A DNA stretch of 64,000 nt from Nitrospirota bacterium (GTDB lineage: Bacteria > Nitrospirota > JACRHL01). The translations under genes were made by a program, and so were the position numbers. Positions 1-64,000 of this stretch are shown piece by piece (the stretch's first letter is position 1; each line of letters opens with the position of its first letter). The stretch spans positions 321,178 through 385,177 of the forward strand of contig JACRHL010000003.1 of assembly GCA_016212085.1 (NCBI GenBank). Reading direction: 5' to 3'. The notes beneath the pieces are model-generated. The model was not told the DNA's origin and did not search any database. It worked only from the letters and a program-made list of their open reading frames with translations.

Positions 1-17
1 GCCCGCTCCATTTTGGT

Positions 18-75
18 CTGACCCCGGCGGCCCCGGCGCCATCTTGAGATGGCGCGCCGGGGCCGTTTCGTTTCC
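18..75 (+). terminator. GC-rich stem-loop plus T-rich tract upstream of cobU (possible attenuator or riboswitch expression platform)
   Basis: Imperfect hairpin ccccggcgccatc / ttgag / atggcgcgccgggg followed by gtttcgtttcc. Any aptamer would lie 5' of the window. Confidence 0.25.
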
Positions 76-90
76 GGCGGGAGGGAAATC

Positions 91-627
91 ATGCGCACGT
101 TGGTGTTGGGGGGAACCCGGTCCGGCAAGAGCCTCTATGCGGAATCCCTGCTCGATGGCGCGCCACGGGTGCGCTACGTGGCCACCCTGCGGCCGGACGA
201 TGTGGAGTGCGTGCAGCGCATCCGCCGCCATCGGGAACGCCGCCCGCACGGCTGGGAGCTGGTGGAGGCCGGCCCCCACCTGGGCGCCGCCCTGGACGGC
301 CTGGCGCCCGACACGTCGGTGCTGGTGGACGGCATCACCCTGTGGCTGGCCGCCCTGCTGGACGACGGGGCCGCGGCGGCCAACCCGGAGCCGGCCGTGG
401 AAATGGCGGTGGCCCGGCTGACGGCCCTGCCCAGCGTGGTCATCGTCGCCGACGACGTGGGCGGCGGCCTGGTGCCCGAGAGCGCCCTGGCGCGCCGCTT
501 CCGCGACCTGGCCGGCGAGTTGAACCAGCGCCTGGCCGCCGCCTGCGACCGGGTGGTGCTGGTCACCGCCGGGCTGCCGCTGGTATTGAAGGGGCCGCCG
601 CCCCACACCGCCCACAAGGAGGAATGA
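91..627 (+). CDS. cobU: adenosylcobinamide kinase / adenosylcobinamide-phosphate guanylyltransferase
   Basis: P-loop LVLGGTRSGKS near N-terminus; ATG at 91 preceded by gggaggg; stop overlaps cobT start (ATGA). Confidence 0.85.
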   Translation: MRTLVLGGTRSGKSLYAESLLDGAPRVRYVATLRPDDVECVQRIRRHRERRPHGWELVEAGPHLGAALDGLAPDTSVLVDGITLWLAALLDDGAAAANPEPAVEMAVARLTALPSVVIVADDVGGGLVPESALARRFRDLAGELNQRLAAACDRVVLVTAGLPLVLKGPPPHTAHKEE

Positions 628-1700
628 CCGTGCCGCAACCGCCCGACGGGCTGCTCGCCCGCACCCTGGCCGCCATCACCCCGGTGGGGGACACGTTCAC
701 GCCCCTGGCCGCCGCCCGCCAGAACAGCCTCACCAAGCCGCCCGGCAGCCTGGGGATGCTGGAGCGGCTGGGGAGCCAGGTGTGCCGCATCCAGCGCACC
801 GTCACCCCGTCGGTGGCCAGGAAGACGGTGCTGGTGTTCGCCGCCGACCACGGCGTGGCGCGCGAGGGGGTGAGCGCCTACCCGCCGGAGGTGACGCCGC
901 AGATGGTGCTCAACTTCCTGTCCGGCGGCGCCGCCATCAACGTGCTGGCGCGCCACGCGGGTGCCCGCGTGGTGGTGGTGGACATGGGGGTGGATCACGA
1001 CTTTCCGGCGGACACCAAGGGCCTCACCATCCGCAAGGTCCGCCGCGGCACCGACACCATCACCCGTGGCCCGGCCATGAGCCGCGCCGAGGCCGTGACG
1101 GCGGTGGAGGCGGGCATCGAGGTGGCCGCCGCCGCCATCGCCGACGGGGCCGAGCTGCTCGCCACCGGCGACATGGGCATCGGCAACACCACCCCCAGCG
1201 CCGCCATCACCGCCTGCCTCACCGGCAGGGCGCCGGACCGGGTGACCGGGCGCGGCACCGGCCTGGACGACGCGGGGCTGGCGGCCAAGGTCAAGGCGGT
1301 GGAGCGCGCCTTCGCCGCCAACATCCCGGACCCCACCGATCCGCTGGGGGTGCTGGCGGCCCTGGGCGGCTTCGAGATCGGCGCCATCTGCGGCGCCATG
1401 CTGGGGGCCGCCGCCCTGCGCGTGCCGGTGGTGGTGGACGGTTTCATCTCCGGCGCCGGGGCGCTGCTGGCGGCGGCCCTGAACCCGGACGCGGCGGGCT
1501 ACATGATCGCCGGGCACCGCTCCGTGGAGCCGGGGCATCAGGTCCAGCTCGACCACCTGGGCCTGGCCCCGGTGCTGACCCTGGACATGCGCCTGGGGGA
1601 GGGCAGCGGCGCCGTGCTGGCCATGCACGTGGTGGAGGCGGCGGTGCGCGTCATCAACGAGATGGCCACGTTCGCCGAGGCCGGGGTGAGCGGGCGCTAG
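624..1700 (+). CDS. cobT: nicotinate-nucleotide--dimethylbenzimidazole phosphoribosyltransferase
   Basis: 359-aa ORF with CobT-like motifs (GDMGIGNTT, MRLGEGSGA); translationally coupled to cobU. Confidence 0.9.
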   Translation: MTVPQPPDGLLARTLAAITPVGDTFTPLAAARQNSLTKPPGSLGMLERLGSQVCRIQRTVTPSVARKTVLVFAADHGVAREGVSAYPPEVTPQMVLNFLSGGAAINVLARHAGARVVVVDMGVDHDFPADTKGLTIRKVRRGTDTITRGPAMSRAEAVTAVEAGIEVAAAAIADGAELLATGDMGIGNTTPSAAITACLTGRAPDRVTGRGTGLDDAGLAAKVKAVERAFAANIPDPTDPLGVLAALGGFEIGAICGAMLGAAALRVPVVVDGFISGAGALLAAALNPDAAGYMIAGHRSVEPGHQVQLDHLGLAPVLTLDMRLGEGSGAVLAMHVVEAAVRVINEMATFAEAGVSGR

Positions 1701-1704
1701 CGTC

Positions 1705-2472
1705 ATGGTGATCGCCTTCAGGGATCTGCTGGCGGCGGTGCTGGACGCGCTGCGTTTCCTCACCCGGTTGCCGGTTCCCACCCCCCAACCCGGAGCGGAG
1801 GGGGGGGGCGCCCCGCACCCGTGGACCATGGCCATGTTCCCCGTGGTGGGGCTGTTCCTGGGGGCAATCCTGTGGAGCGCCAGCGCCGTGTTCGAGCGGC
1901 TGCTGCCGCACGGGGTGGTGGACCTGCTGCTGCTGGGATTGCTGGCGCTGCTTTCCGGCGCCATCCACTGGGACGGCCTCATCGACACGGCGGACGCCCT
2001 GGGCGTCCCCGCCGCGCGCCGCGCGGAGGTCCTGCGCGACGTGCACGCCGGCAGTTTCGGGGTGGTGGCGCTGGCGTTCGTGCTGGGCATCCAGTGGGCG
2101 GCGCTGGCCTCCCTGTCCGGCTGGCTGCACGGGGCCGCGCTGCTGCTGTTCCCCCTGTGGGGGCGCTGGCTGATGGTGGCGGTAAGCTGGAACATGGCCG
2201 ACCTGCGCCAGGGCGGCGGACTCGCCGGGGCCTTCCTGAGCCACCTGGACCGCCGCCAGCTGGCGTGGGCCAGCGGCGGCAGCGCCGTGTTGTCGGTGCT
2301 GCTGCTGGGGCTGATCGGCGGTGTGCTGCTGTGCGCCTTGCTGGCCCTGGCCGCGTGGGGGCTGCGGATCGGCTACCGGCGCCTGTTCGGCGGCCTGTCC
2401 GGCGACCCCATCGGCGCCGCCTGCGTGCTGGGCGAGGCGGCCGCGCTGGTGGTACTGGCCGGGCTTGGCTAG
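1705..2472 (+). CDS. cobS: adenosylcobinamide-GDP ribazoletransferase (cobalamin synthase)
   Basis: 255-aa polytopic membrane protein directly after cobT; CobS-like hydrophobic profile; ends with TAG at 2470-2472. Confidence 0.85.
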   Translation: MVIAFRDLLAAVLDALRFLTRLPVPTPQPGAEGGGAPHPWTMAMFPVVGLFLGAILWSASAVFERLLPHGVVDLLLLGLLALLSGAIHWDGLIDTADALGVPAARRAEVLRDVHAGSFGVVALAFVLGIQWAALASLSGWLHGAALLLFPLWGRWLMVAVSWNMADLRQGGGLAGAFLSHLDRRQLAWASGGSAVLSVLLLGLIGGVLLCALLALAAWGLRIGYRRLFGGLSGDPIGAACVLGEAAALVVLAGLG

Positions 2473-2741
2473 GGCCTGTCAGCACAAAGGCAAGGGCGGC
2501 GACGGAACCCATTTTTTTTGCAGACCGAGGCGCGGCGCGCTGGCCGTACCGGCCGTACGGGCAAGCGCTGCAACGCAGGGTTGCGAAAAAATGGGCCGTC
2601 CCTTCGGGTTGCGCCCCGAACGGCCCCATGCCGCGTTGCACGTCGCTCATTTAGCGTAGGCTAAACCACGCTTCCGCGCGCCTTGCCTGGTGCCGTTCGG
2701 GGCGCAACGCCGCGCTTGCCATTTGTGTTGACAGGCCCTAG
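2469..2741. mobile_element. 265-bp inverted-repeat-bounded element (family C) between CTAG duplications
   Basis: Terminal inverted repeats GGCCTGTCAGCACAAAGGCAAG / CTTGCCATTTGTGTTGACAGGCC; flanked by CTAG at 2469-2472 and 2738-2741, which supply the TAG stops of convergent cobS and the deacetylase gene; internal palindromes incl. cccttcggg. Confidence 0.4.
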
Positions 2742-3691
2742 GGCCCTTGGCCGCTCAGGGCGGCCACGTGCGCGTTCACGCTGGCCGCCAGGGCATCCAG
2801 GTCGTACCCCCCCTCCAGTACCGTCACCAGGCGGCCGCCGCACAGGCGGGCGGCCAGGTCGCGCACCAGCAGCGTCATCCGCCCGAAACCGTCCGCGCTC
2901 ACGCGCATGTGCGCCAGGGGGTCGTCAAGGTGGGCGTCGAACCCGGCGGACACCAGGATGAAGTGGGGCCGGAACCGTTCCGCCGCCGGCAGCAGCACCC
3001 GTTCCAGTTCGTTCAGGTAATCCACGTCGCCACACCCCGCGGCCATGGGGCAGTTGACGGTGGTCCCCTCCCCCGCCCCGGCGCCGCGCTCGTCGGCGGC
3101 GCCGCTGCCCGGATAGAACGGATACTGGTGGATGGAGTAGTAGAGCACGCTGGGGTCGGTCCAGAAGGCCGCCTGGGTGCCGTTGCCGTGGTGCACGTCC
3201 CAGTCCACGATCAGCACCCGTTCCAGGCCGTGCCTGCGTTGCAGGTAGCGGGCGCCGATGGCCACGTTGTTGTACAGGCAGAAACCCATGGCACGGTTCG
3301 GCTCCGCGTGGTGGCCGGGCGGCCGCACCAGGCAGAAGGCGTTGTCCAGCTCCCCCGCCACCACCCGGTCGATGGCGGCCAGCACCCCGCCGGCGGCCTT
3401 CCGCGCGGCCTGCCGCGAGCCGGGCGAGACCGGCGTGTCCGGGTCCAGGTAAACGTTGCCACCCCACGCCATGCCCGCCGCCGCCTCGACCCGCGCCAGG
3501 TGCGACGGCGTGTGCACCAGCCCCAGCCAGGCCGCCTCCGCGTCGTACGGGCTGACCGGCGTCAACGCCGGCCGCAGGCCGCTGCGGTCCAGCCCGGCGA
3601 GCACGGCGCGCAGCCGGTCCGGGCACTCCGGGTGCATGGCCCCGGTGTCGTGGTTCAGGTAGGCGGGGTGGTAGACCAGTCCGGTGCGCAT
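2738..3691 (-). CDS. histone deacetylase-family protein (acetoin utilisation AcuC / acetylpolyamine amidohydrolase-like)
   Basis: 317 aa; motifs CLVRPPGHHAE, DWDVHHGNGTQ, SAGFDAH typical of the HDAC/arginase-fold deacetylase family; RBS ggaagg. Confidence 0.85.
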   Translation of the reverse strand: MRTGLVYHPAYLNHDTGAMHPECPDRLRAVLAGLDRSGLRPALTPVSPYDAEAAWLGLVHTPSHLARVEAAAGMAWGGNVYLDPDTPVSPGSRQAARKAAGGVLAAIDRVVAGELDNAFCLVRPPGHHAEPNRAMGFCLYNNVAIGARYLQRRHGLERVLIVDWDVHHGNGTQAAFWTDPSVLYYSIHQYPFYPGSGAADERGAGAGEGTTVNCPMAAGCGDVDYLNELERVLLPAAERFRPHFILVSAGFDAHLDDPLAHMRVSADGFGRMTLLVRDLAARLCGGRLVTVLEGGYDLDALAASVNAHVAALSGQGP

Positions 3692-3765
3692 GACGCCTTC
3701 CTCGTCCGGCGGCCGCCCCCGGCGCCCTTGTGTCCGGGGCGCCGAAGTGGGAGGCTGTTGCGGTG

Positions 3766-4731
3766 ATGGCGCATTCTACACCCGAGCGCGTGCTGGTCGC
3801 CGGCGCGGGCGCCCTGGGCTCCGTGTTCGGCGGCTTCCTGGCCCGGGCCGGGCTGGACGTGACCCTGCTCGGCCGCGCCCCGCTGATGGCCGCCATCGAA
3901 CGGGGCGGGCTGACCGTCACCGGCCTGTGGGGCACCCACCATGTGGACCGCTTGCGGGTGGCCACCGACGCCGCGCACCTCGCCGGCCCGTTCGACACCA
4001 TCCTGCTGTGCGTGAAGTCGTGGGACACGCTGCCCGTCATGCGCGCCCTGGCGCCGCTGTTGGCCGTGGACGGGCTGGCGGTATCGGTGCAGAACGGCCT
4101 GGGCAACGTGGAGGCGCTGGCCGCCGCCGTGGGCCCGGAACGGGCCGCCGGCGCGCGGGTGATCTTTGGCGCCGAGGTCACCGCCCCCGGCCGGGTGGCG
4201 GTGACCGTGTACGCGGCGCCGGTGCTGATCGGCACCCTGGACGGCACGGCCACGCCCGCCCAGCGCGCCCGGATCGACGGGCTGGTGGCGGCCCTGGGCC
4301 GCACCCCCATCCCCACCGAATCCACCCCGCGCCTGCTGCCGGCCCTGTGGGCCAAGGTGCTGTACAACGCGGCCCTCAACCCCCTGGGCGCGCTGCTGGG
4401 CGTGCCCTACGGCGAGCTGGCGGACAGCCCGCACACGCGGGCGGTGATGGACCGGGTGGTGGCGGAGGCGCTCCAGGTGGCGCGGGCGATACCGGTGGGC
4501 CTGCCGTGGGACACGGCGGCGGATTATTTGCAGGTGTTTTACGGCGAGCTGGTGCCGGCCACCGCCCGCCACCGGTCGTCCATGTTGCAGGACCTGGAGC
4601 GCGGCCGGCCCACGGAGGTGGACGCCATCAACGGCCAGGTGGTGGCCGCCGGCACGCGCCTGGGCATCCCCACCCCGGTGAACGCCGCCCTGGCGGACAT
4701 GATCCGCTTCCGCGCCGGAAGGCCCGGCTGA
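3766..4731 (+). CDS. panE: 2-dehydropantoate 2-reductase
   Basis: N-terminal Rossmann motif VLVAGAGALGS; ApbA/PanE-like length; ATG 3766 chosen over upstream GTG 3730. Confidence 0.8.
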   Translation: MAHSTPERVLVAGAGALGSVFGGFLARAGLDVTLLGRAPLMAAIERGGLTVTGLWGTHHVDRLRVATDAAHLAGPFDTILLCVKSWDTLPVMRALAPLLAVDGLAVSVQNGLGNVEALAAAVGPERAAGARVIFGAEVTAPGRVAVTVYAAPVLIGTLDGTATPAQRARIDGLVAALGRTPIPTESTPRLLPALWAKVLYNAALNPLGALLGVPYGELADSPHTRAVMDRVVAEALQVARAIPVGLPWDTAADYLQVFYGELVPATARHRSSMLQDLERGRPTEVDAINGQVVAAGTRLGIPTPVNAALADMIRFRAGRPG

Positions 4732-4737
4732 ACCCCG

Positions 4738-7155
4738 CTACCTGAGGTCGATGTAGTAGACCCGGCCGACACGCCGGAGCAGGAAATCCGAACCCGCCAC
4801 CAGCTCGCCGCCACCGCTCACGTACAGCCGCTTGGCGGGCAGGCCGCCCACGCTGCCCACGCCCACCGCCGCCATGGCGGTGATGCCGTCCACCGCGTTG
4901 TTGGGGAACAGGGGCAGGCGGCCCCAATCGCCAAAGCCGCCGGTGCTCGGGTTGATGCCCAGGTAATACACCTCGCGGTTGCCGCTCACCATGTCATCCC
5001 CCCCCACCACGATCAGCCGGTCGTCGCCGGGGATGTTCACCATGGCGTGGAACTCCAGCGCGCGCGGCAGCGGCGGGCCGGCCATCCAGTCGATGGCAAA
5101 GTCGCCGGTGGCGGGGTTCAGGGTGACGTACCACACCTCGTCCAGCACCTGGTCGGCGGCAAACTCGTCGGCGCCGGCGGAACCGCCGGAGATCACCAGC
5201 CGGTTGCCCACCACCGCCGCGGCGTGCTTGTTGCGCGGGCTGGGCAGGGGCAAGGGCATCTGCGACCAGCCGGTCAGGCGGCCGTCGGGCAGGATCTCGG
5301 CGCGGAAGATCTCCTCCCGGTTGCGCCCCACCTTCTGGCCGTTGCGCTCCGCCCAGCCCCAGCCGCCCAGCACGTACAGCCAGTTGCCGTAGCGCACCAT
5401 GGCGGGGCGGTAGGCGCCGGGCACGTCCACCATGGTCGCGCCACCCGACGGCGCCAGGGACACCGACGGCAGCGGCGGCCCCTCCACCCAGCCATCAACG
5501 CCACCGTTGGCGGGATCCACCCGGGCGATGAGGGTGCGTTCGGAAAAGCGCGTGAGGGTATTGCCGTTGGCCGTCGCACTGCCGCCGTTGATATCGGCCA
5601 CGCCGGTGATGCCCGTGTCGATCTGGGCGTCGATGCCGCCCACCACGTACAGGTGGGTGTCGGTGCCCACCATGGCATGGCCGTGCACCTGGTAGCGCAC
5701 GTAGTAGTCGTGCCGGTTCGGCAGTCCGGTGATGGTGGGGCGGCTGATGCACGCCACCGGAGCACCCGGCTGAAGCTGGGATACATCCGTGCAGCCGGCC
5801 TTCTCGGTGGCGCCGGGCTCGTCCGCCAGGCGCCAGATGGCCATGCAGGCGGGCCAGGTGTCGACCTGGTCGCCGGTGGTGCACGGGTTGAGCACGGTCT
5901 GGTTGACCGCATCGCTCACGTCGGAACGGTCCCAGGAGCGGAACAGCGGGTCGGAACTGAAGATATCGGGCTGATTGGTGGCCATGTGAGCGCGGGCGAC
6001 CTGCTCCTTGGGGCCGCCGTTGCCGTAGCCGCCGGTGTAGAACAGGTGGTCGCCCACGGCGGCCATGGCGTGCTGGGCGGTGGCGTCGGGCATGATCGGC
6101 TTCCCCGCCAGGTCCTTCGCCTCGTTCCACGGGCTGGACACGGTGGGGTCGTAGCGCAGCACGGTCACCAAGACCGCTGGACCGATGTATGTCTGCCCCA
6201 GGTAGGTGGCCCGGGCGGTCACGTTCAGCCTGCCCTCCGCCACGCCGGTGAGCGTGACCCGGCCGGAATCGAGGGGGTCCACATCCAGGGTGACGAGGCC
6301 GGCAGGGCTGGCCACCCACTGCACGTCGGCGGGCAGCACCTGGCCGGTTTCCAGGCTCTTCAAGCGGGCGAACAGGTCGCGCGTCTCGCCGGCGATCATG
6401 GTTGCCGAGGTGGCCGACATCTGCACCTCGGGGGGCGGCGGCGAACTGCCGTTCACCCCGCGCACGATCAGCTGCACCGCGACCCGGGAATTGGCGGTGC
6501 CGGCACCCATCGGCGCCACGGTGATGGTGGCGATGCCGGCGCTGACGCCGCTGATCAGCCCCGATTGATCCAGGATGCTCGCGATGTTGGAGTGGGAGCT
6601 GGCCCACGACAGGGGCACCTCCGGGATCACCTGGCCGGACTGGTTGTACGCGGTGGCGGTCATCTGGATGCGATAGCCCTCGGCCACGATCGGCTGCGGC
6701 GGAAACACGCTCACTGTGGCCACCGCGCGGTCCGATGTGGTGCCGCCCGTGAAGGTGACGGTCGACACGCCCGGGGCCACCGCCACGGGGGCGGAGCGCG
6801 CCTTGGCCTGGCCGGTGATGCCGGAGAGGCTTGCGCTGACGGTCACCGTGCCGACGGTGCTGGGGCTGGTGGAACGCAGACGGCCCTGGTTGTCGACGGT
6901 GGCCAGCAGGGTGTCCGACGATTGCCAACCGAAGGTGGCGCCGGAGACCGCGTCACCGCAGGCGTTGTAGGCCTGGGCGGTCATCTGGAACGGGGCGCTG
7001 CTGGGCACCACCACCGGGTCGTGCGGGTACACGCGCACCTCGGCCACGTCGGTGCTGACGGAGCACGCCTGCAACCCGTCGATGTTGCCGAAGCCGTCCC
7101 CACAGGCGGCCAGCGGCAGCAGAGTTCCCAATATCAGTAAACGGCGTAACAACAT
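4738..7155 (-). CDS. large lipoprotein with Ig-like (BIG2-type) domains and Kelch/beta-propeller repeats
   Basis: Signal peptide plus lipobox (LLPLAACG); repeated Ig-like segments; several GG-rich propeller-like repeats (VVGG, VLGGWG, VISGG). Start ATG 7155 (alternative GTG 7179). Confidence 0.7.
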   Translation of the reverse strand: MLLRRLLILGTLLPLAACGDGFGNIDGLQACSVSTDVAEVRVYPHDPVVVPSSAPFQMTAQAYNACGDAVSGATFGWQSSDTLLATVDNQGRLRSTSPSTVGTVTVSASLSGITGQAKARSAPVAVAPGVSTVTFTGGTTSDRAVATVSVFPPQPIVAEGYRIQMTATAYNQSGQVIPEVPLSWASSHSNIASILDQSGLISGVSAGIATITVAPMGAGTANSRVAVQLIVRGVNGSSPPPPEVQMSATSATMIAGETRDLFARLKSLETGQVLPADVQWVASPAGLVTLDVDPLDSGRVTLTGVAEGRLNVTARATYLGQTYIGPAVLVTVLRYDPTVSSPWNEAKDLAGKPIMPDATAQHAMAAVGDHLFYTGGYGNGGPKEQVARAHMATNQPDIFSSDPLFRSWDRSDVSDAVNQTVLNPCTTGDQVDTWPACMAIWRLADEPGATEKAGCTDVSQLQPGAPVACISRPTITGLPNRHDYYVRYQVHGHAMVGTDTHLYVVGGIDAQIDTGITGVADINGGSATANGNTLTRFSERTLIARVDPANGGVDGWVEGPPLPSVSLAPSGGATMVDVPGAYRPAMVRYGNWLYVLGGWGWAERNGQKVGRNREEIFRAEILPDGRLTGWSQMPLPLPSPRNKHAAAVVGNRLVISGGSAGADEFAADQVLDEVWYVTLNPATGDFAIDWMAGPPLPRALEFHAMVNIPGDDRLIVVGGDDMVSGNREVYYLGINPSTGGFGDWGRLPLFPNNAVDGITAMAAVGVGSVGGLPAKRLYVSGGGELVAGSDFLLRRVGRVYYIDLR

Positions 7156-7273
7156 GAAGAAACAGGCGCACCCTTGCACCGACGCGCGGCCCGGAAACCC
7201 GCGTTACGGCGTTCGCTTTCCCCGACGACGGGAATTTACAGCAATTTCCGCGCCAGCGTGGTCCGGCGGGCCG

Positions 7274-7987
7274 TCACGGCGCGCGGCGCGGCAGGTCGGC
7301 GCCGAAGTGGCGGCGCAGATAGCCCTGCGCCAGCGCCGCCAGGCGGCGCGCCGAATCCGGCGCGAGCGAGCGCCAGGCGCCGTCCTCCAGGGCGGCGGCG
7401 CACAGGGCGGCATGCCCCCGGGGGGGCATCGCCAGGTCGCCATCCGCCCGGCACAGGGCGCACACCATGCCCCCCGGCAGCATGCGGAATCCCGTCAGAT
7501 CGCCAGGAGTCCGGCACGCCACGCAGCACCCCAGCTCCGGCGCCACGCCGGCCACGAGGGTGAGCCGCCACAGGAAGCGCGCCACCACCGGGGCCACCGC
7601 ATCGGCGGGGCGCGCCAGCCCCACCAGGGTGTGGTGCAGCAGGCGGTACAGAACCCGGCCGTCCCCCTCGCGGCCCAGGGCACCCGCCCAGGCGCACACC
7701 AGCCCGGCCCCCAGCATGCTGGGCAGGTCGGCCCGCAGGGCGGGCAGGTCGCGCACCCGGTCCGCCGCCTCCACCCGGTACAGCCCGTCGCCCCGCCCAG
7801 GCGCCAGCACCACCCGGCACACGCCGAACGGTTCCAGGGCGCCGCCCAGGGGCCCGCGCGGCAGGCAGACGCCGCGCGCCACCGCGCGCATGCGCCCGTG
7901 GGCCGGGGTGATCAGCGTCACCAGCCGGTCGGCGCCGGACAGGTGGCGCTGGCCCACGTTGATGGCGGCGGTGTCGATCCAGGTCAT
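7274..7987 (-). CDS. recO: DNA repair protein RecO
   Basis: 237 aa; C-terminal zinc-finger-like CxxC...CxxC (CCVACRTPG...CALCRADG); position downstream of era region. Confidence 0.75.
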   Translation of the reverse strand: MTWIDTAAINVGQRHLSGADRLVTLITPAHGRMRAVARGVCLPRGPLGGALEPFGVCRVVLAPGRGDGLYRVEAADRVRDLPALRADLPSMLGAGLVCAWAGALGREGDGRVLYRLLHHTLVGLARPADAVAPVVARFLWRLTLVAGVAPELGCCVACRTPGDLTGFRMLPGGMVCALCRADGDLAMPPRGHAALCAAALEDGAWRSLAPDSARRLAALAQGYLRRHFGADLPRRAP

Positions 7988-7994
7988 GCCCGCG

Positions 7995-9386
7995 TCACGG
8001 GGCCGGGGGCGCGCCGTGCCGGACCAGCATGAGGGTGGCCATGCCCAGGTAGATGATCAGGCCGGTCAGATCGTTGATGGTGGTCACCAGGGGGCCGGAG
8101 GAGATGGCCGGGTCGATGCGCAGGCGCTGGAACAGCACCGGGGCCAGGGTGCCGGTGATCACCGCCACGCAGCTCGCGGAAAACAGCGACAGCCCCACCA
8201 CCGCGCCCAGCCACGGGTTGTGCCAGAGCAGGGCCACGCCCCCCACCAGGGTGCCGCACGTCAGCCCCACCAGCGCCCCCACGCGCAGCTCGCGCAGGAA
8301 CACACGGCGCACGTCGCTCGGCTCGATGGCGCCGGTGGCCAGGCCACGCACCACGATGGTGGACGACTGCAACCCCAGGCTGCCGCCCAGGGCCATGCTG
8401 ACCGGGATGAACGCCGCCAGCACCAGCATCGCCTCCAGGGTTCCCGAAAAATGCGTCAGCAGCGCGGCGCCGGCGATGCCGCCGGCCACGTTCACCAGCA
8501 GCCACGGCATGCGCAGGCGGTAGGCGCGCAGGCTGCCCACCGACAGGATGTACTGCCCCTCGCCGCCGGTGCCGGACATCTTGAGCATGTCCTCCGTGGC
8601 CTCCTCGCGGATCACGTCGATCACGTCGTCCACGGTGATGATGCCCACCAGCCGATCGTCCGGGTCCACCACCGGCACCGCCAGCAGGTTGTAGCGGGCG
8701 GTGAGGCGCGCCACCGCCTCCTGGTCCATGAACACCCCGGCCTTGATCACCGGCGCGTGCATGATGTCGCCCAGGCGCGCCGACGGCGGCACGGTGAGCA
8801 GGTCGCGCAGCGACAGCACCCCCTTCAGCACCCCGCCCGCGTCCACCACGTACAGGTAGAACACCATCTCCGCGTCGGCGGCGTGCTCCTGGAGGTAGCT
8901 GATGACCGTCTGCGCGTCCGTGTCCTCGGGGAAGGCCAGGAACTGGGGGGTCATGATGCCGCCGGCGGTCTCCGCCGGGTAGCCCATCAGGTCGGCCACG
9001 CCGCCAGAGTGCTCCTCGGACATCTCCTCCAGCAGGTATGTGGCCATGTCCGCCGGCAGCAGGCCCATGAGGTCGGCGGCGTCGTCCGTGTCCAACCCGT
9101 GGAGGATGTCGATCTGCTCGGCGCGCGTCAGCTCGGTGAACACGGCCACGGCGGAGTTCGGGTCCAGCTCGCTGATCACCCCGGCGCGGCGCTCGGCTCC
9201 GGCCACCAGGCCGAACACGATGCGCTTCTCCGACGGGTCGTCCAGGTGGCGGAGGGCCTTGGCCACCTCCACCGGGTACATCTTGTTGACCATCTTGGTC
9301 AGGTTGCGCACGGCGCCGCGCCGCAGCAGGCGGTGCACGGCGTCCAGGATCAGGACGTTGCGCTGGGACAGCTCGTTGACGGACAC
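7995..9386 (-). CDS. mgtE: magnesium transporter MgtE
   Basis: N-terminal cytosolic domain, tandem CBS-like region and C-terminal TM domain; GTG start at 9386 with GGGGG 5 nt upstream (track ORF starts further upstream in GC-noise). Confidence 0.8.
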   Translation of the reverse strand: MSVNELSQRNVLILDAVHRLLRRGAVRNLTKMVNKMYPVEVAKALRHLDDPSEKRIVFGLVAGAERRAGVISELDPNSAVAVFTELTRAEQIDILHGLDTDDAADLMGLLPADMATYLLEEMSEEHSGGVADLMGYPAETAGGIMTPQFLAFPEDTDAQTVISYLQEHAADAEMVFYLYVVDAGGVLKGVLSLRDLLTVPPSARLGDIMHAPVIKAGVFMDQEAVARLTARYNLLAVPVVDPDDRLVGIITVDDVIDVIREEATEDMLKMSGTGGEGQYILSVGSLRAYRLRMPWLLVNVAGGIAGAALLTHFSGTLEAMLVLAAFIPVSMALGGSLGLQSSTIVVRGLATGAIEPSDVRRVFLRELRVGALVGLTCGTLVGGVALLWHNPWLGAVVGLSLFSASCVAVITGTLAPVLFQRLRIDPAISSGPLVTTINDLTGLIIYLGMATLMLVRHGAPPAP

Positions 9387-9561
9387 GGAACCCCCAATGG
9401 GTGTTTCCAGGGTGAAAAAAAGCCGTGCTCCCCCTCCCCCGGCACAAGGATGTGTCCGGGGGCGTGAGGAAGGCAAGCGCGCCGGGGCCGGCCCGGAAAC
9501 CGCGCGCGCCGTGATGTCACACCGGCGTGGGCCCGCAAAGGCCCCCCCGCCGGGGAGGATG

Positions 9562-10464
9562 TCAGCTACGGTAGCCCATCTCCCGCAGGAACTGCGTGTC
9601 CTTGCGCCAGTTGGGCTGCACCTTCACGAACAGGCGCAGGTGCACCGGCTGGCCGGTCACCTGCTCCATCTGCGCGCGCGCCGCCTGGCCCAGGGCCTTG
9701 ATGCGGGCACCCCCCTTGCCGATGAGGATGCCCTTCTGGGAGTCGCGTTCCACGTAGATGGTGGCCCACACCCGGTCGCCGTCGTCCCCCTCCTGGTACT
9801 TGTCCACCGACACCGCCACCGCGTAGGGGATCTCCTCGGCGCATTGCAGGATGACCTGCTCGCGCACCAGCTCGCACACCAGGTCACGCAGGGTCTGGTC
9901 GGTGATCTCGTCGTCCGGGTAATAGGCGGGCCCCTCCGGCAGGCGCGCCAGGACCGGCGGCAGCAGGGTGGTGGCCGCCGCCGGCTCCAGGGCGCAGACG
10001 GTCACCATCTCGGCGAACGGCCCCAGCGCCGTGTAGGCGGCGCGGCGGGCGGCGCGGGCCGCCTCGGGCACCGTATCCCACTTGTTCAGGGCCAGGATCA
10101 CCGGCACCCCGGCGGCCAGGGCGCGCGCGGCCACCAGGTTGTCCCCCTCGCCGGGGTCGCGGCCGGCGTCCACCAGCATCACCACCACGTCCACCTCGGT
10201 CAGGGCCCCCTCCGCCGCCCGCACCATGGACTCGTTGAGGGCGAACTTGGGCTTGTGGAAGCCCGGCGTGTCGAGGAACACGATCTGGCTGCCGGGCAGG
10301 GTGAGCACGCCGCGGATGATGCGCCGGGTGGTTTGCGGCAGCGGCGTGGCGATGGCGATCTTCTCGCCCAGCAGGCGGTTGAGCAGGGTCGACTTGCCCA
10401 CGTTGGGGCACCCGGCCAGGGCCACGAAGCCGGAGCGGAAGCCGGGGGATGGAGAGGTTGTCAC
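9562..10464 (-). CDS. era: GTPase Era
   Basis: G1 motif AGCPNVGKST, DTPG, NKWD; C-terminal KH domain (GILIGKGGARIK). GTG start at 10464 preceded by GGAG; 300 aa. Confidence 0.85.
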   Translation of the reverse strand: MTTSPSPGFRSGFVALAGCPNVGKSTLLNRLLGEKIAIATPLPQTTRRIIRGVLTLPGSQIVFLDTPGFHKPKFALNESMVRAAEGALTEVDVVVMLVDAGRDPGEGDNLVAARALAAGVPVILALNKWDTVPEAARAARRAAYTALGPFAEMVTVCALEPAAATTLLPPVLARLPEGPAYYPDDEITDQTLRDLVCELVREQVILQCAEEIPYAVAVSVDKYQEGDDGDRVWATIYVERDSQKGILIGKGGARIKALGQAARAQMEQVTGQPVHLRLFVKVQPNWRKDTQFLREMGYRS

Positions 10465-10492
10465 GGTACGATCGGGCTCCGCTGGAGTGGCG

Positions 10493-12604
10493 TCAGGTGG
10501 CGGGAAAGGACAGCACGAACACCGCGCCGGCGGGGTCGCCACGCTCGACGTGGATGCGGCCGTGGTGCTCCTCCATGATACGCGATACGATGGCCAAACC
10601 CAGGCCGGTTCCCCCCTCGCGCCTGGAAAAATAGGGCTGGAATACCCGGCTCTCCTCGCCCTCGGCGACACCGGGGCCGGTGTCGGCCACGCGGATCTCG
10701 GCCCGGCCGTCGGGCACCACCCGGCCGGTCACGCGCACCTCGCCGCGTCCCCCCATCACCTGGATGGCGTTCTCGAACAGGTTCGTGAACACCCGGCGCA
10801 TCTGCTTCTTGTCGATCGCCAACTGGCCCACCGGGCCCGCATCGACCCGGATGGCCACGCCCGGATAGGCCTGCCGGTAGAGCCCGGCCACCTCGCCCAC
10901 CAGCCCCCAGATGTCGTCCGTCGCCAGGTTCACCTCGGGCATGCGCGCGAACTGGGAGAATTCGTCCACCAGGCGCTTGAGCCCGCCCACCTCCTCCAGG
11001 ATGGTGTTGGCCGTCTCCTCCACCACGTCGGGCAGCGGCTGACCGTCGCGGCTGTAGCGGCGCTTCAGGCGCTGCACCGAAAGCTGGATGGGGGTGAGCG
11101 GGTTCTTGATCTCGTGGGCCAGGCGCTGGGCCACCTCGCGCCAGGCGGCCTCCTTCTGCACCCGGATCAGCTCGGTCATGTCCGAGAACACCAGCACCTG
11201 GCCCAGGTTGGCGCCGTCCGGCCCCAGCACGCGGCGGGCGTGCACCTGCAAGGTGCGCGGACGGCCGTGACGCACCAGGTGCAGCTCCTGCTCCCGGTCG
11301 CGCTCGCCGGCGTGCAGCGGGCCGATCAACCCGGCGACCGGGGCCAGTTCCGGGTCGGCGAAGGCCTCGGCGAAGCCACGCCCCTTCACCCGCTCCGGGT
11401 CCAGCGACAGGATGTTGGCCGCGGCGCGGTTGAACAGGCTCACCCGCCCCGCCGGGTCGAGGGCGATCACGCCCGTGTCGGCGTTCACCAGGATCGCCTC
11501 CATGTAGGCCCGGCGCTCCTCCAGCTCCCGGTTGCTGGCGGTGAGGGAGCGGTTGGCGTGGGTGAGCTCGTCCTTGTTGCGGGCCAGTTGGGCGGTCATG
11601 GTGTTGAAGCCGTCCACCAGCTCGCCCACCTCGTCCCGGCTGGCGGGGCGCAGTTGCACCGCCAGGTTGCCGGCGGCCACCTCGCGGGTGCCGGCAACCA
11701 GGTTGAGCACCGGCGTGGTGATGCCGCGCGCGATGTAGAACCCGAACCAGGAGGCGGAAAACAGGATCACCAGGGCGATGAGCAGGAACGACAGCCGGTA
11801 GCCCTTCTTGATGGGTTCCTTGTAGGCGGCCAGTTGGGAGAAGTTCTCGTAATCCGCCGTGATCTGGCGCAGGGTGGCGATGGCGGCGGCGGGGATGGTG
11901 CGCTCCGCCACCAGGTAGCCCCAGTCGCCCAGGGGCACCCCGGCGCGCACCAGCTCGCCCCCGGCCACGGCCACGGTCTCGGTGCCGTCCGGCGGCGGCG
12001 GGGGCGTGCCCACGGTGCCCGCCGCCACCACCCGGTCGCGCGCCGGGCCATACATCACCGCCAGCCCGGACAGGCCCCACGCCCCGCGCTGGCGCTCCAG
12101 CCATTCCGAAAGCGCCGCCCGGTCCGGCGATGGCCCGCGCCGTTCGGCCATGGCCGCCAGGATCGCCGCGTCGGCCCCCACCCGCTCGTGCATCTCGCGG
12201 TAGCGCTCGCGGGCCACCTCCACCGCGCCCTGCATGGCCCCCTCGATCTGCGGCGAGAACCAGCCGTTGACGCTGTCCGTCAGCAGCCCCGAGGCGACCA
12301 CGAACATGAGCGCGGTGGGGATCAGCGAGAACCCCAGGAACGCCGCCACCAGCCGCGTGCGCAGACTCGACAGGCGCCCCTCCTCGAACACCCACTTGAG
12401 CAGGTTGCGCGACAGCACCAGGCCGACCAGCACCACCAGGATCAGGTTGATGTTGACCAGGGTCACCACCAGGATGTTGCTGCCACCCTGCCCGTGAATG
12501 CGCGACAGCAGGGCGAGCGAACCCGCCAGCACCAGCAGCAGGGCAACGATGCCCGCCTTGGCGAGGCCGCTCGCGCGGCGCGGCGCGCCGGCCGGCTCGG
12601 TCAC
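10493..12604 (-). CDS. sensor histidine kinase (NtrY-like: TM-HAMP-PAS-HisKA-HATPase)
   Basis: H-box AHEIKNPLTPIQLS, N/G-box segments (FENAIQV, DTGPGV, GGTGLGLAIV); GTG start 12604 overlaps upstream stop (GTGA). Confidence 0.8.
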   Translation of the reverse strand: MTEPAGAPRRASGLAKAGIVALLLVLAGSLALLSRIHGQGGSNILVVTLVNINLILVVLVGLVLSRNLLKWVFEEGRLSSLRTRLVAAFLGFSLIPTALMFVVASGLLTDSVNGWFSPQIEGAMQGAVEVARERYREMHERVGADAAILAAMAERRGPSPDRAALSEWLERQRGAWGLSGLAVMYGPARDRVVAAGTVGTPPPPPDGTETVAVAGGELVRAGVPLGDWGYLVAERTIPAAAIATLRQITADYENFSQLAAYKEPIKKGYRLSFLLIALVILFSASWFGFYIARGITTPVLNLVAGTREVAAGNLAVQLRPASRDEVGELVDGFNTMTAQLARNKDELTHANRSLTASNRELEERRAYMEAILVNADTGVIALDPAGRVSLFNRAAANILSLDPERVKGRGFAEAFADPELAPVAGLIGPLHAGERDREQELHLVRHGRPRTLQVHARRVLGPDGANLGQVLVFSDMTELIRVQKEAAWREVAQRLAHEIKNPLTPIQLSVQRLKRRYSRDGQPLPDVVEETANTILEEVGGLKRLVDEFSQFARMPEVNLATDDIWGLVGEVAGLYRQAYPGVAIRVDAGPVGQLAIDKKQMRRVFTNLFENAIQVMGGRGEVRVTGRVVPDGRAEIRVADTGPGVAEGEESRVFQPYFSRREGGTGLGLAIVSRIMEEHHGRIHVERGDPAGAVFVLSFPAT

Positions 12605-13179
12605 GGCCGCGGTTCCAGGTTGGCGGAGCGCGCCCAGGGGGTTTCGAACGCCAGCACCGGGATGAAGAAGAACACGTAATCCAGGTAGAACGGCTGGCGC
12701 ACCGCCCGCATCTCCGCCTTGACCGCCGCGTACAGGGTGCCCGGATAGGCGGTGGGGGGCACCACCAGCGGCACGCCGTCCACCCGCGCGACGATCTCCA
12801 GCGCCTCCGCGTAGCTGGGCACCTTCCGTTCCGTCACGTGGCCGCCGGGCTGCACGTGGCGGAGGTGGTACCAGCCGTCCAGTGTGTCGTACTTGATGGT
12901 GTAGCGCACCGTCGCCGCCGTCACCTCCTCGTCGAAGAAGCGGCGGTGGCGGCGTCGCACGGTGACCGTGTAGAACAGGTCCTTGGGCACGCCGCGCCGG
13001 ATCTGCTCCACCACCTCCCTCGGAAAGCCGCCTTCGAGGGTGGCGGACACGGTCACCACCCCGCGCTCCATGCGCGCGGTCACGGCGCCGATGCGCCCCT
13101 CCGGCTCCGCCCGGACCGGCGTCGCCAGCGCCGTGACCAGGGCCAGCAGCGCCCACGCCAGGATGCGCGCGCCGGTCAT
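12601..13179 (-). CDS. DUF4390-like secreted protein
   Basis: 192 aa with N-terminal signal peptide; directly upstream of and coupled to the sensor kinase, an arrangement remembered from beta/gammaproteobacteria. Confidence 0.65.
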   Translation of the reverse strand: MTGARILAWALLALVTALATPVRAEPEGRIGAVTARMERGVVTVSATLEGGFPREVVEQIRRGVPKDLFYTVTVRRRHRRFFDEEVTAATVRYTIKYDTLDGWYHLRHVQPGGHVTERKVPSYAEALEIVARVDGVPLVVPPTAYPGTLYAAVKAEMRAVRQPFYLDYVFFFIPVLAFETPWARSANLEPRP

Positions 13180-14432
13180 GCGCCAAACTCCGCCAGGGCA
13201 CGCTCCAGCGCCCGGTCCGCCGTCTCGCCGTACACGGCCAGGAAGGCGCGCTCGAAGGGGCCGTCGTCCACCCTGTTCAGCAGGTCCGCCAGGCGGAACA
13301 TGCCGAAACGCGCGATCAGCGACCGCACCAGCACGTACGACTGGGCATAGGCCCGGTCGGCGCGCTCCGCGGACAGCCCCATGAAGGAGCCGGCGATGGT
13401 GTTCAGGGGAACGGTGTCACCCCCCCTGGCCAGGATGTCGCGCGCCCAGCGCTCCAACTGCGACTGCTCCAGGTTGAGGGCCACCCCCTCGTGCAGCCAG
13501 GTGGGGATGTGGCGCCGCCCCAGCAGGGAGGCGAGCGCCGCGTGCACGTATTCGTGGGTGACCACCCGGCGCAGGCTGGCGGGGTCCTGGTCGGCGCCGG
13601 AGATGGGCAGGCGCACCCGGCCGTCGTAGATGCCGCCCGCCCACTGGGGGCTGCGGGTCACGTCGCGGAAGGCCTGTTCCGTATAGAGGATCGCCTCGAT
13701 CATGCCGTCCGGATAGTACCCCAACGCCAGGCCCACGCTCGAATAGGCCTCCTCCAGCATGTCCAGCACCCGCTCCGCCAGATAGCCCTGGGCGGGGCCC
13801 TCGAAGCGGGCGCGGAAGTGCCGGGTCTCGCCCAGAAAAAAGCGCCGGTCCGTGTTCAGGTCGTGGCGGGCGGTCTCCAGCAGGGGGGCCAGGGTGGGGT
13901 CGAAATCCAGGGTCTGGGCCCGCTCCCACGCCTCCACCGCGCCGCCCAGGTCACCATCGGCGCGCAGCAGCTCGCCCAGCAGGCGCAGGGGCGACGCCTG
14001 GTCCGGCAGGGCCGCCGCCGCCTGATGGGCCATGAGCAGCGCCTCGCCGTCCTTCCCCAGCCGGTGCCAGCTGAGGGCGAGGCCGAACAGGGCATCCGCC
14101 GGGCCGCCATCCACCGCCGCCTGGAAGTGACCGGCCGCGTCCTCGTAGTGCGCTTCCCGGTAGGCGCGCCAGCCGTCGGAGGCGTGGGCGGCCAGTTCCG
14201 GCCAGTCATCCACCGGCGCCTCGGGGGCCGGCGCGGTGGCGGGCGCGCGGGGCGCCACGGTCGCGGAGCGCACCACGGCCACCTCGACGGGGCCGGTCAC
14301 GGGGCCGGGCGCGGATTGGGAAACGGAGGGTGTGGACGCGGGCGGCACGGGCGGCGCCACGTCACGCGGGCGCGCCATCCACACGGCGGCGCCCACCATG
14401 AGCAGGGCGATCAGCAGGCCCAGGCGGGCCAT
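13176..14432 (-). CDS. membrane-anchored TPR-repeat protein with HExxH metallopeptidase-like motif
   Basis: N-terminal TM helix, Pro/Ala-rich linker, TPR-like helices, THEYVHAAL (HExxH) motif; ATGA overlap with downstream gene. Confidence 0.6.
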   Translation of the reverse strand: MARLGLLIALLMVGAAVWMARPRDVAPPVPPASTPSVSQSAPGPVTGPVEVAVVRSATVAPRAPATAPAPEAPVDDWPELAAHASDGWRAYREAHYEDAAGHFQAAVDGGPADALFGLALSWHRLGKDGEALLMAHQAAAALPDQASPLRLLGELLRADGDLGGAVEAWERAQTLDFDPTLAPLLETARHDLNTDRRFFLGETRHFRARFEGPAQGYLAERVLDMLEEAYSSVGLALGYYPDGMIEAILYTEQAFRDVTRSPQWAGGIYDGRVRLPISGADQDPASLRRVVTHEYVHAALASLLGRRHIPTWLHEGVALNLEQSQLERWARDILARGGDTVPLNTIAGSFMGLSAERADRAYAQSYVLVRSLIARFGMFRLADLLNRVDDGPFERAFLAVYGETADRALERALAEFGA

Positions 14433-14436
14433 GGTC

Positions 14437-15981
14437 CTATTCCCACTCGATGGTGGCGGGGGGTTTCGAGGAGATGTCGTAGCATACCCGGTTCACGCCA
14501 CGCACCTCGTTGATGATGCGGTTCGAGATGGTGCCCAGCAGTTCGTAGGGCAGGTGCACCCAGTCGGCGGTCATGCCGTCCACCGAGTGCACGGCGCGCA
14601 GCACCACCACGTTCTCGTAGGTGCGCTCGTCGCCCATCACGCCCACGGTCTTGGTGGGCAGGAGCACCGCGAACGATTGCCAGATGCGCTCGTACAGCCC
14701 GGCGGCCTTGATCTCCTCGAGCACGATGGCGTCCGCCTTCTGGAGCAGCGCCACCCGCTCCGGGGTGACCTCCTCCAGGATGCGGATGGCCAGGCCGGGC
14801 CCGGGGAACGGCTGACGCTGGATGATCTCCATGGGCACGCCCAGCTCGCGGCCGATGGCGCGCACCTCGTCCTTGAACAGCTCGCGGAACGGCTCGACCA
14901 GGGTGAACTTGAGGTCCTCCGGCAGGCCACCCACGTTGTGGTGGGTCTTGATGGTGGCCGACGGGCCCTTGGCGGAGACGCTCTCGATCACGTCCGGATA
15001 CAGGGTGCCCTGCACCAGGAAGCCCACGCCGGTCATGCGCTCGGCGTGGTGGTCGAACACCTCGATGAAGGTGTTGCCGATGATCTTGCGCTTCCGCTCC
15101 GGGTCGGAAACCCCCTTCAGCTTGCCCAGGAAGCGGTCCGCCTCGTCGGCGAACACCAGGTTCATGCCCATGTGGTCGCGGAAGGTGGCCACCACCTTCT
15201 CCGCCTCGCCCGTGCGCAGCAGGCCGTTGTTCACGAAGACGCAGGTGAGCTGGTCGCCGATGGCCTTGTGCACCAGCACCGCCGCCACCGACGAATCCAC
15301 CCCGCCGGACAGGGCGCAGATCACCTTGCCGCCGCCCACCTGCTCGCGGATGCGGGCGATCTCGGTCTCGACGAAGCCCGCCATGGTCCAGGTGGGCTTG
15401 CAGCCGCACACGTTGTAGGCGAAGTTCTCGAGCATGGCGCGCCCCTCGGCGGTGTGCACCACCTCCGGGTGGAATTGCAGGCCGTACACCCGGCGCGCCA
15501 GGTCGGCAAAGGCGGCCACCGGGGCGTTGTCCGTGTGGGCGATGGTGGTAAAGCCCTCGGGCTGGCGCGCGATGCGGTCGCCATGGCTCATCCACACCAG
15601 GGTTTCGGCGCCCAGGCCGTCGAATAGGCCGGCGGGCTGGTCGATGCGAAGCTCGGCGCGGCCAAACTCCCGGTGGCTGGCCGGTTCCACCTTGCCGCCG
15701 AAGTGCTGGGTGATGAGCTGCATGCCGTAGCAGATGCCCAGCACCGGGATGCCCAGCTCGAACACCCGGGGGTCCGGGTGCGGCGCCCCCGGGGCGTAGA
15801 CGCTCGCCGGGCCGCCGGACAGGATCAAACCCTTGGGGTTGTGGGCCCGGATCTCCCCGATGGGGACGTTGAACGGCAGGATCTCCGAATACACGCTCGA
15901 CTCGCGGACGCGGCGCGCGATGAGCTGGGTGACCTGGGAGCCGAAGTCGAGGATCAGGATGTTGTCTTCGTGGACGGACAT
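14437..15981 (-). CDS. guaA: GMP synthase (glutamine-hydrolysing)
   Basis: GATase catalytic Cys (GICYGMQ), PP-loop SGGVDSS, conserved C-terminal dimerisation region ending IEWE. Confidence 0.95.
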
Positions 15982-16048
15982 GGGGCCGCTGCCAATCAAA
16001 CGGGGTGGAAGGTGAATCCCCCGGCAACGGCCGGGACGCGCCGGCCCC

Positions 16049-17515
16049 CTAGGGCTCGCGCTGGTAGTTGGGCGCCTCCTTGGTGATGATCACGTCGTGG
16101 GCGTGGGACTCGATCAGGCCCGAGTGGGTGAGCCGCACGAAGCGGCCGTTGGCCTTCAGCTCGGCAACGGTGCGGCAGCCCGCATAGCCCATGCCGGCGC
16201 GCAGGCCGCCCACCAGCTGGTAGATCACGTCGCTCACCTTGCCCTTGTAGGGCACGCGCCCCTCGATGCCCTCGGGCACCAGCTTGTGGGTCTCGACCGT
16301 GTCCTGAAAATAGCGGTCACGGCTGCTGCCGCGCTCCATGGCGCCCAGGGAGCCCATGCCCCGGTACGACTTGTAGCTGCGGCCCTGGTAGAGGATCACC
16401 TCGCCGGGCGACTCGTCGGTGCCGGCGAAGTAGCCGCCCAGCATCACGCAGTCGGCCCCGCCGACGATGGCCTTGGTCACGTCGCCGGAGTATTTGATGC
16501 CGCCGTCGCCGATCACCGGCACGCCCAGCGGGCCGCACACCTTGGCGGCGTTGGCGATGGCGGTGAGCTGCGGCATGCCGCAGCCGGACACCATGCGCGT
16601 GGTGCAGATGGAGCCGGGCCCCACCCCCACCTTGACGCCGTCGGCCCCGGCCTTCACCAGCGCCTCCGCCGCCTCGGCGGTGGCGATGTTGCCGCCCACC
16701 ACCTGCAACGACGGGTAGGCCGCCTTGATCTCGCGCACCCGCTCCAGCACCTTGATGGAGTGGCCGTGGGCGGTGTCGACCACCACCAGGTCCACCCCGG
16801 CGTTCACCAGGGCCTGCACCCGGCTCATGGTGTCGGCCCCCACGCCCACCGCCGCGCCCACCCGCAGGCGGCCCCGGGAGTCCTTGCAGGCGTTGGGGTA
16901 CTGGATGCGCTTCTCCACGTCCTTGATGGTGAACAGGCCCATGAGCATGCCGTCGGCATCCACCACCGGCAGTTTTTCGATGCGGTGCCGGTGCAGGGTG
17001 GCCTTGGCCTCGTCGAGGCTGATGCCCACCGGCGCGGTGACCAGGTTCTTGGCGGTCATGATGTCGCCCACGGGGACGCTCATGTTCTCCTCGAACTGGA
17101 GGTCGCGGCGGGTCAGGATACCCACCAGCCGGCCCTCCACGGTGATCGGGATGCCGGAGATGCCGTGCTGGCTCATCACCGCCACCGCCTCGCCGATGGG
17201 CCGGTTGGGACCGACGGTGATGGGGTCCACCACCATGCCGCCCTCGGACTTCTTGACCTTCTCCACCTCGGCGGCCTGGTGGCGGATGGAGCCGGCGCGG
17301 TGAACGATGCCCATGCCGCCGTTCTGGGCCAGGCCGATGGCCATGGCCGCCTCGGTGATGGTGTCCATGGCGGCGGACAGCACGGGAACGTTGAGGGTGA
17401 TGTCGCGGGTCACCTGGGTGGCGGTGTTCACGTCCTGCGGCACCACCTCGGAGCGGGCCGGGATGACCACCACGTCGTCGAAGGTAAGGCCGGTTTCGAT
17501 GGAATCGTGCAACAT
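16049..17515 (-). CDS. guaB: IMP dehydrogenase
   Basis: CBS pair plus TIM barrel with catalytic [11 protein letters not shown] motif; 488 aa. Confidence 0.95.
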
Positions 17516-17765
17516 AGGCTCTTGTAACCCGGGTCCGGGGTGTCGGAAATGTCGGAATGGGGCGCGCGGGCGCTGTCGGGTCCGCCGGGCCTTGCGGAAG
17601 ACCCCGGCTTAAGAGGGGAATTATTACCGTAACAGGCAGGGACCGTCAAGGACGGCGCGCCCTTGCGCCACCCGGCCGGGGCGCTTATAGTGGGCTTGCC
17701 GCGCGCCCCCAAAAACACCCCCGGAGCGGGGCGCATCCCCCCGGTTCAGCCCCCAGGTTCTGCCC

Positions 17766-18170
17766 ATGACCGACGGATTCTATTACGCGATACTCATATC
17801 CTGGCTGCTGTCGTTCCTGTTCTACGGCCTCGCCGGAGGGCTGATCAAGGCCCGCACGGTCGGCCGCACGCCGCACATCATGCTCACCGTGGGCGGCTTC
17901 ATGACCGACTTCGTCGCCTACTTCTTCCAGACCCAGCACCTGGTGATCCTGGCGGCCACCGTGCCCGGCTTCGCCCTGGACCCGGCGCTGCGCGGCTGGC
18001 AGACCGTGGCGACAAACCTGTCCATGGCCATGTATTGCGTGACGGCGATGTTCGGCTTCGCGCGCGTTGTCGGGTGGCACGGCGTGGGCCGCTGGCACGT
18101 GCCCGTGGCGCTGCTGTTCGTGGTCAACCTGGTGACGGCGCGGACCCTCTACTGGCGGCTGATTAACTAG
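17766..18170 (+). CDS. hypothetical small membrane protein
   Basis: 134-aa ORF with 3-4 predicted TM helices; ends with TAG inside the CTAG that flanks the downstream repeat; no recognised family. Confidence 0.4.
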   Translation: MTDGFYYAILISWLLSFLFYGLAGGLIKARTVGRTPHIMLTVGGFMTDFVAYFFQTQHLVILAATVPGFALDPALRGWQTVATNLSMAMYCVTAMFGFARVVGWHGVGRWHVPVALLFVVNLVTARTLYWRLIN

Positions 18171-18335
18171 CAGACTGTTGAAAAAGTCCTTCCATGGACT
18201 TTCTCAACTCGAAACCGGCAAAGCGCGGTTTCCCGGTTTCTCCGGATTGCAGGCGCTGACGCGCTCGCAATCCGCCGGCACATCCCTGTGCCGGACGCAG
18301 ACATGCCGAAAAACGGTGTTTTAACCGCCTGCTAG
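18167..18335. mobile_element. hairpin-rich mosaic repeat element, family A (copy 1), flanked by CTAG/CTAG
   Basis: Core 18171-18331 begins CAGACTGTTGAAAAAGTCC...GGACTTTCTCAAC (perfect hairpin), further hairpins inside; CTAG at 18167-18170 and 18332-18335 provide TAG stops to the convergent flanking genes. Confidence 0.6.
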
Positions 18336-19630
18336 CCGCGCTCCAGGCGGCGCGAGACGGCGTGGGCCGCCTCCCACACCGTCTCGCTCAGGGTGGGGTG
18401 CGGAAACACCGCCGCCGCCAGGTCGTGAACGGTCATCCCGGCCCGGATGCAGGCCCCCAGCAGGCCCGCCAGATCGGTCACCCCCGCCCCCGCGAGCTGG
18501 GCGCCCGCCAGCCGCCCCGCCCCGTCCGCCACCAGCCGCACGCCGCCCGCCACCTGGCCGGTCACCACCGCCATGCCGTTGGCGCGGAAGATGGCCTCGC
18601 CGGTCACCCGGTCCGGCCCGGCGCCCACCCCCACCGAGGCCAGTTGCGGATGGGTGTAGATGCACGCCGGGATCAGCATCGCGTCCAGCGGCGCCGGGTT
18701 CCTGCCCGCCAGCCACTCGGCGGCGATGCGCCCCTGGGCATGGGCCCGATGGGCAAGCAGCGGCGGGCCGCTCAGGTCGCCGATGGCGAGCACCCCGTCC
18801 ACGGCGGTGCGGCCGTGACCATCCACCGGGATGCCCCACGGTTGCGGATCGAGGCCCACGGCGTCCAGCCCCAGGCCGCTCAGGTTGGGATCCCGCCCCA
18901 CCGCCACCAGCACCTGGTCCGCCGCCAGTTCCCGCTCCCCGTCCGGGCCCGCCACGCGCAGGGCGATGCCCTCCGCCGTCACCGTGGCGGCGGTGACGGC
19001 CGCGCCGCACAGCATGTCGATGCCGGCGGCGCCGAATGCCCGCTCCAGGTGTCTGGCCAGCCACGGGTCCTCACCGGGAAGCAGGCGCTCGCGGGCCTCG
19101 ACCAGGGTCACCCGCGCGCCACGGGCGCGGAAGATCTCGGCGAACTCCACCCCCACCGCCCCGGCACCGATCACGACCAGGTGGCCGGGAACGGCCCCCG
19201 GCGCCACCGCGTGGTCGCTGGACAGCACGCGCGCGCCGTCGAACGGCAGGCCGGCCAGGGGGCGCGGCCGGGAGCCGGTGGCGAGCACCACATGGCGGAA
19301 ACGCACCTCCCCGTGCCCGGCCACATCGGCCACGCCGGGGCCGGCCAGGCGCGCGGCGCCGGGCAGCACGGCGACCTTTTTCAACAACTGGGCGATCCCC
19401 CGGCGCAGGGCGGCAATGGCCGCGTCGTTCATGGCCACCCGCTCCGCCAGCGCCACACCGGCGCCGGCCAGCAGCCCCTTGGTGGGGATGCAGCCCCGGT
19501 TCAGGCACACGCCGCCCAGCTCCGCCGGCTCCGCCAGCGCCACGCGCAGGCCCAGCTCCGCCGCGCGCGCCGCGCAGGCGTAGCCACCGGGGCCGCCGCC
19601 CACCACCAGCAGGTCGAAGCGATCAGCCAC
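18332..19630 (-). CDS. FAD-dependent pyridine nucleotide-disulfide oxidoreductase (dihydrolipoyl dehydrogenase family)
   Basis: DLLVVGGGPGGY FAD motif, redox-active GGVCLNRGCIPTK disulfide, NAD site VVIGAGAVG; GTG start 19630 after GGAGGG. Confidence 0.75.
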   Translation of the reverse strand: MADRFDLLVVGGGPGGYACAARAAELGLRVALAEPAELGGVCLNRGCIPTKGLLAGAGVALAERVAMNDAAIAALRRGIAQLLKKVAVLPGAARLAGPGVADVAGHGEVRFRHVVLATGSRPRPLAGLPFDGARVLSSDHAVAPGAVPGHLVVIGAGAVGVEFAEIFRARGARVTLVEARERLLPGEDPWLARHLERAFGAAGIDMLCGAAVTAATVTAEGIALRVAGPDGERELAADQVLVAVGRDPNLSGLGLDAVGLDPQPWGIPVDGHGRTAVDGVLAIGDLSGPPLLAHRAHAQGRIAAEWLAGRNPAPLDAMLIPACIYTHPQLASVGVGAGPDRVTGEAIFRANGMAVVTGQVAGGVRLVADGAGRLAGAQLAGAGVTDLAGLLGACIRAGMTVHDLAAAVFPHPTLSETVWEAAHAVSRRLERG

Positions 19631-20222
19631 CGTTCCCTCCCCGTTGCAGGATGCCGGTCCTGAGCAGCATTTCCGCCATGGCTTCATACCCGGCGGGCGC
19701 CGGGTGCGCCACGTCCGCCAGCAGGCCGGCGCCGACCGTGCCATCCGCCGACCGGAAGGCCCGGTCGAAGGGCACCACGCGCACATGGCGGGTGCCCGCC
19801 AGCGTGTTCACGAACTGCCGGTACCCCGCCAAGATCCGCTCGCAGCGCGCGTCCAGGAACGGCGGCGGCATGCCGATCACCGGCACCACCCCGGCGTTGG
19901 CCAGGGCTTCCACCATGGCCCCCAGGTCGGCGGCCATGTCCGGCACCGGGCGCCCCAGGGCGGCGTCGTTGGTGCCGCCGGTGACGATGCACGCCACCGG
20001 CCGCGCCGCCAGCACCCGGCCCAGGCGGGCGCGCATGCCGGCCAGGGTATCGCCGTTCACCCCCATGTTGATGATCTCCACCCCGCTGGCCCGCGCCGCC
20101 AGCGCCACCCACGACGCATGCGTGCCCTCCGGGAAACCCCAGGTGATGGAGTCGCCCAGCGCCACGAAGCGGTGCCGGGTGGCGCCCGCCGCGTCGTTTT
20201 CGCTGCTGACCGGGTGGTACAT
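19623..20222 (-). CDS. SGNH/GDSL-family hydrolase
   Basis: GDSIT block near N-terminus, later GTND; ATG 20222 chosen (track start 20258 is TTG). Confidence 0.6.
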   Translation of the reverse strand: MYHPVSSENDAAGATRHRFVALGDSITWGFPEGTHASWVALAARASGVEIINMGVNGDTLAGMRARLGRVLAARPVACIVTGGTNDAALGRPVPDMAADLGAMVEALANAGVVPVIGMPPPFLDARCERILAGYRQFVNTLAGTRHVRVVPFDRAFRSADGTVGAGLLADVAHPAPAGYEAMAEMLLRTGILQRGGNGG

Positions 20223-20329
20223 GGCGCTACTGTACGGCGCCCGCGCGCGGGGCGTCAAAGCCCGCCAGGAACGGACATGGCGCGCTCACCCTGGCCCGAC
20301 CGCGCGGGGCCGGGGTACACTTGCTCCCC

Positions 20330-21220
20330 ATGGGACCGCCTCGCCAGACACCGGGAACCGACCACGCGGCGCTTCGCGAGCACCGGGCCCACCCGCGCGC
20401 CTTTCACGAGAACCGCTACGTGTACGCCGTGCTGTCGCGGCGCTCCGGCGGCATCTCCATCGGCGTCAACCTGAACCCGGACAAGCGCTGCAACTTCGAC
20501 TGCATCTACTGCCAGGTGGACCGCCGGTGCATGCCGCCGCCGGAGCCGGTGAACCTGGAACAACTGCGCGACGAGCTGGAGGGCGTCCTGGCCGCCGCCG
20601 CCCGCGGCGACCTGTACGCCGAGGCGCGCTTCCGCGACCTGCCGCCCCCCCTGAGACAGGTGCGCGACATCGCCCTGTCCGGCGACGGCGAGCCCACCCA
20701 GTGCACCCGTTTCGAGCGGGTGGCCGAGGTGGTCACCGAACTGGCCGCCCGCCACGCCACGCCACCGCTGCCGGTGGTGCTGATCACCAACGCCACCGGC
20801 CTGAACCGGAGCCGGGTGGTGCGCGGGGTGGACCGCATCATGGCCGGCGGCGGCGCCATCTGGGCCAAGCTCGACGCGGGCACGGCGGAGCGCTACGCGC
20901 GCATCTGCGGCCACCGGGTGCCGTTCCGGAAGGTGCTGGACAACCTGGCGGCCACCGCGCGCCGCCACCCCGTCACCCTGCAAACCTGCCTGTTCAACCT
21001 GGAGGGCAGCCCCCCGCCGGACGGGGAGATCGACGCCTACGCGAAACAGCTCGCCAAAATATTGGCGAATGACGGTCAAATCCTTGGCATCCAGCTTTAC
21101 ACGGTGGCCAGAAAACCGGCGGAATCCTGCGTGACCGCCCTCGACGCGTCCACCCTGGACGCCATCGCCGCCCGCATCGGCGCGGCCCTGCCCACGGTGC
21201 CGCTGCACGTTTATCCATAG
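20330..21220 (+). CDS. radical SAM domain protein
   Basis: CNFDCIYC (CxxxCxxC) about 50 aa from start, preceded by SRRSGGISIGVNLNP; start uncertain (ATG 20330 vs TTG 20321). Confidence 0.7.
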   Translation: MGPPRQTPGTDHAALREHRAHPRAFHENRYVYAVLSRRSGGISIGVNLNPDKRCNFDCIYCQVDRRCMPPPEPVNLEQLRDELEGVLAAAARGDLYAEARFRDLPPPLRQVRDIALSGDGEPTQCTRFERVAEVVTELAARHATPPLPVVLITNATGLNRSRVVRGVDRIMAGGGAIWAKLDAGTAERYARICGHRVPFRKVLDNLAATARRHPVTLQTCLFNLEGSPPPDGEIDAYAKQLAKILANDGQILGIQLYTVARKPAESCVTALDASTLDAIAARIGAALPTVPLHVYP

Positions 21221-21385
21221 CAGGATGTTGAAAAAGTCCCTCCATGGACTTTTTCAACTCGAAAACGGCAAAGCGTGGTTTCCCGTTCTCTCCGGGTTTC
21301 AAGCGCTTGCGCGCCTGAAACCCGCCGGTACCTCCCTGTACCGGGCGCAGGCTGTTGAAAAAGTCCCTCCATGGACTTTTTCCAA
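21218..21385. mobile_element. hairpin-rich mosaic repeat element, family A (copy 2)
   Basis: Begins immediately after radical-SAM TAG stop: TAG|CAGGATGTTGAAAAAGTCCCTCCATGGACTTTTTCAAC...; same hairpin repeated at its 3' end; TAG/ATAG at both ends. Confidence 0.55.
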
Positions 21386-21507
21386 TAGACCGGCCCGTGA
21401 CCGGCGCCCGGCGGCGCCGCCGGCGCGGGGTTGGCGCAGGGTTGGCACGGGAAATGCTATTCCTAACCTTTCGGGAGGGACAAAACCGCCCCCCGGAAGG
21501 AATCGTC

Positions 21508-21591
21508 ATGAATCGGCACATGCTCAAATCGGGTCTGGCGCTGCCCGCGTTCTACGCGGCGGTGGGCGCCCTGATCACCTTTCTCGCCTGA
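21508..21591 (+). CDS. possible 27-aa hydrophobic small protein
   Basis: ATG 21508 with ggaaggaa RBS 5 nt upstream; MNRHMLKSGLALPAFYAAVGALITFLA; sits between two repeat elements upstream of dnaE. Confidence 0.25.
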   Translation: MNRHMLKSGLALPAFYAAVGALITFLA

Positions 21592-21658
21592 CGCACCCCC
21601 CCCCCGCGCCGGCAGGCCGGGCACGGTGTACCAATCCGTACACTGTGTACACCGTGGT

Positions 21659-21801
21659 GGGCACCTCTAAAAACCTGCTACGCGGTTCGATTGCTGCGTT
21701 GGGCGGTGCTCGAACCCTCTCCTATCACCATGATATGTCTCGGGTTCTGTGCTCCGGCCACCTTGCACTCGAACCGCTCGCAACGGTTTTTAGAGGTGCC
21801 C
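21659..21801. mobile_element. 143-bp MITE, family B (intergenic copy upstream of dnaE)
   Basis: TIRs GGGCACCTCTAAAAACC / GGTTTTTAGAGGTGCCC; 4-bp direct duplication TGGT on both sides. Confidence 0.7.
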
Positions 21802-21952
21802 TGGTGCACCCGTCACGGCCACGTTCCGGCCGCCCATCGAACAGGCACGCCACCCGGACGCCGCCCGCGCCGGGTGATCCCCCCGTGGCGACGGACGCCG
21901 CGGCTCGGCTAGAATGGGGGCAACCCGCAACCCGTTGTCACCCCGGACCGCC

Positions 21953-25579
<3,627 letters not shown>

Positions 25580-25620
25580 CGGTTTGGGGTATGTTTTTCC
25601 TCCCAACCTTGCCGGAGTGA

Positions 25621-26574
25621 ATGGTGCGCCAATACCTGGATTTCGAGAAACCCATCGCCGACATCCACGAGCAGATCGAGTCCCTGCGCGCGTCCGGCGC
25701 CGCCCCCGGCACCCACGACAAGGAGCTTGAGCGCCTCACCAAGAAGGCCCACTCCCTCGAGGTGGACATCTACGGCAAGCTCTCCCCCTGGCAGCAGACG
25801 CAACTGGCGCGCCACCCGGAGCGCCCCTCCATGCTCGACTACGTGGAAAAGTTCGTGGAGGGCTTCCTGGAACTGCACGGCGACCGCGCCTATCGGGACG
25901 ATCCGGCCATCGTCGGCGGCATCGGCCGTATCGGCACGCGCGAGGTGGTGATCATCGGCAACCAGAAGGGCCGCACCCTCAAGACCCGCGTCATCCGCAA
26001 CTTCGGCATGGCCAACCCGGAGGGGTACCGCAAGGCCCTGCGCCTGATGCACATGGCCGAGCGCTTCAAGAAGCCCGTGGTCTGCTTTGTCGACACCCCC
26101 GGCGCCTACCCCGGCATGGGCGCCGAGGAGCGCGGCCAGTCCGAGGCCATCGCCCGCAACCTGATGGAGATGGGCCGGCTCAAGGTGCCCATCGTGGTGG
26201 TCATCATCGGCGAGGGCGGCTCCGGCGGCGCCCTGGCGGTGGGCGTGGGCGACCGCATCCTGATGCTCGAGAACTCCGTCTACTCCGTCATCTCCCCCGA
26301 GGGGTGCGCGGCCATCCTGTGGAAGGACGGCACCAAGACCGCCACCGCCGCCGAGGCCCTGAAGGTGACCGCCAAGGATCTGTTGGCGCTGAAGGTGATC
26401 GACGAGATCCTGCCCGAGCCCCTGGGCGGCGGCCACCACGACGTGACCCAGATGTCCACCACCATCCGCACCGCCATCGTGCGCCACCTGGACCAGCTCG
26501 AGAAGATGTCCGAGAAGGAGCGCACCGAGGCCAGGTACCAGAAGTTCCGCGCCATGGGCGTGTACGAGGGCTAG
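25621..26574 (+). CDS. accA: acetyl-CoA carboxylase carboxyltransferase subunit alpha
   Basis: 317 aa colinear with remembered AccA (DFEKPIA, FDDPAIVGG-like, GEGGSGGALA); RBS ggag. Confidence 0.95.
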   Translation: MVRQYLDFEKPIADIHEQIESLRASGAAPGTHDKELERLTKKAHSLEVDIYGKLSPWQQTQLARHPERPSMLDYVEKFVEGFLELHGDRAYRDDPAIVGGIGRIGTREVVIIGNQKGRTLKTRVIRNFGMANPEGYRKALRLMHMAERFKKPVVCFVDTPGAYPGMGAEERGQSEAIARNLMEMGRLKVPIVVVIIGEGGSGGALAVGVGDRILMLENSVYSVISPEGCAAILWKDGTKTATAAEALKVTAKDLLALKVIDEILPEPLGGGHHDVTQMSTTIRTAIVRHLDQLEKMSEKERTEARYQKFRAMGVYEG

Positions 26575-26652
26575 ACCGCTGGACGGTACAGACCGAGACG
26601 CCCCCCGAGACGACGCCCCGCCCGGCGCCCCCGCGCCCCAGCCCCCCCGGTC

Positions 26653-26742
26653 CGCCGGCAGCCTGCCGGACAATTCCCTGCCCGACGGCAGCCCGCCGGA
26701 TGATTCGTTTTCCGACGGCAGCCTGCCGTTCGGGCCCCTGCG
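26653..26742 (+). repeat. three tandem 30-bp direct repeats, each with a near-palindrome GGCAGCCTGCC
   Basis: Units cgccggcagcctgccggacaattccctgcc / cgacggcagcccgccggatgattcgttttc / cgacggcagcctgccgttcgggcccctgcg. Confidence 0.6.
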
Positions 26743-26947
26743 CTACCGCATCGACCGCCGCGAGATCGCCTATTTAAGCTCCCTGTTCGAGTCCTACGAG
26801 GACCTGGGCGCCATCCGTACCCTGGACCCGGTGGCGGCGATCATCGAGGTTCTGTATGCTCCGGATTGCTACGCGGACGTGGTGGCGTTGATGACGGCGC
26901 TGGAGGGGGAGGTGGAGAGCCTGGAACGGATGCCACCGCTCCCGTAG
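26738..26947 (+). CDS. small conserved-looking ORF (DUF4911-like) lacking a canonical start codon
   Basis: Protein-like translation ...YRIDRREIAYLSSLFESYEDLGAIRTLDPVAAIIEVLYAPDCYADVVALMTALEGE...; no in-frame ATG/GTG/TTG upstream; CTG at 26738 proposed; family assignment from memory only. Confidence 0.3.
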   Translation: MRYRIDRREIAYLSSLFESYEDLGAIRTLDPVAAIIEVLYAPDCYADVVALMTALEGEVESLERMPPLP

Positions 26948-26968
26948 GCTGGCGCTGAATGAAATGAA

Positions 26969-27023
26969 GCCCAACGGTTCGGGGTTGCCGACGAACCATG
27001 AACGGGAAACGGGGGTGTTGGGC
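26969..27023 (+). other. attC-like site (candidate): GCCCAAC ... GTTGGGC
   Basis: Perfectly complementary 7-mers matching integron core consensus RYYYAAC / GTTRRRY, 41 bp apart, at the left boundary of the low-GC island. Confidence 0.3.
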
Positions 27024-27089
27024 TTCGCGTTGCATGCGCCAGAAGCTCGTCGATACAACGCTCCAATCGCCTGGGGATGGGAGATGGTC

Positions 27090-27815
27090 ATGAAGAAACT
27101 TGAAATTAAGAACTGGGACGGATTTTCGGGCAAGATCAGCGAAATTGAAAAGGATGCCTCGGAAAACAGCAACGCCATTCGGCTATTCCGAGGGGTTACC
27201 GATCATCAACATAACCTAGTCCCGAAAATCGGGAGACCCGGCGCGCGGAAGAATCCGGCAGATGGGACGCAACTGTCCCATTGCAAGGATGAAGAGCGTA
27301 AGATGTTGGAACTGTTCAAGAGGACGGCTCTTCCATACCTTCCATATCAGCCCAGGAATGATCTGGAGTGGCTTGCCGTTGCCCAACACCACGGAGCGCC
27401 GACCCGCCTGATTGACTGGACGGAAAGTCCCCTGGTTGCAGCGTATTTCGCGATGGAGAAGGCTGGCACGGAGGGGCAGCCGGCGATCTACGTGCTTTCC
27501 GGGACTGCGGAAGCCCCGGAGAAACTAGTTGACGAAAAGCCGGATGTCTTCTCCTGGACCGAGACGTACTGCTACCGTCCGCCACACATCAGTCCCCGTA
27601 TCCAAGTTCAGCGGAGCGTGTTCACCATACACCATTGTCCTTCGTCGGAGTTCAATCCAGATAACCTTGAAAAATGGGTGTTCCCGAAAGGTCCAACGTG
27701 CTTCGAGATCAAACGCATACTTGATCGTGTGGGCTTTAACCGAGCATCCCTATATCCAGATTTACAGGGGTTGGCAGAACACGTCGGATGGTGCTACAAG
27801 TGGGGCCGCTTCTAG
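27090..27815 (+). CDS. FRG-domain protein
   Basis: LFRGVTDHQHNLVPKIGR and AQHHGAPTRLIDWTESPLVAAYFA motifs characteristic of the FRG domain; ~47% GC versus ~70% background; ATG 27090 with gggag RBS. Confidence 0.7.
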   Translation: MKKLEIKNWDGFSGKISEIEKDASENSNAIRLFRGVTDHQHNLVPKIGRPGARKNPADGTQLSHCKDEERKMLELFKRTALPYLPYQPRNDLEWLAVAQHHGAPTRLIDWTESPLVAAYFAMEKAGTEGQPAIYVLSGTAEAPEKLVDEKPDVFSWTETYCYRPPHISPRIQVQRSVFTIHHCPSSEFNPDNLEKWVFPKGPTCFEIKRILDRVGFNRASLYPDLQGLAEHVGWCYKWGRF

Positions 27816-27880
27816 TGGCAAGTTGGGGTTCGCTCCGCTCTGCCAAACTTATATAGCTTTTCCAACTGGGAAACCGTGCT

Positions 27881-28276
27881 TTGAACATCCACGCAATCAC
27901 CGTCTCAGCCGTTAGGATCGCTCTAGCTGCTCTCATGTGCGGCGGATTGGCATCTTGCGTCCATACACGAAGTATCACCTACGAAACGACCGACAGGCCG
28001 CCGAAGCCACAAGACCGATTGATCGGGATCGTGGACTCCCAAACCGTTACTAGGCCATTCACGATCATCGGTGTTGTAGAAGGAAACGCCGGGAAGCTGC
28101 ATAGTGTCGTGGATACGTTGGAAAACCTCAAGCGTGCGGCTCGGCGGATGGGCGGCGACGCCTTGATGGATATTCAACACGGGCCCAAGGGGGGTGTGGC
28201 AGTGCCCTTCGGAAGCGGCTATGCCTATGGGAATTTAAGGGAAATCTGGTCAGCGAAAGTGATTATCTGGCAGTAG
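27881..28276 (+). CDS. putative lipoprotein (hypothetical)
   Basis: Signal peptide with lipobox LASC; ~55% GC; TTG start at 27881 (uncertain); weak resemblance to the YbjQ-like fold only. Confidence 0.4.
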   Translation: MNIHAITVSAVRIALAALMCGGLASCVHTRSITYETTDRPPKPQDRLIGIVDSQTVTRPFTIIGVVEGNAGKLHSVVDTLENLKRAARRMGGDALMDIQHGPKGGVAVPFGSGYAYGNLREIWSAKVIIWQ

Positions 28277-28279
28277 CCC

Positions 28280-28347
28280 GTTGGGCAGAGCAACGCGAAG
28301 CCAAACGCCACGGTGGCCACCCGTGGCACTCCGGGAAGGCGTTGGGC
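28280..28347 (+). other. attC-like repeats at right boundary of low-GC island
   Basis: GTTGGGC (28280-28286), GCCAAAC (28300-28306), palindrome gccacggtggccacccgtggc, GTTGGGC (28341-28347); the 17-mer GTTGGGCTTCGCGTTGC recurs inverted relative to the left boundary. Confidence 0.3.
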
Positions 28348-28451
28348 TTCGCTACACTCTTCCCAACCTACAATTCGCGCTCTATGGGCGCGCCGATTTC
28401 CCCCTCATAGACGTCCGGTTTTGCGCCGAACCCGGAGACACCCAACCTCCC

Positions 28452-29147
28452 CTAAGGCATCGAATAAACGGTTGGGTCTTCCTGCCCTGCCTCCACAAAT
28501 CCCCTCCTCCGCAAAATGCAGCTATCGCACTGCCCGCACGCCCGGCCCTTCTCGTCCGGGTCGTAGCAGCTATGGGTCAGGCCGTAGTCCACCCCCAGGC
28601 GGATTCCCTCCCGGATGATGTCCGCCTTGGTCATGCGGATCAGGGGGGCGTGGATGGTGAAGCGGCCGCCCTCGGCGCCGGCCTTGGTGGCCAGGTTGGC
28701 CAGGTTCTCGAAGGCGCCCAGGAATTCCGGCCGGCAGTCCGGGTAGCCCGAGTAGTCGATGGCGTTGGCGCCCACGAAGATGTGGAACGCGCCCAGCACC
28801 TCGGCATAGGCCAGGGCCAGGGCCAGGAACACCGTGTTGCGCGCGGGCACGTAGGTGACCGGGATGTCGTCCCCCATGTGTTCGGCGCTGCGGCCCTTGG
28901 GCACGTCTATCGCGTCCGTCAGGGCGGAGCCGCCCAGGTCGCTCAAGTCCACCCGCACCGTCTTGTGGGCCAGGGCGCCCCCGGCCGCCGCCACCTTCCG
29001 CGCCGCCGCCAGTTCCACCCGGTGGCGCTGGCCATAGTCGAAGCTGATGGCGTAGGGGGCGTAGCCCTGGGCCTTCGCCATGGCCAGCACCGTGGCCGAA
29101 TCCAGGCCGCCGCTCACCAGCACCACCGCCTTCCGGACACCTTCCAA
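28452..29147 (-). CDS. queC: 7-cyano-7-deazaguanine synthase
   Basis: N-terminal [14 protein letters not shown]-loop, C-terminal Zn-binding CGQCDSC; proposed TTG start 29147 lies inside the adjacent MITE terminus. Confidence 0.8.
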
Positions 29148-29277
29148 AACCTGCCGCGCGCCCCGATCGCTGCGTTGGGCGGTGCCCGGCCCCTCGCCTA
29201 TCGGCTTGACATGTCTCGGGGCCTGCGCTCCGTCCGCCTTGCGCTCGGGGCGCTCGCCACGGTTTCCGATGGTGCCC
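29135..29277. mobile_element. 143-bp MITE, family B (degenerate copy at queC 5' end)
   Basis: Degenerate TIRs GGACACCTTCCAAAACC / GGTTTCCGATGGTGCCC; internal sequence matches other copies (ccgagacatgtc, gcgatcggggcgcgc). Confidence 0.6.
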
Positions 29278-29457
29278 GTCTGTCCCGTGTTCATGGGGGC
29301 GATTTTGGGCACGGGGGCGTGATCCGTCAAGCCACGCCCGGCGCCGGAACCGGCGCGGGGGCGTGGCACCGGGCCCGTGGTTGGGATACACTGGCCCCTT
29401 TCCGCGTTCCGCGCCGGGGGACACCTCCCGCCACCATATGGATGTGAGCCAACGCCC

Positions 29458-30459
29458 GTGACCACAGCGAACCCCCTTGCCGACGCCCTCCACGCATTCG
29501 CCGACGCCGTGCCGTACCGCGCCACCGGCGCCGAGACCGTGCCCCTGGCCGAGGCCGCCGGCCGCGTGCTGGCCGCGACCCTGACCGCCCCGGAGGACGC
29601 CCCGCCCTACCACCGCGCCATCGTGGAGGGCTTCGCCATACACCTGGCGGACACCAAGGAGGCATCGGCGGAGCATCCGGTGATCCTCAGGATCGTGGGC
29701 CGGGTGAATCCGGGCGACGCGGAGTTCCCGCTGTTCCATACCGGCGAGGCCGTCCAGGTGGCCACCGGCTCCATCATGCCCGACGGCCCCTTTGCCGTGG
29801 CGCGCATGTTCGAGGTGACGGTGCACGGCGGCACGGTCAGCCTGTCGCGCCCCTTCCCGCCGCGCTTCTTCATCGAGGAGAAGGGGTGCGACCACACCCA
29901 GGGCAGCCCCGTCGTCTCCGCCGGCACCCGCCTGGGCCCCGTCCACATCGGCACCATCGCCAGCCTGGGCATCGACACGGTGACGGTGGCCCGCCGCCCG
30001 CGCGTGGCCATCTTCTCGTCCGGCGACGAGGTGATCCCCCACACCTCCCCCATGCGCCCCGGCGCCATCCGCGACGGCAACCAGCCCATGCTGGCCGCCG
30101 CCGTGGCCCAGGCGGGCGCCATTCCCGCGCCCCGGGGCATCATGGGCGACGATTTCGACGGCTTCGTGGCCGCCGTGAAGGCCGCCCTGGCGGACAGCGA
30201 CATGGTGCTGATCTCCGGCGGCACCGCCGTGGGCGGGCGCGATTTTATTTCCGACCTGGTGAAGGCCGTGGGCACGCTGGTGGTGGACGGCGTGCCCATG
30301 CGATCCGGCCGGCCGCTCATCATGGGCGTGGCCGACGGAAAACCGCTGGTGTGCGTGGCGGGCCACCCGCCGGAGGCGCTGCGCGGCTTCGGGCTGTTCG
30401 GCATGGCCGCCCTGACCCGCCTCACCGGCCACGACGCCCCCCTGCCCGCCGACGGCTGA
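29458..30459 (+). CDS. MoeA-like molybdopterin-binding protein (N-terminal and MoCF-binding domains only)
   Basis: MoeA-type motifs ([28 protein letters not shown]); ~333 aa, shorter than canonical MoeA; GTG start uncertain. Confidence 0.6.
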
Positions 30460-30720
30460 CCGCCCCCCGGCCGGGCGGCCGAAAGGCGCATATTTTCGGC
30501 ATTTTACAGTCCTTGACCTCGCCCGGCGGCCTTCCGATGATGAAGGGGTAAGTCGCCGGCATGGACGCTGGCGGCGCAAAACGCTTGTTCGGAGTTCGGT
30601 CATGCTTGACCGATTGCGCACCCGCCTCTACCTTTCCTGGCACCACCCGGCCCGGCGCCGGGCCGCTTGCACCCGCCACGGGGCCGTCCGCCCCGGTCCG
30701 CCCACTTCCGGAGACCCTGC

Positions 30721-32394
30721 ATGACCATGATCAGTCACGACGTTGTGATTGTCGGCGCCGGCCTGACCGGCATGCGCGCCGCCATCGAGATGGGTCCGGG
30801 CGTGGACGTGGCGGTGATCTCCAAGGTGCATCCGGTGCGCTCCCACTCCGGCGCCGCCCAGGGGGGCATCAACGCCGCCCTGCGCGAGGAGGACTCGTGG
30901 GAGAGCCACGCCTACGACACGGTAAAGGGCAGCGACTACCTGGGCGACCAGGACGCCATCGAGATCATGTGCCGCGAGGCCCCGTCGGACATCCGCCAGA
31001 TGGAGCACTGGGGGGTGATCTTCTCCCGCGCCGACGACCGGCGCATCGCCCAGCGCCCGTTTGGCGGCGCCGGCTACCCGCGCACCTGCTACGCCGCCGA
31101 CCGCACCGGCCACGCCCTGCTGCACGCCATGTACGAGCAGGTGATGAAGCGCCGGGTGAAAGTGTACACGGAGTGGTTCCTCACCTCGCTGATCGTGGAG
31201 AACGGCGAGTGCCAGGGCGTCACCGTGCTCGACATGGCCTCGGGCGAGCTGGTGGCGGTGCGCGCCAAGGCGGTGGTGTTCGCCACCGGCGGCTACGGCC
31301 GGGTATACCTGACCAGCTCCAACGGCCTGGTCAACACCGGTGACGGCATGGCGGTGGCCTACCGCGCCGGCGCCCCGCTGATGGACATGGAGTTCGTGCA
31401 GTTCCACCCCACCACCCTCAAGTCGAACGGGGTGCTGATCACCGAGGGCAGCCGCGGCGAGGGTGGCATCCTCATCAACGCCAAGGGCGAGCGCTTCATG
31501 AGCAAATACGCCCCCAACGCCATGGAGCTGGCCAGCCGCGACGTGGTCTCCCGCTCGGAGCAGACCGAGATCAACGAGGGGCGCGGGGTGGACGGCTGCG
31601 TGCTGCTCGACCTGCGCCACCTGGGACGCGACAAGATCCTGGAGCGGCTGCCGCAGATCCGCGACCTGGCCATCAAGTTCGCCGGCACCGATCCCATCGA
31701 GGTGCCCATCCCGGTGCGCCCCGGCGCCCACTATTCCATGGGCGGCATCAAGGTCGACGTGGACGGCGCCACCCCCATGCCGGGCCTGTTCGCCGGCGGC
31801 GAGTGCGCCTGCGTGTCGGTGCACGGCGCCAACCGCCTGGGCGGCAACTCCCTGCTGGAGACCATCGTGTTCGGGCGCCGCGCCGGCACCGCCGTGAACC
31901 GCTACATCACCGGGCGCGCCATGCCCATCCCCGGCGACCACCACCTGGCGGCCCAGCGGGACCGCATCCACACCCTCATGTCCCGTTCCGGCGGGGAGCG
32001 CGGCAACCTGCTGCGCCACGAGCTGGGCACGGTCATGAACACCGACGTGGGCGTGTTCCGCGACGAGAAGGGCCTGATGGAGGCGGTGGCCAAGGCGCGC
32101 GAGATCAACGACCGCGCCCAAAGCCTCTGGGTCATGGACAAGTCGCGGGTGTTCAACACCGACCTGACCGAGGCCCTGGAGATGCAGAACGTGGCCGAGC
32201 TGGCGCAGACCATCGCCGCCGGCGCCCTGGCCCGCAAGGAGTGCCGCGGCGCCCACTACCGCAACGACCACCCGGGGCGCGACGACGCGAACTGGATGAA
32301 GCACACCCTGGCCCGGTGGACGCCCGACGGCCCCGAGCTGTCCTATTCGGCGGTGACGGTCACCAAATACCAGCCCCAGGAACGCAAATACTGA
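30721..32394 (+). CDS. sdhA: succinate dehydrogenase / fumarate reductase flavoprotein subunit
   Basis: FAD motif [10 protein letters not shown], covalent-FAD region SHSGAAQGG, catalytic HPTT and RxGxxS blocks; RBS ggag. Confidence 0.9.
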
Positions 32395-32417
32395 GCGACC
32401 CGTTTTAAGGACCCGTC

Positions 32418-33374
32418 ATGCGCATTGAAATCGAGATCGAGCGCTCCAACCCGGCGGAGGGGCAACCGGCCCGCTTCGAGACCTTCCGCGTCGAGGTGCC
32501 GCGCCACATCACCGTGCTCGACACCCTCATCAAGCTCAAGAACGAGGTGGACGGCTCCATCACCTTCCGCCGCTCCTGCCGCAGCGCCATCTGCGGCTCG
32601 TGCGCCATGCGCATCAACGGCCGTTCGGGCCTGGCCTGCGACACCCTGGTGGAGGACGAACTGCACCGCTTCGGCCACCTGCGCGTGCAGCCCCTGGCGC
32701 ACATGCCGGTGATGCGCGACCTGGCGGTGGACATGCAGCCGTTCTGGAACCGGGTGGAGGCGGTCAACCCGTGGGTGGAAACGGCCCCGGAGCGCGAGCC
32801 CGCGTGGCCCGTGGAGCGCGAGACGCTCATGGACCAGGCCGCCGTGGACGAGATGGACGACACCTCCAAGTGCATCATGTGCATGGCGTGCTTCTCCGCC
32901 TGCGAGGTTTCCGACGTGGACACCCGCTTCCTGGGCCCGGCGGCCCTGGCCAAGGCCTACCGGGTGGTGGCCGACCCGCGTGACGAGCGCAAGCAGGAAC
33001 GCCTGACGGCGTTGAACGAGGTGGGCGGCTACTGGGATTGCACCCGCTGCAACCAGTGCGTGCAGGCCTGCCCCAAGGACGTGAAGCCCATGGAGGCGAT
33101 CGTCCACCTGCGCCGCGAGGCCATCAACGCCGGCCTCACCAACACCGCCGGCAGCCGCCACATCACCGAGTTCATCAAGATCGTGCGCTCGGAAGGGCGC
33201 CTGAACGAAGGGCGCATGCCGCTCAAGATGGTGCTGAGCGATCCGAAAAAGCTGCTCTCGGTGCTGCCGCTGGCGGTGGACATGCTGCGCCACGGCAAAC
33301 TGCCCTCCCCCATCCACCCGCCCATTCCGCGGGTGAAGGAGGTTCGGCGCATCATGGACAAGAAGGCCAAATAA
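32418..33374 (+). CDS. sdhB: succinate dehydrogenase / fumarate reductase iron-sulfur subunit
   Basis: 2Fe-2S motif CRSAICGSC and 4Fe-4S/3Fe-4S clusters (CIMCMACFSAC, CTRCNQCVQACP); extended C-terminus. Confidence 0.9.
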   Translation: MRIEIEIERSNPAEGQPARFETFRVEVPRHITVLDTLIKLKNEVDGSITFRRSCRSAICGSCAMRINGRSGLACDTLVEDELHRFGHLRVQPLAHMPVMRDLAVDMQPFWNRVEAVNPWVETAPEREPAWPVERETLMDQAAVDEMDDTSKCIMCMACFSACEVSDVDTRFLGPAALAKAYRVVADPRDERKQERLTALNEVGGYWDCTRCNQCVQACPKDVKPMEAIVHLRREAINAGLTNTAGSRHITEFIKIVRSEGRLNEGRMPLKMVLSDPKKLLSVLPLAVDMLRHGKLPSPIHPPIPRVKEVRRIMDKKAK

Positions 33375-33375
33375 C

Positions 33376-34257
33376 ATGAAGCTGAAGTACGCATACTATA
33401 CGGGCTGCGCCGCCAAGGGCGTGTGCCCCGAGCTGGACCAGGCCACCCAGGCGGTGGCCCGCGCCCTGGACATCGAGCTGATCGAGCTCACCGCCGCGTC
33501 GTGCTGCGGCGCCGGCGTGATCGGCGAGCTGGAGTACGATACCCAGCTGGCCATGAACGCCCGCAACCTGGCCATGGCCGAGCAGCTCGGCCTCAACATG
33601 ATGACCATCTGCGGCACCTGCCAGGGGGTGATCTCCCGCGCCAACGTGGCGTTGCAGCACACCGCCACCCGCGACCGCATCAACCAGGGCCTGATCGGCA
33701 ACGGCGGCATCTACAAGGGCACCACCGGCGTGCTGCACCTGCTGTGGGTGCTGGTGAAGGAGTTCGGCCTGGCGCGGCTGGAGCAGGCGGTGACCCACCC
33801 GCTCACCGGCCTTAGGGTCGGGCCGTTCTACGGCTGCTACATCCTGCGCCCGTCCGAATACCTGGGTTTCGACGACCCCTACAACCCGCGCAGCCTGGAG
33901 GGGGTGATCCGCGCCCTGGGCGCGGAGCCGGTGGACTATTCCGGCCGCACCAAGTGCTGCGGCTTCCCCATCGTGCTGGAGAACGAGTCCAACGCCATGA
34001 AGATGGTGGGCGCCCACCTGCTGGAGGCGAAGGGCAACGGCGCCGACTGCCTGGTGACCCCCTGCCCCCTGTGCCACATGAACCTGGACCTGTACCAGGG
34101 CAAGGCGGAGCAGGAGATGCACCGCAAGATCGGCCTGCCCATCCTGCACCTGCCGCAACTGGTGGGCCTGGCCCTGGGCCTGGGGCCCGAGGCGCTGGGC
34201 CTGCGCCGGAACATGGTGGACGCCATGCAACTGGCCGCCGACGTGGGGGCCACCTAG
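33376..34257 (+). CDS. CCG-domain (HdrB-like) third subunit of a non-classical succinate dehydrogenase/fumarate reductase
   Basis: Two cysteine-rich CCG motifs (ASCCGAG, KCCGFP) plus CPLC; no predicted TM anchor. Confidence 0.8.
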   Translation: MKLKYAYYTGCAAKGVCPELDQATQAVARALDIELIELTAASCCGAGVIGELEYDTQLAMNARNLAMAEQLGLNMMTICGTCQGVISRANVALQHTATRDRINQGLIGNGGIYKGTTGVLHLLWVLVKEFGLARLEQAVTHPLTGLRVGPFYGCYILRPSEYLGFDDPYNPRSLEGVIRALGAEPVDYSGRTKCCGFPIVLENESNAMKMVGAHLLEAKGNGADCLVTPCPLCHMNLDLYQGKAEQEMHRKIGLPILHLPQLVGLALGLGPEALGLRRNMVDAMQLAADVGAT

Positions 34258-34281
34258 CTGCGCTTGCCGCGAGCGTTGTCG

Positions 34282-34446
34282 GGGCACCTCTATTAACCGT
34301 CGCGCGCGCCCCCTGGTGCCAGGTGCCCCGAGCGGAGCGGCACCGTTACGCCGCGCGGAACCCGAGACATATCCGGGTGATGGGCGAGGGTTCGAGCACC
34401 GCTGGGCGCGGCAATCGGGGCGCGCGGCAGGTTGATAGAGGTGCCC
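34282..34446. mobile_element. 165-bp MITE, family B (copy with internal expansion)
   Basis: TIRs GGGCACCTCTATTAACC / GGTTGATAGAGGTGCCC; no matching target duplication; abuts transposase remnant. Confidence 0.7.
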
Positions 34447-34610
34447 AGGCGTTTGGCGTCCGACACGGGCGTGCCACCGAACTTGTTGCGCCAGAGGTAA
34501 CAGCTCGCCTCCGAGAACCCGTGCCGCCGGCACAAGTCCTTCACCGGCATTCCGGCATCGGCCTCGCGCAGAAAACCGGTGATCTGCTCTTCCGAAAACC
34601 GCTTCTTCAT
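34447..34610 (-). pseudogene. IS3-family transposase OrfA N-terminal fragment (truncated by MITE)
   Basis: MKKRFSEEQITGFLREADAGMPVKDLCRRHGFSEASCYLWRNKFGG...DAKRL (HTH region of IS3/IS911-type OrfA) with GGAG RBS; reading frame then runs into the repeat. Confidence 0.55.
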
Positions 34611-34881
34611 GTCCAATCTCCTTCCGGTTCAGGGATTGGGCTCTCAATCGGGGCGCTACTGAAAGAGGGGGAGACGTCGGTCCGGAGACGTGTTGCGCCC
34701 CATGCCGCCAATCGGATGAAATAACGGACTGGCAATCCGATGTTCATGGTTGTGGGCAGGCGGGCGGTGTCTCGATCCGGTGGCTTCCGGGCCGACTCCG
34801 CCGTTGTCAGAGGGCGATTGGTGAGTCGGCGTCATCTGGCCGCGCGGCCCTTTGGCTGAAGAATTCAGGAGATGTTTCGTG

Positions 34882-35922
34882 ATGCACGACGTGGTGCAAG
34901 ACTATTACGGGCGGCAGTTGCGGTCTTCCGAAGACCTCAAAACCTCTGCCTGCTGCGATCCGACGCGGGTTCCCGCTTGGCTGAAACCGCTGCTGGCCAA
35001 CATCCACGAGGAGGTGCTGGAGCGTTACTACGGCTGCGGCCTGATCTGCCCGCCCCTTCTGGAGGGGTTGACCGTGCTGGACCTGGGCTGCGGCAGCGGG
35101 CGCGACGTGTACGCCCTGGCCCAACTGGTGGGGCCGACGGGGCGCGTGGTGGGCGTGGACATGACGGAGGAGCAGCTTGCCGTGGCGCGCCGCCACTAGG
35201 CACATCACGCGGAGCTGTTCGGCTTTTCCAACGTGGCATTCGAGCACGGCTTCATCGAACGCCTCGACGCGCTGGACCTGCCGGCGGGCGGGTTCGACGT
35301 GATCGTTTCCAACTGCGTGGTGAACCTGTCGCCGGACAAGGATGCGGTGCTGGCCGGCGTGCACCGGCTGCTCAAGCCGGGCGGCGAGTTCTATTTTTCC
35401 GACGTGTACGCGGACCGGCGCGTGCCGGACGCGGTGCGGAACGATCCGGTGTTGTATGGCGAATGCCTGGGCGGCGCCCTGTACTGGAACGACTTCCTGC
35501 GCGCCGCCCACCGGGCCGGGTTCGCCGACCCCCGGTTGCAGGAGGACCGGCCCCTGGCGGTGACGGATCCGGAACTGGCGGAGCGGGCCGCTGGTGTCAA
35601 CTTCCACGCGGCCACCTGGCGCCTGTTCAAGCTGGACGGGTTGGAGACCGCCTGCGAGGATTACGGCCAGGCGGTGGTCTACCGGGGTACCGTGCCCGGT
35701 CACCCCAACCGCTTCGCGCTCGACAAGCATCACGACATCCAGACCGGCCGGGTGTTCCCCGTGTGCGGCAACACCTGGCGCATGCTGGCCGATACGCGCT
35801 TTGCGCCGCATTTCGCGTTCATCGGGGATTTTTCGCGTCACCACGGCCTGTTCGAGGGGTGTGGCGGAGGCATCCCGTTCGACCGCGCCGCCCCGCCGGA
35901 CACGCAAAAAGGGTGCTGTTGA
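34882..35922 (+). pseudogene. arsM: arsenite S-adenosylmethionine methyltransferase with in-frame TAG
   Basis: N-terminal Cys pair (TSACCDPT), SAM motif VLDLGCGSGRD, C-terminal Cys; single in-frame amber codon at 35197-35199 (ARRH*AHHAELF), frame otherwise continuous. Confidence 0.65.
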
Positions 35923-36010
35923 TGGCGTGGCGGCGGGCAGCGGTGGCGCCAATGACCGGAACGGTGAACAGGCCGTCGCGCCCACCGGCCCTCACCGGCG
36001 GGTGCGGCCC

Positions 36011-36250
36011 GTGACGCCCTTCCTGCGCGCCGCGTTCCGGCGCCCCACCGTCCTTGGCGCCATCCAGGTGTCGGTGGTGGTGGGGAGCATGCTGAACGTC
36101 ATCAACCAGGGTGAGGCGTGGCTCCACGGCGCGTCCGTCTCCGTGGGGCACCTGATCCTCAATTATCTGGTCCCGTACGGCGTGGCGACGTTCAGCGCGG
36201 CGCGCACCGAGCTGCGCCGCTGCCCACCGGACGAGGAGGGGCATTCATGA
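36011..36250 (+). CDS. NrtS-like small membrane protein (putative nitrate/nitrite transporter family)
   Basis: ~80 aa; FLRAAFRRPTVLGAIQVSVVVGSMLNVINQGEAW...LNYLVPYGVATF resembles the NrtS family from memory; GTG start. Confidence 0.4.
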   Translation: MTPFLRAAFRRPTVLGAIQVSVVVGSMLNVINQGEAWLHGASVSVGHLILNYLVPYGVATFSAARTELRRCPPDEEGHS

Positions 36251-37054
36251 CCATCGGCCCGCGTCGTCCCAGTTCAGCGAATGATGGTCGAACCCGTGCT
36301 CCAGGGTCGGCTTGACCACCGCGAAGTAGGGTGACACGTCAAAGTCCCGGGGGGTGAACAGGCTGTGGTGGCGGACTCGCAGTACCTCCTCCACGCATCC
36401 CCGGCAGCCGGGGCGATCCGCGTCCTTCCGGCCCACCAGGGGAAGAATGGGATAGCGGATCGACTGGAACGCCTGGGCGATGAGGGTGGAGCAGATGGCG
36501 CGGGTGGGATCGCCGCCGCCCAGGGCCAGCATGCGACGCCGGAAGCGTCCGGGAACGGGCGGGGTGGGGAACAGGTAACGCGCCAGGTCCACGACGTTGC
36601 GCAGATCGTAGCGGTCGCCGATGCGGGCGATGACGAATGCGGTCACCCGCCGCACTTCCGCCGGCGTCAGGCCGATCGGCCGGCAGATGCGGGTGGGCCG
36701 ATCGGCAAAGGCGGCGATGCCCACGGCACGCACGCCGTCCAGCGGATCCGCCTCCACGAACAGGCATGACGGCTTTCCGCCTGCCTCGGCCAGGTGGGTT
36801 CCCACGAACAGGGCCGCGTGGGTCCAGGTGGACTGGGTGAGGTAGCTGATGGCGGCGCTCAGGCGCGTGCCCCCCTCCACCAGCAGCACGTCGCCCGGCC
36901 TAAGGCAGGCCAGCAGCAACTCCGGCGGGGTGGGGCGCCCCGTGCCGTCCGTGTGCACCGGACGCGTGAGGAAGCGCGCCAGTCGTGTCCCGATCTGTTC
37001 CAGGATGCCGTTCACGGGCGGAGGGGCCGGGTGGGGGGAGGTGGCGCCCCCCAC
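36245..37054 (-). CDS. YiiX/YebB-like permuted papain-fold hydrolase (putative)
   Basis: GDVLLVEGGTRLSAAISYLTQSTWTHAALFVG block resembles the permuted NlpC/P60-like YiiX family; GTG start. Confidence 0.5.
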   Translation of the reverse strand: MGGATSPHPAPPPVNGILEQIGTRLARFLTRPVHTDGTGRPTPPELLLACLRPGDVLLVEGGTRLSAAISYLTQSTWTHAALFVGTHLAEAGGKPSCLFVEADPLDGVRAVGIAAFADRPTRICRPIGLTPAEVRRVTAFVIARIGDRYDLRNVVDLARYLFPTPPVPGRFRRRMLALGGGDPTRAICSTLIAQAFQSIRYPILPLVGRKDADRPGCRGCVEEVLRVRHHSLFTPRDFDVSPYFAVVKPTLEHGFDHHSLNWDDAGRWS

Positions 37055-37068
37055 CCGGCGGGACGCCG

Positions 37069-37626
37069 CTAAGCCGGCGTCCAGGCCTCATCCGCGAAGG
37101 CGGCGTCCACCGGCGTGCCCAGCAGGCGGTTGGCGTAGTTGCTCAACGTCTTCTGGGTCACGCCCACCACCACCTCCAGCGCCTGGGCCGGGGTGTAGCC
37201 TGCGGCCAGGAAGGCCTTGTGCTCGGCCGAGTCCGCCACATGGCCGCGCTCCCGCACCACGGCACGGGCGAAATCCGCCAGGGCGGCCAGCTTGGGGTCC
37301 GCCAGGGCGCCACCGCAGCGCATGGCGTCCACCACCGGGTCCGGAGCCCCGGCCATCTTGCGGGCGATCATGGAATGGGCGGCCACGCAGTAGGGGCAGC
37401 CGTTGTCGACGCTGGTGGCCAGTAGCACCACCTGGCGCTCGACCGGCGTCAGGCTGGTGCCCTCGAAGGCGTCCGCCACGGCCAGATAGGCGCCCAGGGC
37501 GGCGGGTGCGTTGGCCAGCCCGGCAATCAGGTTCGGGACGAAGCCGAACTTCCCCTTGACGGCCTGCAAAACGGGGCGGACCGCCTCCGGGGCGGTTTCC
37601 TGGGTGTGAAACGGGTAGGTGCTCAT
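37069..37626 (-). CDS. carboxymuconolactone decarboxylase-family protein (AhpD-like)
   Basis: Two CMD-like halves with CPYCVAAH motif; strong RBS aggagaa before ATG 37626. Confidence 0.8.
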   Translation of the reverse strand: MSTYPFHTQETAPEAVRPVLQAVKGKFGFVPNLIAGLANAPAALGAYLAVADAFEGTSLTPVERQVVLLATSVDNGCPYCVAAHSMIARKMAGAPDPVVDAMRCGGALADPKLAALADFARAVVRERGHVADSAEHKAFLAAGYTPAQALEVVVGVTQKTLSNYANRLLGTPVDAAFADEAWTPA

Positions 37627-37639
37627 GGATTCTCCTTTC

Positions 37640-38197
37640 CTAGAACGGGCTGCAGGTACCGGCCGGTTTCCGCGCCGACGGCTGGCAGGCGCATGGGTGC
37701 GAAGCGGCGGCCGACGGCGGAATCACCCCCTCGCGGGCGGTCTGGTGCAGAACCGGCGCGGCCTCCACCGCCTGGGCCAGCCCCGCCAGGACGCGTTCCA
37801 TCATTCCCCCCATCATGCGGCGCATCATCATCACGTCCATGAGCCAGCCCAGCGGGCCGAACCGCACCGTGTAGTCCAGGATCATGTAGGCTTCGGCGCC
37901 GCCCGCCGCGTCGCGCACGCCGAGGGTGGCGAAGGCGCGGGAGAGGGGCATGGAACTGTCGAATATCTCCACGCGGTAGCCCTCGCCCTCGTTCCAGGCC
38001 ACCACCCGCTCGCGCAGGAAGTTGCCATCCTTCAGGTCACAGCGGCGCACGGCGCCGATGCCGCACGCTTCCGCTGTCTCCTGATGCACCGCGCTCAGCA
38101 GCGGATGGAAGCGGTGGATGTTGGTGTAGTCGGAAATCCAGCGCCACACGTCCGCTCGGGGAGCGTCGACATGGCGGGAGCGGGTGATCTGTCCCAT
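37640..38197 (-). CDS. SRPBCC-family protein (polyketide cyclase/START-like)
   Basis: HVDAPRADVWRWISDYTNIHRFHP N-terminal signature typical of SRPBCC ligand-binding fold; ATG 38197 with agga RBS. Confidence 0.65.
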   Translation of the reverse strand: MGQITRSRHVDAPRADVWRWISDYTNIHRFHPLLSAVHQETAEACGIGAVRRCDLKDGNFLRERVVAWNEGEGYRVEIFDSSMPLSRAFATLGVRDAAGGAEAYMILDYTVRFGPLGWLMDVMMMRRMMGGMMERVLAGLAQAVEAAPVLHQTAREGVIPPSAAASHPCACQPSARKPAGTCSPF

Positions 38198-38339
38198 GGC
38201 CGATCCTGTGAAAATAGGTTGTACGGAGCACCCCGGCATGCCCTGGCCGAAAGACGCGACGGGTATTTCCGACGCGGGCTCTCTCCAACGGGTGCGACAG
38301 ATCGGTTAACACCCGGCGCCCTCTTCCTATTCCCGCCGC

Positions 38340-38540
38340 TCAGGCGTGAGGCCCGCGTAGCGGGCAAGTGCGGATTCCCAACACCCGGTACAGCGGACAC
38401 CAACCCGCCAGCGCCGTGCCCAGGAGAATCACCCCGATCCACCCCCAAGGGGTCTGCGGCCCCACGAACACGATGCTGACCAGTCCGATCCCCAGGATTG
38501 CGCGGGCGGCGCGATCCAATGTTCCAACGTTCTTGTTCAT
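38340..38540 (-). CDS. DUF2892-family small inner-membrane protein
   Basis: 66 aa; NVGTLDRAARAILGIGLV...GWCPLYRVLGIRTC pattern; perfect AGGAGG RBS. Confidence 0.7.
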   Translation of the reverse strand: MNKNVGTLDRAARAILGIGLVSIVFVGPQTPWGWIGVILLGTALAGWCPLYRVLGIRTCPLRGPHA

Positions 38541-38557
38541 CGGTATCACCTCCTGGA

Positions 38558-38690
38558 GTTCCCATGCAGTGTGTTGCAAAAGCTCTTCCCCGGCTTGTTC
38601 AACTCGAAACCGGAAAAGCGTGGTTTTCCGGTTTCTCCGGCGCCAGAAAAGCCTCTCACACGGATTGTCACCCTGCGGATGCGGGCGGGT
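38558..38690. repeat. partial family A repeat element
   Basis: ttgttcaactcgaaaccggaaaagcgtggttttccggtttctccgg closely matches the central hairpin module of the other family A copies. Confidence 0.45.
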
Positions 38691-38701
38691 CTGTAGCATC
38701 G

Positions 38702-39355
38702 CTACATTGCGGCCTGGTGCCGCGCCAGGGATTCGGCATCGACGATGTGAACCCCGCCACGGAACAGCCGCACCCATCCGTTTCGTTCATACTCCTTCAA
38801 CAGCCGGCTGACGACCTCCCGGACCGTGCCAAGCTCCACCGCCAGTTGGGCGTGGGTGGCGTGAACGGTGTCATCTCCGTCACGCCCTTCCAGCAGTTTG
38901 CGGGCCAGGCGTACATGGGTGCGCTCGAAGGCCAGTTCCTGGACCCGGCGCATCAGCCCGGCCATCCGGTCGCCGATCTGAGCGAAGACGAACCGTCGGA
39001 ATCCGACAGAATCCGCGAGCAAACGGTTGAAGACGTCCCGCGGCATGACGGCGGCGCGAACCTCCCCTTCGGCGATGCCCTGGGCGGGGTAGTCGGTCTC
39101 GCCCAGGAGGCAGGCGGTGGTCAGGGTGCAGGTCTGTCCCGAGCCCACGCGATACAGCACCACCTCCCGACCCTCGTGGCTCAGGCTGGTGACCGTTACC
39201 GAACCGGACACCACGAACAGGTAGTTCCGGCATGGGTCACCGCACTGGAAGATGGCGGCTCCGGGAGGAAGCGTGATCTCCCTGACCTGGGCCAAGGCGG
39301 CCTTCCATTCGGCGTCATTCAGCGTGCGCAGGGTGGTGAACGCGTTGAACCACAT
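38702..39355 (-). CDS. Crp/Fnr-family transcriptional regulator
   Basis: cNMP-binding beta-barrel N-terminus and C-terminal HTH (THAQLAVELGTVREVVSRLL); GGAGG RBS before ATG 39355. Confidence 0.8.
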   Translation of the reverse strand: MWFNAFTTLRTLNDAEWKAALAQVREITLPPGAAIFQCGDPCRNYLFVVSGSVTVTSLSHEGREVVLYRVGSGQTCTLTTACLLGETDYPAQGIAEGEVRAAVMPRDVFNRLLADSVGFRRFVFAQIGDRMAGLMRRVQELAFERTHVRLARKLLEGRDGDDTVHATHAQLAVELGTVREVVSRLLKEYERNGWVRLFRGGVHIVDAESLARHQAAM

Positions 39356-39436
39356 GCCTCGACCTCCACGATGCCGTTGACCTGTCGGCACGTCCCCGCT
39401 TGCCGGGATGGAGCATGGGGCCGCGCCGGTAAACAT

Positions 39437-39581
39437 GGGCACCTCTATTAACCGTCGCGAGCGCCCCGAGCGCAAGGCGGACTTAAGCGGAGAACCCGAG
39501 ACATATCATGGTGATAGGAGAGGGTTCGAGCACCGCTTAGGCGCAGCAATCGGGGCGCACAGCAGGTTAATAGAGGTGCCC
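39437..39581. mobile_element. 145-bp MITE, family B
   Basis: TIRs GGGCACCTCTATTAACC / GGTTAATAGAGGTGCCC; 4-bp duplication ACAT on both sides. Confidence 0.75.
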
Positions 39582-39713
39582 ACATGTGCCAGCCTCAATT
39601 TTGAGGATACCCCCCCTCCAATCGGCCACTCCATTCCCGGCCGGGTCGGAAATAGACCGCGCCCTCCCAATTGTTCACGGAGGTGAGTGCCCCACCCGGA
39701 GACGAGGCGCCGA

Positions 39714-40412
39714 ATGACTGGACCGATCCCCCTGCTTGAGAACCTGTACGACGTGCTGCCCTCCTACCTGGTGGGCATCGGCGCCGTGGTGTCCGCCGCC
39801 GTGTGCGGCGCGGCCATCGGCTGGGACCGGGAGCGCCTGAAAAAACCCGCCGGGCTCACCACCATGGCGCTGATCTGCGTGGGGGCGGCCATCTACACCC
39901 AGGCGTCCCTGCTGCTGGGGGGCGACGCGAACGACCCGGCGCGTGTGGCGGCCCAGATCGTCACCGGCATCGGCTTCCTGGGGGGCGGCGTCATCCTGCG
40001 CGAGCGGGGCCGGGTGAGCGGGATCACCACCGCCGCCACCATCTGGGCGGTCGCGGCGGTGGGCATCGTGCTGGGTGCGGGCTATCTGGCGGGCGGACTT
40101 GGCCTTACCGCCCTGGTGCTGGGCATCCTGACCGGGGTCAAGCGGCTGGAGCATGCCATCCTGGGCCCCTGCGCCGTGGGCGCGCTGGAGGTGGCCTTCG
40201 CGCCGGACGGCGGCCGGGCCGAGCTGACCCTGCGCGCCATCCTGGACCAATACGGGATCGACGACGGCGCCTACCGCTTCACGGACCTGGCGGACGGCGA
40301 GCGCGTCCTCACGCTCAGCTACTGCCCCGTGCACCGGCACCACCGGGGCGTCGCCGCCGAACTGGCCGCCCATCCGGCTGTGCGGCGCATGGCGTCCGGG
40401 GTGTCACCTTGA
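39714..40412 (+). CDS. MgtC/SapB-family membrane protein
   Basis: N-terminal polytopic region with GAAIGWDRE and TAATIWAVAAVG motifs; alternative GTG start 39687. Confidence 0.75.
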   Translation: MTGPIPLLENLYDVLPSYLVGIGAVVSAAVCGAAIGWDRERLKKPAGLTTMALICVGAAIYTQASLLLGGDANDPARVAAQIVTGIGFLGGGVILRERGRVSGITTAATIWAVAAVGIVLGAGYLAGGLGLTALVLGILTGVKRLEHAILGPCAVGALEVAFAPDGGRAELTLRAILDQYGIDDGAYRFTDLADGERVLTLSYCPVHRHHRGVAAELAAHPAVRRMASGVSP

Positions 40413-40435
40413 TCCGGGTTTGGGGTCCATTTGCC

Positions 40436-41344
40436 ATGACGGCAGCGCTGCTTGCGCTGACCGTCGGGGCGGCGTTGGCCGAGCAACGGAACGACTTCGA
40501 CCTGACCGGCGCGCTGGTGCCGCCGGAACATATCGTGTCCGGCGGCCCGCCCCGTGACGGCATTCCCGCCATCGATCGGCCGCGCCTTGTCACGGCCGGC
40601 CATGCCGGTTTCCTGAAACCGGCCGACCGGGTGCTGGGGCTGGCGCTGGACGGCGAGACCCGCGCCTACCCCATCGCCATCCTCAACTGGCACGAGATTG
40701 TCAACGATACGGTAGCCGGCCGCCCCGTGGTCATAACCTATTGCCCCTTGTGTGGCACCGGCATGGCCTTTGATGCCACCGTGGCCGGCAGGGCGCGCCG
40801 CTTCGGCGTCTCGGGGCTGCTTTACAACAGCGACGTGCTGCTGTATGACCGCGAGAGCGAATCCCTCTGGTCGCAGATCCTGGGCCGGGCGGTCAGCGGC
40901 CCCCTGAAGGGCGAATCCCTCGCCCCGATCCCCCTGGCCCATACCACCTGGGGCGACTGGCGGCGGCGCCACCCGGACACGGCGGTGCTCTCCACCAACA
41001 CGGGGTACGCCCGCGACTACGGGCGGGCCCCCTACGCGGGCTATGCGGACAGCCCGGTGGTGTACTTCCCCACCGGTGCCGTGGACCGGCGCTACCATCC
41101 AAAGGAGCTGGTGCTCGGGGTGGCGATTGGCGGCGTGTCCAAGGCCTATCCGTTCTCCGAACTGGAGCGGGCGGAGGGAACGGTCACCGACACGCTCGCG
41201 GGCCGCACGCTGACCGTGGTGTTCGACGCCGGGAACCAGACGGCCCGGGCGCTGGACGGGGACCGGGAGATTCCCTCGGTCATCGCGTTCTGGTTCGCCT
41301 GGCACGCCTTCCATCCCGAAGGGGCGGTATTCACCGCCCCATAG
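40436..41344 (+). CDS. DUF3179-domain secreted protein
   Basis: Signal peptide; GIPAIDRP...YCPLCGTG...YNSDVLLYDRESESLWSQ pattern remembered for DUF3179. Confidence 0.6.
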   Translation: MTAALLALTVGAALAEQRNDFDLTGALVPPEHIVSGGPPRDGIPAIDRPRLVTAGHAGFLKPADRVLGLALDGETRAYPIAILNWHEIVNDTVAGRPVVITYCPLCGTGMAFDATVAGRARRFGVSGLLYNSDVLLYDRESESLWSQILGRAVSGPLKGESLAPIPLAHTTWGDWRRRHPDTAVLSTNTGYARDYGRAPYAGYADSPVVYFPTGAVDRRYHPKELVLGVAIGGVSKAYPFSELERAEGTVTDTLAGRTLTVVFDAGNQTARALDGDREIPSVIAFWFAWHAFHPEGAVFTAP

Positions 41345-41370
41345 CGGGTTACAGGGCGGTTGCCGTTCCG

Positions 41371-42561
41371 TCAGAACGCCGTGCCCGCGAACAGCCACAG
41401 CTTGTCCGTGTCGGTGCCGAAATCGTCGGCGTTGTAGGTGGCGTATGCCACGCCGACCGTGTGGGGACCGAACGCGCGGGTGGCCTGGAGGTCGGTCTCC
41501 ATGCCATAGTCGGTGCCGCCGGAGTCGGACGTGAAGACATGGTGCACGCAGGTCAGCTTCAGCCCGGATACCGCACCATTCAGGGTGACCATCAGGTCCG
41601 CCAGGCCGCCGGGCGGCGTGGTCAGGAACTGGTCCGCCCAGCCGTTGAAGGCGTGCTTGGTGGCCAGGGGCGTCTGGAAGGCGTCGGTGCCGTCACCCTC
41701 CAGCACCTCGTACCCCACCTTCACCCCCGAGCCGTTCATGGAACCGGACACCTCGGCGAGCCAATAGCTCGTGTCGCCGATGCCGGAACCGGCGAACTCA
41801 GACAGGTCCGCATACTCGGCCGTGGCGCCGAAAAGGATGGCCCCCAGCGGGTAACTGCCCGCGTAGCGGAGCCCGACCGTCTGGCTGCCCGTGGCGGGCG
41901 CGCCATCGTCGTTGACGAAGTAGCCGTATGCCGTGGCCACGCCCGCTCCGGGGACATGCCACGCCACGTTGGCCAGATGGCTGTCGTGCCGGGTATCCCG
42001 GAAGGTGACGTCGTTCACCCGCCACAGGTAGGCGTAGGTGGCCCGCACCGACGCGGACGGTACGACGTCCAGGCGGACCGCGTCGTAGGTCTGTTCGTTC
42101 TGGCGGAACCCCACGTTGCCGACGAAGCGGCCGTCGCCAAGGACGATGCGCTGGCGTCCGACGGTGGCGTCGACGCCGTATGCGGACGCCATCAGCGCCG
42201 CCCGGTTCAACTCGGTGCCGGCGGGGTCGGCCACCACCGGCCGGCCTGCCTTGCCGTTGGTGGTGCTGTTGTATTCGTCGCCCTCCACGGTGGCGACGTT
42301 CTCGAACTCCACCACGGCCCGCGCGCCATGGAACGCCCCGGTGGTGTAGCCGAGCCGGGTGCGCAGGGTGGAGGCCTGCGCCGTGTCGGCGATCCCGTCC
42401 TGGTCCACCGTTTCGTACCGGTAGCGCAGGTCGAGGCTGGGGGTTCCGCCACGGATGGCGTCCGTCAGCCCGCCTGCGCCGGCGGGCGCCGCGAAGGCCG
42501 TGGATATTCCCGCCACCATGGCGATCAGGGCCGGAAGGGATTGACGCGGATCACGGTTCAT
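41371..42561 (-). CDS. outer-membrane beta-barrel protein (porin/DUF1302-like)
   Basis: Signal peptide, alternating amphipathic beta-strands, C-terminal aromatic residue (…LFAGTAF); GGGAG RBS before ATG 42561. Confidence 0.6.
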   Translation of the reverse strand: MNRDPRQSLPALIAMVAGISTAFAAPAGAGGLTDAIRGGTPSLDLRYRYETVDQDGIADTAQASTLRTRLGYTTGAFHGARAVVEFENVATVEGDEYNSTTNGKAGRPVVADPAGTELNRAALMASAYGVDATVGRQRIVLGDGRFVGNVGFRQNEQTYDAVRLDVVPSASVRATYAYLWRVNDVTFRDTRHDSHLANVAWHVPGAGVATAYGYFVNDDGAPATGSQTVGLRYAGSYPLGAILFGATAEYADLSEFAGSGIGDTSYWLAEVSGSMNGSGVKVGYEVLEGDGTDAFQTPLATKHAFNGWADQFLTTPPGGLADLMVTLNGAVSGLKLTCVHHVFTSDSGGTDYGMETDLQATRAFGPHTVGVAYATYNADDFGTDTDKLWLFAGTAF

Positions 42562-42583
42562 GGCTCGTCTCCCTGGCGAATGG

Positions 42584-43459
42584 TTACGGTCGTTGGCGAA
42601 AGCGTTTGAGGCCGTCCTGCATGGTTCGTTCCGAAAAGAAGCGGTCCGGCAGGCCGGCATTGACCCGGACATCGCCCATTTCCAGGGTCGTGGCGTCGCC
42701 GGAGCGGGTGTCGCGCGCGGCGACCCGGTCCCACACCCAGACGCCGTCCACCTGTCGCCAGGTGAACGCGACCTCCTTCCACGTGCCGTCCGGCCTCAGG
42801 TAGCGGGTGAGCAGCGGCAGCGCATCGCTCCGCGATACCCACGTACGCACCTTGGCATAGGGTGACTCGGCATCTGTCGGGACGCTGTCGATCACCTCGG
42901 CAAGCTGGCCGGAAACCACCTCGGTTCCCGTGGTCTGGTGGCCGCCCAGGGCGGAGGCGCGCATTTCCAGCTCGGTCCGCCTCAGCACGGAGGCATCGAA
43001 GGGATCGGTCTCGGCGGTGCCGTGACCGTGCGTGTGGCGGTGCGGTTGCGTCATCCGGCGCACGGTCCGCAATTCGGGGATGTACAGCCACGCCTCCTCG
43101 CCACCGGTGGTCTGGAACCACCCCATGTAGGCGAACCCCTTGGCGGTGGCGGGCTCCTCGCTGAAGAAGATGGCCTTGGAGGTATATTTCGAGCCCGCCG
43201 GATAGGGCTTCCAGAACATGACGTACACCAGCCGCCGGGGCGCCTCGCCGGGCCGGGAGGTGGTGAACGTCAGGCGCGCCTCGATGTCGCCGGCCGCGCG
43301 CGTGGCGGCGGACCGCGCCATCCAATCCGCCGCCCCCGTCCCCTCGGAAAGGGCCGGGGAAGCGGTCAGCGCCGCGGCGATTGCCGCCCACATGGCGACC
43401 GTGCGGGCGGTCGCCATGTGGGCGCGTCCGGGCATGCTCCGTCCCAGCCAGCCGCGCAT
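42584..43459 (-). CDS. LolA-like outer-membrane lipoprotein-sorting-family protein (DUF1329-like)
   Basis: Secreted ~290-aa protein with LolA-like beta-rich profile; start ambiguous (43459 / 43417 / 43393); abuts upstream cytochrome stop. Confidence 0.5.
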   Translation of the reverse strand: MRGWLGRSMPGRAHMATARTVAMWAAIAAALTASPALSEGTGAADWMARSAATRAAGDIEARLTFTTSRPGEAPRRLVYVMFWKPYPAGSKYTSKAIFFSEEPATAKGFAYMGWFQTTGGEEAWLYIPELRTVRRMTQPHRHTHGHGTAETDPFDASVLRRTELEMRASALGGHQTTGTEVVSGQLAEVIDSVPTDAESPYAKVRTWVSRSDALPLLTRYLRPDGTWKEVAFTWRQVDGVWVWDRVAARDTRSGDATTLEMGDVRVNAGLPDRFFSERTMQDGLKRFRQRP

Positions 43460-43461
43460 GC

Positions 43462-44103
43462 TCAGCGGAGGGTGTGCAGGTAGGCGGCCACCGCCGCGCG
43501 GGCGCGGTCATCCATCGGGAAGGTGGGCATGAAGGTGCCCGGCTTGATGGCCTGGGGATCCTTGAGCCACGTGGCCTCCCATTCCGGGTAGATTTTGGCG
43601 CCGACGCGGGTGAGGTCCGGGTAGCGGCTGCGCCCCTCCGTCCCGATGCGGTGGCAGGCGCGGCAGTCGAATGCGCCAACCAGGCGCTCCCCGGCCACCT
43701 CGGGAGACGGTGCGGCGGCGACGATGGCGCGATGGTCCACCGGTGTCGCCAGGCTGCTCAGGTAGGCGATCAGGTCGGCCAGTTCCTGGTCCGACTCCCA
43801 CTCGAAGGTGGGCATGTCGGTGCCGGGAACCACCAGGCTCGGATCGCGCAGCCAGTTCTCGATCCATTCGGGTTTTCTGCGCACGGCCAGTTGGGTCAGA
43901 TCGGGGCCGACCTGCCCCCCCTTGTGACGGATCGAATGACAGCCCTTGCAGGCCCGTTGGGTGAACACCTTCTCGCCTTCGGCCACCCGTCCGGGGGGCA
44001 GGCCGTCGTCATCATCCGCCGCCCATGCCGGATTGGCGAGGGCGAACAGCGCGAGGGCCATCATCAACGCGGGCGTGAATCCTATCCAGCGCTTGAAACT
44101 CAT
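43462..44103 (-). CDS. dihaem c-type cytochrome
   Basis: Signal peptide; two CxxCH sites (CKGCH, CRACH), each followed by a conserved Met-containing segment. Confidence 0.8.
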   Translation of the reverse strand: MSFKRWIGFTPALMMALALFALANPAWAADDDDGLPPGRVAEGEKVFTQRACKGCHSIRHKGGQVGPDLTQLAVRRKPEWIENWLRDPSLVVPGTDMPTFEWESDQELADLIAYLSSLATPVDHRAIVAAAPSPEVAGERLVGAFDCRACHRIGTEGRSRYPDLTRVGAKIYPEWEATWLKDPQAIKPGTFMPTFPMDDRARAAVAAYLHTLR

Positions 44104-44375
44104 TGTGTACATCCTCTTTGGATCGTGACGCGTGGTGGACCACCCTCCGGGCATCGCGTCGCGACGGATGCCAGGCGTGGCCCAACCCTGTTCCCGCCGG
44201 ACCGGGTGGGAGACGCGGGGAGGGGAATCCCGGCCCGGCGGGATGGACCGGCGGAGACCGAATGCGCGGATCGGGATGGAGGGCGATCCGCGCGCCGCCG
44301 GTCCAGGACCGCGCCCGGACAGCGCGCGACGACTGCGTGCGTGGCGCTGCCCGGACACGGATCCAACCCAGGCCG

Positions 44376-44936
44376 TTACATCGCGCCCGGTACCGGCGTC
44401 GGCACGGTCTTGGCACCACCCGGATCGACCTTCTTGCCGCTGGCGAAGGAGGTCACGTAGGCCGCCAGATCCACCGCCGCCTGGGAATTGCGGTCGAGCG
44501 GATCACCCTTGAGGAAGCTCATGATGCACATGTTGTCCATGCCCATCAGGTCCACCACCGCCTTCATGGGGCCGGCCGGCTTCGGGAAATGGCTGGCGGC
44601 GGTCTTCAGCGTGGGGATCGCGACCTTCATGGTCATGCCCTTCCACTCCATGTCCGCCGCGCCGCCGATGGTGTTGCCGCCGGGGTGGCAACTGGCGCAG
44701 CTCTGCCCCGTCTTGTTGTGGCCCAGGGAGGTGTCGTTGAACAGCACCTTGCCCCGCTCCACGGATGCCTTGAGGGTGTCCGGCTCCATGGTCATCATCA
44801 TGGTCATCATGGCCTTGATCTCGTCGGGGGGCAGGTAGGGGTCCATCCCGCCCTCGGCGAAGGCCAGCCAGGCGGGGCCGGCGAGTGCGGCCGTCAGGGT
44901 GGCGCCCAGTACGAGTCGTTTGTAAATCGGCTTCAT
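44376..44936 (-). CDS. monohaem c-type cytochrome
   Basis: Signal peptide; haem site CASCH preceded by GKVLFND (peroxidase/TsdA-like context); RBS ggaggag. Confidence 0.75.
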   Translation of the reverse strand: MKPIYKRLVLGATLTAALAGPAWLAFAEGGMDPYLPPDEIKAMMTMMMTMEPDTLKASVERGKVLFNDTSLGHNKTGQSCASCHPGGNTIGGAADMEWKGMTMKVAIPTLKTAASHFPKPAGPMKAVVDLMGMDNMCIMSFLKGDPLDRNSQAAVDLAAYVTSFASGKKVDPGGAKTVPTPVPGAM

Positions 44937-44976
44937 CTCCATCTCCTCCATGCTGGGAATCCCGGCCGGGATGGCC

Positions 44977-45109
44977 GGGCGACTAAAAACTACTGCGCGG
45001 CTCGATTGCCGCGTTGGGCGGTGCCCGCACTCTCTCCACGAGATGTCTCGGGTCATGCGCTCCGTCCGCCTTGTGCCCGAACCATTCGCGTCGGTTGTTG
45101 GCGGTACCC
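44977..45109. mobile_element. 133-bp MITE, family B (degenerate copy)
   Basis: Degenerate termini GGGCGACTAAAAAC / GGTTGTTGGCGGTACCC; internal match to family core. Confidence 0.55.
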
Positions 45110-45160
45110 GATACGACACGGATGGTCGCACCGATGGAGGTTGCGGGACCGTAAGCGGGC

Positions 45161-45868
45161 TTACGTTTCGGCACGAAACACCTCAAGCGCGCCGCGATCG
45201 AGAATCCGGATGCTGCGCCGGTCGAAGGAGACCACACCCTGGCTCCGGAACGCGCCCATGGTGAGGCTGACGGTCTCGCGCGTGGAGGCGATGAGGCTGG
45301 CCATTTCCTGATGGCTGAGGCCGGGCCGCAGCTCGATGTCGTTCCCGGCCGGCCGGCCCATCTGGTCGGCCAGTTCCAGGAGCAGGTCGGCCAGGCGCGC
45401 GGAGACATCCTTGAACAGGAGGCGCTCGATACGGTTCTCGAAGCGCCGGAGGCGCAAACCGATGAGCTTGGTCAACCGGATGGACAGGGCCGGCCGGGCC
45501 GCCATCATGGCGGCGAAATCCTCACCGCGGATGATGCATATGGCCGCGTTGTCCATCGCGAACGCGTGGGACTCATGGGTTCCGGCGTTCATGGCCGCCA
45601 CCTCGCCGAAGATCTCCCCCGGCCCGAGGATCGCCAGGGTCAGTTCGCGCCCATCGGGGAGCAGTCGGGAGATCTTGATCCGTCCGGCCTTGAGGAGGTA
45701 GACGTGCTCGCCCGGCTCCCCCGCCCCGTAGATGCATTCATGCCGCGCCACGGATGCCATGCGGGTGATCTCGCCCATGGCCTTGAGCTCGTCAACGCCC
45801 AGGTCGGCGAACAACTGAATCTGCTTGAGGAACCAGATCTTCGTGAGGGGGGATAGCACTGTCTGCAT
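45161..45868 (-). CDS. Crp/Fnr-family transcriptional regulator
   Basis: cNMP-binding domain (GEPGEHVYLLKAGRIKISR) and C-terminal HTH; upstream of the cytochrome operon. Confidence 0.8.
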   Translation of the reverse strand: MQTVLSPLTKIWFLKQIQLFADLGVDELKAMGEITRMASVARHECIYGAGEPGEHVYLLKAGRIKISRLLPDGRELTLAILGPGEIFGEVAAMNAGTHESHAFAMDNAAICIIRGEDFAAMMAARPALSIRLTKLIGLRLRRFENRIERLLFKDVSARLADLLLELADQMGRPAGNDIELRPGLSHQEMASLIASTRETVSLTMGAFRSQGVVSFDRRSIRILDRGALEVFRAET

Positions 45869-46150
45869 AGAGATCGGCTCTCGACCAGGACATCGAATCG
45901 AATGGAAAACCGCAAAGACAACCTCTTGCCATAAACAGCGGGCCACCTGTCGCTTATTCCGACTGAACCGCGTGGCTTGGCGCGGCACCATGACGCGGCC
46001 GCACCCCGTCGAAAGGGAGGGGGCCGCCCGAATGGAAGAAATTCGCCGCCACGGCGGATTAATGGAACCAGGGCGTCGCACGGCGCTTGGATCCAGGGAC
46101 TGTTCGGAACGTGAGGGCACCCGACCGTGGCGCATACCCCATCGCCCCCC

Positions 46151-47011
46151 ATGCCATCGGACAAGGCCATATTCCGGCCGATGCTGACCCTGGCCGCGAT
46201 GGTCGCGTTTGCCGCCAATTCGGTATTGTGCCGGCTGGCGCTCACCGAGACGGACATCGGCCCCGCCGCCTTCACCGCCACGCGCCTCGCCACCGGCGCC
46301 ATCGTGCTGTGGATCGTTCTGGCATTGCGCGGCCGACCGAGGGGGGCCGCGGGAAGCCGTGCCGGCGCTATCTTCCTGTTCTGTTATGCCGCGGCATTTT
46401 CCTTTGCCTACGTCGATCTGCCGACCGGCACCGGAGCGTTGCTCCTGTTCGGCGCGGTCCAGTTGACCATGATCGTCTGGGGAATCCGGAGCGGCGAGCG
46501 CCTGAACCGTGTCCAGGCGGGGGGGCTTCTCGCGGCGTCAGGGGGCCTGGTATGGCTTCTAATGCCGGGAATCTCCGCCCCGCCGGTGGGGACCGCCATG
46601 ACCATGTTTGGCGCCGGCGTGGCCTGGGGCGCCTATTCGTTGTTGGGGCGGGGGACGGGCGATCCCCTGGCGGCCACGGGCGGCAACTTTCTGCTTGCGC
46701 TGGCACCGGCGCTGGCATTGGTGGTCACGGCGTGGCCGCATCCGCGGTGGGACGGGTTGGGCATGGTCTATGCCGCGCTGTCCGGTGGCGTGGCCTCGGG
46801 GCTCGGCTATGCGGTCTGGTATGCGGCCCTGCGCGGGCTGTCGGCCACGCGGGCGGCCACGGTGCAACTGTCGGTCCCCCTGATCGCCGCGGTTGGCGGG
46901 GTGCTGTTCCTGTCCGAACCATTCACGGCGCGCCTCGCCGTCGCTTCGGTTCTCATTCTTGGTGGCATCGCGCTGGTGGCGGTCACGCGAGGAGGTGTCG
47001 GCAAGCCTTGA
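46151..47011 (+). CDS. DMT-superfamily (EamA-like) transporter
   Basis: Ten predicted TM helices in two EamA-like halves; start uncertain (46127 GTG / 46151 ATG / 46181 ATG). Confidence 0.65.
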   Translation: MPSDKAIFRPMLTLAAMVAFAANSVLCRLALTETDIGPAAFTATRLATGAIVLWIVLALRGRPRGAAGSRAGAIFLFCYAAAFSFAYVDLPTGTGALLLFGAVQLTMIVWGIRSGERLNRVQAGGLLAASGGLVWLLMPGISAPPVGTAMTMFGAGVAWGAYSLLGRGTGDPLAATGGNFLLALAPALALVVTAWPHPRWDGLGMVYAALSGGVASGLGYAVWYAALRGLSATRAATVQLSVPLIAAVGGVLFLSEPFTARLAVASVLILGGIALVAVTRGGVGKP

Positions 47012-47128
47012 GCACCGTGGGAACGCTGGAAGAGGCCGAACATCCCTCTCCGTATTCCGTCCGGACCTGGCCGGCGCCCGAGCCGTGCCCCATTGACCAG
47101 ACTCCACACGCAATAAAGGCCGTTCGGG

Positions 47129-47323
47129 CTATTGGCCGAGTTGGCGTGGCGGGCACGGCGTGCTGCCGAACGAGCAGAACACGCAGCAATCCCCCTGGCG
47201 GGGCCGCAGCATGGTTCCGCAGCCCGTGCACCGGTAGAAGAACTGGCACGCGTCCGTGGGCATGGCCTCGGTTTTCCGGTGTCCGCAATGGGGGCAGGTG
47301 AGGGTGGAACTCAGGATCGGCAC
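47129..47323 (-). CDS. small cysteine-rich protein (CPHCG ... GDCCVFCS), putative metal-binding
   Basis: 64 aa with 8 Cys; GTG start preceded by AGGAGGAA; last gene of the mer-type operon. Confidence 0.5.
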   Translation of the reverse strand: MPILSSTLTCPHCGHRKTEAMPTDACQFFYRCTGCGTMLRPRQGDCCVFCSFGSTPCPPRQLGQ

Positions 47324-47523
47324 GACGGTTTCCTCCTGATCAGGGCCCATGCGATCATGCCCACGAAGCATGCCAGGGCCGGCAGCAACACGTAGTTCAG
47401 CCACCCCACCCACGCCGACAGGCCCAAGGCGCCCAGCAGGATCACCAGCGCGGGCGTGAAGCAGCAGACGGCGGCGAGGGTGGTGCCGGCGATTCCGGTC
47501 CCGAGCAGTCTCTTGTCCGTCAT
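47311..47523 (-). CDS. merF: mercury transporter MerF-like
   Basis: 70 aa, two TM helices, vicinal Cys (LAAVCCFTPALVILLG), C-terminal Cys; ATG overlaps merB stop (ATGA). Confidence 0.75.
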   Translation of the reverse strand: MTDKRLLGTGIAGTTLAAVCCFTPALVILLGALGLSAWVGWLNYVLLPALACFVGMIAWALIRRKPSCRS

Positions 47524-48302
47524 CGTGATGTCCTTCGCGGGTTGGATGCAAGGGTTGAAAGCGGCGCCAGGAGCGGCGCGAAGATGGCCTTGCCGACCTG
47601 GAGCCCCTCGTCGATGGAGAGGCGCACACCCGGCGCGCCCCCTGGTTGAGATTGGCGCCAGGATACGAGGTGCTCGTCGGAGCAGAAGAACGCCAGCGCC
47701 GGGCAGAGGGTGTCGGCGGCACAGCCGCCGGTGTTCCTCGCCCCCGCCCAGACCACGGCGCCCTCGGGCGCCACGGCCTCCAGGGTAGCGCCCCGGTCTC
47801 GGGTGGTGACATGGACGGCCGCGCCGCAAGTGGCGCAGGCCGAGTCGATGGCGGTGTCTGTGCGATACATGGCCCCGGCGCCCAGGGCGTCGATGGCGCA
47901 CATGGCGTTCAGCACCTGGCCGCCCAGCCGTACCCGGTGCCCGGTTTCCCGGTCCCGGAACGGGTAGGCCCCCGTCACGTCGCCGTGTGCGTCCAGCACC
48001 ACCAGGTCGCGCCCTTCCAGTTGCCGCAGCAGGCGGCGTACCTCGTCCAGCGGCAGGTCGGCGGCGAGGTGTTCGACGGAAGGGGCACGGCCCCGATCCG
48101 CATAGCCATCGAGCACGGCCCGCCGCACGCGGTCCTCCGCCTCCCCCATGCCGGTCCAGCACCGTTCGGCGTCGAATGCGGCGAGGATCGCGGCCAGTGC
48201 CCGACGGGCCGCCTCCGAGGTGATTGCCGACCAATCCGGGAAGGTCACGCCGGGTCCGATGGAGATTTCGAGGGGGGTCCGGGTGGGTCGCGGTATGTCC
48301 AT
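47520..48302 (-). CDS. merB: organomercurial lyase
   Basis: Catalytic-region match (NAMCAIDALG with Cys/Asp, later Cys cluster); ~45-aa N-terminal extension; GGAGG RBS before ATG 48302. Confidence 0.7.
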   Translation of the reverse strand: MDIPRPTRTPLEISIGPGVTFPDWSAITSEAARRALAAILAAFDAERCWTGMGEAEDRVRRAVLDGYADRGRAPSVEHLAADLPLDEVRRLLRQLEGRDLVVLDAHGDVTGAYPFRDRETGHRVRLGGQVLNAMCAIDALGAGAMYRTDTAIDSACATCGAAVHVTTRDRGATLEAVAPEGAVVWAGARNTGGCAADTLCPALAFFCSDEHLVSWRQSQPGGAPGVRLSIDEGLQVGKAIFAPLLAPLSTLASNPRRTSR

Positions 48303-48322
48303 GCGCTGGCCCTCCATGCTCA

Positions 48323-48465
48323 GGGCACCTCTATTAACCGTCGCGAGCGCTCCGATTGCAAGGCGGACGGAGCGGAGAACCCGAGACATATCTGGGTGAT
48401 AGGCGAGGGTTCGAGCACCGCCCAACGCAGCAATCGGAGCGCGCAGTAGGTTAATAGAGGTGCCC
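48323..48465. mobile_element. 143-bp MITE, family B (inside mer operon, between merP and merB)
   Basis: TIRs GGGCACCTCTATTAACC / GGTTAATAGAGGTGCCC; 4-bp duplication CTCA on both sides. Confidence 0.75.
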
Positions 48466-48466
48466 C

Positions 48467-48748
48467 TCACTCGACCGGCCGCGAGGGGTAGCCGGCGTTG
48501 GTCGTCGCCCGGGTGAGGGCCCCCACGTCCGTGAGCACATCGTCGAACGTCACCACGGCTTGCTTGTGCAACAGGGACACCTTGACCGCCTTCACGCCGG
48601 GAACATGGGAAAGGGCCTTTTTCACGGTGATCGGGCAGGTGACGCAGGTCATCCGCTCCACCCCCAGGGTGACGGTCCGCTCCGTCGCGATGGCGTTTCC
48701 GGTGGACACCAGGAGAGCGACGGCCACCAGGATCGGTACAAGCTTCAT
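48467..48748 (-). CDS. merP: periplasmic mercury-binding protein
   Basis: Signal peptide plus HMA motif GMTCVTCPITVKKAL; 93 aa; AGGAGGG RBS. Confidence 0.85.
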   Translation of the reverse strand: MKLVPILVAVALLVSTGNAIATERTVTLGVERMTCVTCPITVKKALSHVPGVKAVKVSLLHKQAVVTFDDVLTDVGALTRATTNAGYPSRPVE

Positions 48749-48768
48749 CGGATCGTCCCTCCTTCCGT

Positions 48769-49155
48769 TCAGACACCCCCGTACAGGGGGGCCAGGTAGG
48801 GCAGCGCCAGGATCGCCAGCACCAGTAGCGCCGCGCTCCACAAGGCAATCTTCACCATCCGCCCGGAACCGGGCCGGGTGCACTCCCCCTCCGGCCCGCA
48901 GGCGGCCGCCGGCTTCCGGTAGGCGAGCCGGAACCCGGCGGCGAGCAGGACGACGGTCAGGGCCATGAAGTAGGGCTGGTACGGCGCCAGGGCCGTCAGC
49001 CCGCCCATCCAGGCGCCGCCCAACCCCAGGCTTACCAGCACCAGCGGCAGGATGCAGCAGGACGAGGCGGCGAGTGCCCCCAGCACGGCGCCGCCGGCGA
49101 CCACGCCGCGCCGGGCATGACCGCCGCCAATGTGCTCTCCACCCGCGTCCTTCAC
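48769..49155 (-). CDS. merT: mercuric ion transport protein
   Basis: First TM helix with vicinal Cys (LAASSCCILPLVLVSLG), second Cys pair (CGPEGEC); GTG start 49155 overlaps upstream stop (GTGA); alternative ATG 49218. Confidence 0.7.
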   Translation of the reverse strand: MKDAGGEHIGGGHARRGVVAGGAVLGALAASSCCILPLVLVSLGLGGAWMGGLTALAPYQPYFMALTVVLLAAGFRLAYRKPAAACGPEGECTRPGSGRMVKIALWSAALLVLAILALPYLAPLYGGV

Positions 49156-49418
49156 AGCGCCCGACCGACGCCCGCGGCTCGCAACCGCGCCTCGTCCACC
49201 CCCGCGCCCGCACAGCATTGGGCCAGGCGGCCATCCACCGCCACCGCCGGGAGCGCCCGCACCCCCAGATCGGCCGCCTTCGCCGCCACGGCGGGTGCGC
49301 GCATGTCCAGCACGCTCACCGCGCACGCGGGGCAGGCGAGCCGCTCCACGAGGCGGACCGCCTCCTCGCACACGGGGCACCCGGCGCTGAATACCTCGAC
49401 CCTGCGTTTGTCGGTCAT
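49152..49418 (-). CDS. thioredoxin-fold protein with CPxC active site
   Basis: 88 aa; RVEVFSAGCPVCEEA...LPAVAVDGRL resembles small thioredoxin-family proteins; GGAGGAA RBS; first gene after the mer promoter. Confidence 0.6.
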   Translation of the reverse strand: MTDKRRVEVFSAGCPVCEEAVRLVERLACPACAVSVLDMRAPAVAAKAADLGVRALPAVAVDGRLAQCCAGAGVDEARLRAAGVGRAL

Positions 49419-49518
49419 CGTTCTTCCTCCCGACTTGCGTGGCCGCCGCCCCCGGAAAACGGGTTTGGCGGCCGTGCGGTTCCATACCTGGCAGGGGCCG
49501 CGTGCCCCCTCTTCTGCT

Positions 49519-49549
49519 ACGATAGAACCTGTAGTGGCTACAGGTTCAA
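49519..49549 (-). promoter_or_regulatory. MerR-type promoter/operator: -35 TTGAAC, 19-bp spacer containing dyad, -10 TATCGT
   Basis: On the minus strand TTGAAC-(19 bp)-TATCGT; the spacer holds the perfect inverted repeat GAACCTGTAG-tgg-CTACAGGTTC (49525-49547); lies between divergent merR and the mer operon. Confidence 0.6.
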
Positions 49550-49566
49550 GGGGGGAGCGGAAAAAA

Positions 49567-49989
49567 ATGGGCACGGAAGCGGATTCGGTCTGTTCCATCG
49601 GGGCGCTGGCGGCGCGTACCGGCGTCAACGCGGAGACGATCCGCTACTACGAGCGGATCGGGCTGTTGCCCCGGCCGCGGCGCACGGACGGCGGACATCG
49701 CCTGTACGACCACGGCCAGCGCAAGCGGCTCGTCTTCATCCGGCGGGCGCGGGAGCTGGGCTTCTCGGTGGAAGAGGTGCGGGAACTGCTACGGCTGGTG
49801 GACGGCGGCGATCACACCTGCGCCGAGGTGAAATCCGTCACCGTGCGTCATCTGGCCGACGTGCGCCGGAAGCTCGCGGATCTCGGGAAGCTGGAGCGGA
49901 CCTTGGGCACGATCTCCGCGCGCTGCGCGGGCGGACTGGTGCCGGACTGCCCCATCCTGGATGCGCTGTTCGAGGACGGGCTTGGCTAG
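49567..49989 (+). CDS. merR: Hg(II)-responsive transcriptional regulator MerR
   Basis: N-terminal HTH (IGALAARTGVNAETIRYYERIGLL), metal-binding Cys triad (HTCAEV ... CAGGLVPDCP); GGGGAG RBS. Confidence 0.85.
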   Translation: MGTEADSVCSIGALAARTGVNAETIRYYERIGLLPRPRRTDGGHRLYDHGQRKRLVFIRRARELGFSVEEVRELLRLVDGGDHTCAEVKSVTVRHLADVRRKLADLGKLERTLGTISARCAGGLVPDCPILDALFEDGLG

Positions 49990-50155
49990 CAGGTTGTTGA
50001 AAAACGGCGTTTTTCGGCATGACTGCGTCCGGTACCGGGAGGTACCGGCGGATTTCACGCGGGCAAGCGCCTGGAATCCGGAGAAACCGGGAAACCGCGC
50101 TGTTCCGGCTTCAAGTTGAAAAAGGCCACGGATGGACTTCTTCAACATCCCGCCG
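49986..50155. mobile_element. hairpin-rich mosaic repeat element, family A (copy 4, opposite orientation)
   Basis: Starts at merR stop: CTAG|CAGGTTGTTGAAAAACGG...; ~80% identical to the reverse complement of copy 1. Confidence 0.55.
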
Positions 50156-50160
50156 GACCA

Positions 50161-51024
50161 TCAGCCGGGCGAATCCGCCTTAAGCCACGCGGCCAGGTCG
50201 GCGAACACCGCCCGGCGCTCCGTTTCCAGCAACACCTCGTGGAACATCTCCGGGTATTCCCGGTAGGTGGCCGCCGGGCAGCGGGCGCACCACGCCCGCG
50301 CCGCCGCCGGCGCCACCACCCGGTCGGCGCCCGCCTGCAAACACAACAGCGGCAGGTCCACGTCGGCGGCGTGGGCGTTCACGAACGCCATCTCGCGGCA
50401 CACCTCCGTGAACCAGCGCACGTTCACCCACTTGAAGATGAGCGGGTCGGCACGGCGCCGCGCCTCCTGCTCCGGGTCGTGGCTGTTGGCGTAATCGCCG
50501 CCCCCGGCGGGTAGCGACAGCCACGGCAACGCGCCGCTGACCAGCTCCCCCAGGCGCCGCCGCAGGGGCGGCACCGGCAGGCGGATCGCAAGCAGCGGCG
50601 AGGTGACGGCCACCCGCTCCACCCCCCAGCGCGCCAGCGCCGCGGGGCGCCGGATCAGGGACGACAGCGCCACCAGGCCGCCGGTGCTGTGGCCGAGCAG
50701 GGCCCAGCGCGCCACCCCGGAGCGTTCGCGGGCGGTGGCCAGGGCCTGGTGCAGGTCGTCCAGATACTCCTCGAAACGCCCGAGGCGGCCACGCAGGCCG
50801 CTGGAGCGGCCATGGCCACGCGGGTCCATGGCCCACACGGCCAGGCCCCGGCCCGCGAAGAACGCGAACAGCTCGCCGTAGCGCTCCAGGTGGTCGGTAT
50901 AGCCGGGCAGCAGGAACAGGCCGCGGCCGGCGCCGTCCGGGGTGATGCCGGCCAGGTGCAGGCGGGCGCCCGGAACGGGCAGGGTCAGGTGCTGGGTGCC
51001 CTCGGGAAGGGGGCGGGGGGTCAC
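50161..51024 (-). CDS. alpha/beta-hydrolase (lysophospholipase/monoacylglycerol lipase-like)
   Basis: Nucleophile elbow GHSTGG, HGRSSG oxyanion region; GTG start 51024 overlaps upstream stop (GTGA). Confidence 0.75.
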   Translation of the reverse strand: MTPRPLPEGTQHLTLPVPGARLHLAGITPDGAGRGLFLLPGYTDHLERYGELFAFFAGRGLAVWAMDPRGHGRSSGLRGRLGRFEEYLDDLHQALATARERSGVARWALLGHSTGGLVALSSLIRRPAALARWGVERVAVTSPLLAIRLPVPPLRRRLGELVSGALPWLSLPAGGGDYANSHDPEQEARRRADPLIFKWVNVRWFTEVCREMAFVNAHAADVDLPLLCLQAGADRVVAPAAARAWCARCPAATYREYPEMFHEVLLETERRAVFADLAAWLKADSPG

Positions 51025-52352
51025 AGCTCGGGCAGCAGGGCCGTCTTGTTCCGAGTGGCCACGGCGGCCACGGTGGCGGCCCCCGGCGTGGCCGCCGCCT
51101 CCTCCAGGCGCGCGAGGGCGAGGCGCGCCTCATCCCACGCCAGGTCGAAGTCGGCGGATGAGGCCAGGCCGACGGCCTCGGCCACGGGGGTGTAATCCAG
51201 GCTCAACGGATCGATGGCGCGGCCGTCGCGGTAGAGGCCGTAGTGCAGATGGGCGCCCGTGGAGGCGCCGGAGTTGCCCACGTAGCCGATCACCTGCCCC
51301 TGGGTGACGCGGGTGCCCCGGGTGATGCCGTTGGCAAAGCGGGACAGGTGGGCGTAGGCGGTACGGTACACGCCGTTGTGGCGCAGCATGACCAGCCGGC
51401 CGTTGTCGCCCTTCCAGCCGGAGAAGATCACCTCGCCGTCGCCGGCGGCGCGCACCGGGGTGCCGTAGGCGGCCACGAAATCCACCCCGTAGTGGGGCCG
51501 CACGACGCCGTACACCGGGTGGCGGCGCGCGTGACTGAAACGCGACGAGACGTAGCTGTAGTCCACCGGCGCCGGCAACAGGGTGGCGCGCAGCGCACGC
51601 CCGTCCGGGTCGTAGTACTCCCCGTCGAAATAGACGCTCTCGAGCACCCGGCTGCCGGCGTTGATCCGCGCGTAGCGCACGGCGCCATAGTGGTCGAACT
51701 CGCCATCGCGCCACACCGCGTCGGCCAGGATGTGGAACGTGTCGCCGGGGCGGACGTCGCGGTTGAAGTCGATGCGCCAGGCGAACACGTCCTGCATCCG
51801 GCGGATCAACTCGGCGCCGCCGCGCTTGCCGATCAGGCTGGCGAACAGCGAACTGCGCGCGGTGCCGGAAAAGATGGCCTGGCGCGTCTCGTAGCGGATC
51901 TCGGCCTTGTCGGCCACGTAGCCGAACGGGGTGACCGAGATGCGCACCAGGCGCGTGGCGGAGAGATCGATTTCGAGCTGCTTGAACCGGCCGTTCCCGT
52001 CCAGGCGGATGCAATAGCCCTGCCCGGAGCGCACCTGGCTCAGGTTCAGGTAGGGCTTGGCGGCGCGGGCCACCTGGGCCACCGCGCCCTTGTCCAGCCC
52101 GTAGCGGGAGAGCAGGTTGTGGACGCTCTGGCCCTTGCGGATCTGGCCGCGGATGATCTCGTCGGGGCTGGTCACCAGCGCCAACGGTTCCGGGGTGACC
52201 TCGAAAACGGGATAGGCCACGGTGGCCTCCACGTCGCGCACGTGGATGAACATGCCGCCCCAGATCCCGCCGCCGACCGCAAGGGCGGCGACGGCCAACA
52301 GGGAACTCCGGAGCCACCCCTTGCGCGACGTTTGGTTGGCGGACGTGCTCAT
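51021..52352 (-). CDS. M23-family peptidoglycan metalloendopeptidase (MepM/YebA-like)
   Basis: N-terminal TM, OapA/LysM-like region, C-terminal M23 motifs (HYGVDF ... GNSGASTGAHLHYGL). Confidence 0.8.
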   Translation of the reverse strand: MSTSANQTSRKGWLRSSLLAVAALAVGGGIWGGMFIHVRDVEATVAYPVFEVTPEPLALVTSPDEIIRGQIRKGQSVHNLLSRYGLDKGAVAQVARAAKPYLNLSQVRSGQGYCIRLDGNGRFKQLEIDLSATRLVRISVTPFGYVADKAEIRYETRQAIFSGTARSSLFASLIGKRGGAELIRRMQDVFAWRIDFNRDVRPGDTFHILADAVWRDGEFDHYGAVRYARINAGSRVLESVYFDGEYYDPDGRALRATLLPAPVDYSYVSSRFSHARRHPVYGVVRPHYGVDFVAAYGTPVRAAGDGEVIFSGWKGDNGRLVMLRHNGVYRTAYAHLSRFANGITRGTRVTQGQVIGYVGNSGASTGAHLHYGLYRDGRAIDPLSLDYTPVAEAVGLASSADFDLAWDEARLALARLEEAAATPGAATVAAVATRNKTALLPEL

Positions 52353-52521
52353 GCGGCGGTAATCACCTTACCCGGCCGCGACACGGCGCGGCGATCTTCC
52401 CTGATCGGAACGGCAAATTTCGGGGCAAGGCCCGTTTGGACCACGCGTGCGTTCCGAGATATTACAGGCTTCTTCGGCAAATGATCCAATTTTTTTAAGG
52501 GGGAAGGGCGACAAAATAATG

Positions 52522-53535
52522 TCACAGGTGCGTGCGATACCAGTCGATGGCCTTGGCCAGGCCGCCGGCCACGTCGTCCGTCACCCGGTAGCCCAGGCCC
52601 TTCCGGATCTTGCCGATGTCGGCTTGGCTGTGGCGCACGTCGCCGGGGCGCGGCGGGCCGTACACGGGCGAAAGCTCCGCCACCTGGGGCAGGTGCGGGG
52701 CCAGCAACCCGCGCAACTCGCGGTACAGCACGTTGAGGGTGACCCGCTCGCCGCAGGCCACGTTGTAAACCGTGTTGGCGGAGGCCTCCGGCGCGGTGGC
52801 CGCCAGCAGGTTGGCCTGCACCACGTTGTCGATGTAGGTGAAATCCCGCGACTGCTCGCCATCGCCATGGATGGTGGGCGCCTGCCCCTTGAGCAGGGCC
52901 GACACGAACAGCGGCATCACCGCCGCGTAGGCGGAGTCCGGGTCCTGACGGCGGCCGAACACGTTGAAGTAGCGCAGCCCCACCGTGGACAGGCCGTAGC
53001 AGGTGGCGAACACCTGGGCGTACAGCTCGTTCACATGCTTGGTGACCGCATAGGGCGACAGGGGCCGGCCGATGCGCTCCTCCACCTTGGGCAGGGTGGG
53101 CTCGTCGCCATAGGTTGCGGACGATGCGGCGTACACCACCCGCTTCACCCCCGCGTCACGCGCCGCCACGAACACGTTGAGGGTGCCGCCCACGTTCACC
53201 TGGTCGCTGGTGATGGGGTCCTCGATGGAGCGCGGCACCGAGCCCAGCGCCGCCTGGTGCAGCACATAGTCGATGCCGTCCATGGCCGCCCGGCAGGTGT
53301 CCAGGTTGCGGATGTCGCCGAGGATGAACTCGTAGCCGGCGCCGGCGCCGGGCAGCGCCGCCAGCTCGTCCAGGTTTTCCTGCTTGCCGGTGGACATGTC
53401 GTCCAGCCCGCGCACGAAAAAACCATCCAGCACCAGGGCCTCCACCAGGGCGGAGCCGATGAAGCCGGCGGAACCGGTCACCAGGAAGCGGCTGCCCCTG
53501 GGAACGCGCACCCAATCGGGAATGAACGACGGCAT
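52522..53535 (-). CDS. NAD-dependent sugar-nucleotide epimerase (UDP-GlcNAc/Glc 4-epimerase family)
   Basis: Rossmann [10 protein letters not shown], catalytic YxxxK (YAVTKHV); perfect AGGAGG RBS before ATG 53535. Confidence 0.85.
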
Positions 53536-53645
53536 CTTGTCCTCCTTGACTTCCACCCCCACGGGGTTACCCACGTGCCACGCGCGCCGGCGCGCCGACG
53601 CACACCAACCACCGGGGCGGTGCGCCTCTTATCGGCGGCCCCGCG

Positions 53646-54641
53646 TCAATTCCCAAAGGGCACGATGCCCATGGCGTCGTACACCTCGTCCAGGGTGGCG
53701 CGGGCCACCTGCTGGGCGCGCCTGGAGCCCTCGATCAGCACCGCCTCCACCGCCGCGTTGTCCCGTGCGATGGCCTGGCGCCGCTCGTGGATGGGCGTGA
53801 AGGTGATGTCCAGGAAGGCGTTCAGGCGCTTCTTGCAGTCGATGCAGCCGATCCCGGCGCCGCGGCAGCCGGCCGCCATCTCGTCCCGCGTGGCGCGGTC
53901 GGAAAACACCTTGTGCAGGTCGAACACGGGGCACACGTCCGGGTTGCCCGGGTCGGTTCGGCGCACCCGCGCCGGGTCGGTGACCATGGTGCGCACCTTG
54001 TCCCAGCGCTGGGCCGGCGAGTCGGACAGGAACACCGCGTTGCCGTACGACTTGCTCATCTTGCGCCCGTCCAGGCCGGGCAGCTTGGGGGCCTCGGTGA
54101 GGGGCGTCTCCGGGATCGGGAACACCTCGCGGTACAGGTGGTTGAAACGCCGGGCGATCTCCCGCGTCAGCTCCACGTGGGGCAACTGATCGACGCCCAC
54201 CGGCACCGCCTGCGGCTTGTAGATGAGGATGTCCGCCGCCTGGAGCACCGGGTAGCCCAGGAAGCCGTAGGTGGTCAGGTCGCGGTCGGCGATGTTGGCC
54301 TGCTGGTCCTTGTAGGTGGGGTTGCGCTCCAGCCACGCGAGCGGCGTGATCATCGAGAACAGCACGTGCAGCACCGCGTGCTCCGGCACCCGCGACTGCT
54401 GGAAGATGACGCACCGTTCGGGGTCGAGGCCGGCGGCCATCCAGTCCACCAGCATCTCGCGGCAATAGTCGCGGATGGGCGCGGTGTTCTCGTAATTGGT
54501 GGACAGGGCGTGCCAGTCCGCCACGAAAAAATAGGCGTCATAGCTGTCCTGGAATTTCACCCAGTTGGCCAGGGCGCCCATGTAGTTGCCCAGGTGCAGC
54601 CGGCCACTGGGCTGCATGCCGCTAAGCGTTCGTTTCCTCAC
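53646..54641 (-). CDS. trpS: tryptophan--tRNA ligase
   Basis: Class-I HIGH (LHLGNYMGA) and KMSKS motifs; colinear with remembered TrpS; GTG start with GGAAG RBS. Confidence 0.9.
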
Positions 54642-55027
54642 CGGTGTGCTTCCTCAACTGTATCCCTGGCGGCCGGGGCCCCATCACCCGCCCGTCGCCA
54701 CCCCGATCCCGAAAATTTTCGTGTATTATTACACGTTCCCGGAACGATTCCCCAACCCGTGCCGTTGGGGAGATGCATGCCGCGCGCCCGGCCGGACTCG
54801 GACAACGGAATGTCCGATCCGGCGCCGGCGCCGTTCAAGATTGCACGGTCGGCGCCCGTATTCGCGACGGGCGGCGGGCCCGCCGCCCGCGCTGCGCGGC
54901 CGGTCCGGCACCTCGCCGGACCCCGAACCGGGGTGGCATCCCCATTGCTATAACACTGCACCCGGTTCCCGGCCGGCCAGGATGGCCACCAGGGAATCCC
55001 TTCTCAAGGAAACGCCGCAAGGACGCC

Positions 55028-57121
55028 ATGCCGCCGCTTCACGCCACATCCTTCCCCGTCGTCGGCCCTCCATCACGGGCACGGAGGGGGGTGTATTTTT
55101 TTCCGGCGGGTGGCGGCATTTTGGCATTGCTGCTGATCCTATTGTTGCCGGCGCCCCTGTGGGCCGCCTCCATCAGCCTGACCTGGAGCCCCAATCCGGA
55201 GCCGGACCTGGGCGGCTACATCGCCTCGTACGGTATCGCGAAGGGCAGCTACACGGCCCACCAGGATTTTGGCGGCGCCACCCAGGGCAGCCTGAACGGG
55301 CTGACGCCGGGGCAGACCTATTACGTCGCCCTCAAGGCCTACGACCAGAACGGCAACCAGAGTGCCTATTCGGACGAGATCCGGCTCACCGCGCCACTGG
55401 TGGATGACACGCCGCCCACCCTGGTGACGGTGACCACCCCCAACCCCACCACCGTGCTGGTCACCTTCTCCGAGCCGGTGGACCCGTTGCTGGCGGCGGA
55501 CCCGGCCCACTACCTCATCGACGGCATCGTGCAGCCGGTCTCGGCGGTGCCGGGGGCGGACGGCCTCACGGTGCGGCTGACCACCTTCGTGCAGTTGCAC
55601 GGCCAATCCCATGCGGTTCAGGTTAACGGCGTGGCGGACGCGGCCGGCAACCCCATCGTGACCATAAGCCGCGCCTACACGGTGGACCTGGGGCTGAGCG
55701 TGACCGTTTCGGCCCCGGCGGGCCATGCGGTGGCGCCGCTGCTCGCCGGCACCTCCCTGTATGGCGATGCGGACGTGCCGGTGGCCGATGTGGCGCCGGA
55801 ACTCACCGGGGCCATGCTGGTGCAAACCCTTCAGGCGGACCGGGCCGGCACCGGCACCGACCTCCTGCACCTGTCCGTGGACCGGGACGCCCTGCTGTTC
55901 GTGGCCTACGACCCCCTGGCCGCCACCCCGCCGGACTGGCTCACCGGCGCCTTCGTCCCGGCGGGGGCGGGGCCGGCGGGCGCCGGCGGCGCGCCGCTGG
56001 CCCTGTGGGCGCGCAACATCCCTGCGGGCGGCATCATGCTGGGCGGCAACGGCGGCCCCGGCGCCGTGAACCCCGGCGATCAGTACGCCGTGCTGGCACT
56101 GCCCATGGGCACGGAAACCACCCCCTGGGACGCGGACGGCGACACCATGCCGGACACCTGGGAGCAGACCGTCGGGCTGGACCCCGCGCGCTTCGACGCC
56201 CATGCGGACGCCAACGGCGACGGCCTCACGAACCTCCAGGCCATGTGGCTGGGAGCCGACCCGCTGGCGTCCCCCGCCGGCCCGGCCCCGGCGGGCAACC
56301 GCGCCCCGCTGGCGCTGCTGGACGACACGGTGGTGGCCACCGCCGGCCAGCCGCTGACCCTGGACGGCGGCGCCAGCGCCGACCCGGATGGCAACCCCCT
56401 GTCCTTCGGCTGGGCGCAGGCCGCCGGAACCGCCGTGGACCTGACCGGGCAGGGCACGGCCACCGCCACCTTCACGCCCGCCGCCGCCGGACTGTACATA
56501 TTCCGCCTGACCGTGTCCGACGGCCACGCGGCGGGCGCCACCACCGTGTACGTGGAGGTCTACGACAGCGTCGTCACCAGCCTGCCCGCGGCCACCGAGG
56601 GCTCCCTGGCCGTCACCCAGGGCACGCTGGCGGGTGCCGCCCTGGACCTGTTCCCGGGCGCCCTGGACAAGCCGCGCCAGATCGCCATCGGCGAACGGGC
56701 GCTGCCGGCGCCCCTGCCCGCCGGGCACGAGGCGGCGGGGCCGGTGCTGCACTTCTCCCCCTCCGGCGTGACGCTGCTGACGGCGGGCGTGGTGCAGGTG
56801 CCATACGCCCCGCCCGGGGACGCGGAACCGCTGGACACGGTGCGGGTACTCATGTGGTACGACCCCGCCCTGGGCGCCTGGACGGAACTGGCCGGCGCCG
56901 CGCAGGACGCCGACACGCTGGATGCGGCGGTGGACCGCCTGGGCACCTTCGTGGTGAGCAAGACCCGGCTCACCACGTCCGGGGCCGGGGGGGGGTGCAG
57001 CGTGCTGGCCACGGCCCCGACGGGCCCGGCGGACGCGGCCCCCCTGTTGCTGCTGCTGGCGCTGATCGCCTTGCGCTGGATATGGCACCGGGCGCGCCGC
57101 CTGGCCGCCCGCCAACCCTGA
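55028..57121 (+). CDS. secreted multidomain protein (FN3, Ig-like, Ca-binding DxDxDG repeats, PKD) with C-terminal Cys/Gly-hydrophobic-Arg anchor
   Basis: Signal peptide; FN3-like [30 protein letters not shown] repeats, PKD-like block; C-terminus [41 protein letters not shown]. Confidence 0.7.
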
Positions 57122-57173
57122 CCCGCCGCCCGGCCCGCCGCGCCATCGCCCGACGGCGCGTTTCAACCGCCCG

Positions 57174-57611
57174 CTAGAACTTGTGCTTGGTGATGGCGCG
57201 GTACAGCACCAGGAGCAGGAAGAAGGTCATCACCACCACCTCGATGCCGAGGATGAAGTAGCTCATCTTCTTGTCCCGGCGGTGGCGCTCCGCGTCCAGG
57301 TCGCCCGGCTGGTTGGGGGGCGGCTTGACCGGGCCGGCCTGGCGCGCCCGCTCCTGGGTGGCGCCCCGGCCCACGGAAACCCAGCGCACCCGGTCGTACT
57401 CGCCCTTGCTGACGGGGTCCCTCAGCACCGCGTAGGCGCGGTTGATCTCCTTGCAACGCTCCGTGGCCCACTCCTTGTCCGGGTGCAGGTCGGGGTGGCA
57501 CGTCTTGGCCAGGCGCTTGTGGGCCCGGGCGATGTCGTCCGCGCTGGCGCCGGGGGACAGGTCGAACAGGACATAGTAGTCGTTGTTCGGATCGTAGTGG
57601 ATCTCGCTCAC
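57174..57611 (-). CDS. J-domain (DnaJ-like) protein with C-terminal transmembrane helix
   Basis: DYYVLFDL...CHPDLHPDK...INRAYAVLRD (HPD motif), C-terminal TM YFILGIEVVVMTFFLLLVLY; GTG start with ggaaagg RBS; 26 nt downstream of VWA gene. Confidence 0.65.
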   Translation of the reverse strand: MSEIHYDPNNDYYVLFDLSPGASADDIARAHKRLAKTCHPDLHPDKEWATERCKEINRAYAVLRDPVSKGEYDRVRWVSVGRGATQERARQAGPVKPPPNQPGDLDAERHRRDKKMSYFILGIEVVVMTFFLLLVLYRAITKHKF

Positions 57612-57636
57612 GCGGGCCCTTTCCGGCAAAGCCGCC

Positions 57637-58827
57637 TCAGCCCATGCCGCCGGCGGTGAGCAGGGGGATCTTCTTGGCGTCGGAGAGCGCCTCGAACTCC
57701 GACTCCAGCACCCGCACCTCGGCCACCGGGGTGAACTTGCCGCCGGTGACCTCGGCGATGCGCCTGAGCAGCGGCTCGTCATAGCTGACCCGGTTGCGGG
57801 CGTCCTCGCGGCCCACGCCGATGGTATCGATCACCACGCCCATCATCTTGGCCTTGAAGGCCAGCTCCAGCACCAGGTCGCTGCCGGTGGTGGTGGGGCA
57901 GCCGTCGGAGAGCAGAATGGCGCGGCGCAGGCCGCCGGCGTCCGCCAGCAGCTCCAGCGTGTATTCCAGCCCCTCGAACATGGCGGTGCGGCCATAGGGG
58001 GAGAGGCGTCCGGCACGGGCACGCAGGCGCGGGAAGTCGTCGGACGGCTCGCACACCAGTTCGCACGCCTCGCCAAACGTGACCAGCCCCACCAGGTCGT
58101 GCTCGCGGGCCCGCGCCTTGCTTTGCAGCAACCGGTCGATGGCCTCGCGGGTGGCCCGCATCTTACTGGCGCGGAAACCCAGCGCCTCGTCCATGCTGCC
58201 GGATGCGTCGATGAGCAGCACCAGGGTTTCGTAGGGGACGATCTCGATCAGGTCGCCGATGGCCACCTGGAGCATGCCGCGCGCCATGGGGTTGAGGCGC
58301 GCCACCGCCTCGTCCCCATGGGCACCGGCCTCCACCCGGGCCGGCACCTGGGTGACGCCCGCCTTGATGTTCACGTAGTCGCCCACGGACAGGCCCAGGT
58401 TGTCGCGCATGCGGTGCGACAGGCGCACCAGCGGCTCCGCGTCGTGCTCGTCGCCCTTGATGGCGGACGCCACCTCGAGGGGGATCGCCGAGCTGGAGAT
58501 GGGGGTGGTGTTGATGAACGCCTGCACCGTGTGGCCCAGTTCCGCCCCGAGCAGGATGCGGGCGCGGGGATTGAGGCGGATCAGGTCCTTGCCATCGTCG
58601 GTGCGGGCCGAGATCGCCACCCGGCAGTTGACCGAGCGGCCGCCGTAACTCACCTTGAGCACGCTCCCCGCCACCACGTTCAAGCGCTTGCGCAACGATT
58701 CACACAGCCGGGCCTTGGGGATGCGGTCATCCGCGTCCTCGCGGAATCCCGCCGCGACCGTCAGCGCTGCCTCGGGCGGCGCGAGCGCGCTCCCCCGCCG
58801 GCCGGAAAACACCTGCAGAAATTTCAT
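57637..58827 (-). CDS. VWA-domain protein with two N-terminal Cdc48-N/AbrB-like beta-barrel domains
   Basis: MIDAS DASGSM ... SDG ... DTIGVG in C-terminal half; tandem N-terminal repeats (RLNPRARILLGAELGHTV / RLNPMARGMLQVAIGDLI); GGAG RBS. Confidence 0.75.
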   Translation of the reverse strand: MKFLQVFSGRRGSALAPPEAALTVAAGFREDADDRIPKARLCESLRKRLNVVAGSVLKVSYGGRSVNCRVAISARTDDGKDLIRLNPRARILLGAELGHTVQAFINTTPISSSAIPLEVASAIKGDEHDAEPLVRLSHRMRDNLGLSVGDYVNIKAGVTQVPARVEAGAHGDEAVARLNPMARGMLQVAIGDLIEIVPYETLVLLIDASGSMDEALGFRASKMRATREAIDRLLQSKARAREHDLVGLVTFGEACELVCEPSDDFPRLRARAGRLSPYGRTAMFEGLEYTLELLADAGGLRRAILLSDGCPTTTGSDLVLELAFKAKMMGVVIDTIGVGREDARNRVSYDEPLLRRIAEVTGGKFTPVAEVRVLESEFEALSDAKKIPLLTAGGMG

Positions 58828-59107
58828 GGGCGCTCCACTCGGGCGATGTATGCCCGATTTTAGGGATTGCCGCGTAAGGAGTCAAAACCCCCCGTCCACC
58901 CCGGCCGCCGGCGGGGGGCGATCCCGGGGAAATTGTTTTCCCCGGCGGGGGAACGCCACTTCCCATCGGGATGCGGGCCGGCGGCCGGGGCCGGGGGATA
59001 AAGGTCATAAAATGGTGTTTTTCAAGGCGTTTTTATCCGCGCCTGGAACGGCCCGGTGCTTGCTTCCCTCCATTGTAAACAATGTGTCCCCAAGAGATCG
59101 GTTGCAT

Positions 59108-59380
59108 ATGATGCGTTTGTCGTTGTTGCCCGGCACCCGTCCGCGGGACGGGAGGGGCCAGTCACCCGTGCGGCCCTGCCCTCGATCCCCCCTGCCGCCC
59201 ACCGTGCGGAAGGCGCTTGCCATCACCGCCCTGGCCGCCGCCGCGGCCCTTGGCACCGTGGCCCTGCCGCTGGCCATGAACCAGGGGGTGCCGCCGGCGC
59301 CGTCCTCGGCCTATCGGGACGCGGCGCCCGGCCAGCATACGGTGGTCCTGCACGCGGACGGCACCCTGTCCGTCTGGTAA
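59108..59380 (+). CDS. hypothetical small secreted/membrane protein
   Basis: 90-aa ORF with central hydrophobic segment (ITALAAAAALGTVALPL); no family recognised; weak support. Confidence 0.25.
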   Translation: MMRLSLLPGTRPRDGRGQSPVRPCPRSPLPPTVRKALAITALAAAAALGTVALPLAMNQGVPPAPSSAYRDAAPGQHTVVLHADGTLSVW

Positions 59381-59488
59381 CCCGGCCCCGGGCCCGCCGG
59401 CCGGCCCGCATCCCGGCTCCCCTCGCATTACGGGCCGCCGTTCGCCGATAATGGGTCGACGGCGTCCTGCCGCCGGTTTGGAGTTCCC

Positions 59489-60112
59489 ATGCGCGACGAC
59501 CCCTTTGCCCCACCTCCCGGCCACCGTCCGGCGCCGTTCACGCCGGCGGGCCTGTACCTGCCCCCCGGCGCCCCTCCGGCGGGACGGGCCGCCGTGGCGC
59601 CGCGCCGTCCGCCCGGCGACGCGGGCTACCCGTTCGATCCGGTGCGGGACACGGCGGTGCCGCGCCCGGCCGGCTTCTTCCGGCGCGCCCTGGCCTTCAT
59701 GGCCGACCTGCTGGTGGTGGAATTCATGGCGGTCATGCTGGGCAGCGTGGCCACCATGGGGCAACTGCTGTCCGGCGACGGGGTGGTGGTGGCGGAGAGC
59801 GCGCAGGAAACCTCGGTGATGTTCGCCGCCCAGGCGTTTCCGCTGCTCGGGTTCTGCTACTTCTTCTTTTTCACCGCCTACGGCGGCCGCACCCCCGGCA
59901 AGATGCTGCTGGGGATGCGCGTGGCCACCGTCGATGGCGAGGCCCCCGGCTGGCGGCGCTCCCTGGCGCGCACCCTGTGCTACCTGCTGTCGGTGCTCAC
60001 CTGGGGCATCGGCTTCCTGCTGGCCATGGGCCCCGCCAAGCGCGCGCTGCACGACCGGCTGACCGGCACCCGGGTGGTGCTCACCACCCCGCCCGCGGCG
60101 GCGCCCGGATGA
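59489..60112 (+). CDS. RDD-family membrane protein
   Basis: Pro-rich N-terminus then RDD-type TM core (FFRRALAFMADLLVV ... GRTPGKMLLGMRV); GGAG RBS. Confidence 0.75.
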   Translation: MRDDPFAPPPGHRPAPFTPAGLYLPPGAPPAGRAAVAPRRPPGDAGYPFDPVRDTAVPRPAGFFRRALAFMADLLVVEFMAVMLGSVATMGQLLSGDGVVVAESAQETSVMFAAQAFPLLGFCYFFFFTAYGGRTPGKMLLGMRVATVDGEAPGWRRSLARTLCYLLSVLTWGIGFLLAMGPAKRALHDRLTGTRVVLTTPPAAAPG

Positions 60113-60723
60113 CGCGCCGCGCCGCCGCGCTGCTGCCGGTGGCGCTGCTGCTTGTGCTGGGCGGCGTCGCGTCGGCGATGGAGTGGTTCGACGCCCTGCT
60201 GGCGCGCGTCAACGGCAATCCGTTGCTGCTCAGCGAGGTGAGCGCCGGCGAGGTGCTGTTCCGCTCCGGCAGGCCGGTGCCGGAGCTTTCCCCGGAAGCG
60301 CGCGCGGCCGCCCTGGACCACGCCATCGACCGCCGCCTGCTGCTGGCCGAGGCGGAGCGCTTCGGCGTGGCGCGGCCGCCCGACGCGGCGGTGGCCGACG
60401 GGCTGCGCCAGATCACCCCGCGCCTGGACGGTAACGGCTGGTGGCTGGACCGGGAGACCATCGCGGCCGCCGTGCACGACCAGTTGTGGGTGGATGCGTT
60501 CATCGCCGCCCGCATCCGCGCCTTCGTCCTGATCCGTGACGACGCGGTCACCCGCGAGGTGGCGAAGCAGAACGGGCCGCTCCCCGGCGAAACCGGCCAG
60601 GAAGCGATGGCGCGGGTGCGGCATGATCTGGAGGAACGGGAGACCGCCGTGCGTCTGGCGCGCTATCTGGAGCGGCTGCGCTCCCGCGCGGAGATCCGCC
60701 GCTACCCCGTCGACCTGCCCTGA
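60109..60723 (+). CDS. SurA N-terminal-domain-like periplasmic chaperone protein
   Basis: Signal peptide; VNGNPLLLSEV ... helical chaperone-like region; ATGA overlap with RDD gene. Confidence 0.55.
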   Translation: MTRRAAALLPVALLLVLGGVASAMEWFDALLARVNGNPLLLSEVSAGEVLFRSGRPVPELSPEARAAALDHAIDRRLLLAEAERFGVARPPDAAVADGLRQITPRLDGNGWWLDRETIAAAVHDQLWVDAFIAARIRAFVLIRDDAVTREVAKQNGPLPGETGQEAMARVRHDLEERETAVRLARYLERLRSRAEIRRYPVDLP

Positions 60724-60741
60724 CCCGCCGGGCGGCGAACG

Positions 60742-61158
60742 CTACACGCAGTCCCAGAACAGGGCGTTGGTGTGCCCGGAATCCGACTCGCCGGTGTTCC
60801 GGTACAGCAGGAAGTGGAGCACCTCGTGCTTCCACACATAGGGGCTGCCCAGCTTGATGGTGTTGGGCGTGACGAACTCGCCGCTGCATCCGGCCTCGTA
60901 CCAGCGGCACGGGAACTGGGGCTGCATCATCACCACGGTAAGCTCCTCGTACAGGCCTTCCGTAAAGCCGGTGCAGGCCTTCGTCTCGTTGAAGCTGGTT
61001 TCCAGGTATTCGGCCAGGGTGGCGTCGGTAAACAGGCCCGGGGGGTTGGCCTTGGGCATGCCGCCGCCGGTCAGATCCGCGCCACCACAACTCGCCAGTA
61101 TCAGCAGACCGGCCGCCGCCAGGCAGGCGCGCAACCAGATCCGGAGTATTCCGGGCAT
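60742..61158 (-). CDS. hypothetical Cys-containing lipoprotein
   Basis: Lipobox LLILASCGG; 138 aa with 5 further Cys; GAGGAA RBS. Confidence 0.55.
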   Translation of the reverse strand: MPGILRIWLRACLAAAGLLILASCGGADLTGGGMPKANPPGLFTDATLAEYLETSFNETKACTGFTEGLYEELTVVMMQPQFPCRWYEAGCSGEFVTPNTIKLGSPYVWKHEVLHFLLYRNTGESDSGHTNALFWDCV

Positions 61159-61324
61159 GCGATTCCTCAATCCGAGCACCACGGGATAGTGTCATTTTTT
61201 TGTCGGTTTCCGGGCCGGATTCCTTAACCTCCTTTTTTGCGGGACGGCATCCGCCACTCCCCTGTGGACCGTCCCGGCGGTCCCTGCTAACCTGAACGGA
61301 TCGACCAGTCAGTCAGGACCCGCC

Positions 61325-62731
61325 TTGATCCACACCGAAACCCACGACATCGCCACCCTGGCGCCATTCCTCAAGGACCTGGTGCGCCACATGGAGCGGC
61401 GCGTCCCCTACGCCGCCGTGCTGGTCACCGACGAGGCCGGCGAGCGCGTGCGCACCGCCACCACCGAGGAGCAGGTGGGCGAGGCGCCGCCGTCGCGCGG
61501 GGCCGTCGTCACCGTGCATACCGGCCGCGCCACGGTGGAGGCGGCGGTGGACGTGCTGACCGAGGAGGCGCTGGCGGAAGCCGCCGAGCAGGCGATGGCC
61601 CGCGCCGCGCAGGCGGGGCTGCTGGACGGGGGCGTGGCGCCGGATCCGGGCCCGGTCATGGACCACGACTTCGCCACGCCGGAGGAGACGCCCTACGCGG
61701 CGGTGCCCCTGGCGGACAAGGTGGCCCGCGCCCGCGCCCTGCGCGACCAGGCCCACGCGGCGGACGGCCGGGTGGTGAACGCCTTCGGCATGATCTCCCA
61801 CACCCGCTCCCGCGAGTTGTTCGTCAACCGCAACAAGCGGCTGTTCCAGGACCTGCGCCGCACCCAGGCGGTGGTGGGGGTGACGGTGAGCGTGGACGGC
61901 GCGGCGGCGGCCCTGATGGACGGCCGCGGCCGCCGCGGCGGCTGGGAGGCGGCGGCCCTGCCCGACGGGCTGGTGCCGCGACTGGTGGCGGACTGCGCGC
62001 GCATCGCCGGTGCGCCGCGCCTGAAGGCCGGTTACTACGACTGCATCTTCTCGCCGGAGTTCTCCGGCATCTTCGCCCACGAGGCGTTCGGCCACGGCAC
62101 CGAGGCCGACATGTTCGTGAAGAAGCGCTCCAAGGGCGAGGAATACCTGGGCAAGCCCGTGGCCGCGCCGCAGGTGACCCTGTTCGACGACCCGGACCTG
62201 CCGGACGCGGCGGCCAGCTACTTCTTCGACCACGAGGGGCAGCTTGCAAGCCGCACCCAGATCATCGAGAAGGGCGTCCTGGTGCGCCCCATCACCGACA
62301 TGCACACCGCCCACGCCCTGGGCCTGCCGCGCACCGCCAACGGCCGCCGCGAGTCGTTCGCGCGCAAGGCCTATACGCGCATGAGCAACACCTTCTTCGG
62401 CCCCGGCCACCACGATTTTGGCGACATGCTGGCGGACATCGAATATGGCTTCTACCTGGAGCGCCCATCCAACGGCATGGAGGACCCCAAGAGCTGGGGC
62501 ATCCAGCTGGAGGGGCACATGGCGTCGGAGATCATGAACGGCAAGCTCACCGGCCGCATATTCTCCCCGGTGATCGTCACCGGCTACGTGCCGGAGCTGC
62601 TCACCTCCATCACCATGGTGGGGCGCGAGGTCGAGATCACCGGCCTGGGCATGTGCGGCAAGGGCTACAAGGAGTGGGTCAAGGTGACCGACGGCGGCCC
62701 CTGCCTGCGCCTCAAGGCGCGCCTGGCATGA
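61325..62731 (+). CDS. tldD: TldD-family metallopeptidase
   Basis: HExxxH-type motif FAHEAFGHG and C-terminal GxC motif (GLGMCGKG); TTG start at 61325 uncertain. Confidence 0.75.
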   Translation: MIHTETHDIATLAPFLKDLVRHMERRVPYAAVLVTDEAGERVRTATTEEQVGEAPPSRGAVVTVHTGRATVEAAVDVLTEEALAEAAEQAMARAAQAGLLDGGVAPDPGPVMDHDFATPEETPYAAVPLADKVARARALRDQAHAADGRVVNAFGMISHTRSRELFVNRNKRLFQDLRRTQAVVGVTVSVDGAAAALMDGRGRRGGWEAAALPDGLVPRLVADCARIAGAPRLKAGYYDCIFSPEFSGIFAHEAFGHGTEADMFVKKRSKGEEYLGKPVAAPQVTLFDDPDLPDAAASYFFDHEGQLASRTQIIEKGVLVRPITDMHTAHALGLPRTANGRRESFARKAYTRMSNTFFGPGHHDFGDMLADIEYGFYLERPSNGMEDPKSWGIQLEGHMASEIMNGKLTGRIFSPVIVTGYVPELLTSITMVGREVEITGLGMCGKGYKEWVKVTDGGPCLRLKARLA

Positions 62732-64000
62732 GCCTGGACGCCATCACCCGCGCCCTGTCCGCCGCCCCCGGCGTGGCCGCCTGGCATGTGTGCGAGCGGG
62801 TGCTCACCAGCCATCAGCACTACCGGGTGTTCAAGGCGGTGGAAGCGGAGCGGAGCGCGCGCATGCGCACCGTGCAGATCACCCTGCACACGGCCGGCAC
62901 CCGCGACGGCCAGCCGGTCATCGGCGAGGCCACCATCACCCTCACCGGCGACGCCACGGAGATTCCCGCCCAGCGCCTGCGCGAGGCGGTGGCCCAGGCC
63001 ACCCTGGTGGCCAACCCCGCCTACACCCTGCCCGGCCGGGCGGCGGTGCCGGACATGGCCCTGGCCGATCCGGACATCGTCACCGACCCGTGGGCGGTGA
63101 TCGCCGACCTGACCGCCCAGATGGACGCGGGCGCGGGCGCCACCCCCATCTGCGCGTCGGAACTGTTCGCCGACGTGCAAACCCTGACCGTGGTCACCTC
63201 CGGCGGCTTTTCCGGCCGCTACACGGGCACGGAGCTGTTCGCCGAGTTCGTGTTGCTGGCGGAGGATGGAAAAAACAGCGTGGAGTGCCACGGCATGCGC
63301 CGCGCGCGCCGCCCCGCGGAACTGGAGCTGGCCCCCGCCCTGGCCCGCCACGCGGGCTGGACGGCGGACCGGCTGCGCGCCACCCTGCCCGCCACCGCCA
63401 CCCTGCCCGTGGTGTTCGGCGAGGAGGCCCTCGATTCCCTGTTCGACACCTTCGTGGCTCACGCGGGGGGCCGCGCCCGTTTCGAGGGCTGGTCGCGCCT
63501 GGCGGAGGGCAAGCCCCTGATCGCCGACCTGGCCGGCGAGGCGCTCTCCATCGCCGTGGACGCCACCCTGCCGTGGCGCCTGTCGAGCCGCCCGTTCGAC
63601 ATGGAGGGGCAGGTGAACCACCGGGTGGACATCGTGCAGGACGGCCGCTTCGAGCGGCGGGTGGCCTCCAAGCGCTATGCGGACTATCTGGGGATCGCGG
63701 CCACCGGCAGCGGCGGCAGCGTGGTGGTGGCGACCGGCGCCACCCCAATGGCCGAACTACTGGCGGGCGGCCCCGTGCTGCACGCCCTGCGCTTCTCCAC
63801 CTTCCACCCCAATCCGGTGACCGGGGCGTTCTCCGGCGAGCTGCGCACCGCCTACCTGGTGGGGGCGGACGGCAGGGCCACGCCGGTGTGCGGCGGCAGC
63901 GTGAGCGGCAACGTGTGGGAGGCGTTCAGGAACGCACGACTGTCCAGGGAGCGGACCGTGCGGCCGGGATACGACGGCCCGGCGGGGGTGCGCCTGCACG
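62728..64000 (+). CDS. PmbA/TldE-family protein (partial, continues beyond window)
   Basis: ATG 62728 overlaps tldD stop (ATGA); open frame to end of window; TldD/PmbA-family C-terminal region without HExxH. Confidence 0.65.
   Translation, partial: MSLDAITRALSAAPGVAAWHVCERVLTSHQHYRVFKAVEAERSARMRTVQITLHTAGTRDGQPVIGEATITLTGDATEIPAQRLREAVAQATLVANPAYTLPGRAAVPDMALADPDIVTDPWAVIADLTAQMDAGAGATPICASELFADVQTLTVVTSGGFSGRYTGTELFAEFVLLAEDGKNSVECHGMRRARRPAELELAPALARHAGWTADRLRATLPATATLPVVFGEEALDSLFDTFVAHAGGRARFEGWSRLAEGKPLIADLAGEALSIAVDATLPWRLSSRPFDMEGQVNHRVDIVQDGRFERRVASKRYADYLGIAATGSGGSVVVATGATPMAELLAGGPVLHALRFSTFHPNPVTGAFSGELRTAYLVGADGRATPVCGGSVSGNVWEAFRNARLSRERTVRPGYDGPAGVRLH

Follow-up and report, generated by a model that had tools for sequence, protein, structure and literature searches.

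C-terminal sorting tags decide which proteins reach the bacterial surface, and each newly recognized tag has, to our knowledge, led to a new sorting enzyme. Cys-type tags were tied to CPBP proteases only in 2023–2025, and solely in Myxococcota, some proteobacteria, Synergistetes and Thermococcales. The MYXO-CTERM signal (TIGR03901), reported only from Myxococcota and Bradymonadales, is processed by the CPBP-family myxosortases MrtX, MrtC and MrtP, and the JDVT-CTERM signal, reported only from beta- and gamma-proteobacteria, is processed by MrtJ. An invariant Cys is the hallmark of CPBP-processed signals, and cleavage of the TraA MYXO-CTERM by MrtX needs conserved cysteines (Haft 2023, bioRxiv 10.1101/2023.06.07.544157; Guo et al. 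2025, PMC11980579). In the published JDVT set, MrtJ is encoded at most 4 kb away in about half of the loci.

We analyzed a 64-kb stretch of a 448-kb contig (the stretch is referred to as the window), which encodes a large secreted protein with a tail that resembles these signals in layout. The features of the gene and its product are as follows, all on the forward strand:

54934–54949, + strand: sigma-54-type –24/–12 element TGGCATCCCCATTGCT, 94 nt 5' of ATG 55028
55028–57121 including stop, + strand: CDS of a 697-aa secreted fn3/Ig/PKD protein (ORF, Pfam, GC3 0.88)
55028–55165, + strand: predicted Sec-type signal peptide, aa 1–46, with RARR n-region, hydrophobic core and cleavage site LWA/AS (read from sequence; orthologues align, with sites AHA/AS and AWA/AT)
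55163–55657, + strand: fn3 domain (aa 46–118) followed by a Big_5 Ig-like domain (aa 121–210) (Pfam, AF2)
56324–56560, + strand: K319L-like PKD domain, aa 433–511 (Pfam PF22352, 50.7 bits)
56567–56968, + strand: C-terminal beta-sandwich domain, aa ~514–647, ending LGTFVV (AF2 strands, pLDDT 58–85)
56972–57001, + strand: Gly-rich signature motif, aa 649–658 (GGC invariant in 16 aligned tails)
57002–57025, + strand: spacer VLATAPTG, aa 659–666 (~6–16 residues and variable in sequence among relatives)
57026–57085, + strand: helix start (GP-x-D-A-A) and hydrophobic core, aa 667–686 (AF2, 16-tail alignment)
57086–57118, + strand: basic cluster, aa 687–697, putative cytoplasmic end (R/K cluster in all related tails)

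The open frame spans 54644–57121 and yields exactly 697 aa from ATG 55028; the NCBI gene call is shorter, with 666 aa from TTG 55121 (MBI5136068.1, “hypothetical protein”, Nitrospirota MAG). The fn3 domain matches Pfam PF00041 at 31.4 bits. Since PF13205 scores 19.8 bits, below its Pfam cut-off of 23.6 bits, the Big_5 assignment rests partly on the AF2 model, in which the fn3/Big_5 region is folded with a pLDDT of ~80. A homologue of the beta-sandwich domain comes last in deltaproteobacterial proteins whose C-terminus reads GGGCFIQTAGF. Four orthologues (P0002–P0005) share 44–48% identity with the 697-aa protein, and all orthologues are syntenic, with an adjoining, divergently transcribed trpS gene. 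P0005 is without the last beta-sandwich domain, yet has kept the tail. A sequence-only reading of this DNA had described a large FN3/PKD secreted protein of 697 aa with a sorting-like tail, and the open frame, the Pfam fn3 and PKD domains and the conserved tail all bear this out.

Positions 56980–57121 code for G652–P697 and the stop codon, and the encoded segment runs from GAGGGC through a flexible spacer and a single helix to an Arg cluster. In the AF2 model the Gly-rich motif is disordered (pLDDT 29–36), and the tail forms a single 28-residue helix, residues 667–694, with pLDDT 72–81. This helix includes D669, P672 and R683, the last of which lies just ahead of the basic cluster; in most tail members the uncharged helix core is just 12–16 residues long. 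Pro667 and Ala670/Ala671 fall in nearly invariant columns of the 16-tail alignment, and GGGC, G666, L673, L676, R683 and R691 are invariant among five orthologues (44–48% identity). Cys657, encoded by TGC at 56996–56998, is the sole cysteine of the 697-aa protein and lies 41 residues from its end; the same sole-Cys condition is found in P0004, P0005 and the L069, L075 and L077 homologues. The sequence-only reading had not singled out this residue.

We evaluated whether the motif could be a compositional artefact of a 70% GC genome and rejected this, since the motif persists at 45% GC: GGC is invariant across all 16 tails, from orthologues as well as distant relatives, in genomes of 45–71% GC. 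The query tail scores 17.4 bits on a profile made solely from the tails of another protein subfamily, and none of 2000 shuffled query tails reached this value (maximum 11.3 bits). A six-frame scan of the window for generic tails of this kind returned, besides this gene, only the MerF C-terminus and a DnaJ tail anchor. The tripartite layout proposed from the sequence is real, conserved among orthologues and modular, being reused on other architectures. The tail domain consists of GGC in a flexible Gly-rich linker, a Pro/Gly-rich spacer, the sequence GP-x-(D/Q)-A-A, a short hydrophobic helix and an Arg/Lys cluster, and as a unit it is conserved and modular.

The query tail falls below the cut-off of every curated sorting-signal model. 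Its best curated match is MYXO-CTERM (TIGR03901.2), with 10.8–11.1 bits against a cut-off of 20; on the same model the isolated tails of P0002 and P0004 score 20.6–20.7 bits and P0005 scores 16.3 bits, and a scan with full-length P0002 did not list the model. On JDVT-CTERM (NF033191, cut-off 27) the P0002 and P0004 tails reach 21.5 and 25.1 bits, respectively, and the query gives no match at E≤10. The C-terminal part of the protein also aligns with the end of the “myxosortase-dependent M36” model. The proposed resemblance to exosortase, rhombosortase or MYXO-CTERM-type signals holds in so far as MYXO-CTERM and JDVT-CTERM are the nearest models, but both remain below cut-off for the query; that the tail would fit neither the PEP nor the GlyGly consensus agrees with our scans, in which neither the PEP-CTERM nor the GlyGly-CTERM model matched at E≤10.

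MYXO-CTERM is built like the query tail from three parts, a Gly-rich motif with its invariant Cys, followed by a helix and then by an Arg cluster, and likewise sits on secreted Ig/PKD proteins and on proteases. The query differs in having one Cys rather than the frequent GCGC, an Asp at the helix start, and a Cys-to-helix spacer that is longer than in either MYXO-CTERM or JDVT-CTERM. It also has D669, P672 and R683 in its predicted helix, whereas the transmembrane segment of MYXO-CTERM is free of Pro and of charged residues, and compared with 3–73 MYXO-CTERM clients per proteome there is one client in the 64 kb, in a host labelled Nitrospirota. JDVT-CTERM, which occurs outside Myxococcota, resembles the query in its single invariant Cys, its Arg cluster and its helix, which is rich in Leu and has an acidic residue within or close to it. 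In JDVT-CTERM, however, a near-invariant DP lies at Cys+9, whereas the query has Asp at Cys+12 and its next Pro at Cys+15; P0002 has DL at Cys+10.

We consider that there is about an even chance that the tail represents a so far undescribed variant within the Cys-type tripartite sorting signals, in which modification of the Cys would be followed by intramembrane cleavage. The invariant Cys, the most diagnostic feature of the tail, speaks for the Cys-type (CPBP/myxosortase) class and not for rhombosortase. That the tail is instead a GlyGly-CTERM signal cleaved by a rhombosortase would agree with the GGG run that precedes the helix and the Arg cluster, but instead of adjoining the hydrophobic core the run is 15 residues upstream of it, it is the Cys that is invariant, the GlyGly-CTERM model does not match, and no rhomboid-like protein is found among the membrane proteins of the window; we judge this explanation to be highly improbable.

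In the Cys-type reading, the protein would be handled in five steps: (i) Sec export by means of the predicted N-terminal signal peptide; (ii) arrest of the C-terminal helix in the inner membrane, presumably with the Arg cluster on the cytoplasmic side; (iii) modification, by analogy most likely lipidation, of the invariant Cys, which would be placed ~10 residues outside the membrane; (iv) removal of the helix by a membrane-embedded sorting protease encoded elsewhere, most likely a CPBP/Rce1-type glutamic protease if the analogy with MYXO-CTERM and JDVT-CTERM holds; and (v) retention of the fn3/PKD protein, which would stay tethered to the cell envelope by its new C-terminus.

Another possibility is that the protein is a type I membrane protein held permanently by its tail as a C-terminal transmembrane anchor, with no cleavage and with the Cys serving, for example, in a disulfide to a partner. 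The 28-residue AF2 helix is long enough to span a membrane, the tail obeys the positive-inside rule, no processing enzyme was found in the window or the 11 kb to its right, and in two loci (L092 and L096) the tail is not strictly terminal. A plain anchor would nevertheless leave several features unexplained, namely the GGC that is invariant in a disordered linker over a genomic GC range of 45–71%, the sole Cys, the conserved GP-x-(D/Q)-A-A at the helix start, the borderline MYXO-CTERM and JDVT-CTERM scores, and the reuse of the tail on unrelated architectures, including a secreted-type subtilase. The shortness of the uncharged core in most members also counts against it, and we regard the anchor as rather unlikely.

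The Gly-rich motif of the query aligns column for column with GGGCFIQTAGF of the deltaproteobacterial homologues that share the preceding domain. In these homologues the Cys motif occupies the same aligned position, eight residues from the stop codon, without a helix, and their tails score 12.9–14.2 bits on the NCBIfam model of the CFI-box, a putative sorting motif (NF041763, cut-off 15.9). Many CFI-box tails also continue into a spacer, a helix and a basic cluster, but their core is C-F-I, whereas the query has C-S-V and does not match NF041763. We know of no mechanism or enzyme for the CFI-box, and literature searches with its name and its sequence strings found no paper. Homologues that have the Cys motif but no helix are easier to reconcile with CAAX/Rce1-like processing, in which the cut follows a modified Cys, than with a motif recognized at the membrane.

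Such helix-less homologues cannot be clients of an exosortase, which bears on a further explanation: that the exosortase (PEP-CTERM/EpsH) system accepts the tail as a non-canonical client signal, with an exosortase, helped or not by the CPBP protease of such loci, reading GP-x-(D/Q)-A-A at the face of the membrane and cutting off the helix. This route is a live rival because a related tail subfamily, with GGCGM tails, is recurrently linked to PrsK/PrsR/PrsT-exosortase loci. In this subfamily the tail gene adjoins a divergently transcribed PrsK gene in L049, L092 and L102; PrsR is present in the same three loci and possibly in L096, and PrsT in L030, L049 and L098. Downstream of the tail gene, at 55 nt in L049 and at 2.4 kb in L098, lies a gene for an exosortase outside the named subtypes; it passes TIGR02602 (122 bits, cut-off 105.55), and among the named subtypes it scores best on XrtC, with 174 bits where 300 are required. 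Canonical PEP-CTERM genes also lie near GGCGM-tail genes. NCBIfam further has models for a fusion of exosortase and CPBP-type protease (TIGR04162) and for a CAAX-protease-related protein named after PEP-CTERM systems (TIGR03008), and the one CPBP protein found matched both.

The PEP-CTERM system shares with the query the tripartite architecture and a sigma-54-type promoter. TGGCATCCCCATTGCT is the sole match to TGGCAYN5TTGCW on both strands of the 64-kb window (0.09 expected), and equivalent –24/–12 elements lie 86–156 nt 5' of the orthologue genes in L002, L003 and L005. We found no sigma-70 promoter or intrinsic terminator around the gene, and no matches in Rfam and tRNA scans of the window. 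A sigma-54 promoter probably drives the gene of the 697-aa protein, and control by a PrsR-type activator would fit this element.

On the other hand, the query tail lacks a PEP motif, gives no hit at E≤10 with any model of an exosortase signal, PEP-CTERM and VPDSG included, and has a helix that is not of the Gly-zipper type (LLGxGLxGL); the one residue type fixed at its motif, a Cys, lies far away from that helix. Canonical VPEP proteins are also encoded in the loci with GGCGM tails; they are the clients one would expect for the resident exosortase, and their tails (L049, L092, L098, L102) look unlike the query-type tail. The synteny may mean co-regulation in an extracellular-matrix locus rather than processing. 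Finally, the query orthologue group (window, L002, L003, L005) has no PrsK, PrsR, PrsT or exosortase nearby. Taken together, we consider processing of the query by an exosortase to be unlikely.

The search for a processing enzyme covered the 64-kb window and the 11 kb to its right, out of the 448-kb contig, and revealed no CPBP protease, myxosortase (Mrt core, NF040914), exosortase or rhomboid in this range, which is consistent with the suggestion that the enzyme is encoded elsewhere. As judged by a motif/TM scan and Pfam, the multi-TM proteins of the window are only CobS, MgtC, EamA, MerT, MerF and an RDD protein; one further membrane protein is, from its sequence, a putative MgtE, and a 167-aa membrane ORF at 17663–18163 has no Pfam or NCBIfam match. 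Beyond the right end lie genes for an NTP-transferase, MoeA, HDOD and TPR proteins, an ECF sigma/anti-sigma pair and MazG; past the left end, only short contigs turned up. No CPBP protease was found in ~20 loci with this tail type, and jackhmmer searches of 150 loci with exosortase and CPBP queries added one exosortase (L098) and no further CPBP. An MrtJ gene is absent from the immediate surroundings of the tail gene in all four orthologous contexts.

In the window, L002, L003/L004 and L005, trpS lies on one side and DnaJ/VWA, ATP-grasp or other fn3 proteins lie on the opposite side. A conserved M23 peptidase beside trpS was considered as a candidate and set aside, as it resembles a periplasmic endopeptidase acting on peptidoglycan, whose conservation here would reflect local synteny. 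The downstream TldD/PmbA and RDD proteins were also set aside, as they are not conserved beside the orthologues.

We tentatively suggest a broader interpretation, which we see as possible rather than probable: the tail may represent an undescribed Cys-containing sorting-domain family of Nitrospirota and related lineages (GGC, spacer, GP-x-(Q/D)-A-A-D, helix, R/K cluster) that is homologous to the orphan CFI-box at the Cys motif and, in one subfamily, is a fixed part of PrsK/PrsR/PrsT-exosortase loci. If so, the family would provide clients for a clientless protease, such as a TIGR03008 CPBP protein or an unnamed exosortase subtype, and Cys-dependent C-terminal sorting would extend well beyond Myxococcota. 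Nitrospirota include environmentally important nitrifiers and manganese oxidisers. A Cys-type tag in this group would matter because no curated model catches it, because of its homology to the CFI-box, and because of its synteny with exosortase regulatory loci. Such a tag would widen the known Cys-type class, and a model of the tail would give a handle for phylogenetic profiling to find the enzyme and would help annotate the surface proteomes of mostly uncultured lineages.

A search of the genome for other proteins with the same tail had been put forward as a check. Other proteins do share the tail, all of them encoded in different genomes or on metagenomic contigs, and the 64 kb analyzed here contain just the one. 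The tail type occurs on fn3-repeat proteins (L030, L049, L039, L092–L107), on small fn3 proteins (L106, 1866–2723) and on an S8 subtilase (L152), a locus reached via the fragment P0021. All tail-bearing proteins found share an fn3 domain, because only homology could retrieve them. The tail profile is too short for whole-database E-values; searched against 1.84 billion representative proteins, it recovered only the orthologue clusters and the MYXO-CTERM-like giant P0018, which carries three MYXO-CTERM-like tails, and further profile searches for homologous proteins gave nothing or two fragments, one of them P0021. In L092 and L096, in-frame sequence continues after the tail, which there does not form the very C-terminus. 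As judged by eye, the tails of other distant relatives with the fn3 domain are instead LPXTG-like or T9SS-like.

The reading frame at 54644-57121 (+) of the window (GC content 70%) is open throughout, and its ATG at 55028, preceded by AAGGA, gives a 697-residue product. This start is identical in independent gene calls on Logan assemblies, agrees with the orthologue N-termini and provides a complete, normal signal peptide, read from the sequence as an RARR n-region, a hydrophobic core and an LWA/AS site. The public NCBI record (MBI5136068.1, "hypothetical protein", from a MAG labelled Nitrospirae/Nitrospirota, on a 448-kb contig) begins 31 codons later, at a TTG (55121) inside the hydrophobic core, and has 666 residues. 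Pfam places fn3 at residues 46-118, a K319L-like PKD domain at 433-511, and Big_5 at 121-210 with 19.8 bits, below the 23.6 cut-off. In an AlphaFold2 model built from five sequences (mean pLDDT 58), beta domains are predicted at residues 46-215 and 433-648, disorder at 649-666 (pLDDT 29-36) and one helix at 667-694 (pLDDT 72-81). The sequence-only reading described a large FN3/PKD protein with a sorting-like tail; this was correct as written, since the coordinates encode G652-P697, including GAGGGC with C657. The tail reads TTSGAGGGC(657), followed by 40 residues.

Features of the window
47314-49485, minus strand: two ORFs matching mercury-transport families, one to MerT and the other, of 307 aa, to MerF at its C-terminal end
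54934-54949, plus strand: sigma-54 -24/-12 element TGGCATCCCCATTGCT, upstream of the target gene
55028-57121, plus strand: target gene
56980-57121, plus strand: tail-encoding segment
57174-58827, minus strand: protein with a DnaJ domain and a membrane anchor at its C-terminus, directly downstream of and convergent to the target gene, adjoined by a CDC48_N and VWA protein

A GC3 gene filter returned almost nothing at ~45-50 kb of the window, which may differ there in composition or origin.

A six-frame scan of the window for tails consisting of a helix plus a basic end returned three ORFs only: the target gene, the MerF C-terminus and the tail-anchored DnaJ protein. The tail is kept in four orthologue clusters (P0002-P0005, 44-48% identity), all adjoining a divergently transcribed trpS, and P0005 retains it in the absence of the ~130-residue last domain. 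In the five-sequence alignment G652, G654-G656, C657, G666, L673, L676, R683 and R691 are invariant. C657 is the sole cysteine of the 697-residue protein, and P0004, P0005 and three deltaproteobacterial homologues (L069, L075, L077) also have no cysteine besides that of the tail. A tail HMM trained on 14 GGC-type tails of relatives, with the target's own family excluded, scored the target tail at 17.4 bits and P0005 at 16.6 bits; the highest of 2000 shuffles of the target tail reached 11.3 bits, and among ~10,900 six-frame ORFs the target ranks just under the training set (E = 0.004). The P0002 and P0004 tails scored negatively on this HMM, and the orthologous group therefore spans two tail flavours. 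GGC is invariant across a 16-tail alignment, the Pro of a GP element and one Ala of an A-A pair are nearly so, and host GC of the tail carriers ranges from 45% to 71%. The conservation is due neither to chance nor to composition.

Next, the tails were compared with curated sorting-signal models.

Scores on NCBIfam release 20 models (E<=10; cut-offs 20 bits for MYXO-CTERM, 27 bits for JDVT-CTERM)
Target tail: MYXO-CTERM 10.8-11.1 bits; JDVT-CTERM no match; Synerg-CTERM 7 bits
P0002 and P0004, tail alone: MYXO-CTERM 20.6-20.7 bits; JDVT-CTERM 21.5-25.1 bits
P0005 tail: MYXO-CTERM 16.3 bits; JDVT-CTERM no match
L030, L049 and L046 tails (Nitrospirota-labelled relatives): no match to MYXO-CTERM, JDVT-CTERM or other models
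L039 tail (Ca. Manganitrophaceae): no match to MYXO-CTERM or JDVT-CTERM; WGxxGxxG models 8-9 bits, E 1-4, negligible

No tail matched PEP-CTERM, VPDSG-CTERM or GlyGly-CTERM at E<=10 in this release, in agreement with the earlier placement outside the PEP and GlyGly consensus. The proposed MYXO-CTERM-type likeness was borne out in part: the target scores on that model, under its cut-off, and its C-terminal part aligns to the end of a "myxosortase-dependent M36 metallopeptidase" model. By the families' own thresholds, the tail is a member of no curated family.

A full-length-alignment scan, one genome per species, gave 80 loci encoding proteins with the N-terminal fn3/Ig part in common, and each matching ORF was read through to its stop codon. 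The relatives labelled Nitrospirota carry a C-terminal tail of the same kind, as do metagenome loci; the other proteins with this ending all come from other genomes and metagenome contigs.

Tails of Nitrospirota-labelled relatives
L030: SGGGGCGMIRPGGGDPPTPGDAAAMLSLIGVLIFVWLKK
L049: SSGGGCGMVIPTDGNPPGPGQAADMIVISGVILIMLLRRRR
L039: SAGGGCTMTPADRPAGGPLDSAEWLGLIGLVLAGLLRK

At L046 two adjacent genes both have such tails. Searching metagenomes with the C-terminal regions of these relatives gave about 16 further loci that share a sharp motif, GGC-G-M-(I/V)-x-P-x-x-G-x-(P/R)-(P/S)-G-P-(G/A)-Q-A-A-D-(M/L), followed by 12-14 hydrophobic residues and R/K. The tail closes several architectures: fn3, Ig, an unassigned region, Asp-rich repeats, PKD and a beta-sandwich in the target; the same layout minus the last domain in P0005; fn3-repeat proteins of 600-1300 aa (L030, L049, L039, L092-L107); small single-fn3 proteins (L106 1866-2723 and, in L046, the second of the two genes); and, with a GGGGCGM-type tail, an S8 subtilase with fn3 on a frameshifted nanopore contig (L152 6700-10195, +). 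The subtilase gene lies ~4 kb downstream of T2SS/type IV pilus-like genes (T2SSF, T2SSE, PilN, PilO). Judged by eye, distant fn3-sharing relatives (P0010, P0014, P0015) have LPXTG-like ends instead, and KSB1 and Cytophagia MAG relatives T9SS-like ends. All tail-bearing proteins share at least one fn3 domain because homology was the route of discovery, and the evidence for modularity covers homology-found, fn3-containing proteins. The tail is a genuine, conserved and modular C-terminal module with the invariant cysteine as its key feature, and it resembles the Cys-type tripartite sorting signals most closely. The idea of a variant sorting signal holds as to conservation, modularity and the target's scores under all curated cut-offs; that the tail works like Cys-type signals, with cleavage, lipidation and an enzyme of their class, is what we infer by analogy.

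On a rival, less favoured reading the exosortase (PEP-CTERM) system may process the tail, in which case association with such loci would reflect processing. In the GGCGM subfamily of related tails, PrsK (404 bits on TIGR02916 in L049) directly adjoins the tail gene in divergent orientation in L049, L092 and L102, and PrsR lies beside that gene in the same three loci; the closest counterpart in L096 is a more distant sigma-54 regulator with 36% identity to PrsR. L030, L049 and L098 contain PrsT, an exosortase of no named subtype lies 55 nt (L049) or 2.4 kb (L098) downstream of the tail gene, and canonical VPEP-tail genes occur nearby. This association, seen in 5 of ~12 loci with enough flank, is real and repeated. 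The synteny may alternatively reflect co-regulation within an extracellular-matrix locus, and none of PrsK, PrsR, PrsT or exosortase lies near the genes of the target's own group (window, L002, L003, L005). The sigma-54 element is the sole TGGCAYN5TTGCW match in the window (0.09 expected) and is conserved upstream of the orthologues (L002 8865, L003 6874, L005 916).

Four deltaproteobacterial homologues (L069 9926-11158, L075 9914-11158, L077 9857-11158, L084 2322-3551) have the target's last domain in common (...YD..W.....LGTF.V) and end in GGGCFI(Q/K)(T/A)AGF, with no helix. Their GGGC falls in the same alignment columns as that of the target, and its Cys is the only one in three of the four, L084 having a second. 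The eight residues between Cys and stop give a CAAX-like geometry. Other deltaproteobacterial relatives have GGCFI(S/A)T followed by spacer, helix and basic cluster; these GGCFI tails score 12.9-14.2 bits vs the 15.9 cut-off on NF041763, "CFI-box putative sorting motif", for which a literature search found no paper. Given the aligned GGGC of the helix-free homologues, the Cys motif is the ancient, conserved element, and the helix is optional in some lineages. A membrane protein that by eye is putatively SecD-like is encoded ~1.3 kb upstream of the L069, L075 and L077 homologues, and the same putative SecD-like neighbour lies on the upstream side in L084.

MYXO-, JDVT-, Synerg- and CGP-CTERM are four Cys tripartite signals, and each has a CPBP/Rce1-type glutamic intramembrane protease as its partner; lipidation of the Cys is presumed to come first, and cleavage of the TraA MYXO-CTERM by MrtX, which also proceeds in E. 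coli, needs the conserved cysteines (Haft 2023, bioRxiv 10.1101/2023.06.07.544157; Guo et al. 2025, PMC11980579). By analogy, CPBP proteases are our first choice of enzyme class, because the Cys is invariant and the sole one, because the model matches are borderline, and because in some homologues no more than eight residues follow the Cys. Against this choice, no CPBP protease was found in the window, 11 kb past its right end or in any tail-bearing locus; the multi-TM proteins of the window are CobS, MgtE (by sequence reading), a histidine kinase, MgtC, EamA, MerT, MerF and RDD, together with one 167-aa membrane ORF matching no family. The sole CPBP seen (L071 16331-17053, +; 240 aa; EELLMR, FTLGH and HGTTN motifs) reaches 79.2 bits on TIGR03008 (pepcterm_CAAX), close to the 81.05 cut-off, and lies ~23 kb from the L068 CFI-box proteins on a shared deltaproteobacterial contig. 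A housekeeping sortase is not expected to adjoin its clients, and this lack of adjacency provides no evidence in favour of the CPBP class.

Finally, in L092 (9167-10927) and L096 (9314-10951) the tail continues, with no stop, into an in-frame lipoprotein-type signal peptide and then another fn3 protein, and P0018 (3664 aa) contains three units of Cys motif, helix, basic cluster, in-frame lipoprotein-type signal peptide and fn3 protein; the membrane topology would be consistent with a polyprotein cut into parts. The genes listed below, which closely follow tail-bearing genes, encode secreted proteins with the common ending ...PP(A/S)PPxNLxV(Q/N/K)-stop.

Genes with this ending
L092: 10920-12254, 12257-14458
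L095: 3217-6006
L096: 10935-12467
L098: 10341-11765
L102: 11154-12092, 12177-13310
L106: 7790-9577, 9651-10907
L005: 2750-4945, 4961-8131

This end looks like a first fn3 strand dangling at the C-terminus, and may hint at strand complementation between subunits; throughout the family, the N-terminal fn3 begins directly after the signal peptide.

Follow-up and report, generated by a model that had tools for sequence, protein, structure and literature searches.

A conserved gene pair of Nitrospirota encoding a DPBB-VWA protein and a small J-domain protein, a candidate Hsp70 co-chaperone system of the inner membrane

The site and the substrate of Hsp70 action are set by J-domain proteins, and a J domain with an intact HPD motif stimulates ATP hydrolysis by Hsp70. 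Class-C J proteins direct Hsp70 to specific sites or clients; to our knowledge, very few specialised bacterial members of this class have a known client or partner. The window analysed here, a stretch of 64,000 nucleotides from a 448-kb contig of a Nitrospirota MAG, raises the question of what such a protein might be doing beside a VWA protein, since a first-pass annotation had drawn attention to two adjacent genes of these types. Both open reading frames were found on the minus strand, at 57637-58827 (gene 1) and 57174-57611 (gene 2). The genes around them are housekeeping genes, including those for TrpS, an epimerase, an M23 peptidase, TldD/PmbA, DnaE, AccA, GuaA/B and SdhA. Across the whole window, neither the Rfam search nor the tRNA scan gave a match.

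The product of gene 1 (MBI5136070.1) is named only 'VWA domain-containing protein' by NCBI. Its features are as follows.

57637-58827, minus strand: gene 1, 396-aa cytosolic DPBB-DPBB-VWA protein, MBI5136070.1
58792-58827, minus strand: N-terminal peptide MKFLQVFsGRRg, a hydrophobic core followed by a basic pair (from conservation and low pLDDT)
58516-58773, minus strand: double-psi beta-barrel (DPBB) 1, residues 19-104
58234-58485, minus strand: double-psi beta-barrel 2, residues 115-198, counterpart of the barrel in one-barrel relatives
57679-58230, minus strand: VWA domain, residues 200-383
58195-58209, minus strand: MIDAS motif D207-x-S209-x-S211, completed by T281 and D308

Pfam searches detected CDC48_N twice in the N-terminal part (E 3e-13; best stretch residues 119-200) and VWA_2/VWA at residues 202-366 (E 3e-13 and 1e-9). 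As had been proposed, the MIDAS of the C-terminal VWA domain was intact: D207, S209, S211, T281 and D308 were invariant in all 31 aligned homologues from both clades of the family. A confident AlphaFold2 model was obtained from the 31 homologues (pLDDT 83, pTM 0.71), in which two successive b1-b2-a1-b3/b4-b5-a2-b6 units (residues 19-104 and 115-198) precede a Rossmann-like VWA fold (residues 200-383). The two barrels are internal duplicates of each other. No signal peptide was detected, and no TM segment was found in a hydropathy scan.

The N-terminal domains had been described as tandem Cdc48-N-like domains and also as swapped-hairpin/AbrB-like barrels. The first description was confirmed by both the profile and the structure tests, whereas the second was not. 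In the PDB, the family profile matched DPBB sequences of Cdc48/VAT (1e-13 to 1e-9). No swapped-hairpin protein of the AbrB/MazE type was among the top 60. Barrels of the AbrB/MazE type have chains of about 50 residues and form only as intertwined dimers, and those of gene 1 do not conform to this. From the profiles and the model, the N-terminal domains are thus single-chain double-psi beta-barrels of 85 residues, of the Cdc48/VAT N type. No Pfam match was found in the gene 1 product to the second beta-clam subdomain (CDC48_2, PF02933) or to an AAA+ domain, and the model consists of barrel 1, barrel 2 and VWA; the protein takes over a domain of the Cdc48 family without being an ATPase of that family.

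The features of gene 2 are listed below.

57174-57611, minus strand: gene 2, GTG start, 145-aa protein, a predicted tail-anchored class-C J-domain protein
57393-57581, minus strand: J domain, residues 11-73 (Pfam DnaJ)
57489-57497, minus strand: HPD, residues 39-41
57201-57260, minus strand: C-terminal transmembrane helix, residues 118-137 (from hydropathy)

A longer ATG open reading frame (57174-57782), which overlaps the VWA gene, is not supported as the extent of gene 2, because the homologues all begin at the aligned MSE/MSD position. The N-terminal J domain reported earlier was recovered with a Pfam DnaJ match (E 5.5e-16) that covers profile positions 1-63 of 63, DnaJ being the sole Pfam family matched. 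H39, P40 and D41 were invariant in the 23 sequences aligned, and the basic helix-II motif KRLAK is conserved in the family. An ungapped alignment of 65 residues with the J domain of E. coli DnaJ shows 38% identity. The best NCBIfam matches were to DnaJ, CbpA and related (TopJ) models, spanning just the first ~76-90 positions of the DnaJ models, and HscB models scored far lower. Behind the J domain, a variable Pro/Arg-rich linker leads to a conserved juxtamembrane motif, D106-P-E-x-H-H-R-D-R, just upstream of the transmembrane helix. The single C-terminal helix was also borne out: residues 118-137 have a mean Kyte-Doolittle value of 2.59, the maximum of the protein, and are followed by an 8-residue tail. 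Glu124 within this helix is nearly invariant, and a C-terminal TM segment was found in 13 of the 13 non-identical complete Nitrospirota J open reading frames. The G/F region, the zinc finger and the C-terminal client-binding domains of classes A and B are absent. Judged from its sequence, the gene 2 product can be placed among the class-C (type III) J-domain proteins. It carries no client-binding domain of its own.

The two genes lie on the same strand in different frames, with 25 nt between the VWA stop codon and the GTG of gene 2, in agreement with the J gene's proposed start 26 nt downstream. Two signals were found upstream of gene 1.

58857-58885, minus strand: sigma-70-type promoter, TTGACT, 17-nt spacer, TAAAAT (10 of 12 consensus matches)
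58833-58836, minus strand: ribosome-binding site GGAG, 5 nt upstream of the VWA start codon (from sequence; GGAG in 5 of 6 loci)

The promoter sits about 30 nt upstream of the ATG of gene 1, and the scan gave one site where 0.1 was expected from shuffles. TTGACA and TAnAAT were found in register in five of six aligned upstream regions, the remaining bases there not being conserved, which indicates that the gene pair has a promoter of its own. Genes 1 and 2 thus form an operon with its own sigma-70-like promoter, not one of heat-shock type, and this promoter gives no pointer to stress regulation. Behind the J gene, a simple terminator scan covering 56900-59600 gave no intrinsic terminator.

Whether the pair is kept in other genomes bears directly on whether the two proteins work together. 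The DPBB-VWA family is small, with about 60 clusters at 90% identity among 5.8 billion. About 30 of these are of the two-barrel type, all from Nitrospirota, Leptospirillia or Nitrospirales MAGs or metagenomes, and about 27 are of a one-barrel type from Spirochaetota; outside these two types, searches with gene 1 gave generic VWA matches only. When residues 1-201 were used in phmmer, only 10 matches were obtained among 1.84 billion representative proteins, which indicates that neither a large hidden family exists nor a J-VWA fusion of use as a Rosetta stone. Only 25 members of the J-protein family could be detected, and in at least ten cases the contig has the same length as that of a VWA match. 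At 17 of 19 non-identical VWA loci of the J-linked type, an HPD-containing J open reading frame starts -23 to +116 nt from the VWA stop. The other two loci end at a contig edge, so that the J gene was directly downstream in 17 of the 17 loci with enough downstream sequence, as the proposed co-conservation predicted. Even at one contig-end locus (L090), a typical J-domain N-terminus was seen 5 nt downstream of the VWA gene. The VWA-J pair is known only from uncultured organisms.

The pairing spans at least five different flanking contexts and three divergent lineages. Upstream flanks carry an RDD pair, lactamase_B or pilin genes, and downstream flanks a large surface protein, phage portal/terminase or a cupredoxin-like gene. 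When the flanks of 10 loci were compared all against all, only the VWA and J genes were common to every one; the recurrent neighbours were an RDD pair (5 loci), a lipoprotein (6), a 160-aa protein (4) and MsrB (3). None of these was universal in the 10 loci, and a third obligatory gene was therefore rejected. The lipoprotein, the 160-aa protein and MsrB have no homologue anywhere in the window. The conserved neighbours point to no client. In a divergent second Nitrospirota lineage (L089) the pair is kept at 39% identity; in another (L090) the VWA protein has a helical N-terminus plus one DPBB; and in a low-GC organism (L139) the J gene overlaps the VWA gene by 23 nt. The J partner in L139 is without a TM helix, which shows that the stable link is that between VWA and J, the TM anchor being typical and not universal.

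The pairing of the VWA and J genes is not due to chance. Co-transcribed neighbours can nevertheless have independent functions, in this case a DjlA-like general membrane J protein beside an unrelated VWA protein. The interaction of the two proteins is itself inferred, and most of the examples come from related Nitrospirota, in which synteny alone could keep the gene order. However, the pairing outlasts complete turnover of both flanks, it is kept at 34-39% identity, including in the low-GC organism and with a different N-terminal architecture, and the J family is found only beside the DPBB-VWA family. We regard independent functions as improbable.

The same loci bear on the idea of a system for phage defence or another conflict, of a toxin-antitoxin pair, or of a DNA-binding regulator resembling AbrB/MazE. 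Some relatives give weak MazE_antitoxin Pfam matches, the barrels are related to those of AbrB/MazE, one homologue was annotated as regulator/antitoxin by JGI, and L002 has phage portal and terminase genes at a distance of 2 kb. These phage genes are not conserved at the other loci. The PADLOC defence models matched neither the products of genes 1 and 2 nor the corresponding Spirochaetota pair, and searches of IMG/VR and of phage and plasmid sequences were all empty, so that a defence or mobile-element origin was rejected. A role in defence or as such a regulator is very improbable in our judgement.

The one-barrel proteins of Spirochaetota offered a second view of the family. They share about 40% identity with the core of gene 1, and their MIDAS is the same invariant one. 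Wherever a locus extends far enough upstream, as in 8 loci from genomes and about 30 from metagenomes, the adjacent upstream gene codes for a member of the PAC2 family (Pfam E 1.5e-32). Downstream there is usually a rhodanese gene, and no J-protein gene neighbours these one-barrel genes. PAC2 is the proteasome-assembly-chaperone family, and the C-terminal HbYX proteasome-docking motif is absent from this PAC2 partner. The Spirochaetota genes are likewise a tight two-gene unit with a chaperone-family partner and an orthologous DPBB-VWA core, although they have one barrel and PAC2 upstream where the Nitrospirota pair has two barrels and the J protein downstream. The strongest indirect case for a role in proteostasis or protein assembly is made by this attachment of the same core to partners from two different chaperone families. 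As the Spirochaetota clade functions without a J protein, the DPBB-VWA protein is not intrinsically dependent on Hsp70.

A further element shared between the clades is a short terminal peptide. The first 12 residues of the gene 1 product are nearly invariant, with M1, K2, F3, L4 and G9 fully so, and they are unstructured in both models (pLDDT <50). A similar hydrophobic-then-basic peptide was found at the N-terminus of a divergent Nitrospirota protein (MKNFLTLFRGKK), at the N-terminus of the Spirochaetota VWA protein (MG[LI]FxKK) and at the strictly conserved C-terminus of the PAC2 partner (...EYEDRFLDLFG[KR][KR]N[LM]); an amphipathic form of the motif was present at the C-terminus of the TM-less J protein of L139. 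The hydrophobic moment of the gene 1 peptide was 0.06, compared with 0.27 for the membrane-targeting sequence of MinD taken as a yardstick. Three roles are conceivable for the motif: as a peptide that binds the membrane, as a site bound by DnaK, or as a ligand for the groove of the DPBB.

The second of these options would make the VWA protein itself the client. The J protein would then load DnaK onto MKFLQVFsGRR, and DnaK would control assembly, disassembly or membrane association of a DPBB-VWA oligomer. It would fit such a role that the peptide is invariant but unstructured, that the J protein has no other client-binding domain, and that a hydrophobic core with a basic flank resembles the DnaK-binding motif reportedly defined by Ruediger et al. 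1997. On the other hand, related motifs occur at the N-terminus of the Spirochaetota VWA protein and the C-terminus of PAC2, where there is no J protein, and point to a J-independent role of the motif. We consider it unlikely that the VWA protein is the client.

Prokaryotic cytoplasmic VWA/MIDAS proteins usually serve as adaptors through which ATP-driven remodelling machines are connected to their targets, the MoxR-VWA pairs being an example, and in Cdc48/VAT the DPBB is the module that binds substrates and cofactors. When these roles are combined with that of the J domain, a system that targets DnaK at the cytoplasmic face of the membrane is the most likely reading of the locus. We propose, with about an even chance of being right, that the two genes encode a dedicated Hsp70 co-chaperone system which couples the housekeeping DnaK to clients of the DPBB-VWA protein at the inner membrane. 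The gene 2 product would sit in the cytoplasmic membrane by its tail anchor and expose its J domain to the cytoplasm, so as to stimulate ATP hydrolysis there by the DnaK encoded elsewhere. This Hsp70 partner is assumed, because a tblastn search of the window and of 24 J-linked loci with the nucleotide-binding domain of DnaK found no Hsp70 gene; a GrpE gene was likewise not found in the window or in the related loci. Client recognition would be supplied in trans by contact with the gene 1 product, whose Cdc48/VAT-type barrels may bind peptides or adaptors while its VWA domain may clamp an acidic residue of a partner through the MIDAS metal site. In this way the pair would bring DnaK remodelling to one or more particular clients at the inner face of the membrane, in parallel to the coupling of MoxR AAA+ ATPases to their targets by VWA proteins.

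The parallel to MoxR-VWA pairs allows a narrower reading, by analogy with NorQ/NorD, CoxD/CoxE and CbbQ/CbbO: the pair may be an assembly or cofactor-insertion factor for a respiratory or metal-handling membrane complex, with the J protein and DnaK replacing the AAA+ motor. Hints of this came only from Cu/oxidative-stress neighbours, which are not universal. They are absent from the window and not conserved across all loci, the Pfam copper-binding matches are only weak or faint, and there is no MoxR/AAA+ gene nearby (no AAA+ gene within 6 kb on either side in the neighbourhoods examined). Such a specific assembly function therefore seems to us quite unlikely.

A wider version of the DnaK-targeting proposal is possible, and we put it forward tentatively, as something we rather doubt. 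DPBB-VWA proteins may be a new family of bacterial proteostasis adaptors, a prokaryotic counterpart of Cdc48 cofactors or Rpn10-type receptors with the same two types of domain, that serve lineage-specific machines. In Nitrospirota a dedicated membrane J protein would link them to Hsp70, and in Spirochaetota their partner would be an assembly chaperone of the PAC2 type. Docking or membrane targeting would depend, in both versions, on the hydrophobic-basic terminal peptide that they share.

The arrangement had been thought not to be described before, and we found no description of a DPBB-VWA protein, or of its pairing with J or PAC2 proteins, in the literature searched, which excluded Barriot et al. 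2020, said to be a survey of bacterial J-protein contexts. The novel element would be a specialised J-protein system with a trans-acting adaptor of DPBB-VWA architecture. The locus is a strictly conserved two-component candidate in which client recognition is apparently outsourced to a separate MIDAS-containing adaptor. If true, such a trans adaptor would be a new way of wiring Hsp70, and the barrel of the Cdc48 N-domain would have a bacterial role independent of AAA proteins. The PAC2-linked sister clade suggests that the adaptor can be re-plugged into different chaperone systems, and it gives genomics a first entry point to the PAC2 proteins of bacteria that are not known for proteasomes. 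For a rare family from uncultured lineages, the value lies in a testable hypothesis for heterologous reconstitution rather than in an established mechanism.

Several known systems resemble parts of this pair. Rpn10/S5a is the VWA-containing ubiquitin receptor of the 26S proteasome; its likeness to the gene 1 product is at the generic VWA level, as gene 1 has no UIM motifs and the window no proteasome context. In Cdc48/p97/VAT, and also in PEX1, NSF and the mycobacterial Cdc48-like Msm0858, the N-terminal domain comprises the beta-clam and is joined to AAA+, neither of which is found in the gene 1 product; here, the barrel is instead duplicated in tandem and fused to a VWA domain. The MoxR AAA+/VWA pairs (NorQ-NorD, CbbQ-CbbO, CoxD-CoxE, RavA-ViaA, the BatA/BatB operons and BchI-BchD) have an AAA+ protein, whereas no AAA+ gene was found at any of the loci here and the place of the partner is taken by a J protein, J proteins being cofactors of Hsp70. 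Moreover, the VWA domain of gene 1 is fused to Cdc48-type barrels and not to the domains of the MoxR-linked VWA families.

The closest likeness to the gene 2 product was found in DjlB and DjlC of E. coli, tail-anchored class-C J-domain proteins which partner HscC and are proposed to bring Hsp70 to the inner face of the membrane (PMC8215388). They have in common with it an N-terminal J domain, a single C-terminal TM tail anchor and a cytoplasmic orientation, the last being predicted here. In contrast to the 145-aa gene 2 product, DjlB and DjlC are far larger proteins with a middle region. They are encoded close to hscC on the chromosome, whereas gene 2 has no linked Hsp70 gene, and the identity of their J domains to those of DnaK co-chaperones is only 23-25%, compared with the 38% identity of gene 2's to DnaJ's. 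With no hscC linked and a DnaJ-like J domain, the gene 2 product is not a DjlB/DjlC orthologue, and unlike DjlB and DjlC it has a DPBB-VWA protein as its invariable neighbour.

For the one-barrel DPBB-VWA orthologue of Spirochaetota MAGs and metagenomes (loci L006-L008, L012-L017, L026 and L108-L145), the preceding gene always belonged to the PAC2 (proteasome assembly chaperone 2) family, and a rhodanese gene was usually next after the orthologue. The Spirochaetota PAC2 protein had no HbYX C-terminus, and to our knowledge this phylum is not known for proteasomes. PAC2 and DPBB-VWA constitute a conserved, undescribed gene pair.

A short terminal peptide, hydrophobic and then basic, was found again at several protein termini, at the following sites:

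58792-58827 of the window, minus strand
5940-5971 of L006, a locus carrying the PAC2 pair
1738-1830 and 3010-3067 of L139, a locus from a low-GC lineage

In the DPBB-VWA proteins the peptide was N-terminal, with the forms MKFLQVFsGRR and MG[LI]FxKK. In the PAC2 partner from Spirochaetota it made up an invariant C-terminus, RFLDLFG[KR][KR]N[LM], and the J protein of L139, which lacks the TM helix, bore it at its C-terminus in an amphipathic form. The peptide could be a membrane-targeting, a DnaK-binding or a DPBB-ligand motif.

Around the VWA-J pair of the window, the following features were considered:

54644-57121, plus strand, large surface protein with fn3, PKD and Big domains, convergent with the J gene
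57240-57248, minus strand, Glu124 of the J protein
58828-59488, intergenic region of 660 nt separating the VWA gene from the divergently oriented RDD gene
59489-60112, RDD-family membrane protein, divergently transcribed

The tail-anchor TM helix of the J protein carried a nearly invariant glutamate at its middle (G-I-E-V). Since Glu124 was so conserved within the helix, its pairing with a basic residue of another membrane protein is suggested. The RDD-family protein was found alongside the VWA-J pair in five of the ten loci compared all against all and was absent from the other five. For a compact genome with 70% GC such as this one, the gap separating it from the VWA gene was of unusual length; only the VWA promoter was identified there, with no further element and no Rfam match. 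Downstream of accA, GC content dipped to 0.615 at 26600-28450, compared with about 0.70, and no ORF in this dip survived filtering by codon-position GC.

Some related loci had an operon that ran on into a cupredoxin-like gene overlapping the J gene by 22 nt, and in others MsrB and a CopZ-type zinc-finger protein were encoded 1-4 kb from the VWA-J operon. A lipoprotein with a conserved C-terminal domain of about 180 residues recurred in six loci and a 160-aa protein in four. The coordinates of these recurrent neighbours were:

L004, 7634-7993
L092, 7634-7984
L091, 11221-12129
L093, 8404-8814
L010, 5508-5921

None of these neighbours was detected in the window by flank comparison and window search.

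The surface protein ended in GGGCS, a hydrophobic helix and an Arg-rich tail. Its NCBIfam matches were to myxosortase- and rhombosortase-dependent M36 proteins; they were located towards its C-terminus and fell at the C-terminal end of the models themselves. Judged from its sequence, this C-terminus is similar to sorting signals of the MYXO-CTERM or rhombosortase type.
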